64,000 bases of DNA, taken from positions 99,991 to 163,990 of the IMG/VR virus record IMGVR_UViG_3300018481_000001. One strand, written 5' to 3'. The translations under genes and the position numbers were made by a program. Below are positions 1-64,000 of the stretch, piece after piece; within the stretch, counting starts at the first letter, position 1, and each line of letters starts with the position of its first letter. The notes beneath the pieces were generated by a model, which had not been told where the DNA came from, made no database searches, and saw only the letters and a list, made by a program, of their open reading frames with translations. This DNA comes from a virus.

Positions 1-142
1 TTTGTGTACCGAAATCCATCAGTCCCTGAACAATGCCTTCGCACTCACCGAATTCTTCGATGTGTTCCTCGGAACCGTTATTACGCATGAGCGTTTTGAG
101 AGCCTCCGACATACGTACGCGGGTGCCTGGCTTGAGGGTCAT
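1..142 (-). CDS. Hypothetical protein, partial (runs off left edge)
   Basis: ATG at 142 overlaps the upstream stop (ATGA); open to the window edge (MTLKPGTRVRMSEALK...); not in the ORF track. Confidence 0.5.
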   Translation of the reverse strand, partial: MTLKPGTRVRMSEALKTLMRNNGSEEHIEEFGECEGIVQGLMDFGTQ

Positions 143-435
143 CGGGGCGGCGTCCAGCCGGCAGCGCGGGCCTGCTGCATCCATTTGGGCTCGGGGAGCG
201 GCACGCCGCACAACGCGCGTACGACATTAGCTTTTTCTTCATGGCCTTCTTTATCCATGTCTTCAACCAAACTTTGTACAGTCGTGGGTTGGCATGCGTC
301 GCCGTGAGCCATATTCATCCAACAAATAAAATCAGAATCCACACCGTATTTCGTAGGAATGTCCCAGCCACGATTATCGTACTCATCTTCAAGAAGTATG
401 GGTAATTTTGGTTCACCTGTATAAGCGTGTTTCAA
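139..435 (-). CDS. Small hypothetical protein
   Basis: Part of track ORF 139..570; TTG at 435 lies immediately after the DinG stop, so start trimmed. Confidence 0.5.
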   Translation of the reverse strand: MKHAYTGEPKLPILLEDEYDNRGWDIPTKYGVDSDFICWMNMAHGDACQPTTVQSLVEDMDKEGHEEKANVVRALCGVPLPEPKWMQQARAAGWTPPR

Positions 436-436
436 T

Positions 437-2590
437 TTATTCTTCTTTCTTTTTATGACGTGTCCGAATAGCACGGCACATCTTTTCCAAATCAAAATGC
501 TCACGAAGACCCAATGCATCCCGTACAGCATTTCGGTATTGCAGATGGGCTCGAGAGTCGAGCAGCGCAATCACGCCGCGATCAGACTTCGCACGAATCA
601 GGCGCCCTACCCCCTGACGCAGGTCAAAGAGCATATCAGGCACACGAATTACGCGCTCTGATGCACCAGGATTACGCGCGTTCACCAATGCACAACGTGC
701 TTGGTAAATTGGGTCACTGGTATTTGGAAAGGGCAACTTGGCGACAATTACCAAAAACAGCTTGGTGCCTTGTACATCCACGCCTTCCCAAAAGCTTTTT
801 ACGCCCAGGATAGTGGCCTTGTCAGTAGCACGAAAACGCTGCAAAGCTTCTGCAGGTTTATACTCGCCTTGCGCGAACGTGGGGTACGGGTATTTTTGCT
901 CTCTGAGATATTCTTTTACGTACGTGAGCTCAGAGTTTGCAGTAAATAAGACGAAGGCGTCTCCCTCGCTAGCCAGAAGCAGCGCGAGAATTTGTTCCGC
1001 TACAGCTTTTTGGTAGATGTCGCGGCCAGGCCCTTGCCGGTTGTCTGGAACAGGTACGAGTCCAGGGGCGTGACCTGGTTTAGGGATATACAAAAACGCC
1101 TGTTTTTGAATATCAAATGGGGAGGGGAATATCAGAGCTTGGTACGGATGTCCCAAAAGTCCGACTCGACCCAAGAACGTGTCGAACGACGGGCCCAATG
1201 CCAAAGTTGCTGACAAATAAGTGATGCTGTGTTTGGGCATATAGTGCCCAATGGTGATGGGAATGCTCTTGAGTGCCGGGACCGGCCGGTTTTCTGAACG
1301 AGGCTCGTATACCCACAAACGGTATGGGTCGCCATCGAGGACGTAGTTGAACGTCTCTTGTGCTTCTTCCAGCGTTCGAAAAAACTTATCGAAATCCAAA
1401 AATCTACGCTGGTATTCGCTCGAAATCGAAAAAGACGGCTGACCTTGAGCGGCAACGCCGGTAGAATTGACCGAAGTATTTTTGTTGTATTTAACGTCTA
1501 CGTATTGATGCACGTCATTGGCAGTGCTGGCGTGCGGAAATACTTTACCAATATAACTGGGGTCCGCTGCAACATTGCGAATATTGCTGAGCTGCTGGGA
1601 GACGTTCTGCAGCATGCTTACAACATTCGGGGGCAGTGTCTGGTCTTGATTTCTCTTAGCCACTGCGAGTGCATTAAATGCGTGCTCCCAGAACGGCTCG
1701 AGAGTATCCAGTTCTGGAATTTCCAGGTTATCACCCGTAACAGCGGTGAGTTTGGCGATCTGCTTCTGCAGTTTTTCAACGGTGTCAAGCTTGGTCTCGA
1801 GCGTAAATGCCGCACGAATACCGTCTTCGACTTTATGTGCCTCATCAACAATGATGTGGTCGTAATCGCCGAGTAGCTGGGTTGCAAACTGACTATTTTT
1901 ACGGAGACGTAAATCATAGCCAAGCATCCAGTGGTTGGTAACAACGACGTCTGCTTCAAAAGTTTCGCGTTTTGCGCGAGTGTAACCGCATGTTTTGTAC
2001 AACGGGCAGCCCGGTCCAACGCAAGCAGTAGCGTTGAGCGAACGGTCAATGAAGCCCTTCTTCGAGTCCCATTCATCAAACCGCTGGTATTTGGTCTGTT
2101 GGACAAACAGCTTGTAAGTCTTGAGAGCGTGCGCGTCCTTTTCTTTTTCTTTCATGTACAGCACATCGCATGCGAAGTTAGATTTGCCGTACGCAGGAAA
2201 GAACTTGAATTCAGCGCGTGGATGTTTGAGGCGCTGGAGTTCTTTCTTGATATGCGGCAGGTCTTTTTCCATGAGCTGCGTCTGCAGGGCAATCTTGGCT
2301 GTGCTGACAACAACTCGTCGGCCACTTAAAATAGCCGGCAGTAAATAGGCGTAGCTTTTACCGATGCCTGTACCTGCTTCAAAAGCAGAGGCACCGTCTT
2401 GGATAATGCCTTGGGTGATACTGTCCGCTAAGTCGATTTGACCTTCACGTACTTCGCGAACAAACGCATAAGCGGGCTCGCGCAGGAGGTCAATGGCACT
2501 CGGGAGTTGTGTCTCTGCGCAGTAAATACAATCAAACCCGTTTGGGTATTCTGGGTTGAACGGCATAACGTGACCAGAAGGACATTGCAT
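437..2590 (-). CDS. dinG: DinG/YoaA-family Fe-S helicase (SF2) with short N-terminal Cys/His ribbon
   Basis: Walker A EAGTGIGKS, DEAH box (IIVDEAHK), Fe-S cysteines (NFAC...CVGPGCPLYKTC), FWEGVDV, QGVGRLIR; ATG at 2590. Confidence 0.9.
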   Translation of the reverse strand: MQCPSGHVMPFNPEYPNGFDCIYCAETQLPSAIDLLREPAYAFVREVREGQIDLADSITQGIIQDGASAFEAGTGIGKSYAYLLPAILSGRRVVVSTAKIALQTQLMEKDLPHIKKELQRLKHPRAEFKFFPAYGKSNFACDVLYMKEKEKDAHALKTYKLFVQQTKYQRFDEWDSKKGFIDRSLNATACVGPGCPLYKTCGYTRAKRETFEADVVVTNHWMLGYDLRLRKNSQFATQLLGDYDHIIVDEAHKVEDGIRAAFTLETKLDTVEKLQKQIAKLTAVTGDNLEIPELDTLEPFWEHAFNALAVAKRNQDQTLPPNVVSMLQNVSQQLSNIRNVAADPSYIGKVFPHASTANDVHQYVDVKYNKNTSVNSTGVAAQGQPSFSISSEYQRRFLDFDKFFRTLEEAQETFNYVLDGDPYRLWVYEPRSENRPVPALKSIPITIGHYMPKHSITYLSATLALGPSFDTFLGRVGLLGHPYQALIFPSPFDIQKQAFLYIPKPGHAPGLVPVPDNRQGPGRDIYQKAVAEQILALLLASEGDAFVLFTANSELTYVKEYLREQKYPYPTFAQGEYKPAEALQRFRATDKATILGVKSFWEGVDVQGTKLFLVIVAKLPFPNTSDPIYQARCALVNARNPGASERVIRVPDMLFDLRQGVGRLIRAKSDRGVIALLDSRAHLQYRNAVRDALGLREHFDLEKMCRAIRTRHKKKEE

Positions 2591-2625
2591 ATTTTCTTTT
2601 ACCACTTTTCTCGGTGTTTGTCGCG

Positions 2626-2631
2626 TATACT
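2626..2631 (+). promoter_or_regulatory. Putative -10 hexamer TATACT, 6 nt before ATG (leaderless-type start)
   Basis: Same spacing recurs at 25219, 32013 and 60487; no Shine-Dalgarno before this ATG. Confidence 0.5.
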
Positions 2632-2637
2632 GCCGCC

Positions 2638-3246
2638 ATGACAACCACACGCGCACCTGTAATTGGGTCTTACCGACGAGAAGCCTCAGAAGAGGTCAAG
2701 AAAACTACATCCACAGCAACGCAGACGTCTTCTGCATTGTCTGAGGGAATTAAGGAAGACCTTAAAGACACGCTCGAACAAAACAAAGCGGGCGCTGAAA
2801 AGGCTAAAACGTATGAGGAGATTCTAGCCGAAAATAATATCTCTCGTGAAAGGGCACATCTCGTTGTCGATGCTCTTTTGGAGAAAGGATATTATGAAGA
2901 GACGTATCAAATTAAACTCCCTGCGTCTTCATCTGTCACTGTTACATTACGCACGCGTACGCAAGCGGACTACATTCGATTTTTGCAGGCACTTGAGGCT
3001 AATGCGCCTAGATATGTTGAAGAGCAGCGCGAACTTCAAGCGCGATATTATTTGGCTGCATCGTTAGTTTCGTTTCGTGGTCAAACGTTCCCAGCGGATA
3101 CCGCTGAAAAACCTGCTTTTGAAGCTAAGATGGATTGGTTGGAAAAGCAGCCCGAGCGTATTATCGCATTGCTGACCAATCGTCTTGCGGTATTCGACCG
3201 AGAGATCAACCTCATTATGAATGAGGGTGCCGTCGAAAATTTTTAG
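2638..3246 (+). CDS. Tail assembly chaperone (lambda G-like position)
   Basis: Directly upstream of the tape measure; ends GAA AAT TTT TAG with a slippery heptamer; ATG at 2638. Confidence 0.75.
   Translation: MTTTRAPVIGSYRREASEEVKKTTSTATQTSSALSEGIKEDLKDTLEQNKAGAEKAKTYEEILAENNISRERAHLVVDALLEKGYYEETYQIKLPASSSVTVTLRTRTQADYIRFLQALEANAPRYVEEQRELQARYYLAASLVSFRGQTFPADTAEKPAFEAKMDWLEKQPERIIALLTNRLAVFDREINLIMNEGAVENF
3237..3243 (+). promoter_or_regulatory. Programmed -1 ribosomal frameshift site A AAT TTT
   Basis: X XXY YYZ heptamer directly before the TAG; the -1 frame is open (TTT TTA GCA ACC CCC ACA GGC ACG TTG...) into ORF 3264..3695. Confidence 0.8.
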
Positions 3247-3695
3247 CAACCCCCACAGGCACGTTGCGCGCGGAGATGTTCCTGCGTGGCGTGGCAGTGC
3301 GGGGGATGCCAGCACGCGGTTCGATACAAGACCGTATCGCTTGTGAGATGCTGTTTCGTGAGCGACGACGGACGGTTGCGACCCACACCTACCTGGGTCG
3401 AATCTTCGCGTCAGGTCTTCATCTGCCTGAAAAACTCCTACAGTTTTGGACTACGCTCTTGGCACTGGAAATCGGTCAAGAGAATTACGAGCCCAATATT
3501 ATTAAGGAGAAAGAAAAGGCCCTTATGTTCCTCGAGCAGGCGAAAAAAGACCAGACGCGAGACCATCAAAGCATGTTCCAAAAGCTGCAGAAGCTGACGG
3601 TACACGATGAGAAGCCGCGTCCTGCGACCCCTGAGGACATCGAACGGTTTAAACGACACTTGCGAAAAGCGGCCCTTCGGAACAGCAAAGCCTAA
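3240..3695 (+). CDS. Frameshift extension of the tail assembly chaperone (GT-like)
   Basis: Track ORF 3264..3695 is in the -1 frame of the upstream gene, with no stop back to the slippery site and no obvious SD. Confidence 0.7.
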   Translation, partial: FLATPTGTLRAEMFLRGVAVRGMPARGSIQDRIACEMLFRERRRTVATHTYLGRIFASGLHLPEKLLQFWTTLLALEIGQENYEPNIIKEKEKALMFLEQAKKDQTRDHQSMFQKLQKLTVHDEKPRPATPEDIERFKRHLRKAALRNSKA

Positions 3696-3698
3696 CCG

Positions 3699-6600
3699 GT
3701 GCCTGTCTTTCAAGACCAACAGGCCGTTGAGCAGCTGCTTTCTGGGCTGAATTCAATGCAAATGCAAGCGGGTTTGATGCCTGGGATGAGTCCCATGCCC
3801 AACCCGCTGGCAACTCAAACACAATACCAACAACAGCCGCCTATCCAGAGCGCGGCGCAGTTTTCTAATTATTTACGGGTACAGCATCAGGCCGATTTGT
3901 TTATGGCCTCGCCGATGTCGCCCATTTATGCAGGGGCGAGTCCTGTTGCGCGTAATCCGTATGCGCAAAGTGTTTTGCCACCGGCGCAACTAGGTTCTGG
4001 CTGGGGTATTGCACGGCAACAAACCCAAAATAATTTTAATGCCAACATTACCGGCGCGCAAACCGCCGTGGGAATCGGAGCACGGCTGGGATTAGGTAGC
4101 GTTGCAGCGACAGCGGGTGCCATGGCGGGTACCGCCTTGGGTGGTCCCATTGGCGGCGTTATTGGTGGATTTGTAGCGCCGTATATTGCAGATAGTTTTA
4201 TTGGCGAAAGTGTTGAGCGCGTCGCAACGCTGCCGTTCCGTAGTTTAATAAACCAGCGCCAGCGCGCCATGCAACTCCAACATGCAACGACGCAATTTAT
4301 GCGATCAGGGTCGGAGCTCAGCGCGTCGGGCATCGGATTGTCCAATACGGGTGCGTATGACCTAGAGCGCGGGATTACGCGCATGTCTGAGAGCACTGGT
4401 TTTCGCCGTGACACGCGCAATCAATTTAATCGACAAGACATGGTACGTATTACCCAGCTCGCTGCGCAAACGGGGTTACTCGATAATGCGCAAAGCGTGG
4501 ATCAAATCACGCGCGATATGGGAAAGATTGGTCGAGCGCTTACGACCTTTATGAAGGTGATGGATGAGCCGGATGTTCAGGCGGCAATGTCCATGATGGG
4601 TAAAATGCGTAACCTGGGCATGAATTTGCCGGAAATGGGCGTAGCAGCGCAGCATGCGCGTTCATTTGCACGGATGGCCGGAACGAACGTTCAGAACGTA
4701 ATGCAAGCGGGCATGCAAGGCGCGCAAATGTTCCAGGGCATGGGACTGAGCGGCGCTACCGGCTTGGCCACAGGAATGGCTGCAGTGGGTAATGCGGGTA
4801 TTTTGAGTGGTATGTTAGACCCGCGCCAATTGGCAATGCTGGGTGGTCGCGAAGGAATTACACAAAACCTTACCGCTGCAGCAGGTAACGTTTCGAATCT
4901 CGATGTTTTGTTGCCAGGTCTTTTGCGCAAGGGCAAAGGAGGCTTGGAAATTGACCAAGAGGCAATGCTGGGCCTGGCTAGTGGAAAACGAGACATTCAA
5001 GGAATGGTGCGCGAAAGCGCGCGGCGCATGGCCGGCTTTGGGCCACGTGGCTTTGTAGAGGAATATTCTACGCGCAAAAATGAATTGCGTGATCAATTGA
5101 TGGGTGCGTTCGGAGGCCAAGGCGCGATTTTGGCCCCCATGATGATCGCGCAAGGAATTGCGGCCACAGGTGCTACGGATTTCCGTGGTGGTCTGCGGCT
5201 ACAAGGTTTGAGCGAGGAGCAAGCGCGTACTATCGAGCTTGCGCGCACTCCTGAGTTTTTTCAGCGCATGCGCGCTCAAGCTGATAACCAAATGGAGCGC
5301 CGTCGTACGGAAGTAGATCGCCGTCGCGCTTCTTTTGAAGAAGCTAACGAAGCACGAAATCAGCGGTTAATGGCCAGCGTTGGTATTTCGGCTGTACGGC
5401 GACAAGGGCGGCTCCTAGGCCGTCAATTTGATAATTTTTTCCGAGAATTTGCTGGCGAAGACCAAGACACTGAGGAGCAACGGTTGTTTCTTGGTGGTGG
5501 CGATGTTTTGGCCCGTGCGCCCACCGGCAGCCTAGGTACCGAGGAACAGCTGCGTACCATTACGGAGCGTCTGGGCACAGCCGAAGGTCGAACACGTATC
5601 GCCGGCCGCATGACAGATTTAAATGCCACGCGTTTTCAACGAAATCGGGACCGCGACGAAACCTTAGAGAGGCAGGAACGTCAGCGCCGCACGATGTCGA
5701 TGTTTATGACGGCACCCGTCGCGAATTTGATTGATTCGTTTAGAGGAGAATCGGGTTTCTCATTATTTGATGATAGCCGTGGGTCTATCGGAAATCGTCG
5801 AGTATTGCGTAGAAACCAGTCTCGAGGAGCTCAGTGGGCTTTTGCCTTGGGTGCAGAGGACCTGGATGAAGAGCACGTTAAATCGCGTACGTGGGAAACG
5901 ATTCGTGGTGGAGAGCTTTTGCAGGAATCACGGACCCAAGGATTTAGTCGTGAGCGCAGTGCGGCTACCGAGCGTGCCTCGGGAATTACAGGCCGTGGGC
6001 AATATGATGAAGCAACTGCGGTGGCAGCGGCTGCTGCTAATCAATACATGAATGAACTAGGTTCGGGTTATTTCTCAAATAATAAAGGTTTTTCGCTCGA
6101 CGCTATGCGTAAACAAGTTTCGACTGCGCTGCAGACAACGCGGCGTATGTCTGAAAAAGATGCAAATCGTTTCGCCCAGAGCGACGCTATTACTCGAGAA
6201 TACCTCCGCCTTGGAGAAGGTGGCCGTACTGCAGAAGCACGTGCTGTGGCAGCCGCTGCAGAGTCTGCGGGTGGTGACCTCAAAGGTCTTGCTGGGGTGC
6301 GCGGTGATACGGTCACTGAAGAAATTGTCAATGCATCGCGCAACAAAGTTCTCGGGCGTTTGGGCATTAATTCTAGTGAATTGGAAACTTCGCAGGCCAA
6401 ACAGTTGCTCAATATTATGAGTGGTACCGGCGAAGAAGGTGCTATTCGTCGAAAGCTTTTTCAAGCACGCGCGCTGGCTGCAAGTGGCACGACAGAAGGT
6501 CAGCGAAAAGCAGCCATCCTGCAGCGTGAAGTCGAGCGCAGTGGGTTGTCGGAAGAAAAAATAGCTGAACTATCAGCAGCTGTGGCTGGCGTCGCCGATT

Positions 6601-7235
6601 CTTTTGACCGCGATGATATGAAGCAAATTGGTGATTATCTCGGGACCGAAAAGAATTGGAAAGGACGCGCTGCGAATGAAGCGGGCCTGGGTGAAGACGC
6701 TGACACAACGCGTGCGTTGGTGTTCGAGAATGCGCTCAATAAAAAGCTCGGTAAACAAGGCGCAGCGCAGTATCGCCGTGGTTTGGCCAGCGGCACGTCT
6801 GCCAAGCTCCTACAAAAATACCTTGAGACAGGTGGCAAGCTCGAGGGAAATACACTCACGGATGAACAGCTCAAGCGTGCCAAAGAAGGCAAACTTGGTG
6901 CAGACGAGATTCGCGACGAAGCCCTCGGCACAGTTTCACAAGGCGCCAAGAGCGTCATCGAAGGCGGCAGTGTCTCGGGTGGTTCGGAACCCACGTCTCA
7001 AGAACGCTTTGGAGCGCAGCTTATCGATACACTAAGCCAAGGCCTCCAGCGCGATGCACAAATGATGCAGGGTTCCTTTTCGAAGCTCGATGGCGCGGCT
7101 GATAAAATGATAGAAGCCGCCACGACCATCAATACAGTCATGGGCGGTCTTGTGAATAAAAAAGACGAAGCGGCTTTGAACAGTGCACGCAGTGCCGCTG
7201 AGCGTGTAAGTCAAAACCAAAGCATGTTGGAGTAA
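3699..7235 (+). CDS. Tail tape measure protein
   Basis: 1178 aa, Ala/Gly/Gln/Met-rich and helical-looking; follows the frameshifted chaperone pair and precedes baseplate genes. Confidence 0.8.
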   Translation: MPVFQDQQAVEQLLSGLNSMQMQAGLMPGMSPMPNPLATQTQYQQQPPIQSAAQFSNYLRVQHQADLFMASPMSPIYAGASPVARNPYAQSVLPPAQLGSGWGIARQQTQNNFNANITGAQTAVGIGARLGLGSVAATAGAMAGTALGGPIGGVIGGFVAPYIADSFIGESVERVATLPFRSLINQRQRAMQLQHATTQFMRSGSELSASGIGLSNTGAYDLERGITRMSESTGFRRDTRNQFNRQDMVRITQLAAQTGLLDNAQSVDQITRDMGKIGRALTTFMKVMDEPDVQAAMSMMGKMRNLGMNLPEMGVAAQHARSFARMAGTNVQNVMQAGMQGAQMFQGMGLSGATGLATGMAAVGNAGILSGMLDPRQLAMLGGREGITQNLTAAAGNVSNLDVLLPGLLRKGKGGLEIDQEAMLGLASGKRDIQGMVRESARRMAGFGPRGFVEEYSTRKNELRDQLMGAFGGQGAILAPMMIAQGIAATGATDFRGGLRLQGLSEEQARTIELARTPEFFQRMRAQADNQMERRRTEVDRRRASFEEANEARNQRLMASVGISAVRRQGRLLGRQFDNFFREFAGEDQDTEEQRLFLGGGDVLARAPTGSLGTEEQLRTITERLGTAEGRTRIAGRMTDLNATRFQRNRDRDETLERQERQRRTMSMFMTAPVANLIDSFRGESGFSLFDDSRGSIGNRRVLRRNQSRGAQWAFALGAEDLDEEHVKSRTWETIRGGELLQESRTQGFSRERSAATERASGITGRGQYDEATAVAAAAANQYMNELGSGYFSNNKGFSLDAMRKQVSTALQTTRRMSEKDANRFAQSDAITREYLRLGEGGRTAEARAVAAAAESAGGDLKGLAGVRGDTVTEEIVNASRNKVLGRLGINSSELETSQAKQLLNIMSGTGEEGAIRRKLFQARALAASGTTEGQRKAAILQREVERSGLSEEKIAELSAAVAGVADSFDRDDMKQIGDYLGTEKNWKGRAANEAGLGEDADTTRALVFENALNKKLGKQGAAQYRRGLASGTSAKLLQKYLETGGKLEGNTLTDEQLKRAKEGKLGADEIRDEALGTVSQGAKSVIEGGSVSGGSEPTSQERFGAQLIDTLSQGLQRDAQMMQGSFSKLDGAADKMIEAATTINTVMGGLVNKKDEAALNSARSAAERVSQNQSMLE

Positions 7236-7238
7236 CGC

Positions 7239-7433
7239 ATGTCTGACCGTATTCTCTACCCGAATGCCATCGACTATTTCCGCATTGTCCACCACAACAT
7301 GGTGAGCAACGCATTTGCGAGAAAGTCGTCGTACGTACTGCTACCGTCTATCTATAACCGTGCATATATCGTTGTTCATCAAACGGGAGAATTGCCTGTC
7401 ACGGAGGATTTCGTGGCACCCGACGAGGCATAA
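7239..7433 (+). CDS. Small hypothetical protein
   Basis: 64 aa; GGAG upstream; TAATG coupling to the next gene. Confidence 0.55.
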   Translation: MSDRILYPNAIDYFRIVHHNMVSNAFARKSSYVLLPSIYNRAYIVVHQTGELPVTEDFVAPDEA

Positions 7434-7648
7434 TGGGTAAGACAGAGAAACGCTTACTAGAGTTTAAAACAAACACTGGCACTTATTCGAAGGAAGCGCG
7501 TATGGCACGTGACCAAGCCCGCACGCAAGCGCACAATCAATTGAATTACGAAGCGCCGCCCGACACTTGTTTTCGGTGCGGCGTATTTCAATTCAAAGAA
7601 AATTTGTTTTGCCCTCGTTGTGGGACCGCACGCGGAAAGGGTAAGTAA
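7433..7648 (+). CDS. Small zinc-ribbon protein
   Basis: CFRCG...CPRCG; abuts neighbours on both sides. Confidence 0.65.
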   Translation: MGKTEKRLLEFKTNTGTYSKEARMARDQARTQAHNQLNYEAPPDTCFRCGVFQFKENLFCPRCGTARGKGK

Positions 7649-8776
7649 ATGCCAGGCCCTGGGATACTGACAGGCGGTCAGCGGACTGAAATTTTTCAGA
7701 CGAATGCGTCTGCGCGCGCACCGCAACCCCAGGGCATATTTGCAGCAAACCCAGGGTCCACCTCGAAATACACGTTTAATGCGCCGGGACGTACTCGCGA
7801 TGGTGAATACCGCGAAACGATGTCACGACTGTTTATTGAGATCCCCTCTGATCCACCGGGTCTGCAGAGTGCATTTTTGGCCAGTGTGTCGGAGGAGGCG
7901 CGACCGCTGGCCAAAGCACTTTTGAGTGGCAGTGGGTCGGGCGGTGCAGGCGGTACGGGGTTTGTTGATTTTTTATTGACCGAAGCACAAGAAGGCTTCG
8001 CTGAGAAATTACAAATTGCCGATACGCTGACAGACAACTATGTGGCCTATTTTTCGGGTCGCGAACCTGTCATGGCCAATTATGGCGGAACGCTGCTAAA
8101 TACGTATCAGGACGACCAACGCGTCTGGTTTTTTAGACTGTATGACGAAATTTTGCGTGGTACGCAGCTGGCAGCACGCGGTCTCATTGTTCGTCTTCGT
8201 TACGACAGTTTTTTGGTTTCAGGGTATTTACTGAACCTCAATATGTTTTTGGACGGCGATACGGAGCGAACTGCCTCACGGTTCAGTTTCCAGATGCTCG
8301 TCAAGCGCCTGCAGGTCATGACGCCTGCTCTCGCTTCACCAACCCAAATGCCGACCGCAGGAGGCACTGGGGCGGAGGCAGGAGGGGTCTATGACCAGCG
8401 GGAAGGCACCACCATGCCCGAGTCGCCACCCACAGCGGTGGATGGCCCTGCAGCGGAGCCCTTGCAAGCCGGCGCTACGATTTCCACACGTGAACAGCTT
8501 CTGGCGCAGGGAAAAACCGAAGCAGAAATTAATGACGTGCTGGCCAAACAAGCCGCCATGCGCACGACGTCTGCTGTGGATATTCGAGAAGAAGCAGTCG
8601 TGGCACTGCAACAAGGCCTAAATCGCATCACCGAAGATGCTGTTACCAAACTAAGTAAAAATGAAGCGAATATCACGGCACCTATTATGGAATACCAGGA
8701 GCCGGCAAACACCAACAGCGTGACTGAGGTCGCACTTGTAAAAACAAGCGGCCAACGTCGGCGTGGGGGAGCTTAA
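7649..8776 (+). CDS. Putative tail/baseplate structural protein
   Basis: 375 aa between the tape measure and hub genes; function from position only. Confidence 0.55.
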   Translation: MPGPGILTGGQRTEIFQTNASARAPQPQGIFAANPGSTSKYTFNAPGRTRDGEYRETMSRLFIEIPSDPPGLQSAFLASVSEEARPLAKALLSGSGSGGAGGTGFVDFLLTEAQEGFAEKLQIADTLTDNYVAYFSGREPVMANYGGTLLNTYQDDQRVWFFRLYDEILRGTQLAARGLIVRLRYDSFLVSGYLLNLNMFLDGDTERTASRFSFQMLVKRLQVMTPALASPTQMPTAGGTGAEAGGVYDQREGTTMPESPPTAVDGPAAEPLQAGATISTREQLLAQGKTEAEINDVLAKQAAMRTTSAVDIREEAVVALQQGLNRITEDAVTKLSKNEANITAPIMEYQEPANTNSVTEVALVKTSGQRRRGGA

Positions 8777-8778
8777 TC

Positions 8779-9840
8779 ATGGCGGACTGGCGTTCACGCT
8801 GGGGACTATTTCCATGGGGGCTGTATGCGCAAGAGCCGCTCGACGCACCCACCACAGACCGGCCGACTGAATTAGTAAATCTCGCACTGGCGCATCGCTG
8901 GGGTTTTGACCCGTGGGGCATATTAGGCTCAAAAGAGCCGCCCCCAGTTGTCATTGTAGACACACCGATTAATACAAATCCCATTGGACCTTGGGGTTTG
9001 TATCCTTGGGGTCGCAGTCAAAGACCCCATTACGCTGTCCCGACGGTATTACCTCAAATAACCTACCGTGCACCAGCATCCGGTCAGGTAGAGGTATTTC
9101 CGACAGACACACTACATATCCATTTTTTCCACGCCAATGGACTGCTCGATCCTACGAGTGCGCTGGTATACGTAAACGATACCCTGGTGTTCGACGGAAT
9201 ATTTGGATTTGCGCCGTATATTACAGGCAGCGTAACGTTCAGCACCAAAGAAATAACGCTAGTCATTAAACCGGTTCAAGGATTTACGTACGGAAAATGG
9301 ACCAAGATTCGTGCAATTATGTCCGATACGGAAGGGCATGTTGTCAATGAAGCTTGGCAGTTTTTGGTACAGGACGACCCGCAGTGTTACACAGGGCTAG
9401 GGGTTTTACCGGTTGAAACGCGGCTACAGCGGCCCTTGACTACCTTTATTGCAATGGAGCATTTGCGAGCGGCACTGCTTGACTGTGTCGTGCCAGCAAA
9501 AATAACGCCTATTCGCAATCGCGATAACAAAGCGGCGCGCGTTATTTATCAAACTGCTTTCTTGACCGAACTGTCGACCATTCAGAACAAATTCAGCATT
9601 AAAAATGCTGCTGCGCTCGAGGTCACGGTTTGTGAAAAAGAAAACATTCTTCGAATTGACCAGGCTATGGCGCAGCATAAGAACCTGGCGATCGCAGGAA
9701 TCGCGGAGTTTCGTGATTATGGCATTTTGTCGGAGTCCTATACGAAGGGATTCTTAGCGTATATGGATTCCACTCGATATCTCTATCGTACGAGCTTGCT
9801 CGCAAATCTCGTACTTTATGCGGCGGCTCATGAACTCTGA
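8779..9840 (+). CDS. Putative virion structural protein with N-terminal WGxxPWG repeats
   Basis: WGLFPWG, WGFDPWG, WGLYPWG; GGAG SD; in the tail operon. Confidence 0.6.
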   Translation: MADWRSRWGLFPWGLYAQEPLDAPTTDRPTELVNLALAHRWGFDPWGILGSKEPPPVVIVDTPINTNPIGPWGLYPWGRSQRPHYAVPTVLPQITYRAPASGQVEVFPTDTLHIHFFHANGLLDPTSALVYVNDTLVFDGIFGFAPYITGSVTFSTKEITLVIKPVQGFTYGKWTKIRAIMSDTEGHVVNEAWQFLVQDDPQCYTGLGVLPVETRLQRPLTTFIAMEHLRAALLDCVVPAKITPIRNRDNKAARVIYQTAFLTELSTIQNKFSIKNAAALEVTVCEKENILRIDQAMAQHKNLAIAGIAEFRDYGILSESYTKGFLAYMDSTRYLYRTSLLANLVLYAAAHEL

Positions 9841-12409
9841 TCTCAATGTTAATCGGGCCTATACCAATGCGTGGTTGGTATACATAAATGGCCTCGAAGT
9901 GCCTGTTTCATCCGTCAATGTTGCGTACGGCGTAGGGACGGTACCCGAGGCTGAAATTGTATTGGTACCTGATTCTGTCATGCAGCGGTTTGGGGCAGAA
10001 GATCGTGTTGCAGTTCAAGTATTTTATCTCGACCATTGGTATGGAAAAGAGCCAGAGTTCCGACTTTTGTTTGATGGAGAAATTGCCAGCTGGGGCTATG
10101 TCAATACACAACGTGGTCGTAGTATTAGTATTGTTGCCATAGATTATATTCAAATATTTACACAGATATTCTTCACGTTCATGTCGAATATCGACGACCT
10201 GGCAGCAGGGGCTTCTGCGGACGCAATTGGGCTTACTATCGCAGGAGTGCAGACCGCAGGTATGGCTGCACTTTTCCCGTACTCTCTTTTTGCACAAGGG
10301 CTTATTTCAGCAGGTGATGCTCCCACGCCGCTTATTAAACGCCCTGTTGATTACATATATAATTTGGTACGCGGTCTCATTCATACACAAATTCCAAACC
10401 GGTCCCTACCCGCTGCAGTATTTTTTTCTCCATGGGTACGGCGTACCAAGTTTCACAATCGGTTTATCGCCCTTCCCTACTTGGAAGAAAGCGACAACCC
10501 TGGAGTTTTTCCCGTGCTGCGCGCGGTACAGGCGCAATACGGGCTGCAAGCAGTTAGTGCCCTGACTAGCCACATTGGTAGCTCAGGCTCTTTGTGGGAC
10601 GTATTTTCGCAAGTACTGCAAACGCTCTTTATGGAGCTGGTTATGCTGCCTACTGCAGCTGCAGTGCAAAGCGATTACACGACGCTGCAGGTACGCGGGC
10701 CGGCGGTGGTCAGTAAGCCAACCAGTCCCATTTTCCTGACACAGTATTTTGTGAAACCACAAATGCTGTTTAGTTTGCCACCTTCATGCAACGTATTTTT
10801 TCCTTCGCAAATTGCGCATTTCAGTTATCAAGAACAATATGCGACGCAGCCGACACGAATTTATGTAAATGACCCCGGTTTGCCTACGCTACTTAACGCG
10901 CAAGGCCTCACGAGCGGGTTACAAAGTGTGGTGCGTGACGCGCAAACCGTCGCGTACCCTGATGCCATCGATGACGCGCGGATTGCTGCTGTGGGCAGAA
11001 ATCAGAGCACGTACAACGCAAAAAATGTTCTGTTGTATCCAGAAGAGTTTTTCCGTGGGCCGGTGGTGCGTAATATTCAAGCACCGCTTTGGTTTACGTT
11101 CTTGTCACGTGCTCAAGGAACGCAGCCTGACTACAAAGACAAAACTGAAGCCGAACAAATGGCTATTTTGCAGGCACGGCTGCCTGACGCAGACAGTAAA
11201 AACATATTTAGAAAGTATGCTGCGTATGAGCACATTAAAGCACGTTATGCACAGCGAAATGCGGGGCTAAGTTTGTCGGGGTTCAACCCCTACCCGGTTC
11301 CAGGATTCCCGTGTGCGGTATTTGATCGTCGCTCTTCGCAAGTCGATGTCCTTGGGTACATTACGCGTGTACAACACACGCTTACTACGCGAGAAATGTC
11401 GACAACAATTAGTATTGCGTACGGTCGCACGTTCTCGGAAAGCTTTGATTTATTGCAGGCACAAGCAGCGCGAGAAAATGCGAGTTCCGATTTAACACTG
11501 GAACGCGCAGGTGCAATTGCATTGGGACCACCCGAGCCGCTGCAAGAGATACGCGATATTACGCAGAACTTCGAGCGTGCCGAAGCGTTTTACGCATCGC
11601 TATTTCAGCGTGTGCCTGCAAAACAAACGGATGCACTGACTAGAGACCAGGTCAGCACAGAGTTTTCTAGATTACGTGCTGAACAAGCGCAAGCGCTGGG
11701 CGTGCCGTATCAGGAAGACCCTGTGCCGCGTACGACCAAGGCGGCCTCTTTTGACTATCGTGATATTATTCAATTTCGCACACCGCAGGGGAAAACAGAG
11801 CGTTTGTATTTGACAGGTTTGGACGGCACGTCTCGCACAACGTTCAAAAACATATTTGACAAAATGTTGGTGGGGGATGCTTCGAAAGAAGAAATCGCTT
11901 ACGTGAGCAATGCGCTGCAACAGGCTGCATTGCCTCAGATGTCAAAAGATGGATTTACGGATCCATCTGTTTTAGAACAAATTAAGCGCGCGCAGATTGA
12001 GATATATAAATTCCCTACTAAAACAAATATTCGTGGTGGAAATAAAGAAGTGGTGCCCACGCTGGAAGCCGCTGACCGCTTTGAAAGTCACGAACTCGCG
12101 ATGGCCTACAACGCGCGCCCGATCTGCACGCTGCATGAGTACATCGCGTTTTTGGGGGACGATGGCGATCCCCAAGGACTTGTGGCCGCGAATCAACCTT
12201 CGTCTGGCTGGGACACGCGTACTTTTGCTGCGGCCTACTACCAACGCATTCGAACCTATCGAACGGCGGTCTCGGACCCTGCAACCGGCAGCAATCAGCC
12301 GATGGCAGCGGATGCGCCGCCCGATTTTCCAGACCGCGTTGTAGACTGGGATGTCCTTCTGGAAGTGTATCGAAATAATTGTCTGCAGCGCCAAGGTCCC
12401 GGACGATGA
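9830..12409 (+). CDS. Putative baseplate hub protein
   Basis: N-terminus (VYINGLEVPVSSVNV...AEIVL...LLFDGEI) and late GYITRVQHTL resemble hub/tail-tip folds; position in the operon. Confidence 0.6.
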   Translation: MNSDLNVNRAYTNAWLVYINGLEVPVSSVNVAYGVGTVPEAEIVLVPDSVMQRFGAEDRVAVQVFYLDHWYGKEPEFRLLFDGEIASWGYVNTQRGRSISIVAIDYIQIFTQIFFTFMSNIDDLAAGASADAIGLTIAGVQTAGMAALFPYSLFAQGLISAGDAPTPLIKRPVDYIYNLVRGLIHTQIPNRSLPAAVFFSPWVRRTKFHNRFIALPYLEESDNPGVFPVLRAVQAQYGLQAVSALTSHIGSSGSLWDVFSQVLQTLFMELVMLPTAAAVQSDYTTLQVRGPAVVSKPTSPIFLTQYFVKPQMLFSLPPSCNVFFPSQIAHFSYQEQYATQPTRIYVNDPGLPTLLNAQGLTSGLQSVVRDAQTVAYPDAIDDARIAAVGRNQSTYNAKNVLLYPEEFFRGPVVRNIQAPLWFTFLSRAQGTQPDYKDKTEAEQMAILQARLPDADSKNIFRKYAAYEHIKARYAQRNAGLSLSGFNPYPVPGFPCAVFDRRSSQVDVLGYITRVQHTLTTREMSTTISIAYGRTFSESFDLLQAQAARENASSDLTLERAGAIALGPPEPLQEIRDITQNFERAEAFYASLFQRVPAKQTDALTRDQVSTEFSRLRAEQAQALGVPYQEDPVPRTTKAASFDYRDIIQFRTPQGKTERLYLTGLDGTSRTTFKNIFDKMLVGDASKEEIAYVSNALQQAALPQMSKDGFTDPSVLEQIKRAQIEIYKFPTKTNIRGGNKEVVPTLEAADRFESHELAMAYNARPICTLHEYIAFLGDDGDPQGLVAANQPSSGWDTRTFAAAYYQRIRTYRTAVSDPATGSNQPMAADAPPDFPDRVVDWDVLLEVYRNNCLQRQGPGR

Positions 12410-13110
12410 TGCTCACTCCACAGACCCAGGATAAAGACGCCGCGCTTTATGCGGCATGGAAAAAGTCGCGCTCGTCCAACGATATGGAGCAGCTTTTGCG
12501 ACAGCTCGACCCGCTTATTCAAGCTGAGGTTAACCGACGTTCGGGTACGTTGGCGCGGCCTTTATTGCTTGGGCAAGCCAAAATACTCACGGTCAAAGCA
12601 ATCGAGAATTACGACCCCACACGAGGCGCCAAACTCTCTACACACGTGACCAATCAGCTTCAAAAGCTGAGCCGTGTGAACTACGCGCATCAAAATGCGT
12701 TGCGTATTTCAGAGCACTCGATGGTGGCCTACCGCTCGTACAATATCGCGCTTGAGGATTTCAAAACTGACAATGGCCGTGAGCCCTCGAGCGAAGAGCT
12801 TGCGGATCATTTGAAGTGGAGCCCTAAAAAAGTAGAACAATTTAGGTCGCAGTTTAATCGGCCCGAATGGATTGAATCCAAGGAGGCGCCGTCCGATATG
12901 TTTACGCCTTACCAGCACGACCCTACGATTAATTACGCATATCAAAGTATGTCGCCACGACAGCAGACTATCTTTGATCATACGACAGGTTACCAGGGCG
13001 CTCCCAAGCTCAATAATACGCAAATCATGAAGAAACTAAAAATCACGCAGGGCGTGCTTAGTTACGAAAAGAACAAGGTCAAAGCGCTTTTGCAGCGCAC
13101 GCAGGACTGA
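12406..13110 (+). CDS. Sigma-70-like factor (phage)
   Basis: Region 2-like YDPTRGAKLSTHVTNQL, region 3-like GREPSSEELADHL, region 4-like SPRQQTIF...TQIMKKLKITQG; ATG overlaps the hub stop. Confidence 0.75.
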   Translation: MMLTPQTQDKDAALYAAWKKSRSSNDMEQLLRQLDPLIQAEVNRRSGTLARPLLLGQAKILTVKAIENYDPTRGAKLSTHVTNQLQKLSRVNYAHQNALRISEHSMVAYRSYNIALEDFKTDNGREPSSEELADHLKWSPKKVEQFRSQFNRPEWIESKEAPSDMFTPYQHDPTINYAYQSMSPRQQTIFDHTTGYQGAPKLNNTQIMKKLKITQGVLSYEKNKVKALLQRTQD

Positions 13111-13112
13111 CC

Positions 13113-14105
13113 ATGTATTTGTATGCCGACGGCATGGAGCCGTACAAAGTTACGGAAGACGATTTAATTTGGTTCTTGCGTGCTGTAGAAGCTGAGGGCG
13201 CGATCGAAACCGAAGTAGCGGCTACCCTGCTCAATGGTTTTTGTTTTACACGTAGCAAAGGACAAAAGCGCACCCTTACTACCTTCATTCGTAGTTATGC
13301 GCAGCCTGTGAATCCGAACTGGTATATCACTGGTGATAAATTTTTAAACGAACTGAAAAAGCTCCCCCTTGAAGCACAAACCAAAGCAGAAACCACTGCG
13401 CTCAATCGTGAGCGGGTGGCTTCTACACGTACGGATTTTACGCTTGTAACTCAGAGGGCTGTTGTCGCGGCACTTAGTGGGCTGGTAAAAATTCCACCGA
13501 ATGCCACAGATTATGCTGCGCCATATATTAATGCGGCACGCAAACAATACCAACCACTGGCTACAGCAACCGCTGGGAAAAACAGATTGTGGGCGCGGCC
13601 CGGCACGGAAAAATGGCATGGCTTTTCGGTTGAACCGCTTGAAGTGCAGCCATGGCTTGCGTCCGCTTCGACGGTTCGGTTAGAGCGTGCATTTGACCGC
13701 GAATTTAATACAGAGCTTTCTAAAATTGCACAGTTTTTTGCAGACAATGCGGGAGGATATACCAACCGCAAAAAACAGATAGGGCTCGGAGAAATACGCA
13801 TCAATGTAGGTGAAGTAAGTTCGTACAGCAGTGGATACATCCCTGCGCTTCTCGAGCGCGATACGAATGAATATCTCAGTGCCTTTGCTCGCGCCGAACA
13901 AATGCAGCGCTTCACACGCGCTGCCCACTACGAAGCAGCAGGTAAAAACAACCTGACTAGTCTCGAGCAATGGGCACGCCAACGGGCCAACCACACGCGC
14001 GCTGTGAATAACAGCGAAAAACCCCTCGTAGTTGCAAATGCCTTGGGCTTTGACTTTACTACGGGGACGTGGAGCGTGTCTGCCAATGGCAAAAACCCGG
14101 TTTGA
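13113..14105 (+). CDS. Putative SleB-like cell-wall hydrolase of the baseplate
   Basis: DLIWFLRAVEAEG...VAATLLN resembles the SleB LxRxxxAE...AV...N motif; later NATDY; lies upstream of the gp25-like gene. Confidence 0.45.
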   Translation: MYLYADGMEPYKVTEDDLIWFLRAVEAEGAIETEVAATLLNGFCFTRSKGQKRTLTTFIRSYAQPVNPNWYITGDKFLNELKKLPLEAQTKAETTALNRERVASTRTDFTLVTQRAVVAALSGLVKIPPNATDYAAPYINAARKQYQPLATATAGKNRLWARPGTEKWHGFSVEPLEVQPWLASASTVRLERAFDREFNTELSKIAQFFADNAGGYTNRKKQIGLGEIRINVGEVSSYSSGYIPALLERDTNEYLSAFARAEQMQRFTRAAHYEAAGKNNLTSLEQWARQRANHTRAVNNSEKPLVVANALGFDFTTGTWSVSANGKNPV

Positions 14106-14526
14106 TATCCATTATGCGCCGCTCACAACAGACGAATATAAACACAGTTTTAAGTTCGCGAGCTTTGGCGCCGTCTCTGTAGGCATTCAAGGTCTACAAT
14201 ATGTAGTCAACGCCTTTGCCAAGTGCTTGTTGACTCCGCGAGGTTCAGATCCCACTGACCTGGCGTACGGGACTGAATTTACGGGTATGATCGGAAGCAA
14301 CATCAATGCACAAGATGCACGTGATGTGGTGACCATTTGTATCGACGCATGCGTCGAACAAATACGGCGTTTCCAAAATAACGACAATACGCTCACGCCA
14401 AAAGAGCGTTTGGCGAGCGCGACGCTTTTACGTCTCGAACCAGAGCCTAGTATTGCAGGCTTTTCTATCTACGTCTTGATACAAAATCAGGCCGGGACCA
14501 AAGGCACCGCGCAACTGTTTATTTAA
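14086..14526 (+). CDS. Baseplate wedge protein, gp25-like
   Basis: About 146 aa; LLTPRGSDPTDLAYGT matches the gp25 LLT.xG....P.(F/Y)G pattern; precedes the J-like gene. Confidence 0.75.
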   Translation: MAKTRFDIHYAPLTTDEYKHSFKFASFGAVSVGIQGLQYVVNAFAKCLLTPRGSDPTDLAYGTEFTGMIGSNINAQDARDVVTICIDACVEQIRRFQNNDNTLTPKERLASATLLRLEPEPSIAGFSIYVLIQNQAGTKGTAQLFI

Positions 14527-14536
14527 GGACTTCCCG

Positions 14537-16498
14537 ATGCCCGTTGAAATTAGCCAAGCAGATGTGGCAGACGCCGAAGCCCTACTCGAGGCGTTACTTA
14601 CTGAACAAGTGCCGTCTGGACGCTTTTCACAAGGTAGTGCGCTGCGCGACCTGACTATCAAAGCGTTGGCATTTACGTATGCTTATTTTCAAAAAGAAAA
14701 TAATACGGTACGTGCCCTGGGCAGCTTATTGACGGTACAGCAGGTCGCGGTTACTGACGCAGAAACGGATAGAAACGTCAATCAGGCTACTGACGCAATT
14801 TTGTCCAACTGGTTTATTAACCGCAATATGGGCATGTTCGCTCGTGGCATTGTATTTATCACAGTCACGAAGCGTCAGGATTATATTATTCCGGGAAACT
14901 TCCGGTTTACCTACGACCGTACCCGCGCCTTTTTTCCTGACGTATTGGATGCCACTCAAAATATTGTAATTCGCGCCAGTGACCTACTTATCGTCACCGG
15001 TGCAGATGGCACGGTAGAAGGTTATCAGTTTATGCTGCGCGTGGTCGCATCACGCACGGGTGTTGAACACAATGTCGAACCCGGCACCTGGCAGGGCAGC
15101 GCTTCCTTTACACCTTATGCGACACGGGTTTCAAATATTGTAAAATTTGAGGGCGGGAAAAACCGAGAAACCACAGCTGAACTCGTTGGGCGTTCAAACA
15201 CTGCAATTACGGTTCGTAATTTAATTAATACACGGTCTATCGAAGCCACGCTACGCGATCGGTTTAACATTCCCGGAAAAATGCTGGTTGTGGGTATGGG
15301 CGATCCCGAGATGCAGCGTGATCGCAAGCTCGAGTTCGCGACAGGAAGTGCCTTGCATGTGGGCGGGCATTTTGATGTTTATGTAGAGTTGCCGCGCATT
15401 CAAGAAACGTTTGACGGAATCATTGGTGGAACGTTTTTGCGTCCCGACGGCATCTGCAATGTTTTTCGCGATACCGGTATTACGGATTTCACGCAGCAAT
15501 TTATCACAGCTCAAAATCAATATGTAACCATTGTGCCTGGTGACGTTCTACGTGTGACTACCGGTTTAGCAGAAGCGCCCCGTGATTTTGTCATTAAAGA
15601 AGTGCTACCGAAAGAGTTGCGCGTAGGTACCAATACGCCTTTTTCTGCGGCCACAGACGAATCCAACGTAGATATCTCATATTGTATTTATCGTCCCCTT
15701 GTGGGCACGGACAATCAACTATTGCCGCCTACGGGGGCACGGCTAACTGGCCGCACCTCTCATGCAATTAGTGTGGCGAACGGTATCGCACTTCCTGGAA
15801 ATGCACGGCTCGCGATTTTGGACGTGTCCGTTATTAATCCAGATGTTGGCGACCCTGCGATTAATCTTGCCACGGGGTTTGTGCATTTTCCTTATCGTAC
15901 CAATAATATTCCGGAGCAATCTGAATATCAAATTGTCTCAAAACAGCCGAACTTGGCTCAATCGATGAAATCATCCGAAGAGCTATACGTGCTCGGTTAC
16001 GCCGGCAAGACTTTGCGTGTTGTGTATGAAAGTCTCGCGGGGCTAGACGTATTGCACAGTTTTACACAAGACCGCTTCGAGCGCGTAATGGCAGGTAATA
16101 TTTTGGTACGCGGATTTATACCTGTATATTTAGCAATGACGATTCCTTATCGTCTCAAGAGTACTGCCAAAACAGCCATTGATGAGCTGGCGTTACGACA
16201 GTCCATTGTGGACATGATCAATGCGTTTAATCCACACGATATTGTCGATATTTCTGATGTCTCGCAAACTACGCGCCAGTTTAGTGATCAAATCGGTTCC
16301 GTGCTCCCTTTTGAAATTACATACACCATTCTCACGCCTGATGGCCGGGAGCTCGAGTTCAAAACGTCCGATGAAGTAAAACTGACGTCTGACTATACAA
16401 CGGGCATTTTGACAGACCCGTTGTCATTGGGCATTAGCGATCGAACCGTTCGCTATTTCTCATCGTTGTCGCGTGTACTCGTCAACGAACAAAGTTAA
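14537..16498 (+). CDS. Baseplate J-like (gp6-type) wedge protein
   Basis: 653 aa; GSALRDL near the N-terminus, FEGGKNRETTAEL, follows gp25-like gene; AAGGA SD. Confidence 0.7.
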   Translation: MPVEISQADVADAEALLEALLTEQVPSGRFSQGSALRDLTIKALAFTYAYFQKENNTVRALGSLLTVQQVAVTDAETDRNVNQATDAILSNWFINRNMGMFARGIVFITVTKRQDYIIPGNFRFTYDRTRAFFPDVLDATQNIVIRASDLLIVTGADGTVEGYQFMLRVVASRTGVEHNVEPGTWQGSASFTPYATRVSNIVKFEGGKNRETTAELVGRSNTAITVRNLINTRSIEATLRDRFNIPGKMLVVGMGDPEMQRDRKLEFATGSALHVGGHFDVYVELPRIQETFDGIIGGTFLRPDGICNVFRDTGITDFTQQFITAQNQYVTIVPGDVLRVTTGLAEAPRDFVIKEVLPKELRVGTNTPFSAATDESNVDISYCIYRPLVGTDNQLLPPTGARLTGRTSHAISVANGIALPGNARLAILDVSVINPDVGDPAINLATGFVHFPYRTNNIPEQSEYQIVSKQPNLAQSMKSSEELYVLGYAGKTLRVVYESLAGLDVLHSFTQDRFERVMAGNILVRGFIPVYLAMTIPYRLKSTAKTAIDELALRQSIVDMINAFNPHDIVDISDVSQTTRQFSDQIGSVLPFEITYTILTPDGRELEFKTSDEVKLTSDYTTGILTDPLSLGISDRTVRYFSSLSRVLVNEQS

Positions 16499-16500
16499 TT

Positions 16501-19500
16501 ATGAGCCAGCCTTCCCAAAAAATACGCGGCATTCTAGAAGGTCTGTCTGATTTTTGGTTGTTGTACTTCCAAGACATTGACCAACTCAAAGCGCTGTACG
16601 ACGGCACGGATACGTTAGTAGGGCAGTCGTATTTAGATCTACTTTCATCTCTCCTGCACAACAGCTTGCAGGATATGCCGCTGTTCGATAAGAACTATTA
16701 TAAAATTGTACGTATTAAAGAAACGGAAATACGGTTTCTTCAAAAGACTAACGCTGCGCAAAACTGTTATGTTTATGTGGCAGAGGATAACATTGTCCAC
16801 ACGCAGGTCTTGCAGAATAAGGTTTTAGACGTTTCTGCATTACTCGAGAATGGTCTCGATTTTCATATCTCTACCCAGCGTACTTTTGAATTTAAGCAGG
16901 ATCCGCTAAACGCGTATCAGATTGCAACGTTTGGCGGACAGCGCTCGGCATTCTCAGTGCGGACGCGGCAGCCGTTGCAAGGACGCTTGAAGCTGTGGCT
17001 GCACGATACGGGGATTCATCCTCCTGAGCTGCAGCTGACCCAAGATGAGTCGTGCATCGTGGTGTCTTACGATGGGCCTGCGCACACGGGGTACAGCACT
17101 GCGCGCGTGGTCGTCAGTGCATTAAACCTGCACCCGCAGATGGGCAGCATCGTCCGTGCGGCCCTCCTGATGGAAGACGCAGGGGATGTGCCGCCCACCG
17201 GGACAGCGGGCCCTGTGGTGCTCGCACGGCAGGCAGTGAGCCCCCTGGATGGCTATGCCGTACGGCATTTGCAGGAGCGTTTCGCGGGTTGCTTTCAGGC
17301 GCCGCGCGCAGGCAACTGGGTCGATAGCGGTGTCGAAAAAGGAGACATCCTTCGACTTATCTCAGGGCCCACCGTGGGCACTGTGCACGAATATGTGATT
17401 TCGGTAGTGCGCCCCGATGCCCTGTACCTCGAGCCGGGCAACGGTGTGTTAAATCTGCGCGCTGGAAATCAAATTGATTTTTCAATTCTACGCGAACCAG
17501 AAGCGGCCATCGTCGAAAACGAAGCCATTCAAACTTCGGGAAAAATAACCCAACAGGGCGCACAAGCAGAAGTGCACGCAGAGACACGCACGCTCTTTGC
17601 TCCTACAGGCAATTTTTCAAAACTCCATAAAGATGATGTTGTTGAGCTTATTGGGCTAAAAAACAAAGCGATTGTTCGAATTCTAGAAGTGCTCGATTCA
17701 CGAACACTTTTGCTGGCTAGCGCAACTTTGGCAAATGAACTGCCCGTTGCTTGGAAACTGTATTCAACACTGACGAGCACATTGTTTTGGACGGATGCCT
17801 CGCTCGAACATGACTCAGAAACCACAGCCAAACTCACAGTTTCTCAAGAGACCTTTACAACTCCGGTAGCAGGTACCGCTATTAAATGGATGCGTAATGG
17901 ACAGCTGCAAATTGTACCTGTCCTAGAAGCGTATTCGGCCTACGAAGTGGTGGTTGCGACGACCGTAACAGAGCCCGAAACCATCGCGCTGTGGGGCTGG
18001 GCTGATTATATTGCGCCTGTTTCTGAATTAACCTTTCCATTTATTAAATCAGGGTCCATACAAATTAATGCCCGACGGCTATGGGATCAACACCTTGTGG
18101 TTGAAGGCGTTGATTACGTTATTCACGAGGACCACGGACAGCTGCAGCCTTTAACTGTTTGGCGTGCAGACGTAGGTCTAGCAGTTACGTACCAATATCG
18201 CTTGGAGCTCGCAGGCGGTTCGCGACCGGTGGCGCTCGGGCACTCCGGCGAATTTCTGGCAACAACCGCTGGGTTGTTTAGAGATTTGCAAGCCAATTTT
18301 ACGTACCAGGATCGCGACCAAGCCGTCGAGGTATTTGGCGTCGGTACATTTATTATTAAAACAGTGCACTCTTCGACTACGGTCGAGTTTTATACCGATC
18401 AAAGACTTTTTGATAAAGTCGGTTCGCTTAGCCGCTTTGCTTGGCGGCTGTATGCACGCGGTACCCTTCTTACTGAAAATGTTTCTGCCAACATTCAAGA
18501 GATTGCATTTTGGGCAGCGGATGTATTGGTTGACAATTTCAATCTGTACCATTCATTTGGTTACTTAATTCAAAAATTCCAAGCCTCGAGTGAGGCGTAC
18601 CGTTCTCTCATTCGAGGTGTGTTTCAGCTTTTTATGCTGGGGCCAACCCTCGAGCGCCTTGAGTCTGCGGTCAACACCGTAGTAGGGCTTCCTGTAATTC
18701 GTGAAGATGGTGAAATTCTTCTCGGGTATAAATCAGGAGCGGATGCTCAAGGTACAGACGGATTTTTGGTAGCAGAAACGCGCGGATTCACGAGTGCGTC
18801 AGCACGTTTCACAGAGAGTTCTCGAACATACAGCCTGTTTATTAAGACAGGCCTCAACGACAATAAACTCTACAAAATTGAGTCGGTTGTGTCGCCTACG
18901 TCCGTAGTGCTTGACGCAGCTGTTACAACGGATGGTCCAGTTTCTTGGGAATTGCTGCAGACACCTGAACAACAGGTAATCACTTCACGCACTACGTATA
19001 AATTCCCACGCACCATTCCCCTGCGCGCTGCAGTTATGGATTCTGCAAACATCGGTGTAAAACTGTTTCGCGCCTTTGAAGTTTTGACTGATGTATTCAA
19101 CGTAACGGATTACGTTGAATCTCCAACGTGGTGGGAACGTATTCAAATCCCGGAAGCGCTGTGGCCCGGCACAACTGCAATTCGTCGACAATCCTCGCCC
19201 CAGTTGGTTGAAAACGTTATTGGTGCAGTCGACCAGGCGTGTATTGGGGACCCTGGCTTTTTGATTGGAGCTGACAGCACAGGGTTTATCCCAGACCCGT
19301 CCACGGGCATCTTGCCGCTGCGCCACAACATTGCATTTGTTGTTTTGGACACGTGGCTTAAACACCATCTATTTTACGTATCCTTTAGCTCTAAACTTGT
19401 CGGTCATTTATCAGCCGAACTCATTCGTGATTTGGAAGCGCTGGTTTTTGTCGCGAAACCCGCGTACACGTATATTATTTTGTCACCTACATCAGCATTT

Positions 19501-20010
19501 AGTGAGATCTTTTCTGTAGGAGAGGCTTTTGCATACACTGCGCGCAGTCGCTTCGAGGAAATGATCGAAGTATTTACACCGAGCGAGTTGACCATTGGGG
19601 GTGGTTGGCAAATTGGTGGATGGTACCGAAGTCTTCACCTGTCAGGCACGTTGCCAGGGCCCCTCAGTTCTACCAAGTACGTGTTGTATCCGTCAGGCTC
19701 GCAGGCCAACAAGCAGAGCTATTTGACCAACATTATTTTTACGAACTTGGAGTTGCCCCGAACTGCGATTACCGTCGAAAATGACGGTGTCGTATTGGAT
19801 CTCACGGGCGTTTCAGTTCCCAATACGGATGTAACGTATGATGCGTACGGGGTTCTTGAGCCCCAAGACGCATCAGAGGGGGACTATTCGGCGGAGCTCG
19901 GCGACGTCTACTATGCCCTTGGCATGTCCGATCCGCGTACCCGTTTTCCAACGGACCAAAACACTCTCTTTGAGCATCCCGTTCAAATCACCCGTCGGCA
20001 GGCCCCATGA
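16501..20010 (+). CDS. Large baseplate wedge/tail protein
   Basis: 1169 aa, beta-rich; GPTLERLESAVN and FVAKPAYTY motifs resemble wedge proteins that follow J; position. Confidence 0.6.
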   Translation: MSQPSQKIRGILEGLSDFWLLYFQDIDQLKALYDGTDTLVGQSYLDLLSSLLHNSLQDMPLFDKNYYKIVRIKETEIRFLQKTNAAQNCYVYVAEDNIVHTQVLQNKVLDVSALLENGLDFHISTQRTFEFKQDPLNAYQIATFGGQRSAFSVRTRQPLQGRLKLWLHDTGIHPPELQLTQDESCIVVSYDGPAHTGYSTARVVVSALNLHPQMGSIVRAALLMEDAGDVPPTGTAGPVVLARQAVSPLDGYAVRHLQERFAGCFQAPRAGNWVDSGVEKGDILRLISGPTVGTVHEYVISVVRPDALYLEPGNGVLNLRAGNQIDFSILREPEAAIVENEAIQTSGKITQQGAQAEVHAETRTLFAPTGNFSKLHKDDVVELIGLKNKAIVRILEVLDSRTLLLASATLANELPVAWKLYSTLTSTLFWTDASLEHDSETTAKLTVSQETFTTPVAGTAIKWMRNGQLQIVPVLEAYSAYEVVVATTVTEPETIALWGWADYIAPVSELTFPFIKSGSIQINARRLWDQHLVVEGVDYVIHEDHGQLQPLTVWRADVGLAVTYQYRLELAGGSRPVALGHSGEFLATTAGLFRDLQANFTYQDRDQAVEVFGVGTFIIKTVHSSTTVEFYTDQRLFDKVGSLSRFAWRLYARGTLLTENVSANIQEIAFWAADVLVDNFNLYHSFGYLIQKFQASSEAYRSLIRGVFQLFMLGPTLERLESAVNTVVGLPVIREDGEILLGYKSGADAQGTDGFLVAETRGFTSASARFTESSRTYSLFIKTGLNDNKLYKIESVVSPTSVVLDAAVTTDGPVSWELLQTPEQQVITSRTTYKFPRTIPLRAAVMDSANIGVKLFRAFEVLTDVFNVTDYVESPTWWERIQIPEALWPGTTAIRRQSSPQLVENVIGAVDQACIGDPGFLIGADSTGFIPDPSTGILPLRHNIAFVVLDTWLKHHLFYVSFSSKLVGHLSAELIRDLEALVFVAKPAYTYIILSPTSAFSEIFSVGEAFAYTARSRFEEMIEVFTPSELTIGGGWQIGGWYRSLHLSGTLPGPLSSTKYVLYPSGSQANKQSYLTNIIFTNLELPRTAITVENDGVVLDLTGVSVPNTDVTYDAYGVLEPQDASEGDYSAELGDVYYALGMSDPRTRFPTDQNTLFEHPVQITRRQAP

Positions 20011-20534
20011 GATACACGCAACAAATACCGCTACGTGGCGATTTGCGCATTACGCGTTTTGACGCTGTCACGCATCAGATTTTGTATTTGTGGGAAAAGA
20101 AAAACGTAATTACGTACGGCGGTACGGACGCGCTCATTAAGCTTCTAGCCCCGAACAATGCCTTTGGTGCCAATGTTCAATTGGAAAACCAAATTAGGTC
20201 TATGCGCTTCGGGCTCAATAATACGCAGCCACAGCGCACAGACACCGGTTTGCTCAATGAGGGCATCGTTAGCAACGAACCTGTACGTGTGACACTTGAA
20301 GATTCACAGCGGGTCGTGGGTGCTGCAGGCACGGTTGAGTACGTGGCAACTTTGGCTGCTGCGATGGGAAATGGGCTCACGTACCGCGAAGCAGGCTTGT
20401 TTACGCGGGGTACGGAAGACTCGCCCATCACGACGACCAGTTCCGTTATGTTCTCCCGTCAAGTTTTTCCTGACCAGCCCAAATCAAGCTCGGTCGAACT
20501 CGAGTTCCGCTGGCGCCTCACCATCGCGGTCTGA
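20007..20534 (+). CDS. Tail-collar/fibre attachment-like protein
   Basis: NVITYGG...YREAGLF...LEFRWRL pattern; ATGA overlap; precedes the fibre gene. Confidence 0.6.
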   Translation: MRYTQQIPLRGDLRITRFDAVTHQILYLWEKKNVITYGGTDALIKLLAPNNAFGANVQLENQIRSMRFGLNNTQPQRTDTGLLNEGIVSNEPVRVTLEDSQRVVGAAGTVEYVATLAAAMGNGLTYREAGLFTRGTEDSPITTTSSVMFSRQVFPDQPKSSSVELEFRWRLTIAV

Positions 20535-20546
20535 AAAAGGTATCCC

Positions 20547-23500
20547 ATGGCTGAACAAAAAGCATTTCTCGATTACCGCACAGGTGGCGACACAGGGCAG
20601 TCGGATGCCGCGTCGATTCAGCCATTTAACAATGGTGAAGCGGCCAATCAGTTGGTGTTGGGTCGGCCGTCAGAAAATCTGCGGCTGCGTACCGAGACAA
20701 TTCGAGACAATCTTCAAGACCTATTTTATCACCGTGATTTCAGTAAACTAATTTACGAACTCACACCCGGTGGGAGCATTGCTTGGGGTGGTCCCCTCAA
20801 TGCGGGGGGTACTGGAATTGTTACGGTTACAGGCACAATTAAAGTATCCCCTATTTTGTCGCCTACCGCGCCTATCCGTGGCGCACTGGCAGTGGGAACA
20901 CAAGGTTCCAATCTAATTACGTATGCTGCGTCATCCCAGAGCTTTGCATCACAAGGGCTCAATGCCGTCACGATCGAGCATCGTGCGTCTCCGGGAAAAA
21001 CGTTAGCAGTGAGTATTTCGGGTACACCGGTGTCCCGTGTATTGGTTGAATTTGATGCGGGAAATTCTGGGCACACGCCGTCCGCAGTTAAAACTGCATT
21101 CGACGCAGCGGTAGTAGGCAACAGTGCACTAGCTGGAAAATTGTCGGCTACCATTTCGGGCGCCGGTGTTGTGAGCGCTCTTGTCGAGACACCCCTTTCA
21201 GGTTCTGTAGACGATGAGTCTCACTGGGTCGCGGGAACGCTCATTACGGCAGCTACAACGGCGCGCAAGCTCAACCTCGGCGATGGCTTGGCCATTTGGT
21301 ACAAGTACGTTGTCGAGGCGACTGCGGACGCCTCAGACCCTAAGGGCTCTGTAGCCGGTGGGCGCGGTGAATCGTCTATTACGCGTGGCAACAGCAGCGT
21401 GCCCGCAGGTTCTATTTTCGTCACTTCGGACAGCGCGCGTAAAATCCCAGGTGCCATTCCACTATTCCGCGTCGGATATGGCGGCCAGCTCATCTTTGCC
21501 GATGGGTCGCGAATTGCAGCGGGTGAAACTACGTCATTTCAGAGCCCAGCGACAATCGTCACAGGCCTTTTGAATTCGTACAATACCGGAACGGTTGTAC
21601 CGCAGACGACTGCAGCAATCGACGCTGTCCAAACACAGCTGACCGCAGCGTACCAAGCAGCTATTAGCAATTCGGCCTCTAATACATCGCAGGCCATCAC
21701 CTCGAATTATACGACGGCGATTACCAACGCCATCAGCAATAGCCGGTCTACGATCACGGCTGAGTACAATACTGCAATCAACAATGCCGTAAGTGGTATC
21801 AATCCAGGTATTACACTTGCGCAGCTGGAAAATGAAATTGACTCAGCCCTGGCTGCACTCCCCGCGTCGAATAAGTATGCGACAGCAGCAATTAAATTTG
21901 CAACTGGTGGGGATCACAATGGCATTAATGGACTTAATGTGCTGTTTGACGGCACGTACCCCGGTGGCGGTGATTTCTTCGTGGGTACAGGTGCTTACAA
22001 CCTGACGGTTGACGCCGCCTCTACGTCAGCGCCGCGCCGTGTTTCTGCAGAACTCCTAGCCGGCGGGTATACGTCACTGACCAATACCACAACCTTTACG
22101 GTGCATGACATCGAAGGTGAGTGGAATGGTTTTGAATTTAAATCTAACGCAGGCGGCGGGTTCAGAGCTAAAAATAAACTCGTTCTACGTAACTGCGCCA
22201 TTGATGCCAACGCCTTTACCATTGCTGATGGCGCTACGTTACTTTTTGAAAATGTGGTCATCACCGGTACACGAAATACGGTACTGACAGCTGACGGGTT
22301 AACAATTCCTCCGAATTGCAATCTCATCTTCAATAACGTAACCATTAAAACGGTTACATCAGGTGCTGTCGTTCGTGGCGGCCTCTTGCGTATTAAAGGG
22401 CCGAGCACAGACTACGCTTTGCGCCAATTTAATAATTGTACATTTACGGGAGGCACCGCTGCATCAGGTCAACCGACGCACGCATTGTTGGTTACTGATG
22501 AAAACAACGTTGGCAGCTTTCACATGACGCAGTTTAATAACTGCCATTTTCATGCGACGTGCAGTGCCAGCACGGCAATGTCTACGGCACGCGTGTACAA
22601 CTCACTGGGCGTCGTATTCAATAATTGCAAGTTTTTTGGTTTCGGAGGACAAATTCTCGACCACGACACTTCCAATGCAAAGTACAACGATTGCATTTTT
22701 GAAGGTTCGCAAAATGCAGGACAGGTGTCGGTAACGTCTCGTCTAATTCAAGTGACGACAGCTACGGACACAACCGTATTGCCGTACGCCTTGGACAACG
22801 GTACGTACTTTTCGCGCTGCTTCGTTCGAATTTGTGAAGAAACTCGAAAAGCAACAAATCTGCAGCCTGTTATTGAAATGGGTCGCGAACCACTGACAGG
22901 TACACCCGAAACTTCCCGCGTACAGTGTCCGATTTTTGTAGACGGTCTTTACGTTACGTATGCAGGAACCAACCTACCTGCCATTGCGAAAGAACATCTT
23001 CTTTTGCGTGGAGGGTTTGCAGATCCTGTAGACGTACACAACGTATACAAAAATATTGTTCTGGATATGCGCGGCTGTTACACGTCTACGGTAGCCAATT
23101 TTTCGCTAATTTCGATCAAAGGAAGAAACGCGCAGCCTATTACGCCAGTAGCTGACGACAATGTCACAAACGTAGAAGTTGAAAATCTACAGCTTTGCAA
23201 TGTTACGTCTCCCAGCATTGCAAATAGTACGGTTGCGTTTCTCACCTTTGATGCTGTCAATGCACGGAATGTAACCATTCTCGGCATTCCCAGTGTTCAG
23301 ACGCTAGCGGCATCCTTGGGGAGTTTTTGTTCCTTTGGAACCAGCTCAATTGTCGAAAACTTGGTGATTAAAGGCGCCAAGTATTTGTACACAACACAAT
23401 ACCTCATCGTGCTCATTAGCAGTGCTGACACCACGTTTGCAGGGACGCGGCTACGTGGCGGCAAAGTAATTGGACTTCCGAATTATGCTATTCGGGCATT

Positions 23501-23855
23501 GCTCGGAATAGGCCCGGATTGTGATGTAGGAGATTACGATATTCAGTGCGCAGAGGCCTTTACACAAGTCTACCCAATTCTTCGTCTAAGCGATGGTGCG
23601 GGGGTAAACGGCTGCAAAGTACGCATGCCTGCGACGCCACAAGGTACCACCCACCCGATGGTAACCGTGGCAACAACCGGCGCAAACATTAAATTTACGC
23701 ACAATAGTATAATTGGCAGCTCTACAGCGCAGGTTTCTATTGCCCTGGGTACAGCCAACTTGGGCCAAATTTACCAAGGGAACCATTTCAAGAATTTGAG
23801 CTCCGGGGGCACGTCAATTACCCCCGTCGAAGCCACGACAACAAACAACGCCTAA
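20547..23855 (+). CDS. Tail fibre/tailspike with right-handed beta-helix
   Basis: 1102 aa; repeated FNNCTF/FNNCHF/FNNCKF/YNDCIF rungs; helical repeat linker; last gene of the tail operon. Confidence 0.75.
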   Translation: MAEQKAFLDYRTGGDTGQSDAASIQPFNNGEAANQLVLGRPSENLRLRTETIRDNLQDLFYHRDFSKLIYELTPGGSIAWGGPLNAGGTGIVTVTGTIKVSPILSPTAPIRGALAVGTQGSNLITYAASSQSFASQGLNAVTIEHRASPGKTLAVSISGTPVSRVLVEFDAGNSGHTPSAVKTAFDAAVVGNSALAGKLSATISGAGVVSALVETPLSGSVDDESHWVAGTLITAATTARKLNLGDGLAIWYKYVVEATADASDPKGSVAGGRGESSITRGNSSVPAGSIFVTSDSARKIPGAIPLFRVGYGGQLIFADGSRIAAGETTSFQSPATIVTGLLNSYNTGTVVPQTTAAIDAVQTQLTAAYQAAISNSASNTSQAITSNYTTAITNAISNSRSTITAEYNTAINNAVSGINPGITLAQLENEIDSALAALPASNKYATAAIKFATGGDHNGINGLNVLFDGTYPGGGDFFVGTGAYNLTVDAASTSAPRRVSAELLAGGYTSLTNTTTFTVHDIEGEWNGFEFKSNAGGGFRAKNKLVLRNCAIDANAFTIADGATLLFENVVITGTRNTVLTADGLTIPPNCNLIFNNVTIKTVTSGAVVRGGLLRIKGPSTDYALRQFNNCTFTGGTAASGQPTHALLVTDENNVGSFHMTQFNNCHFHATCSASTAMSTARVYNSLGVVFNNCKFFGFGGQILDHDTSNAKYNDCIFEGSQNAGQVSVTSRLIQVTTATDTTVLPYALDNGTYFSRCFVRICEETRKATNLQPVIEMGREPLTGTPETSRVQCPIFVDGLYVTYAGTNLPAIAKEHLLLRGGFADPVDVHNVYKNIVLDMRGCYTSTVANFSLISIKGRNAQPITPVADDNVTNVEVENLQLCNVTSPSIANSTVAFLTFDAVNARNVTILGIPSVQTLAASLGSFCSFGTSSIVENLVIKGAKYLYTTQYLIVLISSADTTFAGTRLRGGKVIGLPNYAIRALLGIGPDCDVGDYDIQCAEAFTQVYPILRLSDGAGVNGCKVRMPATPQGTTHPMVTVATTGANIKFTHNSIIGSSTAQVSIALGTANLGQIYQGNHFKNLSSGGTSITPVEATTTNNA

Positions 23856-24121
23856 ATTTTGTCTTCAGTCATGACCTGCGAAATATCCATAAGCGTTGCA
23901 AGCAGGGGCGTGGGCGTTGCGTCATCCAGGGGCACCACGCTCGCAATTTGCGATGTAAACCCAGGGTAGCTGTGTCGCACCGACCTGCTTTGCACGTCCT
24001 CTTCATTGGTCGCGGCCATAACACTGTGCAGTTTAAGGCGAATGGTTCGCGCAGGCTCGCGTGCCTCTTGCGGCACTTGACGTGAAATGGTTACGTCGTG
24101 TGTAATGAGAAAATACGGCAT
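23852..24121 (-). CDS. Hypothetical protein
   Basis: 89 aa; coupled to neighbours. Confidence 0.55.
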   Translation of the reverse strand: MPYFLITHDVTISRQVPQEAREPARTIRLKLHSVMAATNEEDVQSRSVRHSYPGFTSQIASVVPLDDATPTPLLATLMDISQVMTEDKI

Positions 24122-24417
24122 TAGAGCGGCTCCATAATTTTGAGAACACTGTCACCGCCGGCCCCAATTGTCCGGCAGCCAAATTCAACCCAACGGGCTT
24201 TGTGTTCTTTTTGGTAAAAAGATACAACAAAACCTACTGACCATTCCATAGGGTCTTGGGGGTTTTGCATAAAGTCGTATAGCTTGCTAACGACGACTTT
24301 GTCAAAGTGCGGGTGGTCAGGAAAATACGTTCCTTCTCCTAACCCCAAATAGTACGCGGCGCGGCGCAACAAAATGGGCGTAATGCCCATCAGGCGATCT
24401 TCAACGCTCGGATTCAT
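24121..24417 (-). CDS. Hypothetical protein
   Basis: 98 aa in a tightly packed minus-strand run. Confidence 0.6.
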   Translation of the reverse strand: MNPSVEDRLMGITPILLRRAAYYLGLGEGTYFPDHPHFDKVVVSKLYDFMQNPQDPMEWSVGFVVSFYQKEHKARWVEFGCRTIGAGGDSVLKIMEPL

Positions 24418-24640
24418 GCGTATCGCGGAAGACTTCGATGCCTTGGCCCTGCAAGGGCTTGAACCAGCCCGTCGGCTTGTCGCGTGTGAACGTCATGCGA
24501 ATGGTTTTAATATTTTCCTGGGCTGCTTTACTGATAACACCGATGATTTTACCGTCTTGGGTAATCAAGATGGCGTTATCTGTGTCGCGGTCCGCTTTAA
24601 TATCGACAGTTGTGCCGCTCATCATGCATTCCATTTTCAT
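24401..24640 (-). CDS. Hypothetical protein
   Basis: 79 aa; coupled to the ruvC stop. Confidence 0.55.
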   Translation of the reverse strand: MKMECMMSGTTVDIKADRDTDNAILITQDGKIIGVISKAAQENIKTIRMTFTRDKPTGWFKPLQGQGIEVFRDTHESER

Positions 24641-25203
24641 CAGATGGCTCCTTTAAATTGTCGGGACAGCGGAGGTTTTTTGGCACTTCCTGCCGTCATT
24701 AACGTTCCACGAATTGCGTTGACAACATCGAGCTGGTGTCTCTTTGTCGTGGTGGTAACGACAAGCTCTTTTGCAATATGTGAAAGACCATATGCATCAG
24801 CAAGGTTGTCGTTTTTAATTTCGATACCCCACTGCGCTTTAATGGCTTTCATCACATCTTCTTTGGACGCCGAGCCCTTTTGTGTGACAAACAATTTGAG
24901 CTGCTTAGGTGCCGCAATATAAACGCCCTGACACGTGTCGAATAGCTCGAGTTTGACCACGGCGCCGACTTCTCCCAGATCGAATTTACGGTTGATGCTG
25001 CCCATGGAATACCCTTCCAAAACGCCTGCCGCGAAGCGCACGCCTTGGAAAATTGATCGCAGACCATCCCGGATGTACGCAAGCCGTTCATGGCCAGTGC
25101 GTTTTTTTGGCTCGATGAGCGCATGCTGAATAAGCGCGCTCTTTAGGTCGATGATGCACAGACCGGTGTGGTTCAGGGATTGGTCGACGCCAACGAAGTG
25201 CAT
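24640..25203 (-). CDS. ruvC: RuvC-like Holliday junction resolvase
   Basis: FVGVDQSLNHTG, LEGYS, DNLADAYGL catalytic acidic motifs. Confidence 0.85.
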   Translation of the reverse strand: MHFVGVDQSLNHTGLCIIDLKSALIQHALIEPKKRTGHERLAYIRDGLRSIFQGVRFAAGVLEGYSMGSINRKFDLGEVGAVVKLELFDTCQGVYIAAPKQLKLFVTQKGSASKEDVMKAIKAQWGIEIKNDNLADAYGLSHIAKELVVTTTTKRHQLDVVNAIRGTLMTAGSAKKPPLSRQFKGAI

Positions 25204-25218
25204 CGCGTCACTCTAAAC

Positions 25219-25224
25219 TAAACT
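25219..25224 (+). promoter_or_regulatory. Putative -10 hexamer TAAACT, 6 nt before ATG
   Basis: First gene of a divergent unit, no SD, same spacing as other sites. Confidence 0.45.
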
Positions 25225-25230
25225 CCGTGT

Positions 25231-25614
25231 ATGGGCACCCCCGTTGACATCAAGGCCATCTTCACGCGCCAAATCCTGGAGCCAGGGTCTTTCCGTGTGA
25301 CGATGGAAGTTATCGACGCCACGAACATCGACCTCGATGTGCTCGTGTTTGAAACGGAGAATTTTCGCTTCTCACGAGTCGCATCTCTCTACGACATGGA
25401 GACATGGCCCGCTGGTCAAGAACTCGCAGACTATAACAATATTGCGTATTTTAGAGCACGTGCGGGGTATATTGAATATCCCGACCTACAGGACGCCATT
25501 CATTTTGAGACAATAACAAAACAACGTTTGAAAATACTGAGCGACCTCTGGAGCCAGCGCACGGATAATTTCCAAGGCGCTCTCGTGTATACTGCCAGTT
25601 CATACATACGCTAA
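25231..25614 (+). CDS. Hypothetical (probably virion) protein
   Basis: 127 aa; shares a motif series with the N-terminus of the next gene. Confidence 0.65.
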   Translation: MGTPVDIKAIFTRQILEPGSFRVTMEVIDATNIDLDVLVFETENFRFSRVASLYDMETWPAGQELADYNNIAYFRARAGYIEYPDLQDAIHFETITKQRLKILSDLWSQRTDNFQGALVYTASSYIR

Positions 25615-25622
25615 GGACCCGC

Positions 25623-26609
25623 ATGCCTGGAACTGAAGTGAACATGGTGCGCAAGACCTATCTCAGGTCTGATGCGTATACCTACGAAATTACCGTGAAC
25701 TGTGTAACGGCGGGGTCGTTGCCGGATATTTGTATTTTCCTGTTTAAAATTACGGATGAATCTGATCCTAAAGACGATGAGTTTTTGCGCGTCGTTGCCC
25801 CCGGCGACTTCACCTATGCAGCTACGCGTGATGGTGCGCTAGTACGTAAAGAAGTGTTCTGGCGAGACAGCATTGCAATATTTAATTTTGATGATCTGGA
25901 GACTGCCAATGCGGCCTGGAAAGAGCTATCTGCACGCATTAATGCTCTGGTTCAGCAAAACGATGTTTTCCTCGCGGACTTTGAAACCGTTGATGATGGA
26001 GTGGTACTTTCGTATCCTATGGTGGCGGAGACTGTTCGTGATTCCCTCATCCAAAAATACGATGAGGCCAATAATTCCTTGTCGAACGCCATTTCCGCTC
26101 GCGATACAAAAATCACAAGTTGTTCCGGACACGATGTTGCGATTGCGGCGGCGCAAGCGCGCATTGATGCCGCCGACGAAGACCTAAAAAATTACCTCAC
26201 CACCCAGGCCGCGCTGACGGGTCTTCAGGCTACATACGTCAGCCTGGTAGCACTCTTGGTGGCAGGTAATTCTCAGTTGTCGGGGCTCAATAGCTCTTCC
26301 GATGCGACCGATGAACAAAAAGCAGGCTTAAGCACCCAGCTTCTGTCGGACAGGACAAATTTGACGCTGCTTGGCACCCAGAACGCCGCCTTTGGCAGCC
26401 TAGTAACAGGCAGCGTGGCAGGCGCCATTGCAGCGCTCCAGACGCGTCTGGCGACGCTCCAACAAGAGAAAAACAACCTCGTGTCGGAGCTCAACTTGTG
26501 CACGCAGGACATCGCGCGGCTCGAGGCCCAGGTTACTGTGGCCGAAGAAGTCCGCGATGATGCGCTCGAGAGCGTGTTGGCCGTGTGCCCTGATTTTGAG
26601 GCCGCTTGA
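25623..26609 (+). CDS. Hypothetical (probably virion) protein with C-terminal coiled coil
   Basis: 328 aa; AAGGA SD; long heptad-like C-terminal half. Confidence 0.7.
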   Translation: MPGTEVNMVRKTYLRSDAYTYEITVNCVTAGSLPDICIFLFKITDESDPKDDEFLRVVAPGDFTYAATRDGALVRKEVFWRDSIAIFNFDDLETANAAWKELSARINALVQQNDVFLADFETVDDGVVLSYPMVAETVRDSLIQKYDEANNSLSNAISARDTKITSCSGHDVAIAAAQARIDAADEDLKNYLTTQAALTGLQATYVSLVALLVAGNSQLSGLNSSSDATDEQKAGLSTQLLSDRTNLTLLGTQNAAFGSLVTGSVAGAIAALQTRLATLQQEKNNLVSELNLCTQDIARLEAQVTVAEEVRDDALESVLAVCPDFEAA

Positions 26610-26635
26610 CATCGTTATAACGAAACGTTATAACG
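26606..26635 (+). promoter_or_regulatory. Sigma-70 promoter overlapped by two palindromic operators
   Basis: TTGACA (26606-11), 17 bp, TATAAC (26629-34); CGTTATAACG at 26613-22 and 26626-35; ATG at 26642. Confidence 0.85.
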
Positions 26636-26641
26636 CGGCGT

Positions 26642-26872
26642 ATGTCTATAGCACTCAAAATAATAACGGTCGGCAATAGCGCGGCGCTCATCCTCAATAA
26701 GGACGCGCTGCGTATTCTTCGCGCAGGAAAAGGCGATACCCTCTACCTCATTGAAACAGCAGAGGGTGGCGCGCTTGTACCCAAAGATCCGGATGCACGC
26801 GCAGAGCTTGATGCGCTCAGCAGCACCATGGATGACCACCGTGAAGTGTTGCGCGTATTGGCTGGACGATGA
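26642..26872 (+). CDS. AbrB/MazE-family antitoxin
   Basis: LKIITVGNSAALILNK...GDTLYL swapped-hairpin motif; ATGA-coupled to doc. Confidence 0.85.
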   Translation: MSIALKIITVGNSAALILNKDALRILRAGKGDTLYLIETAEGGALVPKDPDARAELDALSSTMDDHREVLRVLAGR

Positions 26873-27243
26873 AACTCCTCACGTTACGAGGAGTGATTGC
26901 TGCGCATGACCGACAAATTGAAGAACACGGTGGCGGCACAGGCATGCGCGACCAGGGGTTACTCGAAAGTGCCCTTGGGCGCGTAAATATGCATGTTGAA
27001 TATGATCCAGATGATACGGATATATTCTTTGTTGCTGCCGTGTATCTTTCTGGAATTGCGAAAGCACATGCGTTTGCCGACGGTAACAAACGTACAGCTA
27101 TCGTGGCTGCACTGGGGTTTTTACGCCTCAACAAAACCGAGATACGCATCACACCCGCCGAGATTCTTGCGCTTGCGCAAGGCGCTGCAACAAGCCTTAG
27201 TCTGGATGAAATCGCCGACTGGTTTCGTACCCGTGCACGCTAA
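26869..27243 (+). CDS. doc: Doc (Fic-family) toxin
   Basis: HAFADGNKRTA Fic/Doc motif; RDQGLLESAL. Confidence 0.92.
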   Translation: MKLLTLRGVIAAHDRQIEEHGGGTGMRDQGLLESALGRVNMHVEYDPDDTDIFFVAAVYLSGIAKAHAFADGNKRTAIVAALGFLRLNKTEIRITPAEILALAQGAATSLSLDEIADWFRTRAR

Positions 27244-27246
27244 TTT

Positions 27247-28692
27247 TTAGTCTTTGGCGAGAGCCCAACCGACATACGGGTCACTGTTTTCGCTCGGGTC
27301 GGTAAGCATTTGTTCTACGTCAGCGAGTTGGCCCGGCCAGAGCAATCGAAATAGCTCTGCCTGGGGATCGCGCCAGCGATACCGTATGGCTGTGTGCCAG
27401 CGATTATTGTGCTGAACCAGCATGCTGACACCGTCACGATCATGTGAAATGATCCAGGGTTCTCCTTTTCCAAATTGGTAAAAGCCGTATCTACGATTAA
27501 ACGAAGCTGCGAATACCGCATGCGCAATTGAGAGCGAAAGGTCCATTTCAGTCGCCACTAATTGATGTGACGGCGGAAGTTTGGGTACTGCAGCACGCAG
27601 TGCAGCGTAACTATTAAAGGTGACGCGTCTGCCAAGGTTACCTTTGGCAGCCGCTACGGCATATTTTAGATTTGTGGTATATCCTTCGACAAAGAATCCT
27701 GCGAGTCGCGCAGCAATGTTACGTGAACCATTGCCCAACAACGTCGTGGCGCACTCCTTTCCCGCGTGCGTCATGAGATAAACCATCTCTGCTTTGGAAA
27801 ACCCTTCGGACCCTTCTGAAAAGGGTGTGGCACCGTAATACCAGTTTTGAAGGGCTTTCTCTACGTCGCTTTCAACTGCGTGTTTGATGCAGCGGTCAAT
27901 GCTCCCGCAATCGAGAACACTGTATTCGTTGCCGCGCTTAAAAACGCACTGCGCGCACTCTGCTTTTCGGAAGTTGTTTTTGACAACAATACTTTTCCCG
28001 CGATCTCGGAACTCTTTTTCACGCTCAGGAATGAGCGCAAAATCGTAGTTGTCCCATGGACGCAAGGATTCCACAAACGCTGCATCGACCATATACAAAC
28101 CTGGTTTGTAGTCGTAGCCCGCGATGTTTTTGTAGCGCTGTACTTGGTGTGCGGCAGTTTCGACGGGTGAAAAGTCTGCCAGGTCCATTTCTGGCATGGT
28201 TCGAAAGAGCGTAGATGTAAGGCACGTGCCGTCTTTGATGCGTGGGCACGGACAATGGCCGGTGCTGCGTTCTAACTGCAGGCAGCTGTCATACATCGAG
28301 TCATAATCGACCGCTTCGACGTTCGTGGCAGGGTCACGAATATTTGCAATAAGCCAACCTTTCGGCTGAGTTTTGCTAATCCATTCATACCCTTCGTCAT
28401 TAGAAATGCCCTTAACAATAGCAATGGGTTTAACAATACTCTGGGTATTGAACGACGCCATGACCGTATTGTCATCGATTCGGATTGCCCATACCGAGCG
28501 AGCATCGTCGTAAAGACCAGAAAGAACCCACATGGCACGATGTACGCTCTCGAACGCCGTGAGACCTTCGGTGTTGTGAAACAAATACCCAGTGCCCGCA
28601 TCACGGTAGACGTAATTAAACTCTTTATTGCGGGTGCTCTGACGGCTCTGAACCGACGGCGTCGCTATGCACTGTGTGTAGTATTTCGCCAT
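27247..28692 (-). CDS. Uncharacterised Cys-rich protein downstream of the RT
   Basis: 481 aa; clusters CLQLERSTGHCPCPRIKDGTC and CAQC-x12-C-x5-C; start overlaps the RT 3' end by 68 nt. Confidence 0.75.
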   Translation of the reverse strand: MAKYYTQCIATPSVQSRQSTRNKEFNYVYRDAGTGYLFHNTEGLTAFESVHRAMWVLSGLYDDARSVWAIRIDDNTVMASFNTQSIVKPIAIVKGISNDEGYEWISKTQPKGWLIANIRDPATNVEAVDYDSMYDSCLQLERSTGHCPCPRIKDGTCLTSTLFRTMPEMDLADFSPVETAAHQVQRYKNIAGYDYKPGLYMVDAAFVESLRPWDNYDFALIPEREKEFRDRGKSIVVKNNFRKAECAQCVFKRGNEYSVLDCGSIDRCIKHAVESDVEKALQNWYYGATPFSEGSEGFSKAEMVYLMTHAGKECATTLLGNGSRNIAARLAGFFVEGYTTNLKYAVAAAKGNLGRRVTFNSYAALRAAVPKLPPSHQLVATEMDLSLSIAHAVFAASFNRRYGFYQFGKGEPWIISHDRDGVSMLVQHNNRWHTAIRYRWRDPQAELFRLLWPGQLADVEQMLTDPSENSDPYVGWALAKD

Positions 28693-29701
28693 GACATAAA
28701 TCCAGTTGTTTTCTTAAATTTAATGCTTTGTCAGGGTTAATCATTTGATAATAGGCAATCATGCCCTCAATTTGGGAACGCAGTAGCGCTCCCGAGGCCA
28801 CGCCCATTTGTGTAGCTACATGATCAAATCCCTGATACCGGCACTGATGTATACGAGCGCGGAGCGCGCGATATTGAAGACGCATCACATTCGGCTTTTC
28901 GTTGATCGTCATGCCCAACAAACGTTGCTGGGTATTGGATCGCCCTACCCGCAGTTTGCGCCGATTTACTCGGTAGCCCGCTGCGTGAATAATGTGTGTG
29001 ACTTCATGAATAAACTCACTGACCTTTTTTCGATCATACAAAGTATTCGAGGAAAATGCCAGGTCATCAGCATAGCGGGTGTAAGACATATCCCATGCCA
29101 GGCACAATTCGAGTATTCGTTTATCGATTCGGTTGTGAGCTACCCAGTTACAAATAGCTCCACTGGTTGGAGCACCTTGCGGTACGACATACCTTTTCCC
29201 CCTTTCTGTAAAGATAGGAACCGTTGCTAGGTCAGAAATGGCACTTGCTACTTCGTAGCAAAAACCAAACTCGTCTTGCAACATGCAGCGCACCCAAGAA
29301 CGGCGCGTGCTTGGGAAGAATTCTTTGAGGTCAAGAACGATGAGTACCTTTTTGCCGCTGTGCTGCTCGGCACTGAACCGCGTCGTACGCTCGGGCACGT
29401 ACGCAGTGATGTGTTTCGGATATTCAATATTAGTAAAAAAGCGTTTGAGCAGCCGCGTCTGCACAAATTTTAGCCGTTTACTTGGTGCATGAATAATCCG
29501 TGTACCGCCCGATTTCTTTTTAATCCGAAATTCTTGATACAATGCTGCACGGTCTACAATAACACCCATGAGCGTGCGATTACGTACCCCCATGTGGTGT
29601 GCGAGCGTCATCGTATCAATGCACCACGGAACGCCAGCGGGCGTTTGAGAGAAATCAAGGGAGTCGATAATCGTTATTGTCGTCTTGTTGTACGCTGGCA
29701 T
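28625..29701 (-). CDS. Retron-clade reverse transcriptase
   Basis: YQEFRIKKKSGGTRIIHAP, LDLKEFFPS, PQGAPTS, YTRYADDLAFS (YADD at 29063-29074), GYRVNRRK; AAGGA SD before ATG 29701. Confidence 0.9.
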   Translation of the reverse strand: MPAYNKTTITIIDSLDFSQTPAGVPWCIDTMTLAHHMGVRNRTLMGVIVDRAALYQEFRIKKKSGGTRIIHAPSKRLKFVQTRLLKRFFTNIEYPKHITAYVPERTTRFSAEQHSGKKVLIVLDLKEFFPSTRRSWVRCMLQDEFGFCYEVASAISDLATVPIFTERGKRYVVPQGAPTSGAICNWVAHNRIDKRILELCLAWDMSYTRYADDLAFSSNTLYDRKKVSEFIHEVTHIIHAAGYRVNRRKLRVGRSNTQQRLLGMTINEKPNVMRLQYRALRARIHQCRYQGFDHVATQMGVASGALLRSQIEGMIAYYQMINPDKALNLRKQLDLCHGEILHTVHSDAVGSEPSEHPQ

Positions 29702-30302
29702 CACTGTCCTTAATGTCGGCGAAATTGAGACTGCGATAGCAAATCTCATCGCCGGGAGTGCACTCTCCTTGCAGTTGCAAAAGCATGCGCGGACATATCA
29801 TGCAAATGGGTGCAATTTTATTTTGCGGCGCAGGTAGTGGCGTCGCTAAATAAGCAAATTCATCGTAAGCAGTGACTATGGGACTCGTCATTGCTTTCTT
29901 TCTGGCTCTTTCCCATTTTTTAGACGTCAAATAACGTGGACGGACAGCATGCCGCGCCTTGGTTGTTAAAACAGGGATTACAGCCAAACGCTGGGTTAGG
30001 TCATGTTCTTTGACGAACGCTTCCCACCAACTTTTGGCAGTTACGACATCCACGCCGCTAGGTTTCTTGAGGTCTACGTCTTTGCGTTTATGATGCCGCA
30101 AATGAATGACTTCAGGCACTAGCGTGCACAGGAGGTCCAACATGACTTTGCGCAAAGGCAAAACCATGGCGTACTGAAAAATATTTCCAATAAACTCGGC
30201 GTCTGCCTTATGAACAAGGTAGAGTTTATCGAATGGAAATACTTTACCAACTTTGGAGCGTTGAATATGAATATCAATGATATTATATTTCATCATCCGC
30301 AT
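29655..30302 (-). CDS. Uncharacterised protein upstream of the RT with C-terminal Cys cluster
   Basis: 215 aa; CMIC-x10-C-x6-C; overlaps both neighbours. Confidence 0.7.
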   Translation of the reverse strand: MRMMKYNIIDIHIQRSKVGKVFPFDKLYLVHKADAEFIGNIFQYAMVLPLRKVMLDLLCTLVPEVIHLRHHKRKDVDLKKPSGVDVVTAKSWWEAFVKEHDLTQRLAVIPVLTTKARHAVRPRYLTSKKWERARKKAMTSPIVTAYDEFAYLATPLPAPQNKIAPICMICPRMLLQLQGECTPGDEICYRSLNFADIKDSDASVQQDDNNDYRLP

Positions 30303-31995
30303 CTTCGAGTTGGTAGTTCTTCATTTTGATCGTGATGTGTCCAGCTTCTTTCATAACCACGCGGCTATTGGGCGTAAGTAACCAAACGGTGGGAATGGGC
30401 AATTTGGTCGAGGGCGGCGGGGCATACCCATCCGTGCAATACACCAGAATATCGGGGGCATCGTCTTGTTTGCGGCACATCTCAAGAACGTGTTTGAACC
30501 CCGGTTCGAAGTCTGTGCCACCCCGGCCAGTGAGTTCCCAATCGAGCTCATCGTTGGCGTTAACCCAGTATTCTTTGCTGACGCCCGTATCAATGTAAAT
30601 GACACAAATACGCACGTCAGAATCAGATTTCTGAATATGCTGGAGTTCCGACAAACCCTCGCGCAATTCTTGGGTGCCCATCGATCCCGAAGTATCCAAC
30701 AAATACACAATTGTGAATTTGTTGCTGTGTTTGATACCCGGAAACACAGGCATTTGCCGCACGTGGGCATAACGCCGAAATCGCTGGTCATCGTCTTCTT
30801 CGGCTTTGGCAGCGTAGACCTTGAGAGCTGCCAATTTTTTAGAGGGTCGCGACATGCCACGAGATTTCTTCGTTTGCCGTGTGCGCTGCACAATATCGTG
30901 CAAAAACGTCGTCCAGTGCACCGTGGGTGGCATGAGCATATTGCGGATAAGCTCTATTAAATAACCCGGTAATGTACCGCGTGATTTGTAGGTCGAGAGC
31001 GTCTCTTTAATAAGCTGCCTGGCGTGCTCCATGAGCTTGTGAACTTCTCCCTCGTCGCCGGGCGTCTGGTCCCAACCTAGATGGGGTGCGGAAGCATGCG
31101 TAAGCATTTTGACGAGGTTTTTCTCGAGCTCATCCATGGGATCGCCCGAGCCTCCGCTATGCTGCTCTTTTTCTTCTCCCTTTTCTCGTGATTTACCTTT
31201 TCCCTGCCCCTGGCCGGAACCGGTTTTGTCAGACGGTTGGCTGCCTTCGCCATCACCATCGCCACCCCCGCCGCCTTCATTCTCGGATTCTTCGTCCCCG
31301 CCGCCCTCGCCTTCTTCTCCGGGCTCGCCTTTTCCAGGTGACTTTTGTCCCTTTCCACCCTGCCCCTCGAGCGCTTTTTTGACAGCATCCTGCTGTCCCT
31401 TGAGTGCTTCACAAACTGCCTTTTCAACACGCTTGGCCATGTCTTTGGAGCGACTCTTAAAGAGCGCTAACAACATGGCTTGATAGTCCTCGTAGGACAT
31501 ATCGTTAGGCAGCGGCGGATTGAACCCTTCGGGAATTACCCAATAGCCAAGCGGTTCTTTGGGGTCTTTTATCTTGGGCCACGCCTTACACAACATTTCA
31601 TTGGCCGCGAGATCCACCGCCAAGTTGTTGGTCATGTCGATGATTTTTTTATCTTCCTCGAGTTCTGCAATTTTCCGCTTTTGAATATATCGCGGAATGT
31701 GCTCGAGAATGAGGTGCAGCACTTCATGTTCGCAGGTGGCGCAAATTTCATCGAAACTAACGCGTGCTGCAAACAGCGGGTCGTAGATGAAAATATACTT
31801 TCCGCGATGCACCGAAACACCCATCGTCCCAAGGCCTGGAACCATGATGCGATCCATCAGGTTGATGACGCGGGCATAGAAGTTTTGGATTTTGACGCTG
31901 GTCAGATACGTCAGCGCATCGGCCACGCTGTCGCGGCCTCGAGCAATCGCCTCTTCCGTACTTTCTGAAGAGACTTTGGGTGCACCTGTTCGCAT
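30283..31995 (-). CDS. Metallopeptidase-like/VWA protein (DUF2201 type)
   Basis: HEVLH (HExxH), acidic Gly-rich linker, MIDAS-like LLDTSGSM, GRGGTDF, YCTDGY. Confidence 0.85.
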   Translation of the reverse strand: MRTGAPKVSSESTEEAIARGRDSVADALTYLTSVKIQNFYARVINLMDRIMVPGLGTMGVSVHRGKYIFIYDPLFAARVSFDEICATCEHEVLHLILEHIPRYIQKRKIAELEEDKKIIDMTNNLAVDLAANEMLCKAWPKIKDPKEPLGYWVIPEGFNPPLPNDMSYEDYQAMLLALFKSRSKDMAKRVEKAVCEALKGQQDAVKKALEGQGGKGQKSPGKGEPGEEGEGGGDEESENEGGGGGDGDGEGSQPSDKTGSGQGQGKGKSREKGEEKEQHSGGSGDPMDELEKNLVKMLTHASAPHLGWDQTPGDEGEVHKLMEHARQLIKETLSTYKSRGTLPGYLIELIRNMLMPPTVHWTTFLHDIVQRTRQTKKSRGMSRPSKKLAALKVYAAKAEEDDDQRFRRYAHVRQMPVFPGIKHSNKFTIVYLLDTSGSMGTQELREGLSELQHIQKSDSDVRICVIYIDTGVSKEYWVNANDELDWELTGRGGTDFEPGFKHVLEMCRKQDDAPDILVYCTDGYAPPPSTKLPIPTVWLLTPNSRVVMKEAGHITIKMKNYQLEDADDEI

Positions 31996-32012
31996 GAGTT
32001 CGTACTTTCTGC

Positions 32013-32018
32013 TATATT
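32013..32018 (+). promoter_or_regulatory. Putative -10 hexamer TATATT (extended TGC), 6 nt before ATG
   Basis: Divergent first gene, no SD; TGCTATAT also lies before terL (35471-35478). Confidence 0.45.
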
Positions 32019-32024
32019 TTATCT

Positions 32025-33017
32025 ATGAATATCATCGACCAATACCATGGCGACCCTCTGTATGCAGATCTCCACGTCTTGACGCGTGAGTACCCTGAGG
32101 CGCGCAGCTTGCTAAAAACAGCGAGCTTTGAAGAGAATAAGACAAAAATCGCACACCTGCCATCGCATGCATTTGCGTGGGAAAGCGAGCGACGATTTCC
32201 ACTTCACACGCGTGAAGATACTCTTGCTAGTCTCTTTTACCGCAGTAAGTGTGCTTTTCACGTCCCCACGGATGTGGATGATAAACTCATCGCTGCAGCA
32301 CAGATTTATAAAATTGATTCCAAATTATTTTCAAAGGTAAAGGTCGCGAGTACAACGCCGCCGGACTATGCGCTGCCTGAAGAACAGCGGCTGCCGCTGA
32401 TGGGCGTAGCACAGGTCAAGATGGCAGAAGAAGTTCTCATCCGAGACCTGGACGTTTTGACGTTGGAGAAGCGCGCCGAAGCCTTTCAGAATTTGTTCAA
32501 GGCAGCACGCAGATTCCAGGTACAGCTGGAGCCCCTGTCGCTCAAGCTGGCCGGTGTCACAGGCAGCGATACCCAGTTCGTGCGGGAATGGCTTGAAGCG
32601 CGTGCGGCAGTCGCTCCTGAGGGCACACAGCGCGACGGCTACGACAAGTTGGCCCAAGCGGTTGGACAGCTCCCCCGCCACGTGTACGAGCGCCAAACGC
32701 TGGTCAAGTTGGCGGGCACGATCGCGACGCTCGATGCGCATGCAGGGCTTAATCAATATTACGGCCGTAAATTGCCTGACCCCCTATTGACCGTTTTCAA
32801 CATGGAAAAAGAGGCCGAAGAGACCTGCGATGTCGCAGGCGCTCAGGTGCCAGTTTCCACATTAATGGGGCTTCCTCCGAGCGTCTGGCAGCAAGTCGAT
32901 GCACCCGAATTGGGGCCTGTGGCTGCCTCAGGAGATTCGGAGCAATTCGCCCAAATATTTAATACGTTGCCTGCGGACTTGAAATACACCATCCGTGATT
33001 ACGTCTCCAATGCCTGA
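32025..33017 (+). CDS. Putative head/virion protein rich in K-x-A motifs
   Basis: Two copies of (F/Y)A-x3-E-x-R-(F/L)-P-L; 11 of 18 Lys have Ala at +2. Confidence 0.6.
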   Translation: MNIIDQYHGDPLYADLHVLTREYPEARSLLKTASFEENKTKIAHLPSHAFAWESERRFPLHTREDTLASLFYRSKCAFHVPTDVDDKLIAAAQIYKIDSKLFSKVKVASTTPPDYALPEEQRLPLMGVAQVKMAEEVLIRDLDVLTLEKRAEAFQNLFKAARRFQVQLEPLSLKLAGVTGSDTQFVREWLEARAAVAPEGTQRDGYDKLAQAVGQLPRHVYERQTLVKLAGTIATLDAHAGLNQYYGRKLPDPLLTVFNMEKEAEETCDVAGAQVPVSTLMGLPPSVWQQVDAPELGPVAASGDSEQFAQIFNTLPADLKYTIRDYVSNA

Positions 33018-33705
33018 ACGACAAAAGGCTGCGGCACGGGACGCATTGTCCAAAGAAATTACTTGCGCGGGCGTTTGTGCGCACGCCATGGAAATTTTAT
33101 TTAACAATGCATGGCTCCTTTGGGAACCAGAAACGCTATGGATAGAGCTGAACCACATGGGTACAGAGGTGCCTCCGGGAAACCGAGGCCAAATCATGGC
33201 TGCCCGCAGTCTTCTTACTACCGGGCGTTTTTGGTACGACGCGCACGCTTACGCGGCTACGTGCATTGCTTTTAATAATGAAGAAGCCGTGCACGTAAGT
33301 ATCGAGGATGCCCCGGTCGTATACATGAATTGGGCTGTGTACGAAGCTTCTACAATTATCAAGGATTTAGGTGAGGGAGAAACGCCGCCGGCCTTTGAAC
33401 ACGAAGCTATTGCGTACACCGCTGTACAGCTCGTGCGTGAAGGATTTGCTATCTCACCTAAATATTTAGATTTTGCAGACCATGAATTATCGCGGCTATA
33501 CCCTAAAGAAAATCAAAAACTAAGAGACCAAGTGCGCGAGGGCTGGCTTTCAGCTCCGAAAACAGCTTCGATGATAGAAGCACCGTTTCCAGAGTCTGCA
33601 CCAGGAGTCCAACTCGCACGCTTGGCCGCTGTTCAGGCGTATTTTGATATGCGGGAACAGCGCCGTATCAAACAGTTGTTGGCGCTTAAATCCATGTCTC
33701 GATAA
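33010..33705 (+). CDS. Hypothetical protein
   Basis: About 231 aa; ATG 33010 overlaps the upstream stop. Confidence 0.7.
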   Translation: MPERQKAAARDALSKEITCAGVCAHAMEILFNNAWLLWEPETLWIELNHMGTEVPPGNRGQIMAARSLLTTGRFWYDAHAYAATCIAFNNEEAVHVSIEDAPVVYMNWAVYEASTIIKDLGEGETPPAFEHEAIAYTAVQLVREGFAISPKYLDFADHELSRLYPKENQKLRDQVREGWLSAPKTASMIEAPFPESAPGVQLARLAAVQAYFDMREQRRIKQLLALKSMSR

Positions 33706-33934
33706 TCACGGGGTCGTCGTTTTCATCACGTGGAACGCACGCCAAATCGACACTCTGTTCGAGCTCAAGCCGTGCGGCCTCGTAGGTGTCATATTCAACG
33801 TGATAATTTGTAGGTAACGGATTAGGATTTCCAGGAGCGACAATCCATCCGCGCACGACCACTTTTCCCGGAATATCTCTGGGATTTTTCGTTACTACAT
33901 AATGCCACCGTGAGCCTTCGGGAATAGGGTTCAT
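33686..33934 (-). CDS. Hypothetical protein
   Basis: 82 aa; ATGA coupling. Confidence 0.6.
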   Translation of the reverse strand: MNPIPEGSRWHYVVTKNPRDIPGKVVVRGWIVAPGNPNPLPTNYHVEYDTYEAARLELEQSVDLACVPRDENDDPVIIETWI

Positions 33935-34212
33935 TCCTTGATCCTTTGGCGTATTTTCAGCGCAACTGTTCGGATATCCAGAACGAGCTTGGCGCTGTTG
34001 TCATTGATGACTTTAACCATATCGCGCTCGAATTCATTGACCAAGCGCTCACAAGCAATTTGCACCGCCATGCCACAATGGCGCGCAATGTCAGTGGCTA
34101 TGCCCGTTACAGCTTCGGGATCTGGCTCTTCCTCCGATGCACTCAAGTAATTGCAAATGGATTCAGCGAGTTCTTCATCCGCAGGCGTCGGCACATAGAC
34201 TTCTTTGCTCAT
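33931..34212 (-). CDS. Hypothetical protein
   Basis: 93 aa; ATGA coupling to the AAA gene. Confidence 0.6.
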   Translation of the reverse strand: MSKEVYVPTPADEELAESICNYLSASEEEPDPEAVTGIATDIARHCGMAVQIACERLVNEFERDMVKVINDNSAKLVLDIRTVALKIRQRIKE

Positions 34213-35471
34213 TGCTTCTCGAGGCTCTCTTTGTAGGCCTTCTGCGCTTCCTGCATATACTTCATTTTCTCTTTGTATGCAGGATGGCCCGCCAGCGCGG
34301 TCGATAGTTTGTTGAGGTAAGTTCTTCCAGACTCGCCCTTGTTACGACTTTCTTCGCCCAGATACTGAGCAGCAAAAGCCATTACGAGTTCGTTTGGAAT
34401 GTCTCCCAAGTAGAGTGCCAAGCCAGGTGCGCATTTCCTGGGATCAGGCATGGCACTAAATAGCTCAATGGCAATGCCACGATTGAGCTCGTTGATAACG
34501 CTTGCGCTGTTCCGTTGGTCAGTTTTCTGGACAAACCGCAGCGTGGTCGCATCGACGGTGCAGCCGAGAAGACTTGCTACTTTGCGTCGCGTCTCGGATT
34601 TTGTCGTATACCCATCGAGGATTTCCGAAGGCTGAATCAACGAGTTTTGATCAGCAACGAAACGCATGAACTTATCAGCTGCAATATTGCCAATTTGCCC
34701 CTCGACGAGCGTACGCACTGCGCTATCCGTGAGCTCAAGACGCGCTAGGCTCGCAGCGTTGAGAATGCTCGAGACCTTTTCCCAGTTGCTCGGGCAGGGA
34801 AATGCTTTGCCGGCATCACGCGCTCCCTTGTCGTAGAGATAGGTGCTCGAGGCCTTGATAAATGCGGGGACCAACGGATGAAAATCCGCTGTTTTTGTGT
34901 ATTCAATCCAGGCTTGCAAGTCGTGCACGCAATACACAAAATTCAGGCGTTTGCGTACCGCGTGGTCTTTTTCTGCCTCATTGACCAAATACGAACCGTC
35001 AGAGGGATTCATGGCTGCAACGACCAACACGTTGTCATGCAGCATGAAATTGTGAATACGGCGTTCGTCGGTCAACGTGAAGAGCGCATTGACCATGGCC
35101 TTGTCGCCACGGTTCCACTCATCTAGGAACAAGACGGCACAGCCTCGCTTGGCTGCCTCTTCATTGAGCTCCACGAGCCAGCGCGGGGGTACAAAGTCGA
35201 ACGTATCGCCTTTCTCGGTGAACATAATCATCGAGACTTCTTCTTGCGTCATGTGACCGAAATTGAGCGGTCGCATGAAGCCTTTTCGCTTGGCGCACCA
35301 CTGGTGCACCACGGGCGTTTTGCCGATGCCGGTCTCTCCGACCAGGCACATTGTGAGTTTGGGCTTCACATGCCAGAGCAAGTCGAGCAGCTGCGGGATT
35401 TGGCCCATGCCCGTGGGGCCGATGCCAAGCTTCTCCCACGTATCGACAACTTCTTTTTTGTCCGTAGCCAT
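34209..35471 (-). CDS. MoxR-like AAA+ ATPase
   Basis: Walker A GETGIGKT, Walker B LFLDEWNRG, AAMNP sensor, RKRL arginine finger; usual partner of DUF2201/VWA proteins. Confidence 0.85.
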   Translation of the reverse strand: MATDKKEVVDTWEKLGIGPTGMGQIPQLLDLLWHVKPKLTMCLVGETGIGKTPVVHQWCAKRKGFMRPLNFGHMTQEEVSMIMFTEKGDTFDFVPPRWLVELNEEAAKRGCAVLFLDEWNRGDKAMVNALFTLTDERRIHNFMLHDNVLVVAAMNPSDGSYLVNEAEKDHAVRKRLNFVYCVHDLQAWIEYTKTADFHPLVPAFIKASSTYLYDKGARDAGKAFPCPSNWEKVSSILNAASLARLELTDSAVRTLVEGQIGNIAADKFMRFVADQNSLIQPSEILDGYTTKSETRRKVASLLGCTVDATTLRFVQKTDQRNSASVINELNRGIAIELFSAMPDPRKCAPGLALYLGDIPNELVMAFAAQYLGEESRNKGESGRTYLNKLSTALAGHPAYKEKMKYMQEAQKAYKESLEKQ

Positions 35472-35487
35472 GCTATATCCCTTTTAA

Positions 35488-37161
35488 ATGACGATATCTG
35501 CGGGCACATCTATTGAAAATATCGCAATCCGTAGATCTGAATGGGTTACTACCTTATTATACCTCGACGGCAATCCATTTTCGCTTGATCATTTTCCGTT
35601 CTACGAACGTGTGTACAATGAGGTTTTTCCGGCGCTTTTGCTGAAGACCGCGCGACAGGTCGCCAAAAGCACCACGTTGGCTAATTTCTTGATCATGGAA
35701 GCGTGCTCCACGCCGCACATGAAGAGCTTGTTTGTCGCACCCACGCAAGAGCAGACCCAAAAATTCTCTCAAACGCGTGTTGGAAAAACCATTTTCTATT
35801 CTCCCGATATTCGTAATCGCTGGGTGAGCAAAGAGCTCTCGAGCCGTGTCTACCAAAAGATGTTCACCAACGGCTCCGAACTAGCGTTCTCATACGCCAG
35901 TGACGATCCAGACCGTGTGCGTGGTGTCTCAGCTGACCGCGTCGCTTACGACGAGGTACAAGATATCTTATACGACGAAGTTATCCCGGTTATCAACGAG
36001 TGCATGGCCAACTCGGACAAGGCCTACGAGACATACTGCGGCACGCCCAAATCGATGGAAAATACCATTGAACAGCTATGGCAGTGGAGCACCCAAACAG
36101 AATGGGTGATTAAATGCACAGCCTGCAATACGTACCAATTTTTTGTCGATGAGCGGTGTATTGGCAAAAAAGGTCCTATTTGCTTGAAGTGTGGCAAATA
36201 TGTGAACGTGCGCAATGGCGAGTGGATCGATATGAACGTGTACCCTGATGATTTTGAGGGTAAACGCATCAAGGGATTCCACATCCCGCAGGTCATTCTA
36301 CCCAAGAATGTTCCGGCATCGATGCCTATGGACCTCAAAAATCAGGAGATTGCTCAATCACGTTGGGACCGCATTAAAGCTAAGCACGCTATTTATCCCT
36401 CGGCGAAATTTCGCAACGAGGTGATGGGTGTCAGTGATGCTATTGGTACGCGGCTTGTTTCCAAAGATGAGCTTGAATCTCTTTGTGAGGATTATGAAAT
36501 CACAGAAATACCCACACACAATTTACGCCTTTCGGATTTAAAAGGAATTGTCGCAGGCGTGGATTGGAGTGGTGGCGGTATGAACGCCACTTCACGCACC
36601 GTTTTGTGGGTTTGGGGTATCGTAGCCGGCGGGGGTGAGCATGCGTTTAAATTGCGCACGCTGTATTTCCGCGTTTACCCGGAAACAAATCCTATTTCGG
36701 GCGGCGTCATCGACCACGTTTGTGAAGTCTGCGATAATTACGGTGTAAGCTTGATTATGGGCGATGCCGGTGAAGGTGCACTGGCCAATGCAAACCTACG
36801 CGAACGCTTAGGGCCACAACGCGCTGTCCAAGTCCAATATCGTGGCACGGCGACTGCGAATACCAGTAGCCGTCCATTTTATTGGAATCGCGTGGACCGC
36901 TTTCTCGCGGAGCGCACCACCATGATCGACAATTTCATGATGTATATTAAACGGCGTGGTGTGATTTATCCACACCTACGTCACATGACGTTGCCTATTC
37001 GTGACATTCTCAACGAGTATGAAGAAGTCACGCAACAAGGCCGCAAAGTATGGCGGCACGCTCCGTCTCAGCCGGACGATTGTTTGCATGCGCAAATATT
37101 CGGCTGGATGGCCGCCAAATTCAGCGTCGGCGATCCCATGTTTACATACAACGGGAGTTAG
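35488..37161 (+). CDS. terL: Terminase large subunit
   Basis: KTARQVAKST Walker A variant, YDEVQD Walker B, GTP coupling motif, GVDWSGG and PDDCLHA nuclease residues, zinc ribbon CTAC...CLKC. Confidence 0.88.
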   Translation: MTISAGTSIENIAIRRSEWVTTLLYLDGNPFSLDHFPFYERVYNEVFPALLLKTARQVAKSTTLANFLIMEACSTPHMKSLFVAPTQEQTQKFSQTRVGKTIFYSPDIRNRWVSKELSSRVYQKMFTNGSELAFSYASDDPDRVRGVSADRVAYDEVQDILYDEVIPVINECMANSDKAYETYCGTPKSMENTIEQLWQWSTQTEWVIKCTACNTYQFFVDERCIGKKGPICLKCGKYVNVRNGEWIDMNVYPDDFEGKRIKGFHIPQVILPKNVPASMPMDLKNQEIAQSRWDRIKAKHAIYPSAKFRNEVMGVSDAIGTRLVSKDELESLCEDYEITEIPTHNLRLSDLKGIVAGVDWSGGGMNATSRTVLWVWGIVAGGGEHAFKLRTLYFRVYPETNPISGGVIDHVCEVCDNYGVSLIMGDAGEGALANANLRERLGPQRAVQVQYRGTATANTSSRPFYWNRVDRFLAERTTMIDNFMMYIKRRGVIYPHLRHMTLPIRDILNEYEEVTQQGRKVWRHAPSQPDDCLHAQIFGWMAAKFSVGDPMFTYNGS

Positions 37162-37382
37162 TTCGGGTCTTTATTATCCGTTGATTTGTGTTCTGCGACA
37201 ATGCGCTCTATCCAGCGCTCTAACTGAGCTGCTTGGTTTTCTAAAGCTACATTTTTTGTGACTGTGGTAAACGCAATGTCGAGATCTCCCCAGGGGGTGC
37301 GGAGACAGCAGCAGTGATAGTCGCTCGCACTGCTCTCAATCGAGCCCGTGCTGAAATGCCACTTGCGGAGCCATTTATACAT
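37158..37382 (-). CDS. Hypothetical protein
   Basis: 74 aa; stop overlaps the terL stop. Confidence 0.55.
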   Translation of the reverse strand: MYKWLRKWHFSTGSIESSASDYHCCCLRTPWGDLDIAFTTVTKNVALENQAAQLERWIERIVAEHKSTDNKDPN

Positions 37383-37383
37383 T

Positions 37384-37923
37384 TCATTTAATATAGGTTA
37401 ATTCTGTTCCACCATAGCGCTCTTCGTGCGTGTGCAACGGTTTGGGTAAAGTCACACTAAACTTACCCATTCTTGATTGTAGAATAAAACCAGCATACGC
37501 CAACAAAAGCGGCTCTGATGGTGCTTGAATAGTGTGAATTGCTTGAGGTAATAACAAAAGCAAAGGTTGCCCATGAAAAATAGGGCGCAACACCAGTTGC
37601 TGGTCTTGATGTACCACTACGCAGGGGTTGGCTAACGTGCGCCCCCCTTCGGCACTGCGCTGTGGGTACTCCAGCCCCAGTAACGGACCATCGGCTGTCC
37701 CGTAGAGCCATATTGGGTAGGATGTGTCGTCTTCCTCGAGCATCGCATCCATGACCGTCGTGGTCTGTACGAAGTGCTCCGTAGGTTTCCAATCGATCTG
37801 GGGCTCGGTTACCATTACCCAATCAGACACGTTATGGATGACAACGTGATATCGAAAATGCAGACCGTATTTTTCGAATTTGCGGGTGCGGTAAAAAGGC
37901 TCACGCAGCTTCGAAGGCGGCAT
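37384..37923 (-). CDS. Hypothetical protein
   Basis: From track ORF 37384..37947; start uncertain. Confidence 0.55.
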   Translation of the reverse strand: MPPSKLREPFYRTRKFEKYGLHFRYHVVIHNVSDWVMVTEPQIDWKPTEHFVQTTTVMDAMLEEDDTSYPIWLYGTADGPLLGLEYPQRSAEGGRTLANPCVVVHQDQQLVLRPIFHGQPLLLLLPQAIHTIQAPSEPLLLAYAGFILQSRMGKFSVTLPKPLHTHEERYGGTELTYIK

Positions 37924-40900
37924 TCCTGAGTTCGGTGAGGAGCTCATTTTCTTCCACTACACCTTCTTGCGCGAGCTCCAACGGGTACTTGGCCAAGTAC
38001 TTATCAATGGACTGGCACTCCCCGTAATTTAGCCCAACCTCGACGTCCGCCTCAAAAGGTACCGGGAGCCACTGATATTTCTCACGGACACGATCTACCG
38101 CGTAGTGTTTGACGAAGTCGCTAAGCTGCATAATTCTCTTCTTCGGAAATTGAAATACAATGGAATCGTGTACCGTCATCAACATGCGGCCACCAAAATC
38201 CGCACGAAGCGGCTCTTCCATTTCAATCAATTGCCCCAGAACGATATCTGAGCTCGTAGATTGGATTTTAAAGTTGCGCGCTTGACGGTGCGCTCTACCC
38301 CGCATCCGGGAAATACCCGACAACGGAAACCGGCGACGGCGACCAAACTTGGTTTCGACAAACTGAAAACGGTCTACCTCGCGCTCGACTTCTTCAGCAT
38401 AACGCTTAATGTCAGGGAACATTTGGTAAAGCATTTCGATAAGTGCGGTGGCGCGCTCAGCTGAAATACCGATAGTCTCAGCAATTTTATCTGGGCCTGC
38501 GCCATAAAGAATTCCAAATACAACACGCTTGATTTGGCTGCGCTCCATGTCAAGGAGTTTGCGAAGATTAACGTCGGGCACAACTTCGGGATTGAATCGG
38601 TTTTCGTAAACCGAATACTCCCGACGAAAGACCTTGGACGCGAAAAAGCTGTGCATGTCCATGCCATCATTGAGGGCCTGAATAAGCGCTTTGTCCTTGG
38701 CGTAGGCCGTGAAAACACGAACCTCGGCGCCCTTGTAATCGACGTTGACGAAAATGTAGCTATCGTCGTCGGGGATAAAGAGCTTCTTGAGATTCCAACC
38801 GGCCAAAAACTTGGGCAGGTTCTGGACATTCATATCTGAACTCGAGAGTCGCCCGGTACCTGTTCCATTGAGATGAAACTGGGTGTGCAGAAAGCCGTCG
38901 CGTCGACTCAGCGCACGGATATTTGCCAAAAATGTATTTCGCGCCTTGCTAGCTTTTCGGTATTTGAGCAAACGCTCGACAAACAGCGCTTCACGTACCG
39001 GGTGCTCTTTGGCTTCGTCATCGTACGCAACAAACGTACGAAGGAGTTTTTCTGACGTGCTTGGCTGTCCCTTGGCTGTGAACCCTGGGATGGTATAGGG
39101 CTCCATGCGCGTGCCGTCGGGGTGCTTCCAGCCCCAGTTGTAGAGCACGTTGCCGAGGGTCGCCGCGCCGTTTAGGTTCATGGGCTTGCCGCTCGGCGTC
39201 ATCGAGCCAGACATCTCGTAAATCTCGTGTTCGGTCTGTGCGATGACTTTACTCAGCGCGTCCTCGAGCACGTCGATGTAGGGCTGATCAATACGGGTAC
39301 CATAATACTCCATGCGACCCAACACCCGCGAAGCAGGAATTGCATGAGTTTTCATGAGACCCGTAACGTTCGATTTTTCAGCAACAATCCGCCGCTTTTG
39401 CAGGCCCGCGAGTTGTCGTGTTACATCAGCGTCCACGGCCCCATAAATTTGGAGCTCATGAATAGGGATATTTTCGAACCCGGCGTCTTTACTGATTTGT
39501 TGCTCTTTTTTAGAGCGAGGATCTTTAGGTTTTTTAGGCTCTACTAGCCGTGCCGGTTTGGCAGGCTTCTGAAACCACTTCGTAGGCTTCTTGGGCTTAT
39601 TGCGGGCACCTTTTTGGTAATCCGCAACCGCAAGCGCCCAGACTGAAACGAGACCTGCTAAATGGCTCTTACAGAACAAGTAATCGTCGAGCTCCAAGTC
39701 ATAGCGTCGATTACTATTCTTGAATGCCTCTTCCTCGGATTCATATTTTTCCAACTCCACCTTATATTCGTGGAGTGACTTTAAAAACTCTGGATGTTCT
39801 TCTTCGAGAATAGGCGTGAGCGATTCAATCTCTTTTTGCGCCTCATCACTCTTAGAAATGTCCTCGGAACTCTCGAGCAGGTCGTAGAGTTTATCTTCAT
39901 AACCACAATATTCCGGCAACAGGTTCGCAGTGAGAACCTTCAAGCCGTAATTGCCTTTTTTATCTTCATCCAGAAGATGCTCGCCAAGAAGGGTATCCCA
40001 TACGACCGATGTGACGGGCGTGTCATACCGAAGTTCAATAAACTTTAAGTCGAACTTGGCATTGTGGAATATCTTTGGTTTTTTACTCTGGAGGATTTTT
40101 TTAATCCATACCCAAAGTTCAGGCAGCCGCGCCAGATACTCTTCCCCTGCAAAGGGATGCTCGTAGAGAATAGTGGCTGCTTTACGCCGGCCCCAACCAA
40201 AACAAAAGGCAATAATCTTCGACGTCGGCAAGTGCGAGTGGAGCGACGTGGTCTCTGTATCGACGCTCAGCGGCCAAAGCTCAAGCGGCAGCGGGTCTTC
40301 TGTAAAATCGAGAATACTTTTGCAGACCGCAATCGCGTCTTCGATGGTTTTGGGCGTTGCATAGTTCTCTGAGATTTGCTCTAGAGAAGGTCGGACCAAA
40401 TGCGCCTCGAGTGCGCGGTCGAAAATATTATGAAGGTTGAGTTTAAATGTCTCGAATACGCCGGGTGCCGCAATAAGTGCCTTTTCCGAAAATGACACGA
40501 AGATCGGCATCTCATACAAAAAATGCTTGAGGAACTTGTGCTGCACCTCGGAAAACATTTGCCGAAACCCGAGCTGCTTGAGCGCCTGCGCGCCCATGGC
40601 AACAATGACCGTGGGTTTCATACGCTGAATAGTGCTGTGCAGGTGGGGGTTACACTGCTTGAGCGAGACCTTATCCGGAGGGGTATTGTCCGGAGAAGCG
40701 CACTGCACCGCGTACGTAAATGCGAGGTTGAGGCCCCGGTAATTTGCGTTGCTTTGGGTGAGGTGGTGAATAGCCGTTTGGACAATACGCCCGCCATGAC
40801 CGCCGAACGCGTAGTTTTTGCTCGCGGACATGTCATCGGGTTGGTCGCCAACAAACAGCACGTGCACTTTTCCCTGTGTGGGAGTGACGCCACAACGAGG

Positions 40901-40957
40901 CAGGTCAAAACGCGGGCAGCCTTCGCACAACTGCCCTTTGGGTATGGCGAAGGTCAT
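37901..40957 (-). CDS. polA: Family A DNA polymerase with N-terminal UDG-like domain and 3'-5' exonuclease
   Basis: Exo motifs VDTET, FHNAKFD, YGAVDA; pol motif A DYKGAEVR, B RSQIKRVVFGILYG, C VHDS; N-terminal CEGC...LFVGDQP...VQC...KQC. Confidence 0.93.
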   Translation of the reverse strand: MTFAIPKGQLCEGCPRFDLPRCGVTPTQGKVHVLFVGDQPDDMSASKNYAFGGHGGRIVQTAIHHLTQSNANYRGLNLAFTYAVQCASPDNTPPDKVSLKQCNPHLHSTIQRMKPTVIVAMGAQALKQLGFRQMFSEVQHKFLKHFLYEMPIFVSFSEKALIAAPGVFETFKLNLHNIFDRALEAHLVRPSLEQISENYATPKTIEDAIAVCKSILDFTEDPLPLELWPLSVDTETTSLHSHLPTSKIIAFCFGWGRRKAATILYEHPFAGEEYLARLPELWVWIKKILQSKKPKIFHNAKFDLKFIELRYDTPVTSVVWDTLLGEHLLDEDKKGNYGLKVLTANLLPEYCGYEDKLYDLLESSEDISKSDEAQKEIESLTPILEEEHPEFLKSLHEYKVELEKYESEEEAFKNSNRRYDLELDDYLFCKSHLAGLVSVWALAVADYQKGARNKPKKPTKWFQKPAKPARLVEPKKPKDPRSKKEQQISKDAGFENIPIHELQIYGAVDADVTRQLAGLQKRRIVAEKSNVTGLMKTHAIPASRVLGRMEYYGTRIDQPYIDVLEDALSKVIAQTEHEIYEMSGSMTPSGKPMNLNGAATLGNVLYNWGWKHPDGTRMEPYTIPGFTAKGQPSTSEKLLRTFVAYDDEAKEHPVREALFVERLLKYRKASKARNTFLANIRALSRRDGFLHTQFHLNGTGTGRLSSSDMNVQNLPKFLAGWNLKKLFIPDDDSYIFVNVDYKGAEVRVFTAYAKDKALIQALNDGMDMHSFFASKVFRREYSVYENRFNPEVVPDVNLRKLLDMERSQIKRVVFGILYGAGPDKIAETIGISAERATALIEMLYQMFPDIKRYAEEVEREVDRFQFVETKFGRRRRFPLSGISRMRGRAHRQARNFKIQSTSSDIVLGQLIEMEEPLRADFGGRMLMTVHDSIVFQFPKKRIMQLSDFVKHYAVDRVREKYQWLPVPFEADVEVGLNYGECQSIDKYLAKYPLELAQEGVVEENELLTELRNAAFEAA

Positions 40958-41127
40958 CGCCCGTCTTCTACTTTCACCAGATGAACGTCACTTAATACTA
41001 ACTTTGTTTCATCATGGAGTTTTCGCGACATCTCTGCTGACGTAAGAAAACGCATTAATAAAACAGTGACATCTTCTTTTAATGGGTCATGCACGAAAGT
41101 GCATTCGATTCTAAATTTGGTAAACAT
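40954..41127 (-). CDS. Small hypothetical protein
   Basis: AGGAG SD before ATG 41127; ATGA-coupled to polA. Confidence 0.6.
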   Translation of the reverse strand: MFTKFRIECTFVHDPLKEDVTVLLMRFLTSAEMSRKLHDETKLVLSDVHLVKVEDGR

Positions 41128-41134
41128 GCGGCTC

Positions 41135-44100
41135 CTAAAGCCCCGGCATAACGTCTTCCGCAGGGGTGAAATCCGGGGTGGCATTTTGCGCAGTAACGGC
41201 GCGTTCCACACGATCCAAAATACGAGATTTAACGGTTACAATACTTACGACTTCTGGCGGGTGGACCAGGCCTACGGCCAGCAATCTATCGTAGATACCA
41301 CTAGCTTGCGCTTTCTCAAGCGAGACAACCCAGTCTCCAGCAGACTGCAGGTCGAATATCAAAGCAGAAGCATTCTTTTTTAGCGCCGGGTGCCGGAAAT
41401 AGGTTTTAATTTCGGGCCATGCCAGTGCCAAGCAATGTGTCGTAGCGTCGTAGTAAATACCTGTTTTGCTCTGATTTATCTTCTCGCGTTGGTTGCCGCT
41501 GAGCAGCATGTGTTTAATGGTTGTCTGGTTGTTGTCCTCATCTTTATCGACAATCGGTGTCGACAAAATGAGGTCAAGCAGCATGTGACCGGCGGTAGTA
41601 ACGCCACGTTCGACTTTTTGCTTTGTGCGTGAGGCACGGTATTGGTCGACATACGCAGCGCCCTCGCGGCCTACTACATCTAAAATGGCGCCGAGTGGCA
41701 GCAAGTTTTCGGCCGCACGGTCCAACACGTTGTTGACGTCGCCAATGGCCGGACGTTCCGAAAACGTCTCGTGCAAATTACGGTGCGCTTTGAGCACACG
41801 CGGCGCCATGGCCACACTGTGCAAAAATATAGAAAGTCGCAGTTGTGCGTATTCTGCAGGTGAATACAGTTTTCGCAACACGCCACGCACGTTCGAACGG
41901 TTGCCATCTTTACGCAGGAAAATCGTATTAAATCGACTCTCATCCATTTCGTTGTGGATGATATTTCCTGACGCCGTAATAACCGAGGTGCGTAGACTGT
42001 ATTGTCGACCTTGACCGTCTTGCGTACCCTGAGAGACGCTGGCTTGGCCGCTGGTCGCAAGAGAACGACATTTTGCGTAGAACTCTTTTTTCTTTTCCGA
42101 ATCCCGCGAGTTGTCGTTCAAATCGTTCATTTCATCGAGGGCCGCTACCAACCGCGTATTGGCAAACATTTGGTAGAAGCCAGCTTGCGTGAAACTGTCG
42201 ATCGCGTGCGAGTGGTCGCATAGAGACCATTCTTGTAGCTGTGCGTGATTGGAGGTCACAGACAAGAGCGATGTTTTTCCTGAGGAGTATTCCGCCGAGA
42301 AGTGGGTGAGCATGCGGCGGTTTTCGAATATATCATAAAGGTAATTGTAAAACACCAACCCAGCGCAATACATAGCGTCAATGCGTTGATGGGTAAATCC
42401 GAAAGCGGTATCAATAATATTAAATACGCGATCAAATGTCTCTTCGGCGGAAAATGGTGGTGGCTGGAGCAAGTCTTGCGCATTGGTAAAGAGCTTAGTC
42501 CAGCCGTCATCCATGTTTGGCACGAGTACTGGCTTTCGTGACAAATCGAAAACTACCGGTCCGTCAACGGGCCCAGGGAGCTGCGTTGCTTCGATCAGCT
42601 GTTCGCCAGTATCGTCCCAGAGCAGTTTGAATACACGGCGGCCATTGACGATATAACCTGTGTTTGTTTTCCCGGCTTGGCTGAGGTGAATACCCTGCCC
42701 TTTAATGGCTGAGATATCTTCGCTGGCGCCAGGAATGAGCTCGCGGAGTGCACGGTGAATCGATTTCTCAATCGTATTTTCACAGCGTGCCAACACTGCT
42801 TCCGTTGCATCAAATGCTTCGGGGTTTGGCAAAAACCCTGGGAGTCCAATTTCCCCCTTGGCCCAGAAATACAACGACCCCGTGGAGAAGTCTTTGATGA
42901 GCTTGGGAATGCTCGCCGGGACATCGACCTGAACCGTGAGCGCTCGAGACTTCTGCAAGTGCCAGAGCGTGAGCTCGTTAGTGTGAGAATCCCACGTGGT
43001 GACTTGGTAGGTCTTACGAAACCACTCTCCGATACGGGCAGAGAAGCCCAAGGGCGAGTCCTGGTTGGCCAGCGCCGTACGGATGACCTGAGACGCTGCG
43101 ATGTTCGGGCAGAGCTTTTCGAACTCCTGTGCAAATGCGAACTTCTCGCTCTCGTCGGTCAGGTACGCCGCGAACTCTTCGGCGATTTCCTTGAGAACAC
43201 GGATGTTGTCGCCGCTGGTGCCCTGGACCTTCGCCTTGGCCGCATTGAGCGCCCACGTGAGGGCAAAGACGTAGTTCTGGGGGGCGACGAAGGCCTCGAA
43301 CGCAACGTCAAAGCCTCGAGCGCGTACGGCCTCGTCTGGGTCTGTTTTACCGCCCAGGGGCGCGCGTAGCGCCGCTGGCCACTGGAATACCTCGAAGTTG
43401 ATGCGCGGGCTTTTGGGCAGCACCTTGGTCGGGTAAACCGACCCGGCGGCATCGTCGTCAGGGATGAGCCGACAGGATTTAAAACCCAGCGTATCCATGA
43501 AGGACAGGCCGTTGTGCCCATCCCCTCCGAGGGCAATGACAACCTCGCTCACCTGGCCGTAGTCAATTTGTCCGCAGTACAGCGCGAGCTGATCGTGCTC
43601 CCCTTCAACCGCCAAAAACCGCGTGCACTTGTCACTACCGTACATTGGGTAGAAGGCCGGGGTCAGAACGCCAAAGGCACCAATTTCCCCCGTCTTATCG
43701 ACTTCGAGGATTTTGATGCCCGCTTTGTCTGCCGTCGCCGGCCGCAGCTTGAATGCGGTAATGTATTCGGGTGCTGTCGCGTAAGTATAGACAACACAAT
43801 CGGTGTACGCGTTATTGAGATATTCACCGATAAAACGCAGACACCACTGCACGTCATCGTCGGTTGCTTTTTGAATCCGCAAGAGCCGCTCGAGAGTTGG
43901 CACGCGCGGCAAAATGCCCAGCGAGCCCAATCCCTGAACGTCTCGAATGCCTCTGTTCTTTAACCAAGCAATGGTTTTTTTGGCAGTCTCTGGCATCTGC
44001 TCAGCAGTCCAGAGGTCACACAAATATGAATAAAATGCTTCGTTGAGAAAATGAACGCGGCGCTGGATTGTATCCGCCAGGCTCAGCGTCTCAATGTCTA

Positions 44101-44434
44101 AATGCTTACCGCCTTCGAAAGAGGCTTTATACGTTTCTAGTGCTGCGCCATAACCGGCACCCGATACATTCGAGATGAAACGAATCGGGTCATAAATAAA
44201 CTTGCCACAACCGAAGCATTTAAAATACCCATGCTCCGTATGCACAAGCGCCGACGGGCTACTGTCCGGATGATACGGACAGCACATTTTAACCGTGGGG
44301 CCCTGCTCTGATAAACGAGCAACCCCCAGGGTACTTAGTAGATTGAGCCACTCTTTGGTACTGCGTCTCCAGAGTTTACGTAAATCGCTTTGCTCAATCT
44401 TTTGTTTTTCGGGCGCTGATTCCGACTTCGCCAT
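41135..44434 (-). CDS. Primase-helicase fusion (Zn finger, TOPRIM, P-loop NTPase)
   Basis: CPYHPD...FKCFGC, VEGEHD, IPDDD, Walker A AEYSSGKT, Walker B AALDE. Confidence 0.85.
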   Translation of the reverse strand: MAKSESAPEKQKIEQSDLRKLWRRSTKEWLNLLSTLGVARLSEQGPTVKMCCPYHPDSSPSALVHTEHGYFKCFGCGKFIYDPIRFISNVSGAGYGAALETYKASFEGGKHLDIETLSLADTIQRRVHFLNEAFYSYLCDLWTAEQMPETAKKTIAWLKNRGIRDVQGLGSLGILPRVPTLERLLRIQKATDDDVQWCLRFIGEYLNNAYTDCVVYTYATAPEYITAFKLRPATADKAGIKILEVDKTGEIGAFGVLTPAFYPMYGSDKCTRFLAVEGEHDQLALYCGQIDYGQVSEVVIALGGDGHNGLSFMDTLGFKSCRLIPDDDAAGSVYPTKVLPKSPRINFEVFQWPAALRAPLGGKTDPDEAVRARGFDVAFEAFVAPQNYVFALTWALNAAKAKVQGTSGDNIRVLKEIAEEFAAYLTDESEKFAFAQEFEKLCPNIAASQVIRTALANQDSPLGFSARIGEWFRKTYQVTTWDSHTNELTLWHLQKSRALTVQVDVPASIPKLIKDFSTGSLYFWAKGEIGLPGFLPNPEAFDATEAVLARCENTIEKSIHRALRELIPGASEDISAIKGQGIHLSQAGKTNTGYIVNGRRVFKLLWDDTGEQLIEATQLPGPVDGPVVFDLSRKPVLVPNMDDGWTKLFTNAQDLLQPPPFSAEETFDRVFNIIDTAFGFTHQRIDAMYCAGLVFYNYLYDIFENRRMLTHFSAEYSSGKTSLLSVTSNHAQLQEWSLCDHSHAIDSFTQAGFYQMFANTRLVAALDEMNDLNDNSRDSEKKKEFYAKCRSLATSGQASVSQGTQDGQGRQYSLRTSVITASGNIIHNEMDESRFNTIFLRKDGNRSNVRGVLRKLYSPAEYAQLRLSIFLHSVAMAPRVLKAHRNLHETFSERPAIGDVNNVLDRAAENLLPLGAILDVVGREGAAYVDQYRASRTKQKVERGVTTAGHMLLDLILSTPIVDKDEDNNQTTIKHMLLSGNQREKINQSKTGIYYDATTHCLALAWPEIKTYFRHPALKKNASALIFDLQSAGDWVVSLEKAQASGIYDRLLAVGLVHPPEVVSIVTVKSRILDRVERAVTAQNATPDFTPAEDVMPGL

Positions 44435-45215
44435 TCAAATCACCCTTAAACGCCGACGGGCAAGTCTCTCGGAAATCGCAATACTTGCAGTGCCACCCAG
44501 GCGTTGCGATTCCGGTCTCTACACGTTCTGCCCGTCGTGTCAGATAACTAATCAGCCATTGCCGTAGTAGTTTTTCAATATGAGATCTACGCACGGGATC
44601 GGACCATTCAATCCGCTGCCGAGCGACGTAATGTAGGGCAGCTTGGACCCCAACTAACCCCGGCAAGTGCGATAGTGCGAAGATGCTATAAATATCGAGC
44701 TGTGCCTTGTAGTACGCAGCGGGCCGTACCTTCCCGGTTTTATGGTCGATGATGACCACGTGTCCAGATTTAAGGAACAGGGCTAAATCTAGTATCCCCC
44801 GCATCATCACATGGGGGTCCTCGAAGGCACATGGTTCAAAGTTATCTGTGATTCCCCATTTCTGTTCTAGCAAGATTTCTTGAACAGGGTATTTTTCACA
44901 GAAGGCATCGATACGTTTTTTAAACGCATCAATCGCCTCTTCGAACAGCAAAATCCGATGCAGTGCCTCATCCGTAAGTGGATCGGTATTTTCGGCCAAT
45001 GCTTTGGCGAGCGCTTGATTGCCTGAATGTGCACCGAGTAAAACGAGCTCTTGAGCCCGGTGCACGATCACACCGATTACGCCATCCATTCCTTTTGGAC
45101 CGGCTGGAATTTTATCGATATAACGAAATTTAAACGCAAGTGCGCATTGAGCAGCCAGATTGGCTTTGGATGGCGACCAAGGCACGTATTGCGAAAGAAG
45201 CTTTATTTTAGACAT
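44394..45215 (-). CDS. PD-(D/E)XK nuclease (AddB/Cas4-like)
   Basis: WSPSK...QC, GILDL, IIDHKTG, QLDIY, CKYCDFRETC. Confidence 0.85.
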   Translation of the reverse strand: MSKIKLLSQYVPWSPSKANLAAQCALAFKFRYIDKIPAGPKGMDGVIGVIVHRAQELVLLGAHSGNQALAKALAENTDPLTDEALHRILLFEEAIDAFKKRIDAFCEKYPVQEILLEQKWGITDNFEPCAFEDPHVMMRGILDLALFLKSGHVVIIDHKTGKVRPAAYYKAQLDIYSIFALSHLPGLVGVQAALHYVARQRIEWSDPVRRSHIEKLLRQWLISYLTRRAERVETGIATPGWHCKYCDFRETCPSAFKGDLNGEVGISARKTKD

Positions 45216-45289
45216 ATAACCAATACCTAAAGAAAAACAAACACGGTGGGGGTACTACCGTGTTTGTTTTTGTGCCATCAGGTCAGTGG

Positions 45290-46327
45290 CTATATCTCCT
45301 GAGAGAAATCCAAAGCGTCCGTATTGGGCGCCGTATCAGGCTGGCCATTCAAGGCACCCGTAGGCGGTCCTCCGGCCTCGAGCTGGCGCTGCGAATGTGC
45401 GTTCTGAAGAATCACAGCTTTCTTGTGATTGGCTTCGAAATAGTCGCACAACGTGTCGCAGATTTTCCGCGTTTGTTCGCTGGTCTTTTCACCCACGCGC
45501 ACGTTGAAGATGTAATACGCCGCCTTGGCACCTGTTTGTTGCTGTTTCTTTTCCACGCCGAGCTCAAACACTCTCGACCAGAGAGCGGGCTGCTGTGCGA
45601 GGGTTCGAATCTTCCTGCCCGCTGGTGCACTGGTTTTCAGAAACTCAACCCGGAAAATAGAATCCAGGTCCGCAGTCGCTGCGAAATAGGCATATCCCGC
45701 ACTGCACTCAGGACGCATTCCTTGCTGGAATTGGCCGTAGGGGCATTGCGCGCAGGCGCCATATCGTGTGCCAGTGACTGCATCGAGTGACTCACACTCG
45801 ACTCCGGCATTTCCACCGACTGCCCATTTCTTTCGCATGAGATGCGTGTAGATGGGCAAGATTTTCAAATGGTCGCCCACGTGCACACCCGAGGTGGTGT
45901 ACATATTTCCGGCACGGGTTTCGGCCGGCACGGCATCCTGTGAGGTCATGGCCTGCATTAGGCGCAGGTCGGGTACCTTTGCCTCCCCCGGACCATCAAT
46001 TCCACGAATTGCCGGGCTCGCCTGTTCGGCCAGCGCCATCACTTTATTTTGCAGATTTTCGTCTTCGATTGATTCCGCCAAATCAATCAACACGCCAGAA
46101 ATAGCCTGGAGCTTTTCTTCATATACAGCGATAGAGGAAGCTGTATTATCCGACAACTCCTGCGAGGGAGCGTTAGCAGCGACGTGCGCGGGGGCAGTCG
46201 TTGCAGCGGGTGCCGGGGCATTATTAGGGGTTGCTGCGGGCGCATTATTTGCGGCAGTCCCGTTGGCCGGTTGACCGTTGGCTGTGCCGCCGTTCGAAGC
46301 AGTATCGGACTTAATTTCTTTGGTCAT
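45290..46327 (-). CDS. Putative ssDNA-binding/recombination protein
   Basis: In the replication operon; disordered N-terminus, CAQC...C cluster, acidic/aromatic tail DALDFSQEI; GGAG SD. Confidence 0.45.
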   Translation of the reverse strand: MTKEIKSDTASNGGTANGQPANGTAANNAPAATPNNAPAPAATTAPAHVAANAPSQELSDNTASSIAVYEEKLQAISGVLIDLAESIEDENLQNKVMALAEQASPAIRGIDGPGEAKVPDLRLMQAMTSQDAVPAETRAGNMYTTSGVHVGDHLKILPIYTHLMRKKWAVGGNAGVECESLDAVTGTRYGACAQCPYGQFQQGMRPECSAGYAYFAATADLDSIFRVEFLKTSAPAGRKIRTLAQQPALWSRVFELGVEKKQQQTGAKAAYYIFNVRVGEKTSEQTRKICDTLCDYFEANHKKAVILQNAHSQRQLEAGGPPTGALNGQPDTAPNTDALDFSQEI

Positions 46328-46408
46328 GTTGTTGGCTCCCAAGGGCCTAGTGTTTGGAACGTGAGCTTACTGCCGTTTCCATACAAAACAATCGAAAAGG
46401 AGACAAAT

Positions 46409-47086
46409 ATGCAGCTTCGCAGTTCCGACGCATTAACGCGTTACTATCGTGAAGTCGAGGGCACGAGCATGCTCAGCGCTGAGCGTGAGCGTGAACTCAT
46501 ATGCATTTACCAGGAAAAACAGTGCCCTCGTGCACGCGATCTAATTATTAAAGGCGCTTTGCGCTATGTAATTGCTGAGGCTCGGAAACACCCCCGTAGT
46601 TTCAGCGAGCGCACAATTTTGGAAGATTTAATCGCCGCTGGCAATATTGGTTTAATTCGAGCCCTCAATAAATTCGACATTTCCGCTGGCACACGATTTC
46701 TTACCTACGCGAGCTGGTGGGTACGCCACGAGATTCGCGAAGAAAGCCGCCGTCTTGGTTTAGTACATGTCCCCGCTCATGCACTTGCTCGCGGAACGCG
46801 ACCTCCGATGACTTCCGAATTAACCGAAAACAGTGTAGCCGATGTGGTTTCGTATTTACAGACACCTTCGTTGGCTCTTGAAACAGCGCAGAGCCTTATT
46901 TATCTCTTCGAGTCAACGCAACTGACCACGCGTGAGATATTTATTATCAAGACGTCGTTCGGAATTCACACCGGACAAAAGACGCTTAAACAAATTGGAC
47001 GTCTCCTGGAACTGACCGGAGAACGTGTCCGGCAACTTCGAGAGACGGCCATTTTCAAGCTCCGGGGTGCCGCTGCGGAGTGCTAG
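46409..47086 (+). CDS. Sigma-70-family factor (RpoD/RpoS-like)
   Basis: Region 1.2 LTRYYREV...LSAERE, region 2 DLIAAGNIGLIRALNKFD...RFLTYASWWVR, region 4 TLKQIG...TGERVRQL; AAGGAG SD before ATG 46409. Confidence 0.9.
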   Translation: MQLRSSDALTRYYREVEGTSMLSAERERELICIYQEKQCPRARDLIIKGALRYVIAEARKHPRSFSERTILEDLIAAGNIGLIRALNKFDISAGTRFLTYASWWVRHEIREESRRLGLVHVPAHALARGTRPPMTSELTENSVADVVSYLQTPSLALETAQSLIYLFESTQLTTREIFIIKTSFGIHTGQKTLKQIGRLLELTGERVRQLRETAIFKLRGAAAEC

Positions 47087-48267
47087 GCTCTTTTACCTTC
47101 GACGATAGGATTTTTGCGGGGCCGCCCACGCTTCTTTTTAGGTGGCTCAGCAATCCCACGAATCTGCTGAGGTTCGTCGTCCTCGATGATTTCCGTAGTT
47201 TCCGCGTCGGCTTCATAGACCACGCGCGGCGTTTCAGTGTCGTCATCCATGGCGGAAACGGCTGGTAGCGCGTAGGGGTCTTCTTCTGTCTGCTGCGTGT
47301 CGGCAAGGGCCTCAGCAATCGCAGCTTCATCGGTCTCGGCATCTTCCTCGGCCGCTTCGACACCCTCGGGAGTGTCTTCCTCGAGCTTCTTGGCCGCTCG
47401 CTTGTCGTAATCAGGGTCCGAGTACTTGTTCTTGTCCTCGAGCGCCTTGGGGTCGACCTCGGGATCACCTAACGCGATTCGCAGGCCTGCCGCAACACCG
47501 TTGAAGAACTTGCGCTCTTCTTTGGAGTATTGGGTCGATTCGGCCTGGAAACTGACCTCGCTGATGAGCGCTGCCATGTTTTTCGCGTTGGGACGGCCCT
47601 TGTTGCCGTACTTGCGGCGCTGGCCTGTCTCGCTGGTCTTGGCAGCCTTTTTGAGAAGCTGCTTGGCTTCGGCCTTGCTCTCGGCCTGCAGCACCTGGGT
47701 GACCAGGCCTTCCTGTTCCGCTTCAGGGATGTCGGTGATGTACAGGGCCTGGTCCATGGTGAGCTCGCCATTTTTCAGAGCGAGCGCTGCTGAAGTACCG
47801 AGCTTGGTTGCGACCTTGTGGTGGTAGCTGACCCAGCTTTGATTTCGACCGAGCTTGACGCCAATGTCGTGTTGGTCAAAACCCGCCAATACCATGCGTT
47901 TAATCTGCTGGCTGATTTCGTACGCGGAAAGACTCTCGCGTTCGATATTCTCCTTGAGGTTGCGGATACGCATTTCCTCAGAGGTGCCTTCGTTGATGAC
48001 GACTTCGAGGACCGCGTAATAATCGTCGCCGTGGTCTTCGCGCAATTTCTCTAGAGCGCGGTAACGACGAAACCCGTAAACCAAAAAATACTTGTCTACG
48101 CCATCATCTTGCGGCTTGGTGGTAACGCCGAGTGGCTGGAGCAATCCATCTTCGAAAATGGACTGCGCAAGCTCAGAAATCTTCGTGTATTCCTTACGGC
48201 AGTTGAAGCTGTCGTCCACGATAATGTTCTCGAACGGAACCTGAATAACACGCTTTTTTACGGGCAT
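47083..48267 (-). CDS. ParB/Spo0J-like protein with acidic tail and AT-hook
   Basis: FNCRKEY...ELAQSIFEDGLLQPL, YGFRRYRA, ENIERESL, HTH-like IGVKLGRNQSWVS, C-terminal KKKRGRPRK. Confidence 0.85.
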   Translation of the reverse strand: MPVKKRVIQVPFENIIVDDSFNCRKEYTKISELAQSIFEDGLLQPLGVTTKPQDDGVDKYFLVYGFRRYRALEKLREDHGDDYYAVLEVVINEGTSEEMRIRNLKENIERESLSAYEISQQIKRMVLAGFDQHDIGVKLGRNQSWVSYHHKVATKLGTSAALALKNGELTMDQALYITDIPEAEQEGLVTQVLQAESKAEAKQLLKKAAKTSETGQRRKYGNKGRPNAKNMAALISEVSFQAESTQYSKEERKFFNGVAAGLRIALGDPEVDPKALEDKNKYSDPDYDKRAAKKLEEDTPEGVEAAEEDAETDEAAIAEALADTQQTEEDPYALPAVSAMDDDTETPRVVYEADAETTEIIEDDEPQQIRGIAEPPKKKRGRPRKNPIVEGKRA

Positions 48268-48429
48268 GGCTATTTCCTTAAATCCAGCTGGAGAGCCAGC
48301 TTATGGCATTGCTAACTATCCGTGGTACGAATAAATTAACAATTTCAACCAGTATAATGCAGACGAGAACTGACAAAAGCTCTAGAAGTCTAGTCTCAGA
48401 CGTACCCGGTGCAACTTCTTCCTCATCGC

Positions 48430-48690
48430 CTACTCGATACGCTCGCGCAACCATGCAATTTCCTCTTTAACCTTGGCACGGTCAATAAAGACCAGCTTGA
48501 GCTGGGACAATTGGACGCCTTCCAAAACGTCGCCCACAGCTTGGTGGAATTCCGCATGTACATCTTCCCGTGAACCGGGCGCGGCGATACTGACAATATA
48601 AAGTGCCCGAATCGTGCTCGACCGTTGCGTGATGAGCGCGTTTACGGACCTTACAAGGTCATTTCTCTTTGGAAGCATCGGTGGCTTCAA
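48430..48690 (-). CDS. Hypothetical protein
   Basis: 86 aa ORF. Confidence 0.5.
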   Translation of the reverse strand: MKPPMLPKRNDLVRSVNALITQRSSTIRALYIVSIAAPGSREDVHAEFHQAVGDVLEGVQLSQLKLVFIDRAKVKEEIAWLRERIE

Positions 48691-48811
48691 AAGGCTCGGA
48701 GCCGTGGTCAGGGCACAGCAACAGTTTCCCGTGCCTATTTAATGTCTGTCCGCAACGTGGACAAGTTTCGCGGTCCAAATTCTGCGTCTCTTCAACGCCA
48801 AATTTTTCCAT
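48659..48811 (-). CDS. Small zinc-ribbon protein
   Basis: CPRCG...CPDHG. Confidence 0.6.
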   Translation of the reverse strand: MEKFGVEETQNLDRETCPRCGQTLNRHGKLLLCPDHGSEPFEATDASKEK

Positions 48812-49030
48812 GCATGCCTTTGAAACACGCGGTGCAGCGGGTGACAACTACTTTTACCAAAAATAGCTGGGTATTTATATTTCCTGCGAAAAAGGGGGAG
48901 GACTGCTCAAATATTTGCAACACCAAATACGAACGGTAAATTTATTGAATGTAAGAGCCGCCTGCGTACCTAAGTAGGACTAGAAACGACAATTCTCACG
49001 TAGTCCCCAACGCCGGGTACCGTGAGCTCC

Positions 49031-49456
49031 TTATTTCTTAGTGATTCCGTCAGGATACGAGTGAAGCGTGTCCGGTTGTTTCTGATTGATGACATCAGAA
49101 AGCACGTCTTCCAGACAGCCACCTACCTCGACGAACGCGTGGATCAGTCCGGCAATCACCGTCCGCGCATGGTTCGCCGTCATGACGACACTGGCCGCTG
49201 GAATGCGCCCGGAAAAGTCATTGAGGTCAATCTGCACCCCGTCACTTGCGATCATGGGGTCGTTGGTTGAATTAACGTAATAGGGTGCAACGTTTACACG
49301 TCCATTGGGGTGGACGTAAGTTTGGCTCTGGAAAATGCACACAAGTCCATAAGTCTCGGCAACCCGCAGTGGCAGCGGGGTGGTAATGCGTTCGCGCTCC
49401 AAGACAGGCAGACGCGAGAGGTTGGGCTGCGGTCCTTTTGTCGGGTCCCAATTCAT
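49031..49456 (-). CDS. Hypothetical protein
   Basis: ATG 49456 is ATGA-coupled to the DUF1653 stop. Confidence 0.6.
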   Translation of the reverse strand: MNWDPTKGPQPNLSRLPVLERERITTPLPLRVAETYGLVCIFQSQTYVHPNGRVNVAPYYVNSTNDPMIASDGVQIDLNDFSGRIPAASVVMTANHARTVIAGLIHAFVEVGGCLEDVLSDVINQKQPDTLHSYPDGITKK

Positions 49457-49803
49457 TTCTCGACACCCCTTTCTGCTTCCACAAGCGGGGTAAACCGGGC
49501 GCGAAGAACACCGTCGGGCCAAACCACCGGCTCATTAAACATGAGCCATGGGCGGACCCAGACGTGCCGTGTTTCGTGCGAGAAATACACAGCCATACGT
49601 TGTGTGCGCTCTTCGCTGTTTGCCGCCACCCAGAGCAGTGTGTACGTCCCGCCCTTATAGTGCCGGTAAGGCTGCAGCGATGTAGGCAGGACAGCTTCCA
49701 AAAGCCGTAACAGCAAAGCAGGTGCAACCACGGCATCGATGCCTTGTTGCGCGGCCTCCTGTGCCTTCTCCCAGACGTACTGCCGTGCTTCCTCGAGTGT
49801 CAC
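49453..49803 (-). CDS. DUF1653-domain protein
   Basis: YRHYKGGTY...VY...WVRP..MF. Confidence 0.8.
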   Translation of the reverse strand: MTLEEARQYVWEKAQEAAQQGIDAVVAPALLLRLLEAVLPTSLQPYRHYKGGTYTLLWVAANSEERTQRMAVYFSHETRHVWVRPWLMFNEPVVWPDGVLRARFTPLVEAERGVEK

Positions 49804-49811
49804 AGAGTCTC

Positions 49812-50696
49812 CTAGCGGTTACGCCCACGGCAATCGTGCCAGTACGGACACCATGCCGCGCTGCACCACCAATTTTCGGGATTTGTTTTACGAAATCGTC
49901 CCTTGGCAATGTCATCGGCCACTTCACTCACAACATCGAGTGCGTGGAGAATTTCATTCTTATCGCGCACAGCTTCAGTGCGGATATAACGTACGGGGAG
50001 CCGCTTCGTAGGCTTAATAAGTTGATCCAACCGCACATGCGGTTTGTTGGTCATGTGCGAATACAGACTCATTTGCAAGCTGTCATCGACCTCCCCTTGC
50101 GATGCAGCTTTCTTTTTCGTCTTTAAATCAGAAATTGAATTTTCTTCTTCAAGGTCGATGACGCCCGTGAACGGCAGAGCTTCCCCGTCCGGCGTGATGA
50201 TCTCAGTATGAATGATGCGCTCTGCAGCCACTGGCCGAAGAGCTGGAATAAATTGATTGTTGTCGGGATTAATCTCCAGGCCCATCGCAACATTGTGATA
50301 CTTGCGGGTGAGCTGGATTCCGATATCTTTAATAGCTCCGAGGTCCGGAGGCCCATCGACCAAGTCGACGAGACTCATGTCGATATCCTTAATTTCCTGG
50401 TCGTGCAAGTCGGAATACACCGCAACCATTTCGTCAGCACTCATCGTTGCCCCATCTATGAGGTAAAGATGAAGTTTCTCAGCGGCTTTGTGCACGCCCC
50501 GCCCCTGGACCTGGTAGTAGGTCGAGGGCGAGGCTTTATCGAGCACGTATTTGTGATAATACGACTCTCCACATTTCATGTACATCCCGACTTGGGACAC
50601 GGACAAGTAGCCCCGTGGCAGGCGGTCTTTAAATCGATTATCCGCAGCACTTTTTGGGAGTCCTGCAATTTCTTCATTATCGATTTCTTCATTCAT
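49812..50696 (-). CDS. Second PD-(D/E)XK nuclease (AddB/Cas4-like)
   Basis: LSVSQ...KC, GVIDL, SDLKT, QMSLY, CSAAWCPYWHDC. Confidence 0.82.
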   Translation of the reverse strand: MNEEIDNEEIAGLPKSAADNRFKDRLPRGYLSVSQVGMYMKCGESYYHKYVLDKASPSTYYQVQGRGVHKAAEKLHLYLIDGATMSADEMVAVYSDLHDQEIKDIDMSLVDLVDGPPDLGAIKDIGIQLTRKYHNVAMGLEINPDNNQFIPALRPVAAERIIHTEIITPDGEALPFTGVIDLEEENSISDLKTKKKAASQGEVDDSLQMSLYSHMTNKPHVRLDQLIKPTKRLPVRYIRTEAVRDKNEILHALDVVSEVADDIAKGRFRKTNPENWWCSAAWCPYWHDCRGRNR

Positions 50697-50703
50697 ACGA
50701 AAC

Positions 50704-50976
50704 TCAGTTGATTTCGATCGGGTCTTCGTAATGCTCGACTTCGTACAACGTCACGAGGTCATCGGGCTCGCTGGTCGAGGAATCACAACCCTCTACCCAT
50801 CGTAGTACTTCTACCACAGATAGCCGCTCATTCTCATTGCTGTCCAAATGCTGCGGAATGTGTGCAAGTACTTCTGTCAGTTCGTTGCCGCTTTCACAAA
50901 CCAAAAACCCTCCTGTGCGAAGGGCAAAACGTCCGATGGCGAAGCGATCTCCCTCGACGTATTTCTTTTGACTCAT
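50704..50976 (-). CDS. Hypothetical protein
   Basis: 90 aa; ATGA coupling. Confidence 0.6.
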   Translation of the reverse strand: MSQKKYVEGDRFAIGRFALRTGGFLVCESGNELTEVLAHIPQHLDSNENERLSVVEVLRWVEGCDSSTSEPDDLVTLYEVEHYEDPIEIN

Positions 50977-51455
50977 TTCATGCTTTCCTTTGCAAAAACA
51001 ATAAGGCCCTTTAGACGCTCTGGCAGCGTGTCAATAGGGCCCGCAGTAAATAAGTCTTCCAACGCCGCCACAAATGCGTGGCACTCTACCTGCTGCCCTA
51101 AGGCGTAACCTTGCGCATGTGCGTCGCGCAATTCCACATGGGTAATCAGGGGCTGCGACAATGCTTTTGCGATTATGTGGTAATCGCTACGTTTTGGCTC
51201 TTCGCCTGCCAACCAGCGGTCGACGACTTCTTTGAGCACCTCGGGGTCTTCCTGTTGACGAAGCGCCTGCTCGCGGTCCGGAGCATCGAGGACCCCTAAG
51301 CGTTTGTCTTCGGCCCATTGTTCCTGGGGCGTTAATTTTTCATAAATAGTTTGATATCCGCAATCACAGCAATAACCATCTTTGTCAAAATCTTTACCGT
51401 GGTTGGGGCAATTGTCCCGCGAGTTGCTGAAAGGCGTCGAGTTCATCGGTCGCAT
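50973..51455 (-). CDS. Hypothetical protein with N-terminal Cys/His ribbon
   Basis: CPNHG...CCDCG. Confidence 0.6.
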   Translation of the reverse strand: MRPMNSTPFSNSRDNCPNHGKDFDKDGYCCDCGYQTIYEKLTPQEQWAEDKRLGVLDAPDREQALRQQEDPEVLKEVVDRWLAGEEPKRSDYHIIAKALSQPLITHVELRDAHAQGYALGQQVECHAFVAALEDLFTAGPIDTLPERLKGLIVFAKESMK

Positions 51456-52299
51456 CTACCTTGGGATCTTCCCATGGACGAATTTCACAAGCGTGCGGTT
51501 GATTCGAATTTCCGGATACAATGCAATCCATGCACGTTAGTTCTGGTGCGCTCCACATACGCGTAAATTCCTCGAATTGTTTGTCAAACCAAGGAGGAAC
51601 CCACGCACCCGATCGCGCAATGTGAATATCTACGACTTCAATGTTTATCGGGGGTGCTTTACACCACGCATCCCACGTCGTAAATGCAACATCATAGTCA
51701 CAGAGATGCTCTAAATTAGAGCCTTCTTTTTCCACAAGCCCGCGCCAGTTGGGGTACACCACTTGAACGGATTTTACGATTCCTGTATCCAGTGCTGCGT
51801 AGAGCCAGTCCTCAGCATCGTAAACCTTATTTTTACGGTTGGCGTATTTACGTTTTCCGTACCCGAGATCGTGGTGCGCATCGAAATGAATCACATGAAC
51901 GGGAGCTCCCGCGTTCTGTGCTGCGTCGTCCATGGTATAATAAGCATGGCGATGTGAATCAGAGATATTCACATTCGCATCTTTAACACCAAGCGCCTTC
52001 ATCACAAACGCATTAAACGCGTCGGGGTCTGTACACCCAAACTCTTTGTTAATGCCCGCAATAACATACGGGTCGAGTCCTTGGCGTGTAAAGTCGAGGA
52101 ACCGCACATGCCATAGAAGTGTTTGCAGACCACCTCCTTGGGTTTCAGAGTGCCCCCAGTCAAAGAAACCCCACAACGAAACGGGTCTCCCATTGACTTC
52201 GACGGTCTTTTTTACGTCTTCTGCTTCCAGTGCGCGAAAGAAAAAGAAATCCCAGTCGATCGACAAAACTGTTCTAATTTTTTCCTGCGGCATATCCAT
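51394..52299 (-). CDS. UPF0489/arginase-like metallohydrolase
   Basis: LSIDWDFF, SDSH, HFDAHHDL, RSGAWVPP. Confidence 0.7.
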   Translation of the reverse strand: MDMPQEKIRTVLSIDWDFFFFRALEAEDVKKTVEVNGRPVSLWGFFDWGHSETQGGGLQTLLWHVRFLDFTRQGLDPYVIAGINKEFGCTDPDAFNAFVMKALGVKDANVNISDSHRHAYYTMDDAAQNAGAPVHVIHFDAHHDLGYGKRKYANRKNKVYDAEDWLYAALDTGIVKSVQVVYPNWRGLVEKEGSNLEHLCDYDVAFTTWDAWCKAPPINIEVVDIHIARSGAWVPPWFDKQFEEFTRMWSAPELTCMDCIVSGNSNQPHACEIRPWEDPKVDATDELDAFQQLAGQLPQPR

Positions 52300-52657
52300 T
52301 GGATTTTTCTCTAATCTTTCTTATTTCCGCCGCGTCGCGCTCTTCGTCTTCACGCGTACGCATGGTCGGGTCCATTAAATCGGTGAACGACAAAACGCGC
52401 TCCTCGATTGGCTCTTCCAGTACTTTTACCTCAGGTTCGACACGTCTTTCGATTACGAGGGGTGCGTCATTTAGCTCGTCGACGGGCTCTTGCGGCACAT
52501 CCACGATTTCTGCTTGGACGACCAGCCCGCCAGGGAACGCTTCGCCAAATTGGGCGCAGAGCTCATCCAGATTTTTTACCCGAAACCCCAGATTACCAAA
52601 ATAACTTCCAAGCATCTCTTCGAGGTCGTGCCGTTCGAATTCGAGTTTTATTTTCAT
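52274..52657 (-). CDS. Hypothetical protein
   Basis: 127 aa; ATGA coupling. Confidence 0.65.
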   Translation of the reverse strand: MKIKLEFERHDLEEMLGSYFGNLGFRVKNLDELCAQFGEAFPGGLVVQAEIVDVPQEPVDELNDAPLVIERRVEPEVKVLEEPIEERVLSFTDLMDPTMRTREDEERDAAEIRKIREKSNGYAAGKN

Positions 52658-52854
52658 GGAAGCCCCGCGAGGCGCATTGCAGCAGCCGCATTTTTTTGTG
52701 GGACGGTTGCTACGATACGCGCTGTTGTTTTGGTTGATTTAACGTCCACGTCAGCATGTAGTTCCAAGAGCAGCCCAACCAAGCGAAACATCGGTTCTTT
52801 GGGGCCCGATAGTTTCATAATAAAGGGCGGGTCCTCTTCAATTTTGCGCGGCAT
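52654..52854 (-). CDS. Hypothetical protein
   Basis: 66 aa in the minus-strand run. Confidence 0.55.
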   Translation of the reverse strand: MPRKIEEDPPFIMKLSGPKEPMFRLVGLLLELHADVDVKSTKTTARIVATVPQKNAAAAMRLAGLP

Positions 52855-53080
52855 CAGGTGGTTGCCTTGGGTTTTCTTTCATGCTGTCCCACATCAATTC
52901 AGTCCACGCGAGATAGTCTTCTTTGGAAGAGCCCTCGCTGCGCGCCACATTCATCGACGCCATCAACAATGCGGTGCTGCTAACTCGATCTGGATAAATC
53001 TCATTTGTCTCTAGTAACGTCAGAAGCTTCTCATAGCGATAATTTAATAACGCCAAATCAATCCAGGTTACTTTGTGCAT
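52838..53080 (-). CDS. Hypothetical protein
   Basis: 80 aa in the minus-strand run. Confidence 0.55.
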   Translation of the reverse strand: MHKVTWIDLALLNYRYEKLLTLLETNEIYPDRVSSTALLMASMNVARSEGSSKEDYLAWTELMWDSMKENPRQPPDAAQN

Positions 53081-53321
53081 CGTGCTCCTCCAGGCGTTGT
53101 ACGAGCTCCTTTAGCGCGTCGTGTCCTTCGGGGCTTACACGAATATCTGACGTACGCATAATGATATCGAACAGCTCACCTGCAGAACGCGGGACCTGTC
53201 GGCGCGGCGCACGTCGCCGTATAATTGCGACGAGCGCGTCGATGACACGCGTTTTGGGTTCCATATTTTCTGAAATACGGACATGCCGTTCTTCTTCGTC
53301 GTCAAGTTCCCAATCTTGCAT
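53058..53321 (-). CDS. Hypothetical protein
   Basis: 87 aa; TAATG coupling. Confidence 0.55.
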   Translation of the reverse strand: MQDWELDDEEERHVRISENMEPKTRVIDALVAIIRRRAPRRQVPRSAGELFDIIMRTSDIRVSPEGHDALKELVQRLEEHDAQSNLD

Positions 53322-53704
53322 TAATCGATCTCCGCTTCCGCGCTGGATTCAGGAATCACAATTCCTGCGCTACGAAAAAATGGAATCACTGCATCAGGAT
53401 GCGCGGTGAACCATGGCTCGAAAATGCATCCAAACTTCTCACCGAGATAATTCACCCGGTACTCAAAGAAAGGCATCTTGATCGTTGAGCCGTTGTGCGC
53501 GTTGATCATAGTGAAATCAATATCAGCCGCCAGCGCATCGCGGCAGAGTTGGATGTACTCATTCATAAAGCCACAAAACTCAATAAACGTGTGCACGCCG
53601 GCTTGCTGGGCCATCATGTAAAACACGTTTGTTGTGGCTTCCATTTTGCTGATCTGCTCTTTAAGCAGGGCACGATACTCTGGGTCTTTGGGAGAATAAT
53701 TCAT
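53321..53704 (-). CDS. Hypothetical protein
   Basis: 127 aa in the minus-strand run. Confidence 0.6.
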   Translation of the reverse strand: MNYSPKDPEYRALLKEQISKMEATTNVFYMMAQQAGVHTFIEFCGFMNEYIQLCRDALAADIDFTMINAHNGSTIKMPFFEYRVNYLGEKFGCIFEPWFTAHPDAVIPFFRSAGIVIPESSAEAEID

Positions 53705-53711
53705 AACAGTC

Positions 53712-53900
53712 CTATTGTTCTAGAAATACTAGACGTGCGGTAATACACGCACCGTAAATACTGTTGAGTTGGTCCATGGTGCAATTACCCCATACAACAA
53801 CGGGTACGCCTAAAGCACGTAAATTTACGTACTCTTGAAGATGCCCTGGCAATTCTTCAAAGGTTTTGCGTACGATTTGTTGCCAGCGTTCTTTGGTCAC
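53712..53900 (-). CDS. Hypothetical protein
   Basis: GTG 53900 overlaps the upstream stop (GTGA). Confidence 0.5.
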   Translation of the reverse strand: MTKERWQQIVRKTFEELPGHLQEYVNLRALGVPVVVWGNCTMDQLNSIYGACITARLVFLEQ

Positions 53901-54184
53901 CGCGCAAACCACCAGTATTTTTTCGCCTCTTCGCGCATCTGCTGCAGCCGCAAAAGTAAGTCATCGCGCGGCCCATCGCAGCTGCTGCATACAAACGGAT
54001 TGCCGCTAAGCCCCTTGCAAAGTGGTTCACCTGTATTCGTAAATATCCAGCGCGCAGTATCGCCTGCTTTAAAACGATGGCCGCACCAGCTGCAGCGAAA
54101 GTTGTCACCGTTTGTCATCCCACCCCAGGGGAGCGTGGGCATGCGCTCATCAACAATAAATGGTTTTTGATCAGTAAAGCTCAT
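53897..54184 (-). CDS. Zinc-ribbon hypothetical protein
   Basis: CSWCG...CSSCD. Confidence 0.65.
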   Translation of the reverse strand: MSFTDQKPFIVDERMPTLPWGGMTNGDNFRCSWCGHRFKAGDTARWIFTNTGEPLCKGLSGNPFVCSSCDGPRDDLLLRLQQMREEAKKYWWFAR

Positions 54185-54200
54185 GGCAATTATTTAAATC

Positions 54201-54410
54201 CTATATACAGGGGGAGTAGCGCTCTAGGAAAGCCCAAGGAACCATCTCCATCATAGGTTTATGTTTTCTCGTAAATCTAATAAAAGCTGTAGCGGCAATC
54301 ACCGTGACCACTTCGCCAGTTTCATCATGTTTCCACTGACTGGGCACTTCAAAATTAACGGTATCGTAGCCATTAGGGACCCCATACCCCAGGCCCGTAT
54401 TACGTTTCAT
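54201..54410 (-). CDS. Hypothetical protein
   Basis: ATG 54410 is ATGA-coupled to the SNF2 stop. Confidence 0.55.
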   Translation of the reverse strand: MKRNTGLGYGVPNGYDTVNFEVPSQWKHDETGEVVTVIAATAFIRFTRKHKPMMEMVPWAFLERYSPCI

Positions 54411-56317
54411 GGCAATGCCTTTATCGTGGCAGTCTCCCGCTTCATCTCGCGGTCGAACTTGCATAGTTCATCGTACAACTTTATGTTATATTTATGACAA
54501 CGAGTGTAGTAGTCGTCGCACGTAGCGCATATCGCACTGCTCGTTACCAGTTGCGCAAAATCTATTTTTTGATCCAACGCTTTTGCTTTGGATTCATCCA
54601 AGGTGCCCCGGCCAATAAGCCGGTACACTACAACCGGTCGGTTTTGTCCGATGCGATAATTACGATCCATGGACTGCAGATAATGCTCAAGGCTCCAGGG
54701 TAAATTGTAATAGACGGTGTAGTTGGCCGCATTGAGCGTAATACCAATGCCAACAGCCACCTGTCCCAGGAACACGCGGCAGTCCGGATCTTCATTAAAG
54801 CTCTCCATTTTTTCTTGGAGTGCGGAACGCGTACATCCGCCTTGCAGTCGAACGAACTTGATGCCAAGGCCTTTTACCACTTTTTCAATATCATTTAGTT
54901 CAGTAATAAAATTAGCCCAAATAATAACCTTGTTGGTGTACTCCTGAAGAACAGTCTCGAGAAGGTCATGGCATGCCTCAAGTCGGGCATTTTCCGTCAA
55001 GCGCATCACATGCACAGGTAAATCTTTTTGAACCACCGTGCAGGCTTTGGTATACGGCTTAATGCGTTGCACGCTGCAGTTGGAAACACTCGGGCAGTCG
55101 TTGCAAATACCGGGGTTTTTACGCGTCAAATTAACAAAGCCGCTCGACGCCTGGTCAACTTTATTGAGCAGCGTTATGGCTTCATCAGCCACGATGTATG
55201 GCTCAAGCTCCGGGCCCGTGTTGACCGTGAGCTTTCCCTCAAGGATTTGTTGCCGTACAACAGCACCTGCCCCCAAATGCTTGTCATTGACCAACTGATT
55301 GTAGACGCGCTTTTGAGCATCTTCGACGGTAAATGGCACATCGATAATTTGTTGCAGCGGCAGATCCAAGCATTCTTCCTTCGTTTTCCGCAAACCAATC
55401 AACTGCACACGTTTATTAAGCAAATCGAAATTCTTGTAGCCGAGGAGGTTTCGGGGCATGGCTTCTTCGGCTTCATATTCATAAAAGAGCCCAAACTTTT
55501 TACGAAACTCCCAGTAGTTTTCTGGCGTGAGATATTTCGCTAAAAATTTGAGTTGGGGGTAGAGATCATAAGGAGAGCCTAACGAAGGAGTGCCCGACAA
55601 CAAAATACGGCGATAGGCACGCTGTGCGAGATGGATCGCGCTGAGGGTTCGTTTCGAATCGTGACTTTTAAGTTGGTGTGACTCATCGGCAACAATGCAG
55701 TTGTACTTGATGGCCAAAATCTCGTCGGCATACAGCGCAGCAGTGGCGTACGTGACGACCGTGGCGATGGGCGTGTGGGCCTGCGCCTGGGCAATCTTGG
55801 CCAGCTTCTCTTCTTTGCTGCCCTCCAAGACAACGACATCCGAGACGTCGCCGTGCTTCTGGAACTCCTCTGCCCAGGTTGTGAGCATCACACGAGGACA
55901 GAGGATGAGCAGCCGGTCGTCCGTGTACCTCTGTAGGTCGACCGTGATTTTGCACTTCCCCAGACCTGGAGCATAGAAAAGACCCGCGCGCGGGCAGCGC
56001 AGAAGATGAATGACGCCGTCTTTCTGGTGCTGGTAGGGCGAAGTGACAAAAGTAAAGTTGTCGGGCAGAACGACGGGTTGCTCTAGCTGTGTCACATGCG
56101 CCGAGGCACGGGAAGACAACTGCAAATTGGGAAAAGCTTCACGCAGCGATTTTAGAACCATTTTAAAAAATGGAAAAAACGCAGGAAAACGCCACGTCTG
56201 GTCTCCACCGAAGTATGTTCCGGCGTATACTTTCTTCACGGCGGCATCCGTGGTGCGCAACGAAAAGACCGGCGTGCCATATACATCACCGAGCTCAAGC
56301 AGAGGGTAGTTCGACAT
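54407..56317 (-). CDS. SNF2-family helicase
   Basis: YAPGLGKC (motif I), ADESHQLK, LSGTP, GIGITLNAA, QSMDRNYRIGQ; internal Cys cluster CNDC...C...C; start uncertain. Confidence 0.88.
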   Translation of the reverse strand: MSNYPLLELGDVYGTPVFSLRTTDAAVKKVYAGTYFGGDQTWRFPAFFPFFKMVLKSLREAFPNLQLSSRASAHVTQLEQPVVLPDNFTFVTSPYQHQKDGVIHLLRCPRAGLFYAPGLGKCKITVDLQRYTDDRLLILCPRVMLTTWAEEFQKHGDVSDVVVLEGSKEEKLAKIAQAQAHTPIATVVTYATAALYADEILAIKYNCIVADESHQLKSHDSKRTLSAIHLAQRAYRRILLSGTPSLGSPYDLYPQLKFLAKYLTPENYWEFRKKFGLFYEYEAEEAMPRNLLGYKNFDLLNKRVQLIGLRKTKEECLDLPLQQIIDVPFTVEDAQKRVYNQLVNDKHLGAGAVVRQQILEGKLTVNTGPELEPYIVADEAITLLNKVDQASSGFVNLTRKNPGICNDCPSVSNCSVQRIKPYTKACTVVQKDLPVHVMRLTENARLEACHDLLETVLQEYTNKVIIWANFITELNDIEKVVKGLGIKFVRLQGGCTRSALQEKMESFNEDPDCRVFLGQVAVGIGITLNAANYTVYYNLPWSLEHYLQSMDRNYRIGQNRPVVVYRLIGRGTLDESKAKALDQKIDFAQLVTSSAICATCDDYYTRCHKYNIKLYDELCKFDREMKRETATIKALP

Positions 56318-58037
56318 GAGTCTAAATCCAGGTTCGGAATTTCCGGGGTCAAGAAATTTGGGGGGATATGCCAACCCCATGCACGACTATATCAGTAGTT
56401 TTGCACCTCGGCAGCTCAAGCAGCTTTTCCGCTGGGTCGAGTATCTCTACTACAACTCGGCGCATATTTTCGCAGCTCTGAAGAAGTTCGCAGAATACCC
56501 CGTCACAAGTGTGACGATTGAATCGAGCGATGAGTCCCTCAAGAAGAATTGGGACCGCGTTCTTCATAAAAGCTTGAAGATTAAACATGTGTCGCTGGCA
56601 TGCGGGCTTGATCTGCAGCTTTACGGCAATTCGTTTACGTCCATGTATCATCCATTTAATCGCTTTTTGATTTGTGCGCACTGCAATGCACGCACAGGAA
56701 TTAAAAAAGTAAAATATAAATTCAATTTAAAAGAGTTAGAATTCAAATACCTGTGCCCTGCGTGTAAAAAAGATACGACAGGCACAGTCCGTGACGAAAA
56801 AGCTGCTGACGAAAAACGGATGAACGTAATTCGTTGGGACCCCAAACAGATCGACATTAACCACAATACGATTACGAACGAGTCCAAGTATTACTACACC
56901 ATCCCACAAGAGGATAAACAGAAGGTTGAAAAGGGCGACGCCCATCTGCTTAATACCATGCCCTTCGAGTTCATCCGGGCCATTAAAGAGGACAAGGTCT
57001 TCGAGTTCGCTGACGGTGCCATTTACCACATGAAGATCCCGGCACCTGCCGGTATTTCTTCTCAATGGGGCTTTCCACCGCTTACAACCACCATCAAGCT
57101 CTTCTTTTACACGGCAATCCTACGTAAGGCCAACGAAGCCGTTGCGTTCGAGCACATTCTACCTTTCCGTGTGCTCCACCCTGCCCCCATTAGCGGCGCA
57201 GCAGACCCCGCTACGACCATCAACCTCCAGCGCTTTCGCATGGAGCTTGAAGTCAATATTAAAAAATGGCGGCATGACCCCAACCACATTATGTTTTCGC
57301 CCGCAGCGCTGGGCGTCACCACGATGGGTGGCCAAGGGCGAAGTCTACTGACGCTTGGCGAAATTAAAGAAGCTGAAGAAGAAATCATTGCAGCCATGGG
57401 CGTGCCGCGTGAGTTTCTCTATGGCGGACTTTCATTTACAGGCAGCTCGATCACCCTGCGTATGCTCGAAAATCAGCTCGAGACGTATACCGGACAGCTC
57501 AACGAACAATTGAATTGGATTATCACACAAGCTGCCAAAGTACTCGGTTGGACGCCAGCGGAAGCCAAGTATACGCCCTTCAAGCTCATTGATGACACCA
57601 TGCAAAAGCAGACGTTGCTCGGTCTTGCGCAAGCCACACAGCAAATCTCGAACACGACGCTTTACGACATGAATGACATCAACATTAATGACGAGCGTAA
57701 AAAGCGCATGCAGGAAGCGCTTGACGAAACACGCTTCCAAATGGACCTGCAGCGTGAGACGCAGAAAATCCAAACTTCTTTGGCACAACAAGCGCAATCT
57801 GAAGCCGGTGGAAATGCGGGGCTCAACTACAACCCGCAGCAAGTTTTGGCGCAAGCGGAGAGCGTTGTCGACCAGCTGTCGCAAATGGACCCTGGTTCGC
57901 AGAAGTCCATGCTTTCGCAGCTATCACAAGAAGACCCGGTTATGTATGCCGTCGTGAAAGACCGCTGGCAAACACGCCAATCGCAGCAAAAACAACAGGC
58001 CGTCGCTGCCATGACGACGGGACAAGCGGCACAGTAA
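56316..58037 (+). CDS. Portal protein
   Basis: 573 aa; YANP...LFRW...KFAEYPVT N-terminus, zinc-ribbon insert, EEEIIAAMGVPREFL clip-like motif, Gln-rich crown; head-module context. Confidence 0.72.
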   Translation: MSLNPGSEFPGSRNLGGYANPMHDYISSFAPRQLKQLFRWVEYLYYNSAHIFAALKKFAEYPVTSVTIESSDESLKKNWDRVLHKSLKIKHVSLACGLDLQLYGNSFTSMYHPFNRFLICAHCNARTGIKKVKYKFNLKELEFKYLCPACKKDTTGTVRDEKAADEKRMNVIRWDPKQIDINHNTITNESKYYYTIPQEDKQKVEKGDAHLLNTMPFEFIRAIKEDKVFEFADGAIYHMKIPAPAGISSQWGFPPLTTTIKLFFYTAILRKANEAVAFEHILPFRVLHPAPISGAADPATTINLQRFRMELEVNIKKWRHDPNHIMFSPAALGVTTMGGQGRSLLTLGEIKEAEEEIIAAMGVPREFLYGGLSFTGSSITLRMLENQLETYTGQLNEQLNWIITQAAKVLGWTPAEAKYTPFKLIDDTMQKQTLLGLAQATQQISNTTLYDMNDININDERKKRMQEALDETRFQMDLQRETQKIQTSLAQQAQSEAGGNAGLNYNPQQVLAQAESVVDQLSQMDPGSQKSMLSQLSQEDPVMYAVVKDRWQTRQSQQKQQAVAAMTTGQAAQ

Positions 58038-58297
58038 TGCCTGACCGTTTGCCCCTCTCGGTGGAAGAGGCCGCTGCCATCGCAGCTTTCAGAGCCTGCC
58101 CTTTTCCACCTAGAAAAATAATGATTGGCCAACTGCCCGAGGAACGTCGGCTGTATGTGCTGATCGACTACGCCAATTGTTACGAAGAACGTTGGACACG
58201 GAGCCTGCCGGCAATTACTACAGCGGTGCGCGACACTGTGCCGTTGACCCATGAATTAGTTGTAAAAAAATATATTAAGGACGACCATGTCGACTGA
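58037..58297 (+). CDS. Hypothetical protein
   Basis: 86 aa; TAATG-coupled to the portal. Confidence 0.55.
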   Translation: MPDRLPLSVEEAAAIAAFRACPFPPRKIMIGQLPEERRLYVLIDYANCYEERWTRSLPAITTAVRDTVPLTHELVVKKYIKDDHVD

Positions 58298-58895
58298 TTT
58301 TTTAAAATCTATTGAGAATGCACATCGAGCACCAGATACATCACGTGACGATGACAGCACGATTCCCAATATATTCTCACATCAACGCACAAAGCAATTA
58401 GCCAGCAAGGTTATCGAGGGTGTTGATGGTCAGATTCCTGGCGTTACGCAATACGATTTTACGTTCCACTGTGCGCGTCTAATCATGGGTAAAACCCAGA
58501 TCGATTTTCAGAATGGTCAGGCTATTTATGAAGATAAAGACGACGGCGAACGCTTGAAAGAAATCATGGACCAGTCGCTCGCTGGCAAATCTGTCATTAA
58601 TAAAAAAGAAACTACTTTTTTAAAAGATGGCACAGTAGTGCTCTGGATTGAATGGCTCGAAAGAAAAGAGCCCGAGCAAGAAGACAACCCGTTCCTCACT
58701 GAGGAACAGTTGCGCTCGCCCGAGCGGATCACAGGAATTGACCCGGATGAGAGTGTAGAACTCGGGGCCGCCGAAACCGACGAAGACGACGAAGGCGACG
58801 GCCTACCTGATTTTAGTTCTGCAATTAAGCAGGAGGAGTTGGCGGACCCGGAGGAGCCCCAGAAGCTTCAGGATCCTGAGGAGCCGGACTTCTAG
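58287..58895 (+). CDS. Hypothetical protein with acidic tail
   Basis: 202 aa; AAGGA SD. Confidence 0.7.
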   Translation: MSTDFLKSIENAHRAPDTSRDDDSTIPNIFSHQRTKQLASKVIEGVDGQIPGVTQYDFTFHCARLIMGKTQIDFQNGQAIYEDKDDGERLKEIMDQSLAGKSVINKKETTFLKDGTVVLWIEWLERKEPEQEDNPFLTEEQLRSPERITGIDPDESVELGAAETDEDDEGDGLPDFSSAIKQEELADPEEPQKLQDPEEPDF

Positions 58896-59265
58896 TGTCG
58901 TGGTTTCGGAAATCGAGGTCGGGTCGTCTGCCTGTTTGTTTTGCAAACGCTTCGATGGCCACGTCGTACTCCTGACGCCAACGAGGGTCATACGTCGCAA
59001 AACGTGTTTTCTCGCCCCCGTCAGTTTTCTCCATTGTAGGTGGGACAGGCAGCTCATGGCCCCAGCCGGCGTACACCGTCAGGTTGGGCTCGTAGTCCTG
59101 CGCAAAGGCCATGCGTTTACGTTTGCCGCGCTCGACAAAACTGACGTACACCGAACTCGGATATTGCGCCGATTTACGAAACGTAATCTCAACATCGCGC
59201 GCTTCGAGCTTGGTGGTGCCGAACGCACCAACGCGGAACAAAGTTGCTCGTTCGAATTTTGTCAT
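58825..59265 (-). CDS. Hypothetical protein
   Basis: 146 aa; ATGA-coupled to upstream; 3' end overlaps the convergent gene. Confidence 0.55.
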   Translation of the reverse strand: MTKFERATLFRVGAFGTTKLEARDVEITFRKSAQYPSSVYVSFVERGKRKRMAFAQDYEPNLTVYAGWGHELPVPPTMEKTDGGEKTRFATYDPRWRQEYDVAIEAFAKQTGRRPDLDFRNHDTRSPAPQDPEASGAPPGPPTPPA

Positions 59266-59465
59266 GAGAACCTAATCAATCCCATCAAGAGAATCTCTTC
59301 GGCACCGTACACTTTGTTGGCGCCGCACCCTTCACATTCGTATCCTCGCGCATCGGGTTCGACGCTGCCACCCGTCCACTCCTGGCATGCAGTGCAAAAC
59401 CCATCGCTGTCGTTACAATGTTGGCGAAACTCTTCTTCGCTCATTTTCTGAATATTATCGGCCAT
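59262..59465 (-). CDS. Small zinc-ribbon protein
   Basis: CTAC...VEPDARGYECEGCG. Confidence 0.65.
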   Translation of the reverse strand: MADNIQKMSEEEFRQHCNDSDGFCTACQEWTGGSVEPDARGYECEGCGANKVYGAEEILLMGLIRFS

Positions 59466-59565
59466 GATGTCTCTCGGTATTGCGGTAAAAGTATCTAGAA
59501 TAACGGTATCGGATCTGTGTGCATGACCATCTACTTTTACCACCTCCTACGGAGTATTTAGAACT

Positions 59566-60477
59566 ATGTCACTCACAGACATATTTGAATCGTTAGATCG
59601 CAATGTGCTCCTCCGCTGGGCAGGCGGCATGCAGACATCCCTGAATAAGTTTTATCAAACGATTCAAAATGCACCCGACGAAATCATGCAACGCTCGCTC
59701 ATCGTTCTGTGGAACTGGGCCCGGCATGGTTATCAAAGCGTTGAAATGCCCCAGACGTATATGGCCGCACTCATGGCTACGGACGTAAGTCCTGAAATCA
59801 TGAAAGACCAACAGCTGCCATGGCCTGCCATGGAAATTCAAATTCCGCCTGGTTTGATTACATCCAGCCACGGCGAAGTCTTTAGTCTGATGATTAGTGA
59901 CATTCCAAAACAAGTAACGCTAGCAGGTCAAATCGCACGCGCGAAATATTTAATTACGTATACTGATTCTATCTCTACGGCGGGCCAAACCTACGAAAGT
60001 CTCGAAGAGCTAGCAAACCGACATACTCTTTTGGCCCCACACTGCATGGTTACTGATGAACTGTCCGCTCTCTACAATAAAGATTTAGAAGACCGTATTT
60101 GGACCATGCTGCTACGGCTGCTCGCAAATACAATTTTACTTATCAACACCGCACGTATTGACAAACCTACAGTTTTTCCAAAACTTGCGGCGCGCGCTCC
60201 GAAGCATGGAAAACCCCGTATTAATACGCACCGTATGGGTACGACGCTTTCCATGGATTGTCGTCCGTCGATTCGAAATTTTATTAGCGGCAATACTCGA
60301 AATGAACCGTCCATCACGACTTTGGTTCGTGGGCATTGGCGTAACCAGGCGCATGGGCCGAAGTGGTCCTTGCACCGTGCGATGTGGGTCCACCCTTTCT
60401 ACAAAGGCACAGGCCCTCTCGCACCCCACGTGACCAAAATAAAGCCGCCCACAGACAACCCTGCTTCCGCTAAGTGA
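59566..60477 (+). CDS. Hypothetical phage protein with C-terminal RGHWR motif
   Basis: 303 aa; LVRGHWRNQAHGP...WVHPFYKG. Confidence 0.7.
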   Translation: MSLTDIFESLDRNVLLRWAGGMQTSLNKFYQTIQNAPDEIMQRSLIVLWNWARHGYQSVEMPQTYMAALMATDVSPEIMKDQQLPWPAMEIQIPPGLITSSHGEVFSLMISDIPKQVTLAGQIARAKYLITYTDSISTAGQTYESLEELANRHTLLAPHCMVTDELSALYNKDLEDRIWTMLLRLLANTILLINTARIDKPTVFPKLAARAPKHGKPRINTHRMGTTLSMDCRPSIRNFISGNTRNEPSITTLVRGHWRNQAHGPKWSLHRAMWVHPFYKGTGPLAPHVTKIKPPTDNPASAK

Positions 60478-60486
60478 TGTGCGGTC

Positions 60487-60492
60487 TATACT
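60487..60492 (+). promoter_or_regulatory. Putative -10 hexamer TATACT, 6 nt before the RNAP ATG
   Basis: Identical hexamer and spacing to 2626; no SD. Confidence 0.5.
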
Positions 60493-60498
60493 CCACGC

Positions 60499-63400
60499 AT
60501 GTCCGACCCCGTCACGCCTGTACTCCAATACCTCGACGACAGCCGTGGGCAGATCTACAAAAAGACTTTGGAAGGTCTCCAGGGTCTTTTTCCTATTTTA
60601 GGTAAAAACACCACCCTCGAGCTCAAAGACCTCAAGGTCAAACAAAAAGAATATTCGTCCAATGACGAAAAGGCTGCCTTGCTCAGCGGCCGAACGTTGC
60701 ATGAGCCTGTTCAAGGCATGCTCACGCTGCGCGACAACAAAACAGGAAAGGTGCTCGACACCCAGCAACACACGCTGCTGCATCTACCCTACTACACGCC
60801 GCGTCGTAGCTTTATTGTGGGCGGGAACGAGTACAACATTCCCGCGCAGCTTCGACTCAAGCCCGGCGTATATACGCGCGAACGCAACAACGGTGAGTTT
60901 GAAGCGGCATTCAATCTAAGCAAGGGCCGCAATTTTCAAATTTCCATGGAGCCCGAATCCGGAAAGCTCCACATGGAATTTGAGAATTCCAAAATACCTC
61001 TATATACGGTCCTGCGTTCTTTGGGCGTACAGGACGTCGAAATTAAAAAGTTCTGGGGCGCCGGACTTCAAGAGCTCAATGCCAAAGCTTCTCGCGAAAA
61101 AGAAGAAGCAGTATTGGCCAAGCTGATTGGCAAAATCAAGCGCACCAGCGAATCGATTCCCAACTCGCTCGAGGGGAAACGTAAATACGTACATGATTAT
61201 TTTGCAGCTACACGTATGAGCGGCAAAGTTACGCAGCGTACCCTTGGCACGCATTACGATTCGGTCAGTCCTGAATCCTTGTTGGTCGCAGCCAAGAAAC
61301 TCATCGACGTGCAAAAAGGCCATGCGCACGGAGACGACCGCGACAGTCTAGAATTTAAGACGGTGCATTCCGTTGATGATTTTTTTAAAGAGCGCCTCGA
61401 AAAAGACGCAAAGCGCACCATTGTTCGAAAGCTCGGTTTGCGTATGAATTACGCAGATAATCCTGTCATAAAAGAAATCGTGCCGAGTTCTTGCTTTACG
61501 AAGAGCATCAACGGTTTTGTGGTGCAGTCTGCGTTATCCAATCCACCGACTCAAATTAATCCGGTTGAGATTGTAGACCAGACGATGAAAATCACGTCGC
61601 TCGGAGAAGGCGGCATCAGTAGTACACGCGCCGTTACCAACGAGTCTCGCAAGGTTCACAACACACACCTTGGGATCATCGACCCCGTGCGCACGCCTGA
61701 CGGGGCCAAGGCGGGCATCGACGTGCGTCTGACTATGGCAGCCCATCGTGATGCTGCGGGTAACCTCTACGCCTATGCACGGGACGCCCGCACCGGCAAA
61801 ATGACCCATGTCGAAGCAACGCAGCTGGCCAAGAGTCACATCGCGTTCCCAGGTCAAGATGGACGCTCCCACTGGGATGTAATTCATGGAACCGAAGTCA
61901 TCTCGGTTCCCAAAGCCAAGGTTGATTACATCATCCCCAACCCGGCGTTCATGTTTACGCCGACAACAGCGCTAGTTCCTTTTATTAATGGAATGCAGGG
62001 AAATCGCGCCATCATGGGTGCGAAATTTCAAACGCAAGCGCTGCCGTTGGTTGAGCGCGAAGCGCCTTATATCCAAGCCGGTGCACCTCGAGCTGGCCAA
62101 AGCATGGAAAAAGAAATCGCACGATTAGTGCTTCCTACAGCGCCTGTCGATGGGACTGTTGAAAAAATTGACGACGATTATATTTACATTCGCCCGCATG
62201 CCAAAACAGCCGCAGCCAAAAGCGATCTTATTAAATTGCGCTACGACACCTATTTTCCTTTGGCATCCAAGACCTATTTGCACAATGACGTGCATGTCAA
62301 GGTAGGTGACAGTGTCAAAAAAGATCAAACCCTTGCCGAAAGCAATGCAACCCAAGGGGGTGTACTGGCACTCGGTAAAAATATGTCCATCGCCTACATG
62401 GCGTATTACGGGAAGAATTCCAATGATGCCGTGGTCATCAGCGAAGGCGCTGCCAAAAAACTAACCTCTGAGCACATGTACAAAGAAACATTGCTCAAAG
62501 ACGCAGAAACAGTGTTGGGTAAACATAAATATGGAATTTATTACGGCATGCGTTTTACGGCGATGCAGCTGGCCAAGTTAGACGAAAACGGCATTGCCAA
62601 AAAAGGCGCCAAACTTGATTTCGGAGACCCTGTTATTTTAGGTCTTAGAAAATCAGCACCCACGCCCGAAATGCAACTCTTGGGCAATTTCAACAAATCT
62701 CTAGTCAAACCTTACCGAGACGTTGCCGTAACGTGGGATCGGCCCAGCATTGGTTTTGTGCAAGACGTCACCAACGCTGCTCGACAAGTTATGGTCACAA
62801 TTCGTACGCAAGAACCTATGCGTATTGGCGACAAACTTGCCAATCGGTTTGGCGGCAAGGGCGTGGTGTCCGAAATTATTCCCGATGACCGCATGATTCA
62901 AGACGAGCGTAAAAAGCCCGTCGATATTTTGTTTACATCAGCGGGTGTCGTAAGTCGCATCAACCCAGCACAAATTGTCGAAGCAGCCCTTGGAAAAGTC
63001 GTAGAAAAAACAGGCAAGCCTATTATCATCCCGCAATTTCAAGCAGGGGATAACGTACAGTTTGCAAAAAACCTATTAAAAGAACACGGCCTCAAAGACA
63101 AAGAAACCGTACACGATCCAGTTTCTGGTCGTGATATTCACAACATCTTTGTGGGTCGATCTTATATTCACAAATTATTTAAGTCGACAGATACAAATTA
63201 TTCAGCACGCGGCGTAACCAACTACGACGCCAACATGCAACCTGTCCGTGGTGGTGACGAAGGTGCCAAGGGCCTAGGCAAAATGGAAATGAATGCCCTC
63301 TTGGCACACAACGCACGCAACGTGCTCAAAGAAGGTCTAACAATCAAGGGTGAACGTAGCGATGCCTTCTGGCGTGCCTTTGAATATGGGCTTCCCACAC

Positions 63401-64000
63401 CCCATGCTAAAAATCCATTTGTTTCTGATAAATTCGTTGCCATGTTGCAGGGCGCCGGAATTAACGTAAATAAAAATGGTTCCATGGTGTCACTCGCACC
63501 AATGACAGATCATGACATAACGCGCATGTCGTCAGGTGCCATTGGTACGCCGAGCCTTGAAAAATCAAAGAGCTTTATGCTCAACGCAAAAAATATGCAG
63601 CCTGAATCAGGCGGGTTATTTGACGCGAATCTTACAGGAGGTCTAAGCGGCACACGCTGGGCGCACATGGAATTGCCCGAGCCGGTGGTAAATCCTGTTT
63701 TCGAAGATCCCGTTCGTCGATTGCTTGGCTTTACCAAAAAAGAATTGCGCGAAGAGACTGGTAGAGTAGGTGGGCAAGCAATTCGCGAAAAACTCAATGC
63801 GCTCAAGCTAGATACTTTAGAAAAAGAACTGTATCAAAAAACAAAAACTGCGCGCGGTGTCGAGCTTGACAATGTTGTCAAACAGCTCAAAGCACTGCGT
63901 GCATTAAAGTCCGGCGGGTTCAGTAAAGCTGGAGATGCTTATACCCTTAGCCGCCTTCCTATCGTACCGCCCATTATGCGCCCTATCCTACCCTCACAGC
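60499..64000 (+). CDS. rpoBC: Multisubunit RNA polymerase beta-beta' fusion, partial (runs off right edge)
   Basis: Open frame from ATG 60499 to the window end. Beta motifs: DPVRTPDG, NRAIMGA, GDKLANRFGGKGVV (62827), GLGKMEMNAL. No stop before beta'-like PESGGLFD, WAHMELPEPV, LPIVPPIMRP. Confidence 0.9.
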   Translation, partial: MSDPVTPVLQYLDDSRGQIYKKTLEGLQGLFPILGKNTTLELKDLKVKQKEYSSNDEKAALLSGRTLHEPVQGMLTLRDNKTGKVLDTQQHTLLHLPYYTPRRSFIVGGNEYNIPAQLRLKPGVYTRERNNGEFEAAFNLSKGRNFQISMEPESGKLHMEFENSKIPLYTVLRSLGVQDVEIKKFWGAGLQELNAKASREKEEAVLAKLIGKIKRTSESIPNSLEGKRKYVHDYFAATRMSGKVTQRTLGTHYDSVSPESLLVAAKKLIDVQKGHAHGDDRDSLEFKTVHSVDDFFKERLEKDAKRTIVRKLGLRMNYADNPVIKEIVPSSCFTKSINGFVVQSALSNPPTQINPVEIVDQTMKITSLGEGGISSTRAVTNESRKVHNTHLGIIDPVRTPDGAKAGIDVRLTMAAHRDAAGNLYAYARDARTGKMTHVEATQLAKSHIAFPGQDGRSHWDVIHGTEVISVPKAKVDYIIPNPAFMFTPTTALVPFINGMQGNRAIMGAKFQTQALPLVEREAPYIQAGAPRAGQSMEKEIARLVLPTAPVDGTVEKIDDDYIYIRPHAKTAAAKSDLIKLRYDTYFPLASKTYLHNDVHVKVGDSVKKDQTLAESNATQGGVLALGKNMSIAYMAYYGKNSNDAVVISEGAAKKLTSEHMYKETLLKDAETVLGKHKYGIYYGMRFTAMQLAKLDENGIAKKGAKLDFGDPVILGLRKSAPTPEMQLLGNFNKSLVKPYRDVAVTWDRPSIGFVQDVTNAARQVMVTIRTQEPMRIGDKLANRFGGKGVVSEIIPDDRMIQDERKKPVDILFTSAGVVSRINPAQIVEAALGKVVEKTGKPIIIPQFQAGDNVQFAKNLLKEHGLKDKETVHDPVSGRDIHNIFVGRSYIHKLFKSTDTNYSARGVTNYDANMQPVRGGDEGAKGLGKMEMNALLAHNARNVLKEGLTIKGERSDAFWRAFEYGLPTPHAKNPFVSDKFVAMLQGAGINVNKNGSMVSLAPMTDHDITRMSSGAIGTPSLEKSKSFMLNAKNMQPESGGLFDANLTGGLSGTRWAHMELPEPVVNPVFEDPVRRLLGFTKKELREETGRVGGQAIREKLNALKLDTLEKELYQKTKTARGVELDNVVKQLKALRALKSGGFSKAGDAYTLSRLPIVPPIMRPILPSQ

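Follow-up and report, generated by a model that had tools for sequence, protein, structure and literature searches.

The window, by which we mean the whole stretch of 64,000 nt that was analysed (positions 99,991-163,990 of IMG/VR record IMGVR_UViG_3300018481_000001), carries on its minus strand an operon of four genes. The first gene codes for a 570-aa DUF2201/VWA protein assigned by Pfam (30283-31995) and is followed by the genes for a 215-aa orphan protein that we call X (ORF 29655-30302), a retron-clade reverse transcriptase (RT, 28625-29701) and a second orphan protein of 481 aa, Y (ORF 27247-28692). The longest ORF of the RT spans 28625-29749 and would give 374 aa; alignment with relatives places the start at M17, position 29701, leading to a protein of 358 aa, and a Shine-Dalgarno sequence (AAGGA) lies 8 nt 5' of this start. 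As the RT begins at M17, the genes overlap by 20 nt (VWA/X), 47 nt (X/RT) and 68 nt (RT/Y), and the operon contains no non-coding gap in the window. These long overlaps are not conserved, the genes merely abutting in the relatives L001 and L002.

Composition and inheritance of the operon

The preliminary description had placed a 358-aa RT with an intact YADD motif on the minus strand, overlapping a 215-aa gene by 47 nt and a 481-aa gene by 68 nt, behind the DUF2201/VWA gene and with no non-coding gap on either side, all of which agrees with the ORF map, the ORF coordinates and the reading of the motifs. Its proposal of a three-gene module has to be revised, because the VWA gene belongs to the unit, which comprises the four genes VWA-X-RT-Y and is core and vertically inherited. 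This order recurs in over 25 distinct contigs, 150-190 kb long, with RT identity falling to ~31%, and both neighbours of the RT are conserved together with it in every relative examined. The retention of the order in so many contigs argues for a vertically inherited core operon and not for a mobile defence island. The position of the operon is fixed and outside variable hotspots, and its divergence follows that of core genes throughout a deep lineage. Judged from these sequence comparisons, the operon is a core, vertically inherited part of phages of ~170-190 kb.

The RT clade is restricted to large contigs of uncultured phages of ~170-190 kb. Among 185,579 prokaryote species genomes no close RT was found (best 34% identity), and neither X nor Y was found among 50,697 GenBank phages; the clade is absent from the prokaryote species genomes and GenBank phages searched. 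About 70 RT clusters have at least 50% identity to the window RT, and a metagenome scan gave mostly bacterial retrons. The phage genomes form circles of 170-190 kb on assembly and encode polymerases of their own. With a terminal overlap of 123 bp, the IMG/VR record likewise assembles as a circle, and it shows no telomere-like ends.

In the window the operon lies in a block with PolA polymerase, primase and terminase genes, to which RuvC and ribonucleotide reductase are added in relatives. This location, together with the core, vertical inheritance, could suggest that the RT is an essential gene acting in genome replication or its initiation, for example by using an origin transcript to produce a DNA primer. 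We give this explanation only a slim chance, as the phage already encodes PolA and a primase, no origin-like or tandem repeat was found near the operon, and such a role is without precedent among retron-clade RTs.

The VWA protein matches PF13203 (2.5e-13) and PF09967 (2.1e-15) in Pfam, and combines an HExxH metallopeptidase-like domain (DUF2201_N, with HEVLH at residues 90-94) and a VWA domain (DUF2201, with the motif LLDTSGSM) with a long Gly/Glu/Lys-rich linker. Its gene is directly 5' of X in nearly all relatives. Between the operon and the gene for a MoxR-like AAA+ ATPase (34209-35471, minus strand; phrog_1297 ATPase, 4.9e-47) lie two small minus-strand ORFs, followed by two plus-strand genes. 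In relatives the ATPase gene is usually located 2-4 kb from the operon, and an AAA_5 gene occupies the equivalent relative place in L004, L006, L118, L119, L120 and L121. MoxR AAA+ ATPases and VWA proteins form well-known pairs, such as RavA-ViaA, CbbQ-CbbO and NorQ-NorD. The phage genes resemble these pairs in joining an AAA_5-type ATPase with a nearby PF09967 protein containing DTSGS, a MIDAS-like DxSxS motif, and differ from them in that the VWA protein carries an HExxH domain and heads an operon with an RT. The MoxR-like ATPase is likely the partner of the VWA protein. MoxR/VWA pairs are also present in phages without an RT, so their link to the RT may be one of gene position only.

The reverse transcriptase and its partner proteins

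Four motifs of the RT, YADD (29063-29074), PQGAPTSG (29159-29182), RLLGMTIN in region Y (28901-28924) and SAEQH in region X (29360-29374, residues 126-130 of the 374-aa frame), show little or no variation among 43 clade members. The enzyme thus reads SAEQH and LLG instead of the retron signatures NAxxH of region X and VTG of region Y, and direct reading across the clade upholds the altered signatures (SAEQH, LLG and PTSG) noted earlier. In known retrons the VTG region binds the msr, and its clade-wide replacement by LLG suggests that RNA recognition by these RTs may differ or be absent. From its sequence the RT is catalytically intact.

The RT matches RVT_1 in Pfam (2.6e-18). The best PADLOC family is RT_XIII (240.9 bits), followed by RT-Protease_XI (213.7 bits), and the 25 top PADLOC matches of the window RT are all retron RT families; the same holds for all 14 sequence matches in the PDB, the best being Ec67. 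Since every PDB and PADLOC match is a retron RT, the enzyme belongs to the retron clade; these matches and the phage contigs bear out its description as a phage-encoded retron-clade RT. In the phylogeny that the preliminary description had called for, 27 module-bearing RTs and one metagenome row form a single clade (SH-aLRT 99), which lies outside every described retron type.

The nearest known type is type XIII by PADLOC family, RT_XIII being the best match for the window RT and for five of six other clade members. Type XIII retrons correspond to clade 10 of Mestre et al. 2020, with Mx162, Mx65, Ne144 and Sa163 (PMC7736814). We rejected an assignment to this type, as the tree places the window RT outside clade 10 and separates the phage clade from a 70-row bacterial clade that contains a true type XIII RT; a true member scores 428 bits on RT_XIII and the phage RTs score 157-241. 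The phage operon and type XIII retrons are alike in being multi-gene, in having a partner with a Zn finger and in showing signs of vertical inheritance. Unlike type XIII retrons, the phage operon has no upstream ncRNA and is carried by a phage, and X and Y do not correspond to the type XIII partners (DEDE/winged-helix/SWIM with CxCx12CxH; HEAT/ARM), with no match to these in PADLOC at E up to 0.1. The nearest solved RT is that of Retron-Eco2/Ec67 (type I-C; PDB 9lm3 and 9i2f; E 4.6e-22), whose alignment spans residues 70-350 of the phage RT including the thumb. Ec67 has a fused Toprim effector, VTG in region Y and an adjacent msr-msd, whereas the phage RT reads LLG, and the first 70 residues of the latter have no counterpart in the alignment.

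These first residues may be the site at which X is bound. X has no match in Pfam, PADLOC or PHROG and is conserved in 32 relatives, with an invariant C-terminal Cys4 site (C167, C170, C181 and C188) and an invariant Tyr28. Its AF2 model (pLDDT 88, pTM 0.85) has no Foldseek match in the PDB or in AFDB clusters, and none of 48,161 solved chains reaches Z 2. Prediction of the X-RT complex gave a score of 0.79 against 0.01 for the best of three controls; of 80 solved complexes 58 attain the mark used for this score, and of 110 mismatched pairs 2 do so. The model runs have at least 83% of contacts in common, with a partner pLDDT of at least 74. In the model X contacts residues 4-40 of the RT, which represent the main interface, and residues 142-153, both away from YADD, and Tyr28 lies outside the confident contacts. 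X is thus predicted by modelling to bind the N-terminal extension of the RT.

Y likewise has no family match in Pfam, PADLOC or PHROG. An alignment of 21 members shows two invariant Cys4 clusters (C137, C147, C149 and C157; C246, C249, C262 and C268), with the spacing C-x9-CxC-x7-C and without His or conserved acidic residues. The Y family comprises 329 clusters at 50% identity with uniform length, and a distant member was found within the same kind of operon. The AF2 model of Y (pLDDT 79.5) has no match in the PDB (best Z 3.4) and matched one uncharacterised AFDB cluster (E 3.6e-5). Besides the Cys residues, the X and Y alignments contain no conserved residues of a catalytic type, so that no output activity can be named. 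The earlier claim of two novel partner proteins therefore stands, X and Y being without known family or fold; by structural search they represent two new Cys-rich folds. We judge the operon to be a new retron-like variant, formed by an RT clade with the unmatched partners X and Y.

Y is the fastest-evolving gene of the operon, with 26-39% identity where the RT has 58-63%, as is often seen in arms-race genes. This, and the retron-clade RT itself, would fit a classical retron-type system of defence or exclusion, in which the RT and its msDNA restrain Y or the VWA protease until a competing phage releases it; phages and satellites are known to bear defence systems (PMC9122126). We consider such a system unlikely here. 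The fixed operon, co-diverging with core genes and outside any variable hotspot, argues against it, as do circular genomes that encode polymerases of their own, the lack of signs of lysogeny in the window and of an adjacent ncRNA, and the failure of Pfam, PADLOC and PHROG to reveal in X or Y any domain resembling a toxin or nuclease.

Search for a template RNA

The preliminary description had reported no recognisable msr-msd. This is correct for the DNA adjoining the RT in the window genome, where none was found, and does not extend to the whole clade, given the structured regions of a sub-clade and of outgroups described below. Rfam gave no match in the 64-kb window at the gathering score and none in three structured gaps at E up to 1, and scans for tRNA and tmRNA were negative in the window and in the whole genome. 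A blastn comparison of the whole genome with two complete relatives gave 82 matches, none of them at least 40% non-coding, and an all-against-all comparison of 81 gaps for a repeated intergenic element gave only one match of 17 nt. Neither the synonymous-site scan nor the folding scan of the operon favoured a template embedded in the coding sequence: codon-level synonymous identity over VWA, X, RT and Y is flat at 0.35-0.40, with no excess beyond the gene overlaps, the only places where it departs from this range and where few sites are counted, and sliding-window folding in six relatives showed no structural outlier inside the genes that these relatives share. The one common folding signal, a weak one, covers the 5' 180 nt of the RT gene, where the mean z is -2.8 and the general bias ~-1.2. 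Scans for sigma-70 promoters and terminators were uninformative, because the phage has its own RNA polymerase.

Two candidates were discarded. The most structured gap of the genome, at genome positions 94514-94745, 34 kb from the RT and beyond the window, shows a closing stem, GC-rich hairpins and a 20-bp AT-rich hairpin. It was rejected as a template since the region is not conserved in the relative G001, the AT hairpin leads into a run of T residues, as terminators do, and a comparable hairpin of G001 sits between convergent genes. Strongly structured stretches 3' of Y in relatives were rejected as they lie inside a convergent 328-aa gene.

Other members of the group do carry structured DNA beside the RT. 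In one sub-clade a hairpin-rich insert of 250-500 nt separates RT and Y, that of L004 having a folding energy of -119 kcal/mol (z -3.6), and the nearest outgroup RTs, L026 and L047, have structured gaps 5' of the RT (z -5.5 and -6.2). The alignment of the four inserts of this sub-clade was too poor to yield a covariance model. On the basis of these regions a retron-style RNA for the RT clade is plausible.

The assemblies of several relatives break directly after the RT. A diversity-generating retroelement that mutates Y would account both for these breaks and for the fast evolution of Y, and yet we give it almost no credence: the breaks coincide with the hairpin-rich non-coding insert, the RT is of the retron and not of the DGR clade, and in both the window and L004 no template/variable repeat pair of at least 20 nt occurs within 7 kb and no direct repeat longer than 28 nt in the operon region.

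The missing template RNA gene would also be accounted for by template-less or protein-primed DNA synthesis, as in AbiK and some DRT systems, with X or Y as the primer or scaffold. The negative outcome of the Rfam, synonymous-site, blastn, repeat and folding tests, the LLG of region Y across the clade, and the binding of X, with its invariant Tyr28, to the RT in the model are consistent with such a mechanism. We regard it as rather improbable, since for each of seven clade members the 25 best PADLOC matches include neither a DRT nor an Abi family, X would be placed away from YADD with Tyr28 in no confident contact, and the sub-clade and outgroups bear structured RNA-like regions beside the RT. 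Another reading, doubtful although conceivable, is that of an unrecognised RT machine without a retron-style RNA gene of its own, in which X or Y, as new metal-binding folds, would replace the msr in positioning the primer or template and the cDNA would be needed for infection. If this is true, RT, X and Y with the HExxH-VWA protein and MoxR would form an obligatory part of a virulent phage life cycle.

A proposed role in the phage infection cycle

The known roles of retron RTs are in host immunity and, as tools, in genome editing. A phage lineage has kept one here long enough for identity to drop to ~31%, and such long retention in a fixed operon suggests that reverse transcription serves the phage infection cycle, a role for which we know of no description among retron-type enzymes. 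The explanation that we prefer, with about equal measures of confidence and doubt, is that of a retron-derived RT complex that copies a phage RNA and whose operon has become fixed, and is passed on vertically, in uncultured phages of ~170-190 kb.

In this mechanism the catalytically intact RT would be made together with X and Y through coupled translation, and X would clamp the clade-specific N-terminal extension of the RT. Y, rapidly evolving and with two putative Cys4 metal sites, may serve as a third subunit or as the part responsible for output or targeting. The HExxH-VWA protein and the MoxR ATPase would assemble, remodel or activate the complex. The RT would then copy a phage RNA to a small DNA in a retron-like manner, from an RNA that in this genome is not encoded beside the gene, and the product would serve the infection cycle of the phage, in takeover, counter-defence or replication, and not host immunity. 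Among these steps, we infer that cDNA is made, that MoxR/VWA act as described and that the phage benefits.

The operon offers a compact RT with a predicted protein partner on its N-terminal extension, and makes it possible to test directly if an RT of the retron clade works without an adjacent msr-msd. In an IMG/VR survey the viral RT clusters RTC3 and RTC5 are monophyletic and share a common ancestry with bacterial retron RTs (PMC13681634). That survey gives no account of partner genes, an operon, an RNA or a restriction to one lineage; the phage RT clade analysed here is probably among its RTC3/RTC5 clusters.

Operon layout, family assignment and inheritance

The four genes of the operon are closely packed on the minus strand of the window, in the order of a 570-aa DUF2201_N/DUF2201 protein that carries an HExxH motif as well as a VWA domain (VWA, 30283-31995), the 215-aa orphan protein X (29655-30302), the reverse transcriptase (RT, longest open reading frame 28625-29749) and the 481-aa orphan protein Y (27247-28692). 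In alignments with its relatives the RT starts at M17 (position 29701), with an AAGGA located 8 nt 5' of it, giving a protein of 358 aa and therefore overlaps of 47 nt and 68 nt with the flanking genes. With this start the overlap lengths of the preliminary description are reproduced, and the motifs that it had read in the RT (SAEQH, PTSG, YADD and LLG) are all found and are conserved across 43 clade members. Long overlaps are not a conserved trait of the operon, the genes only abutting in two of the fetched loci (L001 and L002). The public gene calls for this genome are shorter, with X of 212 aa (start M4) and Y of 428 aa (start M54); the longer N-termini of both are conserved among relatives, that of Y as MxxYY..C..TPS, and because of this conservation of the N-terminus and longer frame Y, at least, is probably under-called. 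The VWA protein carries a long Gly/Glu/Lys/Ser-rich low-complexity linker between its HExxH and VWA domains (31126-31398, residues ~200-290), whose length is highly variable among relatives, the whole proteins ranging from 476 to 666 aa.

In Pfam the RT matches RVT_1 alone. The best 25 PADLOC matches are retron RT families throughout, led by RT_XIII (240.9 bits) ahead of RT-Protease_XI (213.7) and RT_III-A (209.7), and all 14 solved-structure matches are retron RTs, with Ec67 at the top; DRT, Abi and DGR families offer no competing match. A diversity-generating retroelement has next to no chance of being the explanation, being contradicted by the failure to find a repeat pair. RT_XIII is also the best PADLOC match in five of six further clade members (157-231 bits), and the same profile gives 428 bits, over fewer residues, for a genuine type XIII RT of a Planctomycetota MAG (L108). 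The phylogeny was built from 149 non-redundant RT domains of the fetched loci, after merging rows more than 95% identical and dropping those covering fewer than 180 profile positions. The module-bearing RTs (27 of 27) and one short metagenome contig form a single clade (SH-aLRT 99), apart from a 70-row bacterial clade that contains the type XIII member, and the nearest outgroups, all of viral contigs, include L026, L031, L047 and L032, of which L026 lacks X and VWA. The window RT is therefore a retron-clade enzyme outside every described type.

The closest named family is that of type XIII retrons (PMC7736814), from which the phage operon differs in that its RT lies outside the type XIII clade, it lacks the defining type XIII partners and no RNA occupies the expected place. 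A 2024 survey of viral RTs reports retron-like viral clusters, with no description of partners or gene order (PMC13681634), and no description of the operon was found in the literature searched. That it represents a distinct kind of RT machine is unlikely, though the chance is a real one.

RTs at least 50% identical to that of the window fall into about 70 protein clusters, and more distant tiers extend down to about 31% identity, many on contigs of 150-190 kb. The VWA-X-RT-Y order is kept in every such RT contig with sufficient flank, one sub-group having about 1 kb of additional ORFs between VWA and X, and most of these contigs also have a gene for an AAA_5 ATPase 2-4 kb upstream. A Y profile recovers 329 clusters at 50% identity, all of 400-560 aa, and a distant member is located within the same operon type. 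No close RT was found in prokaryotes (one genome per species, 185,579 species; best match 34%) or in GenBank phages (best match 30%), where X and Y have zero matches; the cultured phages nearest by terminase, Salmonella phage Arash and Vibrio phages such as D181, are about 30% identical. The operon thus belongs to the core genes of an uncultured phage lineage, in which it is inherited vertically, and is not a mobile island.

A 328-aa gene convergent on Y (25623-26609, plus strand) adjoins the operon in all relatives (orthologues e.g. L009:7610-8593 and L014:8611-9600). The 3' coding part folds unusually strongly in several of them (z between -4 and -7 over windows of 180 nt), which is not seen in the window copy.

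Partner proteins and the predicted RT-X complex

Neither X nor Y has a sequence match in Pfam, PADLOC, PHROG or PDB. The invariant residues of X are P23, Y28, P110 and G179 together with a C-terminal Cys4 site (C167, C170, C181 and C188), while those of Y, the start Met aside, are eight cysteines only, in two clusters (C-x9-C-x-C-x7-C and C-x2-C-x12-C-x5-C). The AF2 model of X (pLDDT 88, pTM 0.85) has no Foldseek match and no AFDB cluster, and none of 48,161 solved chains reaches Z 2; that of Y (pLDDT 79.5) attains at best Z 3.4 and matches one uncharacterised AFDB cluster (E 3.6e-5). Both proteins are without conserved acidic or His residues hinting at a nuclease or other enzyme. The operon might also be a defence or exclusion retron that the phage carries, its effector being Y, a reading that we consider unlikely.

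Complex prediction for X and the RT gave a score of 0.79, the best of three controls reaching 0.01. Among solved complexes 58 of 80 reach this value, and among mismatched pairs 2 of 110, counts which apply only roughly because the alignments were custom-built. At least 83% of contacts agree between runs, with partner pLDDT of at least 74. In the predicted interface a strand of the RT N-terminal extension (residues 4-40, counted in the 358-aa form), which is clade-specific and outside the region aligning to solved retron RTs, pairs with strands of X. The model thus supports binding of X to the RT as a prediction.

The search for a template RNA

The operon contains no non-coding gap, and synonymous-site and folding-energy scans revealed no embedded RNA element in its genes. 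Furthermore, no non-coding DNA common to the window genome and two complete relatives was found, nor any repeated intergenic element in the window genome. Sigma-70 promoter scans were uninformative here, as a phage RNA polymerase would explain. Template-independent or protein-primed DNA synthesis is an alternative for this operon, and in our judgement a quite improbable one.

Structured candidates occur in relatives. In a sub-clade of seven loci (L004, L005, L015, L118, L119, L121 and L202), whose RTs are about 40-47% identical to that of the window, the RT stop is followed by a GC-rich non-coding stretch and then a long AT-tipped hairpin. L004 is the sole contig spanning the GC-rich stretch, and the fold of its 271 nt (-119 kcal/mol, z -3.6) has, besides a closing stem, a pair of GC-rich hairpins and a further hairpin of about 125 nt. 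At least six independent contigs of 2.5-53 kb terminate inside this stretch (L005:2355-2497, L015:7003-7298, L118:7018-7093, L119:7018-7051, L121:6913-7066 and L202:5066-5210), and further ends after the RT stop are found at L001:9036-9150 and L205:1-86, these ends of independent metagenome contigs being located 34-296 nt past the stop. Long inverted repeats are known to break assemblies, and this hotspot of assembly breaks could reflect such a repeat or else a hypervariable site, multicopy DNA or an odd copy number.

In the outgroups L026 (5070-5310) and L047 (5390-5680), whose RTs of 430-461 aa are accompanied by neither X, Y nor VWA, strongly structured gaps immediately precede the RT gene (z -5.5 and -6.2 against mononucleotide shuffles), that of L026 including a 20-bp hairpin. 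A structured gap upstream of the RT is the ordinary retron layout, and these gaps look like ordinary msr-msd candidates. With the sub-clade insert and the outgroup gaps, a retron-style RNA is therefore plausible for the group as a whole; the window's own sub-clade has lost or relocated it, or has something else in its place.

The most structured intergenic gap of the genome lies outside the window, 34 kb from the RT (genome position 94514-94745, L115:615-846; minus-strand z -6.3 and plus-strand z -3.4, against mononucleotide and dinucleotide shuffles respectively), and comprises several GC-rich hairpins and an AT-rich one of 20 bp, together with a closing stem. The block holding it has no detectable orthologues in the relative G001. 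We rejected the gap as template, as it resembles terminator and regulatory hairpins in a non-conserved region.

Proposed mechanism and genomic setting

Starting from the family, operon and inheritance, which are established, and from the predicted X-RT contact, we infer the remaining steps. The RT bound to X, co-produced with Y, would constitute a retron-derived complex, which the HExxH-VWA protein and the MoxR ATPase (34209-35471, minus strand) may assemble or remodel, and which would copy a phage RNA into small DNA benefiting the phage itself. This is the best-supported reading, with about an even chance of being correct.

The virus record is a single contig of 179,934 bp, of which the window is a portion; its ends overlap by 123 bp, and it therefore assembles as a circle. 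It codes for a large terminase, a PolA-type polymerase, a primase and the MoxR-like ATPase. A role of the RT in the replication of this genome is very improbable. The PolA-type polymerase (37901-40957, minus strand) has an orthologue in the relative L006 (L006:1-572) in which Pfam places a UDG-family domain before those of the exonuclease and the polymerase. At 60499-63999 on the plus strand, a very long open frame exceeding 1167 aa continues past the window edge.

Follow-up and report, generated by a model that had tools for sequence, protein, structure and literature searches.

A predicted two-chain bacterial-type RNA polymerase lacking the beta-prime zinc-binding domain in an uncultured phage of ~180 kb

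The RNA polymerase genes and their surroundings

The window analyzed here (the whole stretch of 64,000 nucleotides) derives from an uncultured phage whose record is complete, with a length of 179,934 bp. An ATG-started frame is open from position 60499 to the end of the window (1167 codons, '3open'); since the record is complete, the frame could be extended for ~296 codons (~881 nt) beyond the window, to a stop after residue 1463 (gene end at genome position 164880). The whole ORF (L002:490-4881, 1463 aa), referred to as chain 1, contains the Pfam domains Rpb2_6, Rpb2_3, Rpb1_1 and Rpb1_2, and its beta and beta-prime parts are clearly bacterial-type, with 27-28% identity to cellular enzymes. 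As the first-pass annotation had pointed out, this gene is absent from the ORF track, probably because the frame runs off the window. The features of the window are collected in Table 1.

Table 1. Features of the RNA polymerase (RNAP) locus and related genes, in window coordinates
Feature	Position	Strand	Basis or remark
SigmaB, divergent sigma-70 family, orthologue of Arash virion protein Gp10	12379..13110	+	phmmer 6.9e-34
SigmaA, sigma-70 family, regions 2 and 4	46184..47086	+	region 4 above Pfam cut-off
SNF2-type helicase, adjoining the portal/RNAP block	54407..56380	-	synteny common to Arash and Vibrio phage D69
Portal protein gene	56316..58037	+	33% identity over 549 aa to Arash portal Gp204, E 5e-110
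RNAP chain 1 gene (beta and beta-prime N-terminal half)	60499..64000 in window	+	open frame, PDB, Pfam
Beta moiety	60499..63480	+	residues 1 to ~994; proteobacterial insertions missing
Rifampicin cluster I equivalent	61516..61605	+	alignment with Salmonella RpoB
Beta flap-tip helix PTPEMQLLGNF, docking site of sigma region 4	62659..62691	+	alignment
RFGGKG within GDKLANRFGGKG	62845..62862	+	E. coli K1065 and K1073 equivalents both retained
Fusion junction ..GINVNKNGS / MVSLAPMTD..	63469..63501	+	beta C-terminus directly onto beta-prime ~residue 18; alignment
LSGTR, five-residue stub at the site of the four-Cys zinc-binding domain	63643..63657	+	alignments

The beta moiety matched PDB beta chains over residues 1 to ~994 at E 1e-67, and the RpoB hallmarks were detected as PF00562 (2.5e-41) and PF04565, the fork domain Rpb2_3 (4e-11). 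It contains the double-psi barrel with two active-site lysines and the flap with its tip helix. Its description as compact was borne out: segments corresponding to E. coli beta 229-347, 939-1049 and 1125-1178 are missing. The RFGGKG motif, reported earlier as a replacement of RHGNKG, was confirmed with both lysines retained; however, it is a local variant, as relatives carry RHGNKG, RYGNKG or other forms. In the alignment with Salmonella RpoB, the positions of E. coli D516, H526 and S531 are occupied by T, Q and T in chain 1, and with these pocket residues replaced the two-chain phage RNAP described below is probably insensitive to rifampicin.

The passage from beta into beta-prime proposed in the first-pass annotation proved to be a real fusion: AMLQGAGINV lies at 63439-63468, matching the position given there, and the frame enters beta-prime sequence without a stop. 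That annotation had held that a stop at the junction, or a continuation devoid of the catalytic DxDGD motif, would speak against it; the junction is free of stops and the motif is found in the continuation as NLDYDGD at residues 1369-1375, with all three Asp kept (PF00623, 1e-18), leaving neither objection standing. PDB beta-prime chains matched chain 1 at E 1e-41 to 1e-42. A structural model of the junction (residues 930-1463; mean pLDDT 86.4) matched beta-prime and gamma chains, and the Foldseek search with this model revealed a beta-prime-N/gamma-like fold.

Loss of the beta-prime zinc-binding domain, also suggested from the window, was confirmed, as only LSGTR separates GLFDANLTGG (63613-63642) from WAHMELPEP (63658-63684). 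The site thus holds 5 residues in place of ~33 and 0 Cys, and the whole of chain 1 contains a single Cys, C332. At the LSGTR position, beta-prime of Salmonella, Acinetobacter and Enterococcus has the four-Cys zinc domain. The domain is missing from all the family members compared (112/112; 0 Cys at the site), while the four Cys are kept in bacteria and in the Rhizobium phage Y65 beta-prime included in the same comparison. As the Foldseek search gives no residue-level alignment, the deletion is drawn from sequence alignments, by which the N-terminal zinc-binding domain is cleanly excised, with the catalytic residues, flap tip, lid and clamp helices retained. This domain has been called common to all multisubunit RNAPs, although the AR9 non-virion RNAP also lacks it (PMC7618050). 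Deletion of the zinc domain from a Thermus RNAP has been engineered, and the resulting enzyme is able to transcribe, with normal Rho-dependent release of RNA (PMC9908020).

The remainder of beta-prime is encoded separately. Instead of the single beta-beta-prime chain proposed from the window, the ORF stops after residue 1463, and the C-terminal half of beta-prime is the product of a 603-aa gene (P0003; L002:5424-7235), referred to as chain 2, located ~0.5 kb downstream of chain 1 in the same tightly packed operon. Chain 2 contains PF04998 and matched PDB beta-prime at 1e-36. The bridge helix and trigger loop, together with the second zinc site, are thereby located on a polypeptide separate from the catalytic barrel; this second zinc site is kept (CGT...C..C..C; Cys 212, 269, 276 and 279). 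Between the two genes lie two small ORFs, each with its own start and an SD-like sequence. Packing of the operon is evident from a GTGA stop/start overlap, and the TGA stop of P0006 (5420-5422) is followed, after a 1-nt gap, by the ATG start of the beta-prime C-terminal gene at 5424.

The portal gene is located 2.4 kb upstream of the chain 1 gene, and a homologue of an Arash structural protein is encoded downstream of it; in all relatives examined, the RNAP gene is flanked by portal and structural genes. The genome contains one beta/beta-prime set; a second RNAP set was rejected, as Rpb2_6 and Rpb1_2 each occur at a single locus. A search of the phage genome for alpha and omega genes found none.

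The presence of phage sigma factors, noted earlier, was confirmed for both sigmaA and sigmaB, which are conserved in relatives. The true start of sigmaA is probably ~70 codons downstream of the longest-ORF start. SigmaB scored above cut-off for Sigma70_r3 and also matched NCBIfam sigma models. The proposal that zinc-domain loss fits promoters without a -35 element found no support, given that region 4 of sigmaA is above the Pfam cut-off and that the beta flap-tip helix which holds region 4 is also present. Clamp helices and flap tip are kept, but the contact residues of the clamp helices deviate from the bacterial consensus: the equivalents of E. coli beta-prime R275, R278 and E295, which we take to be the contacts of the host sigma, are not conserved. 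The search for a promoter motif (k-mer enrichment over 100 intergenic regions, and a ZOOPS-type EM run with 96 upstream regions, based on crude gene calls) gave no clear motif. Since nothing beyond a weak AT-rich motif emerged from it (GTATATTTAA-like, 5.6 bits), we infer sigma dependence of the two-chain RNAP from gene content and the conserved docking elements rather than from promoters.

Relatives and the history of the split

The fusion junction occurs within one protein in at least 150 clusters at 50% identity, and over query residues 850-1463 the identity to chain 1 is 50-91% in more than 120 clusters defined at 90% identity. Family members include Salmonella phage Arash and Vibrio phages D69, D148 and D181, which are the closest known systems (for Arash, Gp206 of 1525 aa, Gp216 of 606 aa and sigma Gp10; OQ632216.1; PMC10585845). 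The Arash and Vibrio-phage RNAPs are homologous to chain 1 along its full length (99% covered, at 36% and 34% identity), although at ~35% identity the relationship is distant. They share the division into beta-beta-prime-N and beta-prime-C, the fusion point and the zinc-domain loss, and the Arash-type context, with the upstream portal gene, a Gp10-type sigma and no alpha or omega, is likewise found in the present genome. In Arash, 9 genes separate the two chains compared to two small ORFs here, and Arash and D69 keep ~40 residues after the lost zinc domain which the present clade lacks. The Arash proteins were annotated as plain beta and beta-prime, and fusion, split and missing domain were not described (PMC10585845). 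The family is already known in GenBank under these plain names, and one paper has its proteins in virions; the novelty therefore lies in the architecture and what it means, and not in the genes as such.

Single-chain beta-beta-prime relatives of ~2050 aa exist in sister lineages only. These polymerases (e.g., P0195, 2064 aa) belong to the same family, at 38-41% identity, with the same beta/beta-prime junction and the same zinc-domain loss; they continue as one polypeptide through Rpb1_5, whereas the present chain breaks after the catalytic barrel. The break falls cleanly between the two chains, which are contiguous in the single-chain relatives, and it is present in 13/13 examined loci with both genes (10 IMG/VR contigs, Arash, D69 and the present genome), among which the spacer between the chain genes ranges from ~0.5 to 4.8 kb. 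Because the single-chain forms branch basally, the split in the present genome looks derived in our tree, which came from a rapid LG+G4 search, is distantly rooted and has a weakly supported backbone. The nearest outgroup in this tree is the beta-prime of Rhizobium phage RHph_Y65, which is phage-borne and bacterial-like but unsplit and unfused (1127 aa), and keeps the four-Cys zinc domain. Deep-branching phage-borne bacterial-like beta and beta-prime are also found in mReC Caudovirales; the paper describing them mentions fusion for crAssphage only and none in the mReC clade (PMC7481178). Moraphages were rejected as relatives, being unrelated and having no RNAP (PMC12619734).

Both rearrangements have cellular counterparts. 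Fusions of beta and beta-prime occur in cells as the rpoBC of Helicobacter and Wolbachia, and the head-to-tail link in Helicobacter is comparable to the one described here. In cyanobacteria and plastids beta-prime is split into gamma/RpoC1 and RpoC2 (PDB 8gzg, 8syi), with a break a few tens of residues away from the present one: the end of chain 1 corresponds to gamma residue ~563 (of 626), and residue 47 of chain 2 is aligned to residue 38 of RpoC2, placing the two breaks near each other. The fused and split cellular enzymes have retained the zinc domain together with alpha2 and omega, in contrast to the phage. We know of no cellular enzyme that combines a beta/beta-prime fusion with a beta-prime split.

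The phiKZ/AR9-type RNAPs are similarly phage-encoded and without alpha and omega, with beta-prime split after the catalytic barrel, an existing virion-packaged form and an SNF2 helicase linked to the RNAP genes (PMC7598289, PMC7824862, PMC7618050). Nevertheless, they are far more divergent (~22% identity, partial), their beta is in 2-3 pieces as opposed to the whole, fused beta of the present phage, and they have no sigma-70 factor and two paralogous sets, compared to two sigma-70 genes and one set here. A search of the literature, largely outside subscription journals, found no description of a beta-beta-prime-N fusion or of a virion sigma-dependent phage RNAP.

A two-chain enzyme and its possible delivery with the virion

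Judged on the sequences, the phage lineage has rebuilt the large-subunit genes of a bacterial-type multisubunit RNAP into two polypeptides. The best explanation as a whole, to which we assign a probability of roughly 0.7, is a two-chain phage RNAP which has lost the zinc domain, uses its own sigmas, is packed in the virion and is independent of alpha. Chain 1 comprises a complete beta joined head-to-tail with a beta-prime portion that starts at ~residue 18 and ends shortly after the Mg-binding double-psi barrel, and the covalent link would take over the role of the alpha dimer as assembly scaffold. The two-chain core may pair with the phage sigmas and not with the host sigma, as the presumed sigma contacts of the clamp helices are not conserved. 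Together with sigmaB, the complex would be packed into the head and then injected, and the injected RNAP would transcribe early genes without recourse to the host polymerase. What is removed with the zinc domain may be a docking site at the RNA exit channel that host and rival-phage regulators use, and not a promoter-reading element. The fuller version of this proposal, to which we give slightly less than an even chance, is a minimal self-sufficient sigma-dependent RNAP (two catalytic chains and a phage sigma, without alpha, omega or zinc domain) that is injected with the virion, drives rifampicin-insensitive early transcription, and was fused and then re-split near the cyanobacterial break.

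Carriage in the virion is likely by analogy with the 36%-identical Arash orthologue. In Arash particles, Gp206 was the most-detected protein, with 100% coverage, and Gp216, the sigma Gp10 and helicases were also detected (PMC10585845). It is possible, though unlikely, that the enzyme is instead produced after infection, as a non-virion polymerase for middle or late genes, with the host polymerase reading the early genes and the Arash detection reflecting abundance or carry-over; the Arash authors themselves noted that abundant enzymes may co-purify with particles (PMC10585845). In line with this possibility, the present genome has one RNAP set, whereas the phiKZ-type phages which inject an RNAP carry a second, non-virion set (PMC7598289). 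In addition, an N-terminal leader motif, a candidate head-loading leader, was sought on the RNAP chains and the sigmas and found on none of them, although 8 other ORFs of the genome have it, two of them being the small ORFs that separate the RNAP genes. Against it stand the top rank of Gp206 in the particles, accompanied by Gp216, Gp10 and helicases, and the position of the RNAP gene, which in every relative examined lies between the portal gene and structural genes. We consider it rather unlikely that the two chains, instead of being self-sufficient, need host alpha2 and/or omega, or a host sigma, to make up a hybrid enzyme. In bacteria, beta and beta-prime depend on the alpha dimer for activity (PMC7618050), the search for a phage alpha or omega found neither, and both parts of chain 1 are clearly of bacterial type; yet neither alpha nor omega is needed by the phiKZ and AR9 enzymes (PMC7598289, PMC7618050), an alternative route of assembly is offered by the covalent link, the clamp-helix positions that we take for host-sigma contacts are not conserved, and the phage retains two sigmas of its own.

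The two-chain architecture itself could be called into question if the stop of chain 1 were bypassed by readthrough, frameshift or splicing, or were an assembly error, and the ~2050-aa relatives, collinear with both halves, show that such a single chain exists. This is nevertheless very improbable: recoding across the stop was rejected on account of the starts of the intervening ORFs, which have SD-like sequences, and of the variable spacers (0.5-4.8 kb), which in Arash contain opposite-strand genes; moreover, the identical break is found in independent assemblies and cultured phages, and Gp206 and Gp216 are listed separately in the Arash proteomics. For a non-functional, decaying fragment of host-derived rpoBC, or a chimeric assembly, we found no supporting point. 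The frame is intact over 1463 codons, all catalytic motifs are kept, the gene is conserved over at least 150 clusters at 50% identity and the fold is confidently predicted (mean pLDDT 86.4), making this reading exceedingly improbable.

Bacterial RNAP is thought to require the alpha dimer for assembly. The lineage of the two-chain RNAP keeps a recognizably bacterial, presumably sigma-paired core without alpha, omega and the zinc domain, and shows both fully fused and re-split forms of the large subunits; it may therefore serve as a natural experiment on minimal sigma-dependent transcription and on the evolution of subunit boundaries. If packed in the virion, the enzyme would parallel the injected polymerases of phiKZ and N4, but as a bacterial-type polymerase that uses sigma. 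These proposals are testable, as a cultured relative, Salmonella phage Arash, is available and its orthologues have already been placed in the particle by proteomics.

Beta-beta-prime junction and the break in beta-prime

The virus record (179,934 bp, direct terminal repeats, rated complete), of which the window covers bases 99,991-163,990, continues beyond the window, therefore the reading frame could be followed past its end. From the ATG at 60499 the frame is stop-free to the window end (1167 codons), and this open 3' end is probably why the ORF track omitted the RNAP gene, an omission that the first-pass annotation had pointed out. Residues 1 to about 994 of the encoded protein, chain 1, constitute RNAP beta (Pfam Rpb2_6, 2.5e-41, and Rpb2_3; Thermus beta, 1.3e-67), with AMLQGAGINV at 63439-63468, in agreement with its earlier placement. 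Beta-prime chains match the continuation of the same frame (E 1e-41 to 1e-42), which confirmed the proposed stop-free passage out of beta. Alignment with Salmonella RpoB and RpoC revealed that the beta C-terminus (..GINVNKNGS) is joined directly to about residue 18 of beta-prime (MVSLAPMTD..), the first 17 beta-prime residues being missing and the linker essentially nil. Bacterial beta-prime chains and the gamma chains of cyanobacteria match an AlphaFold model of residues 930-1463 (mean pLDDT 86.4) with TM 0.49-0.57.

The enzyme had been described as a single chain; however, chain 1 terminates after residue 1463 (genome 164,880), and the rest of beta-prime is a separate 603-aa gene, chain 2. 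The DFDGD-type motif sought in the continuation is present as NLDYDGD (residues 1369-1375), and the stop follows 88 residues later. Chain 2 contains Rpb1_5, matches beta-prime from about residue 600 onward (1e-36), and holds the bridge helix, a trigger loop that has its His, and an intact second zinc site (Cys 212, 269, 276, 279). Set against single-chain relatives, chain 2 (beginning MAKTLGHYLL..) picks up exactly where chain 1 (ending ..ILIQELDA) leaves off; as judged from sequence, this is a clean fission of beta-prime with nothing lost. The break is close to the cyanobacterial and plastid one, though not necessarily at the identical site, since the end of chain 1 lies opposite residue ~563 of cyanobacterial gamma (626 aa) and residue 38 of RpoC2 pairs with residue 47 of chain 2.

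Two ORFs lie between the RNAP genes: the GTG start of the 62-aa ORF overlaps the chain 1 stop (GTGA), and chain 2 begins one nucleotide past the stop codon of the following 117-aa ORF. Both carry the motif Y..GQRAA..KLG[LF], common to six ORFs at genome 23-32 kb. The motif is internal in the 117-aa ORF, which may therefore start further downstream.

Features associated with the phage RNAP (L002, genome 160,000-179,934; other coordinates, window unless marked)
Feature	Coordinates	Remarks
sigmaA (sigma-70 family)	46184-47086	regions 2 and 4
sigmaB (sigma-70 family)	12379-13110	orthologue of Arash Gp10 (6.9e-34); region 3 above Pfam cut-off
SNF2-type helicase	54407-56380 (minus strand)	adjoins portal and RNAP block
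62-aa ORF between RNAP genes	L002:4878-5066 (genome 164877-165065)	just past window end
117-aa ORF between RNAP genes	L002:5069-5422 (genome 165068-165421)	just past window end
Chain 2	L002:5424-7235

Beta features and the lost zinc domain

By alignment, chain 1 retains both active-site lysines of beta; the flap-tip helix is present and the proteobacterial insertions are missing, which bears out the compactness noted earlier. RFGGKG does stand in place of RHGNKG in this chain, but by comparison it is a local variant, because relatives have RHGNKG, RYGNKG and others at this position. Chain 1 (window 60499-64000 and onward) has one cysteine, C332, in 1463 aa, an unusually low content for a subunit of a polymerase. 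Three positions of the rifampicin pocket that are resistance hot spots in E. coli (D516, H526, S531) carry T, Q and T, and we infer that rifampicin would bind poorly.

Only five residues, LSGTR (63643-63657), separate GLFDANLTGG from WAHMELPEP, where Salmonella, Acinetobacter and Enterococcus beta-prime have a roughly 33-residue four-Cys domain. Together with the single Cys of chain 1, this bears out the reported absence of the beta-prime zinc domain. The stretch aligned to Salmonella beta-prime 66-98 is down to 2-3 residues, none of them Cys, in 112 family members, and the beta-prime of Rhizobium phage Y65 retains all four, which argues that the loss is specific and ancestral to the family. 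By analogy, such a loss is compatible with RNAP activity: a Thermus RNAP in which three alanines take the place of residues 57-80 is active in transcription, with normal Rho-dependent release (PMC9908020), and the domain is likewise missing from the AR9 non-virion RNAP (PMC7618050). It forms part of the lining of the RNA exit channel, and HK022 put RNA (PMC9378689) and Rho (PMC9908020) bind to it. The earlier suggestion that its absence fits promoters without a -35 element is unsupported, because sigmaA region 4 and the beta flap tip are both kept; nothing was found to tie the domain to -35 recognition. AT-rich words, TTTAAATA and TATTTAAA among them, are over-represented in intergenic DNA across the genome (8-fold for 8-mers), and EM gave a weak GTATATTTAA-like motif that may be a -10-like element.

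Family and evolution

Gp206 of Salmonella phage Arash is 36% identical over 99% of chain 1, and Arash (Gp206, Gp216) and Vibrio phages D69, D148 and D181 have the same layout as here. Over query residues 850-1463, more than 120 clusters (90% identity) share 50-91% identity with chain 1; these homologues are mostly 1460-1480 aa, some being longer because of inteins. LAGLIDADG-type inteins (PF14528) bring many chain 1 homologues, among them P0023, P0028, P0059, P0086 and P0106, to 1800-2100 aa, with one in P0023 directly after the conserved TPE of beta; chain 1 of this genome has none. When the junction region (residues 930-1463) was searched exhaustively and without a profile, at least 150 representatives of 50% clusters were recovered, all with E < 1e-91; nearly all have the junction within one protein, and a few are fragments beginning after it. 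Genuine single chains, about 2000-2080 aa long and with the beta-prime C half included, make up 42 of the 266 family proteins (P0195, for example, runs from Rpb2_6 through Rpb1_5 in Pfam). The end point of chain 1 is the same at 13 loci with both genes (10 IMG/VR contigs, Arash, D69 and this genome), and chain 2 follows about 0.5-4.8 kb downstream.

The N part of beta-prime was used for a quick ML tree with three bacterial sequences as the root and Y65 branching next; in this tree the family is monophyletic (SH-aLRT 100%). Single-chain forms constitute a basal grade, one group of 81 contains 77 two-chain forms, and at least two changes are required. The tree suggests that fusion came earlier and fission later, a suggestion only, because backbone support is 83-94 and the root is distant. 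The nearest outgroup, from Rhizobium phage RHph_Y65 (MN988525.1, Kleczkowskaviridae; L028:5755-9138), is an unsplit, unfused 1127-aa beta-prime with a four-Cys zinc domain.

Reviews of phage multisubunit RNAPs cover split, sigma-less enzymes only (PMC7598289, PMC7824862), the mReC paper mentions fusion for crAssphage only (PMC7481178), and the Arash paper labels its proteins beta and beta-prime (PMC10585845). No published description of this architecture was found in the literature searched.

Partners and a possible virion role

The genome has one beta/beta-prime set and no match to RNA_pol_A_bac, RNA_pol_L or Rpb6/omega, all 14 control genomes giving matches. The covalent beta to beta-prime link would replace the alpha scaffold. 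The E. coli beta-prime clamp-helix residues R275, R278 and E295 contact region 2 of the host sigma; at these positions the family has A/V/S, A/Q/S and L/E/A, a pattern that fits co-evolution with phage sigmas. Related contigs also encode the two sigmas, wherever the fragment extends far enough. Homologues of sigmaA align from residue 72-79 only, with open frames of about 230 aa, and the gene probably starts about 70 codons inside the longest ORF; two related contigs have an in-frame TGA inside the matching stretch.

The portal gene (33% identity to Arash Gp204, E 5e-110) precedes the RNAP gene by 2.4 kb, and a homologue of a structural protein of Arash lies downstream of the RNAP gene. In Arash, Gp206 was the most-detected protein of purified particles, and Gp216, Gp10 and helicases were also detected, for which the authors gave carry-over of abundant enzymes as an alternative (PMC10585845). 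By analogy with Arash, we infer a virion-delivered enzyme that would transcribe early genes. The SNF2-type helicase, kept in Arash and D69, may be a RapA-like partner, because in phiKZ-type phages, too, a Swi2/Snf2 helicase is linked to the RNAP genes (PMC7824862).
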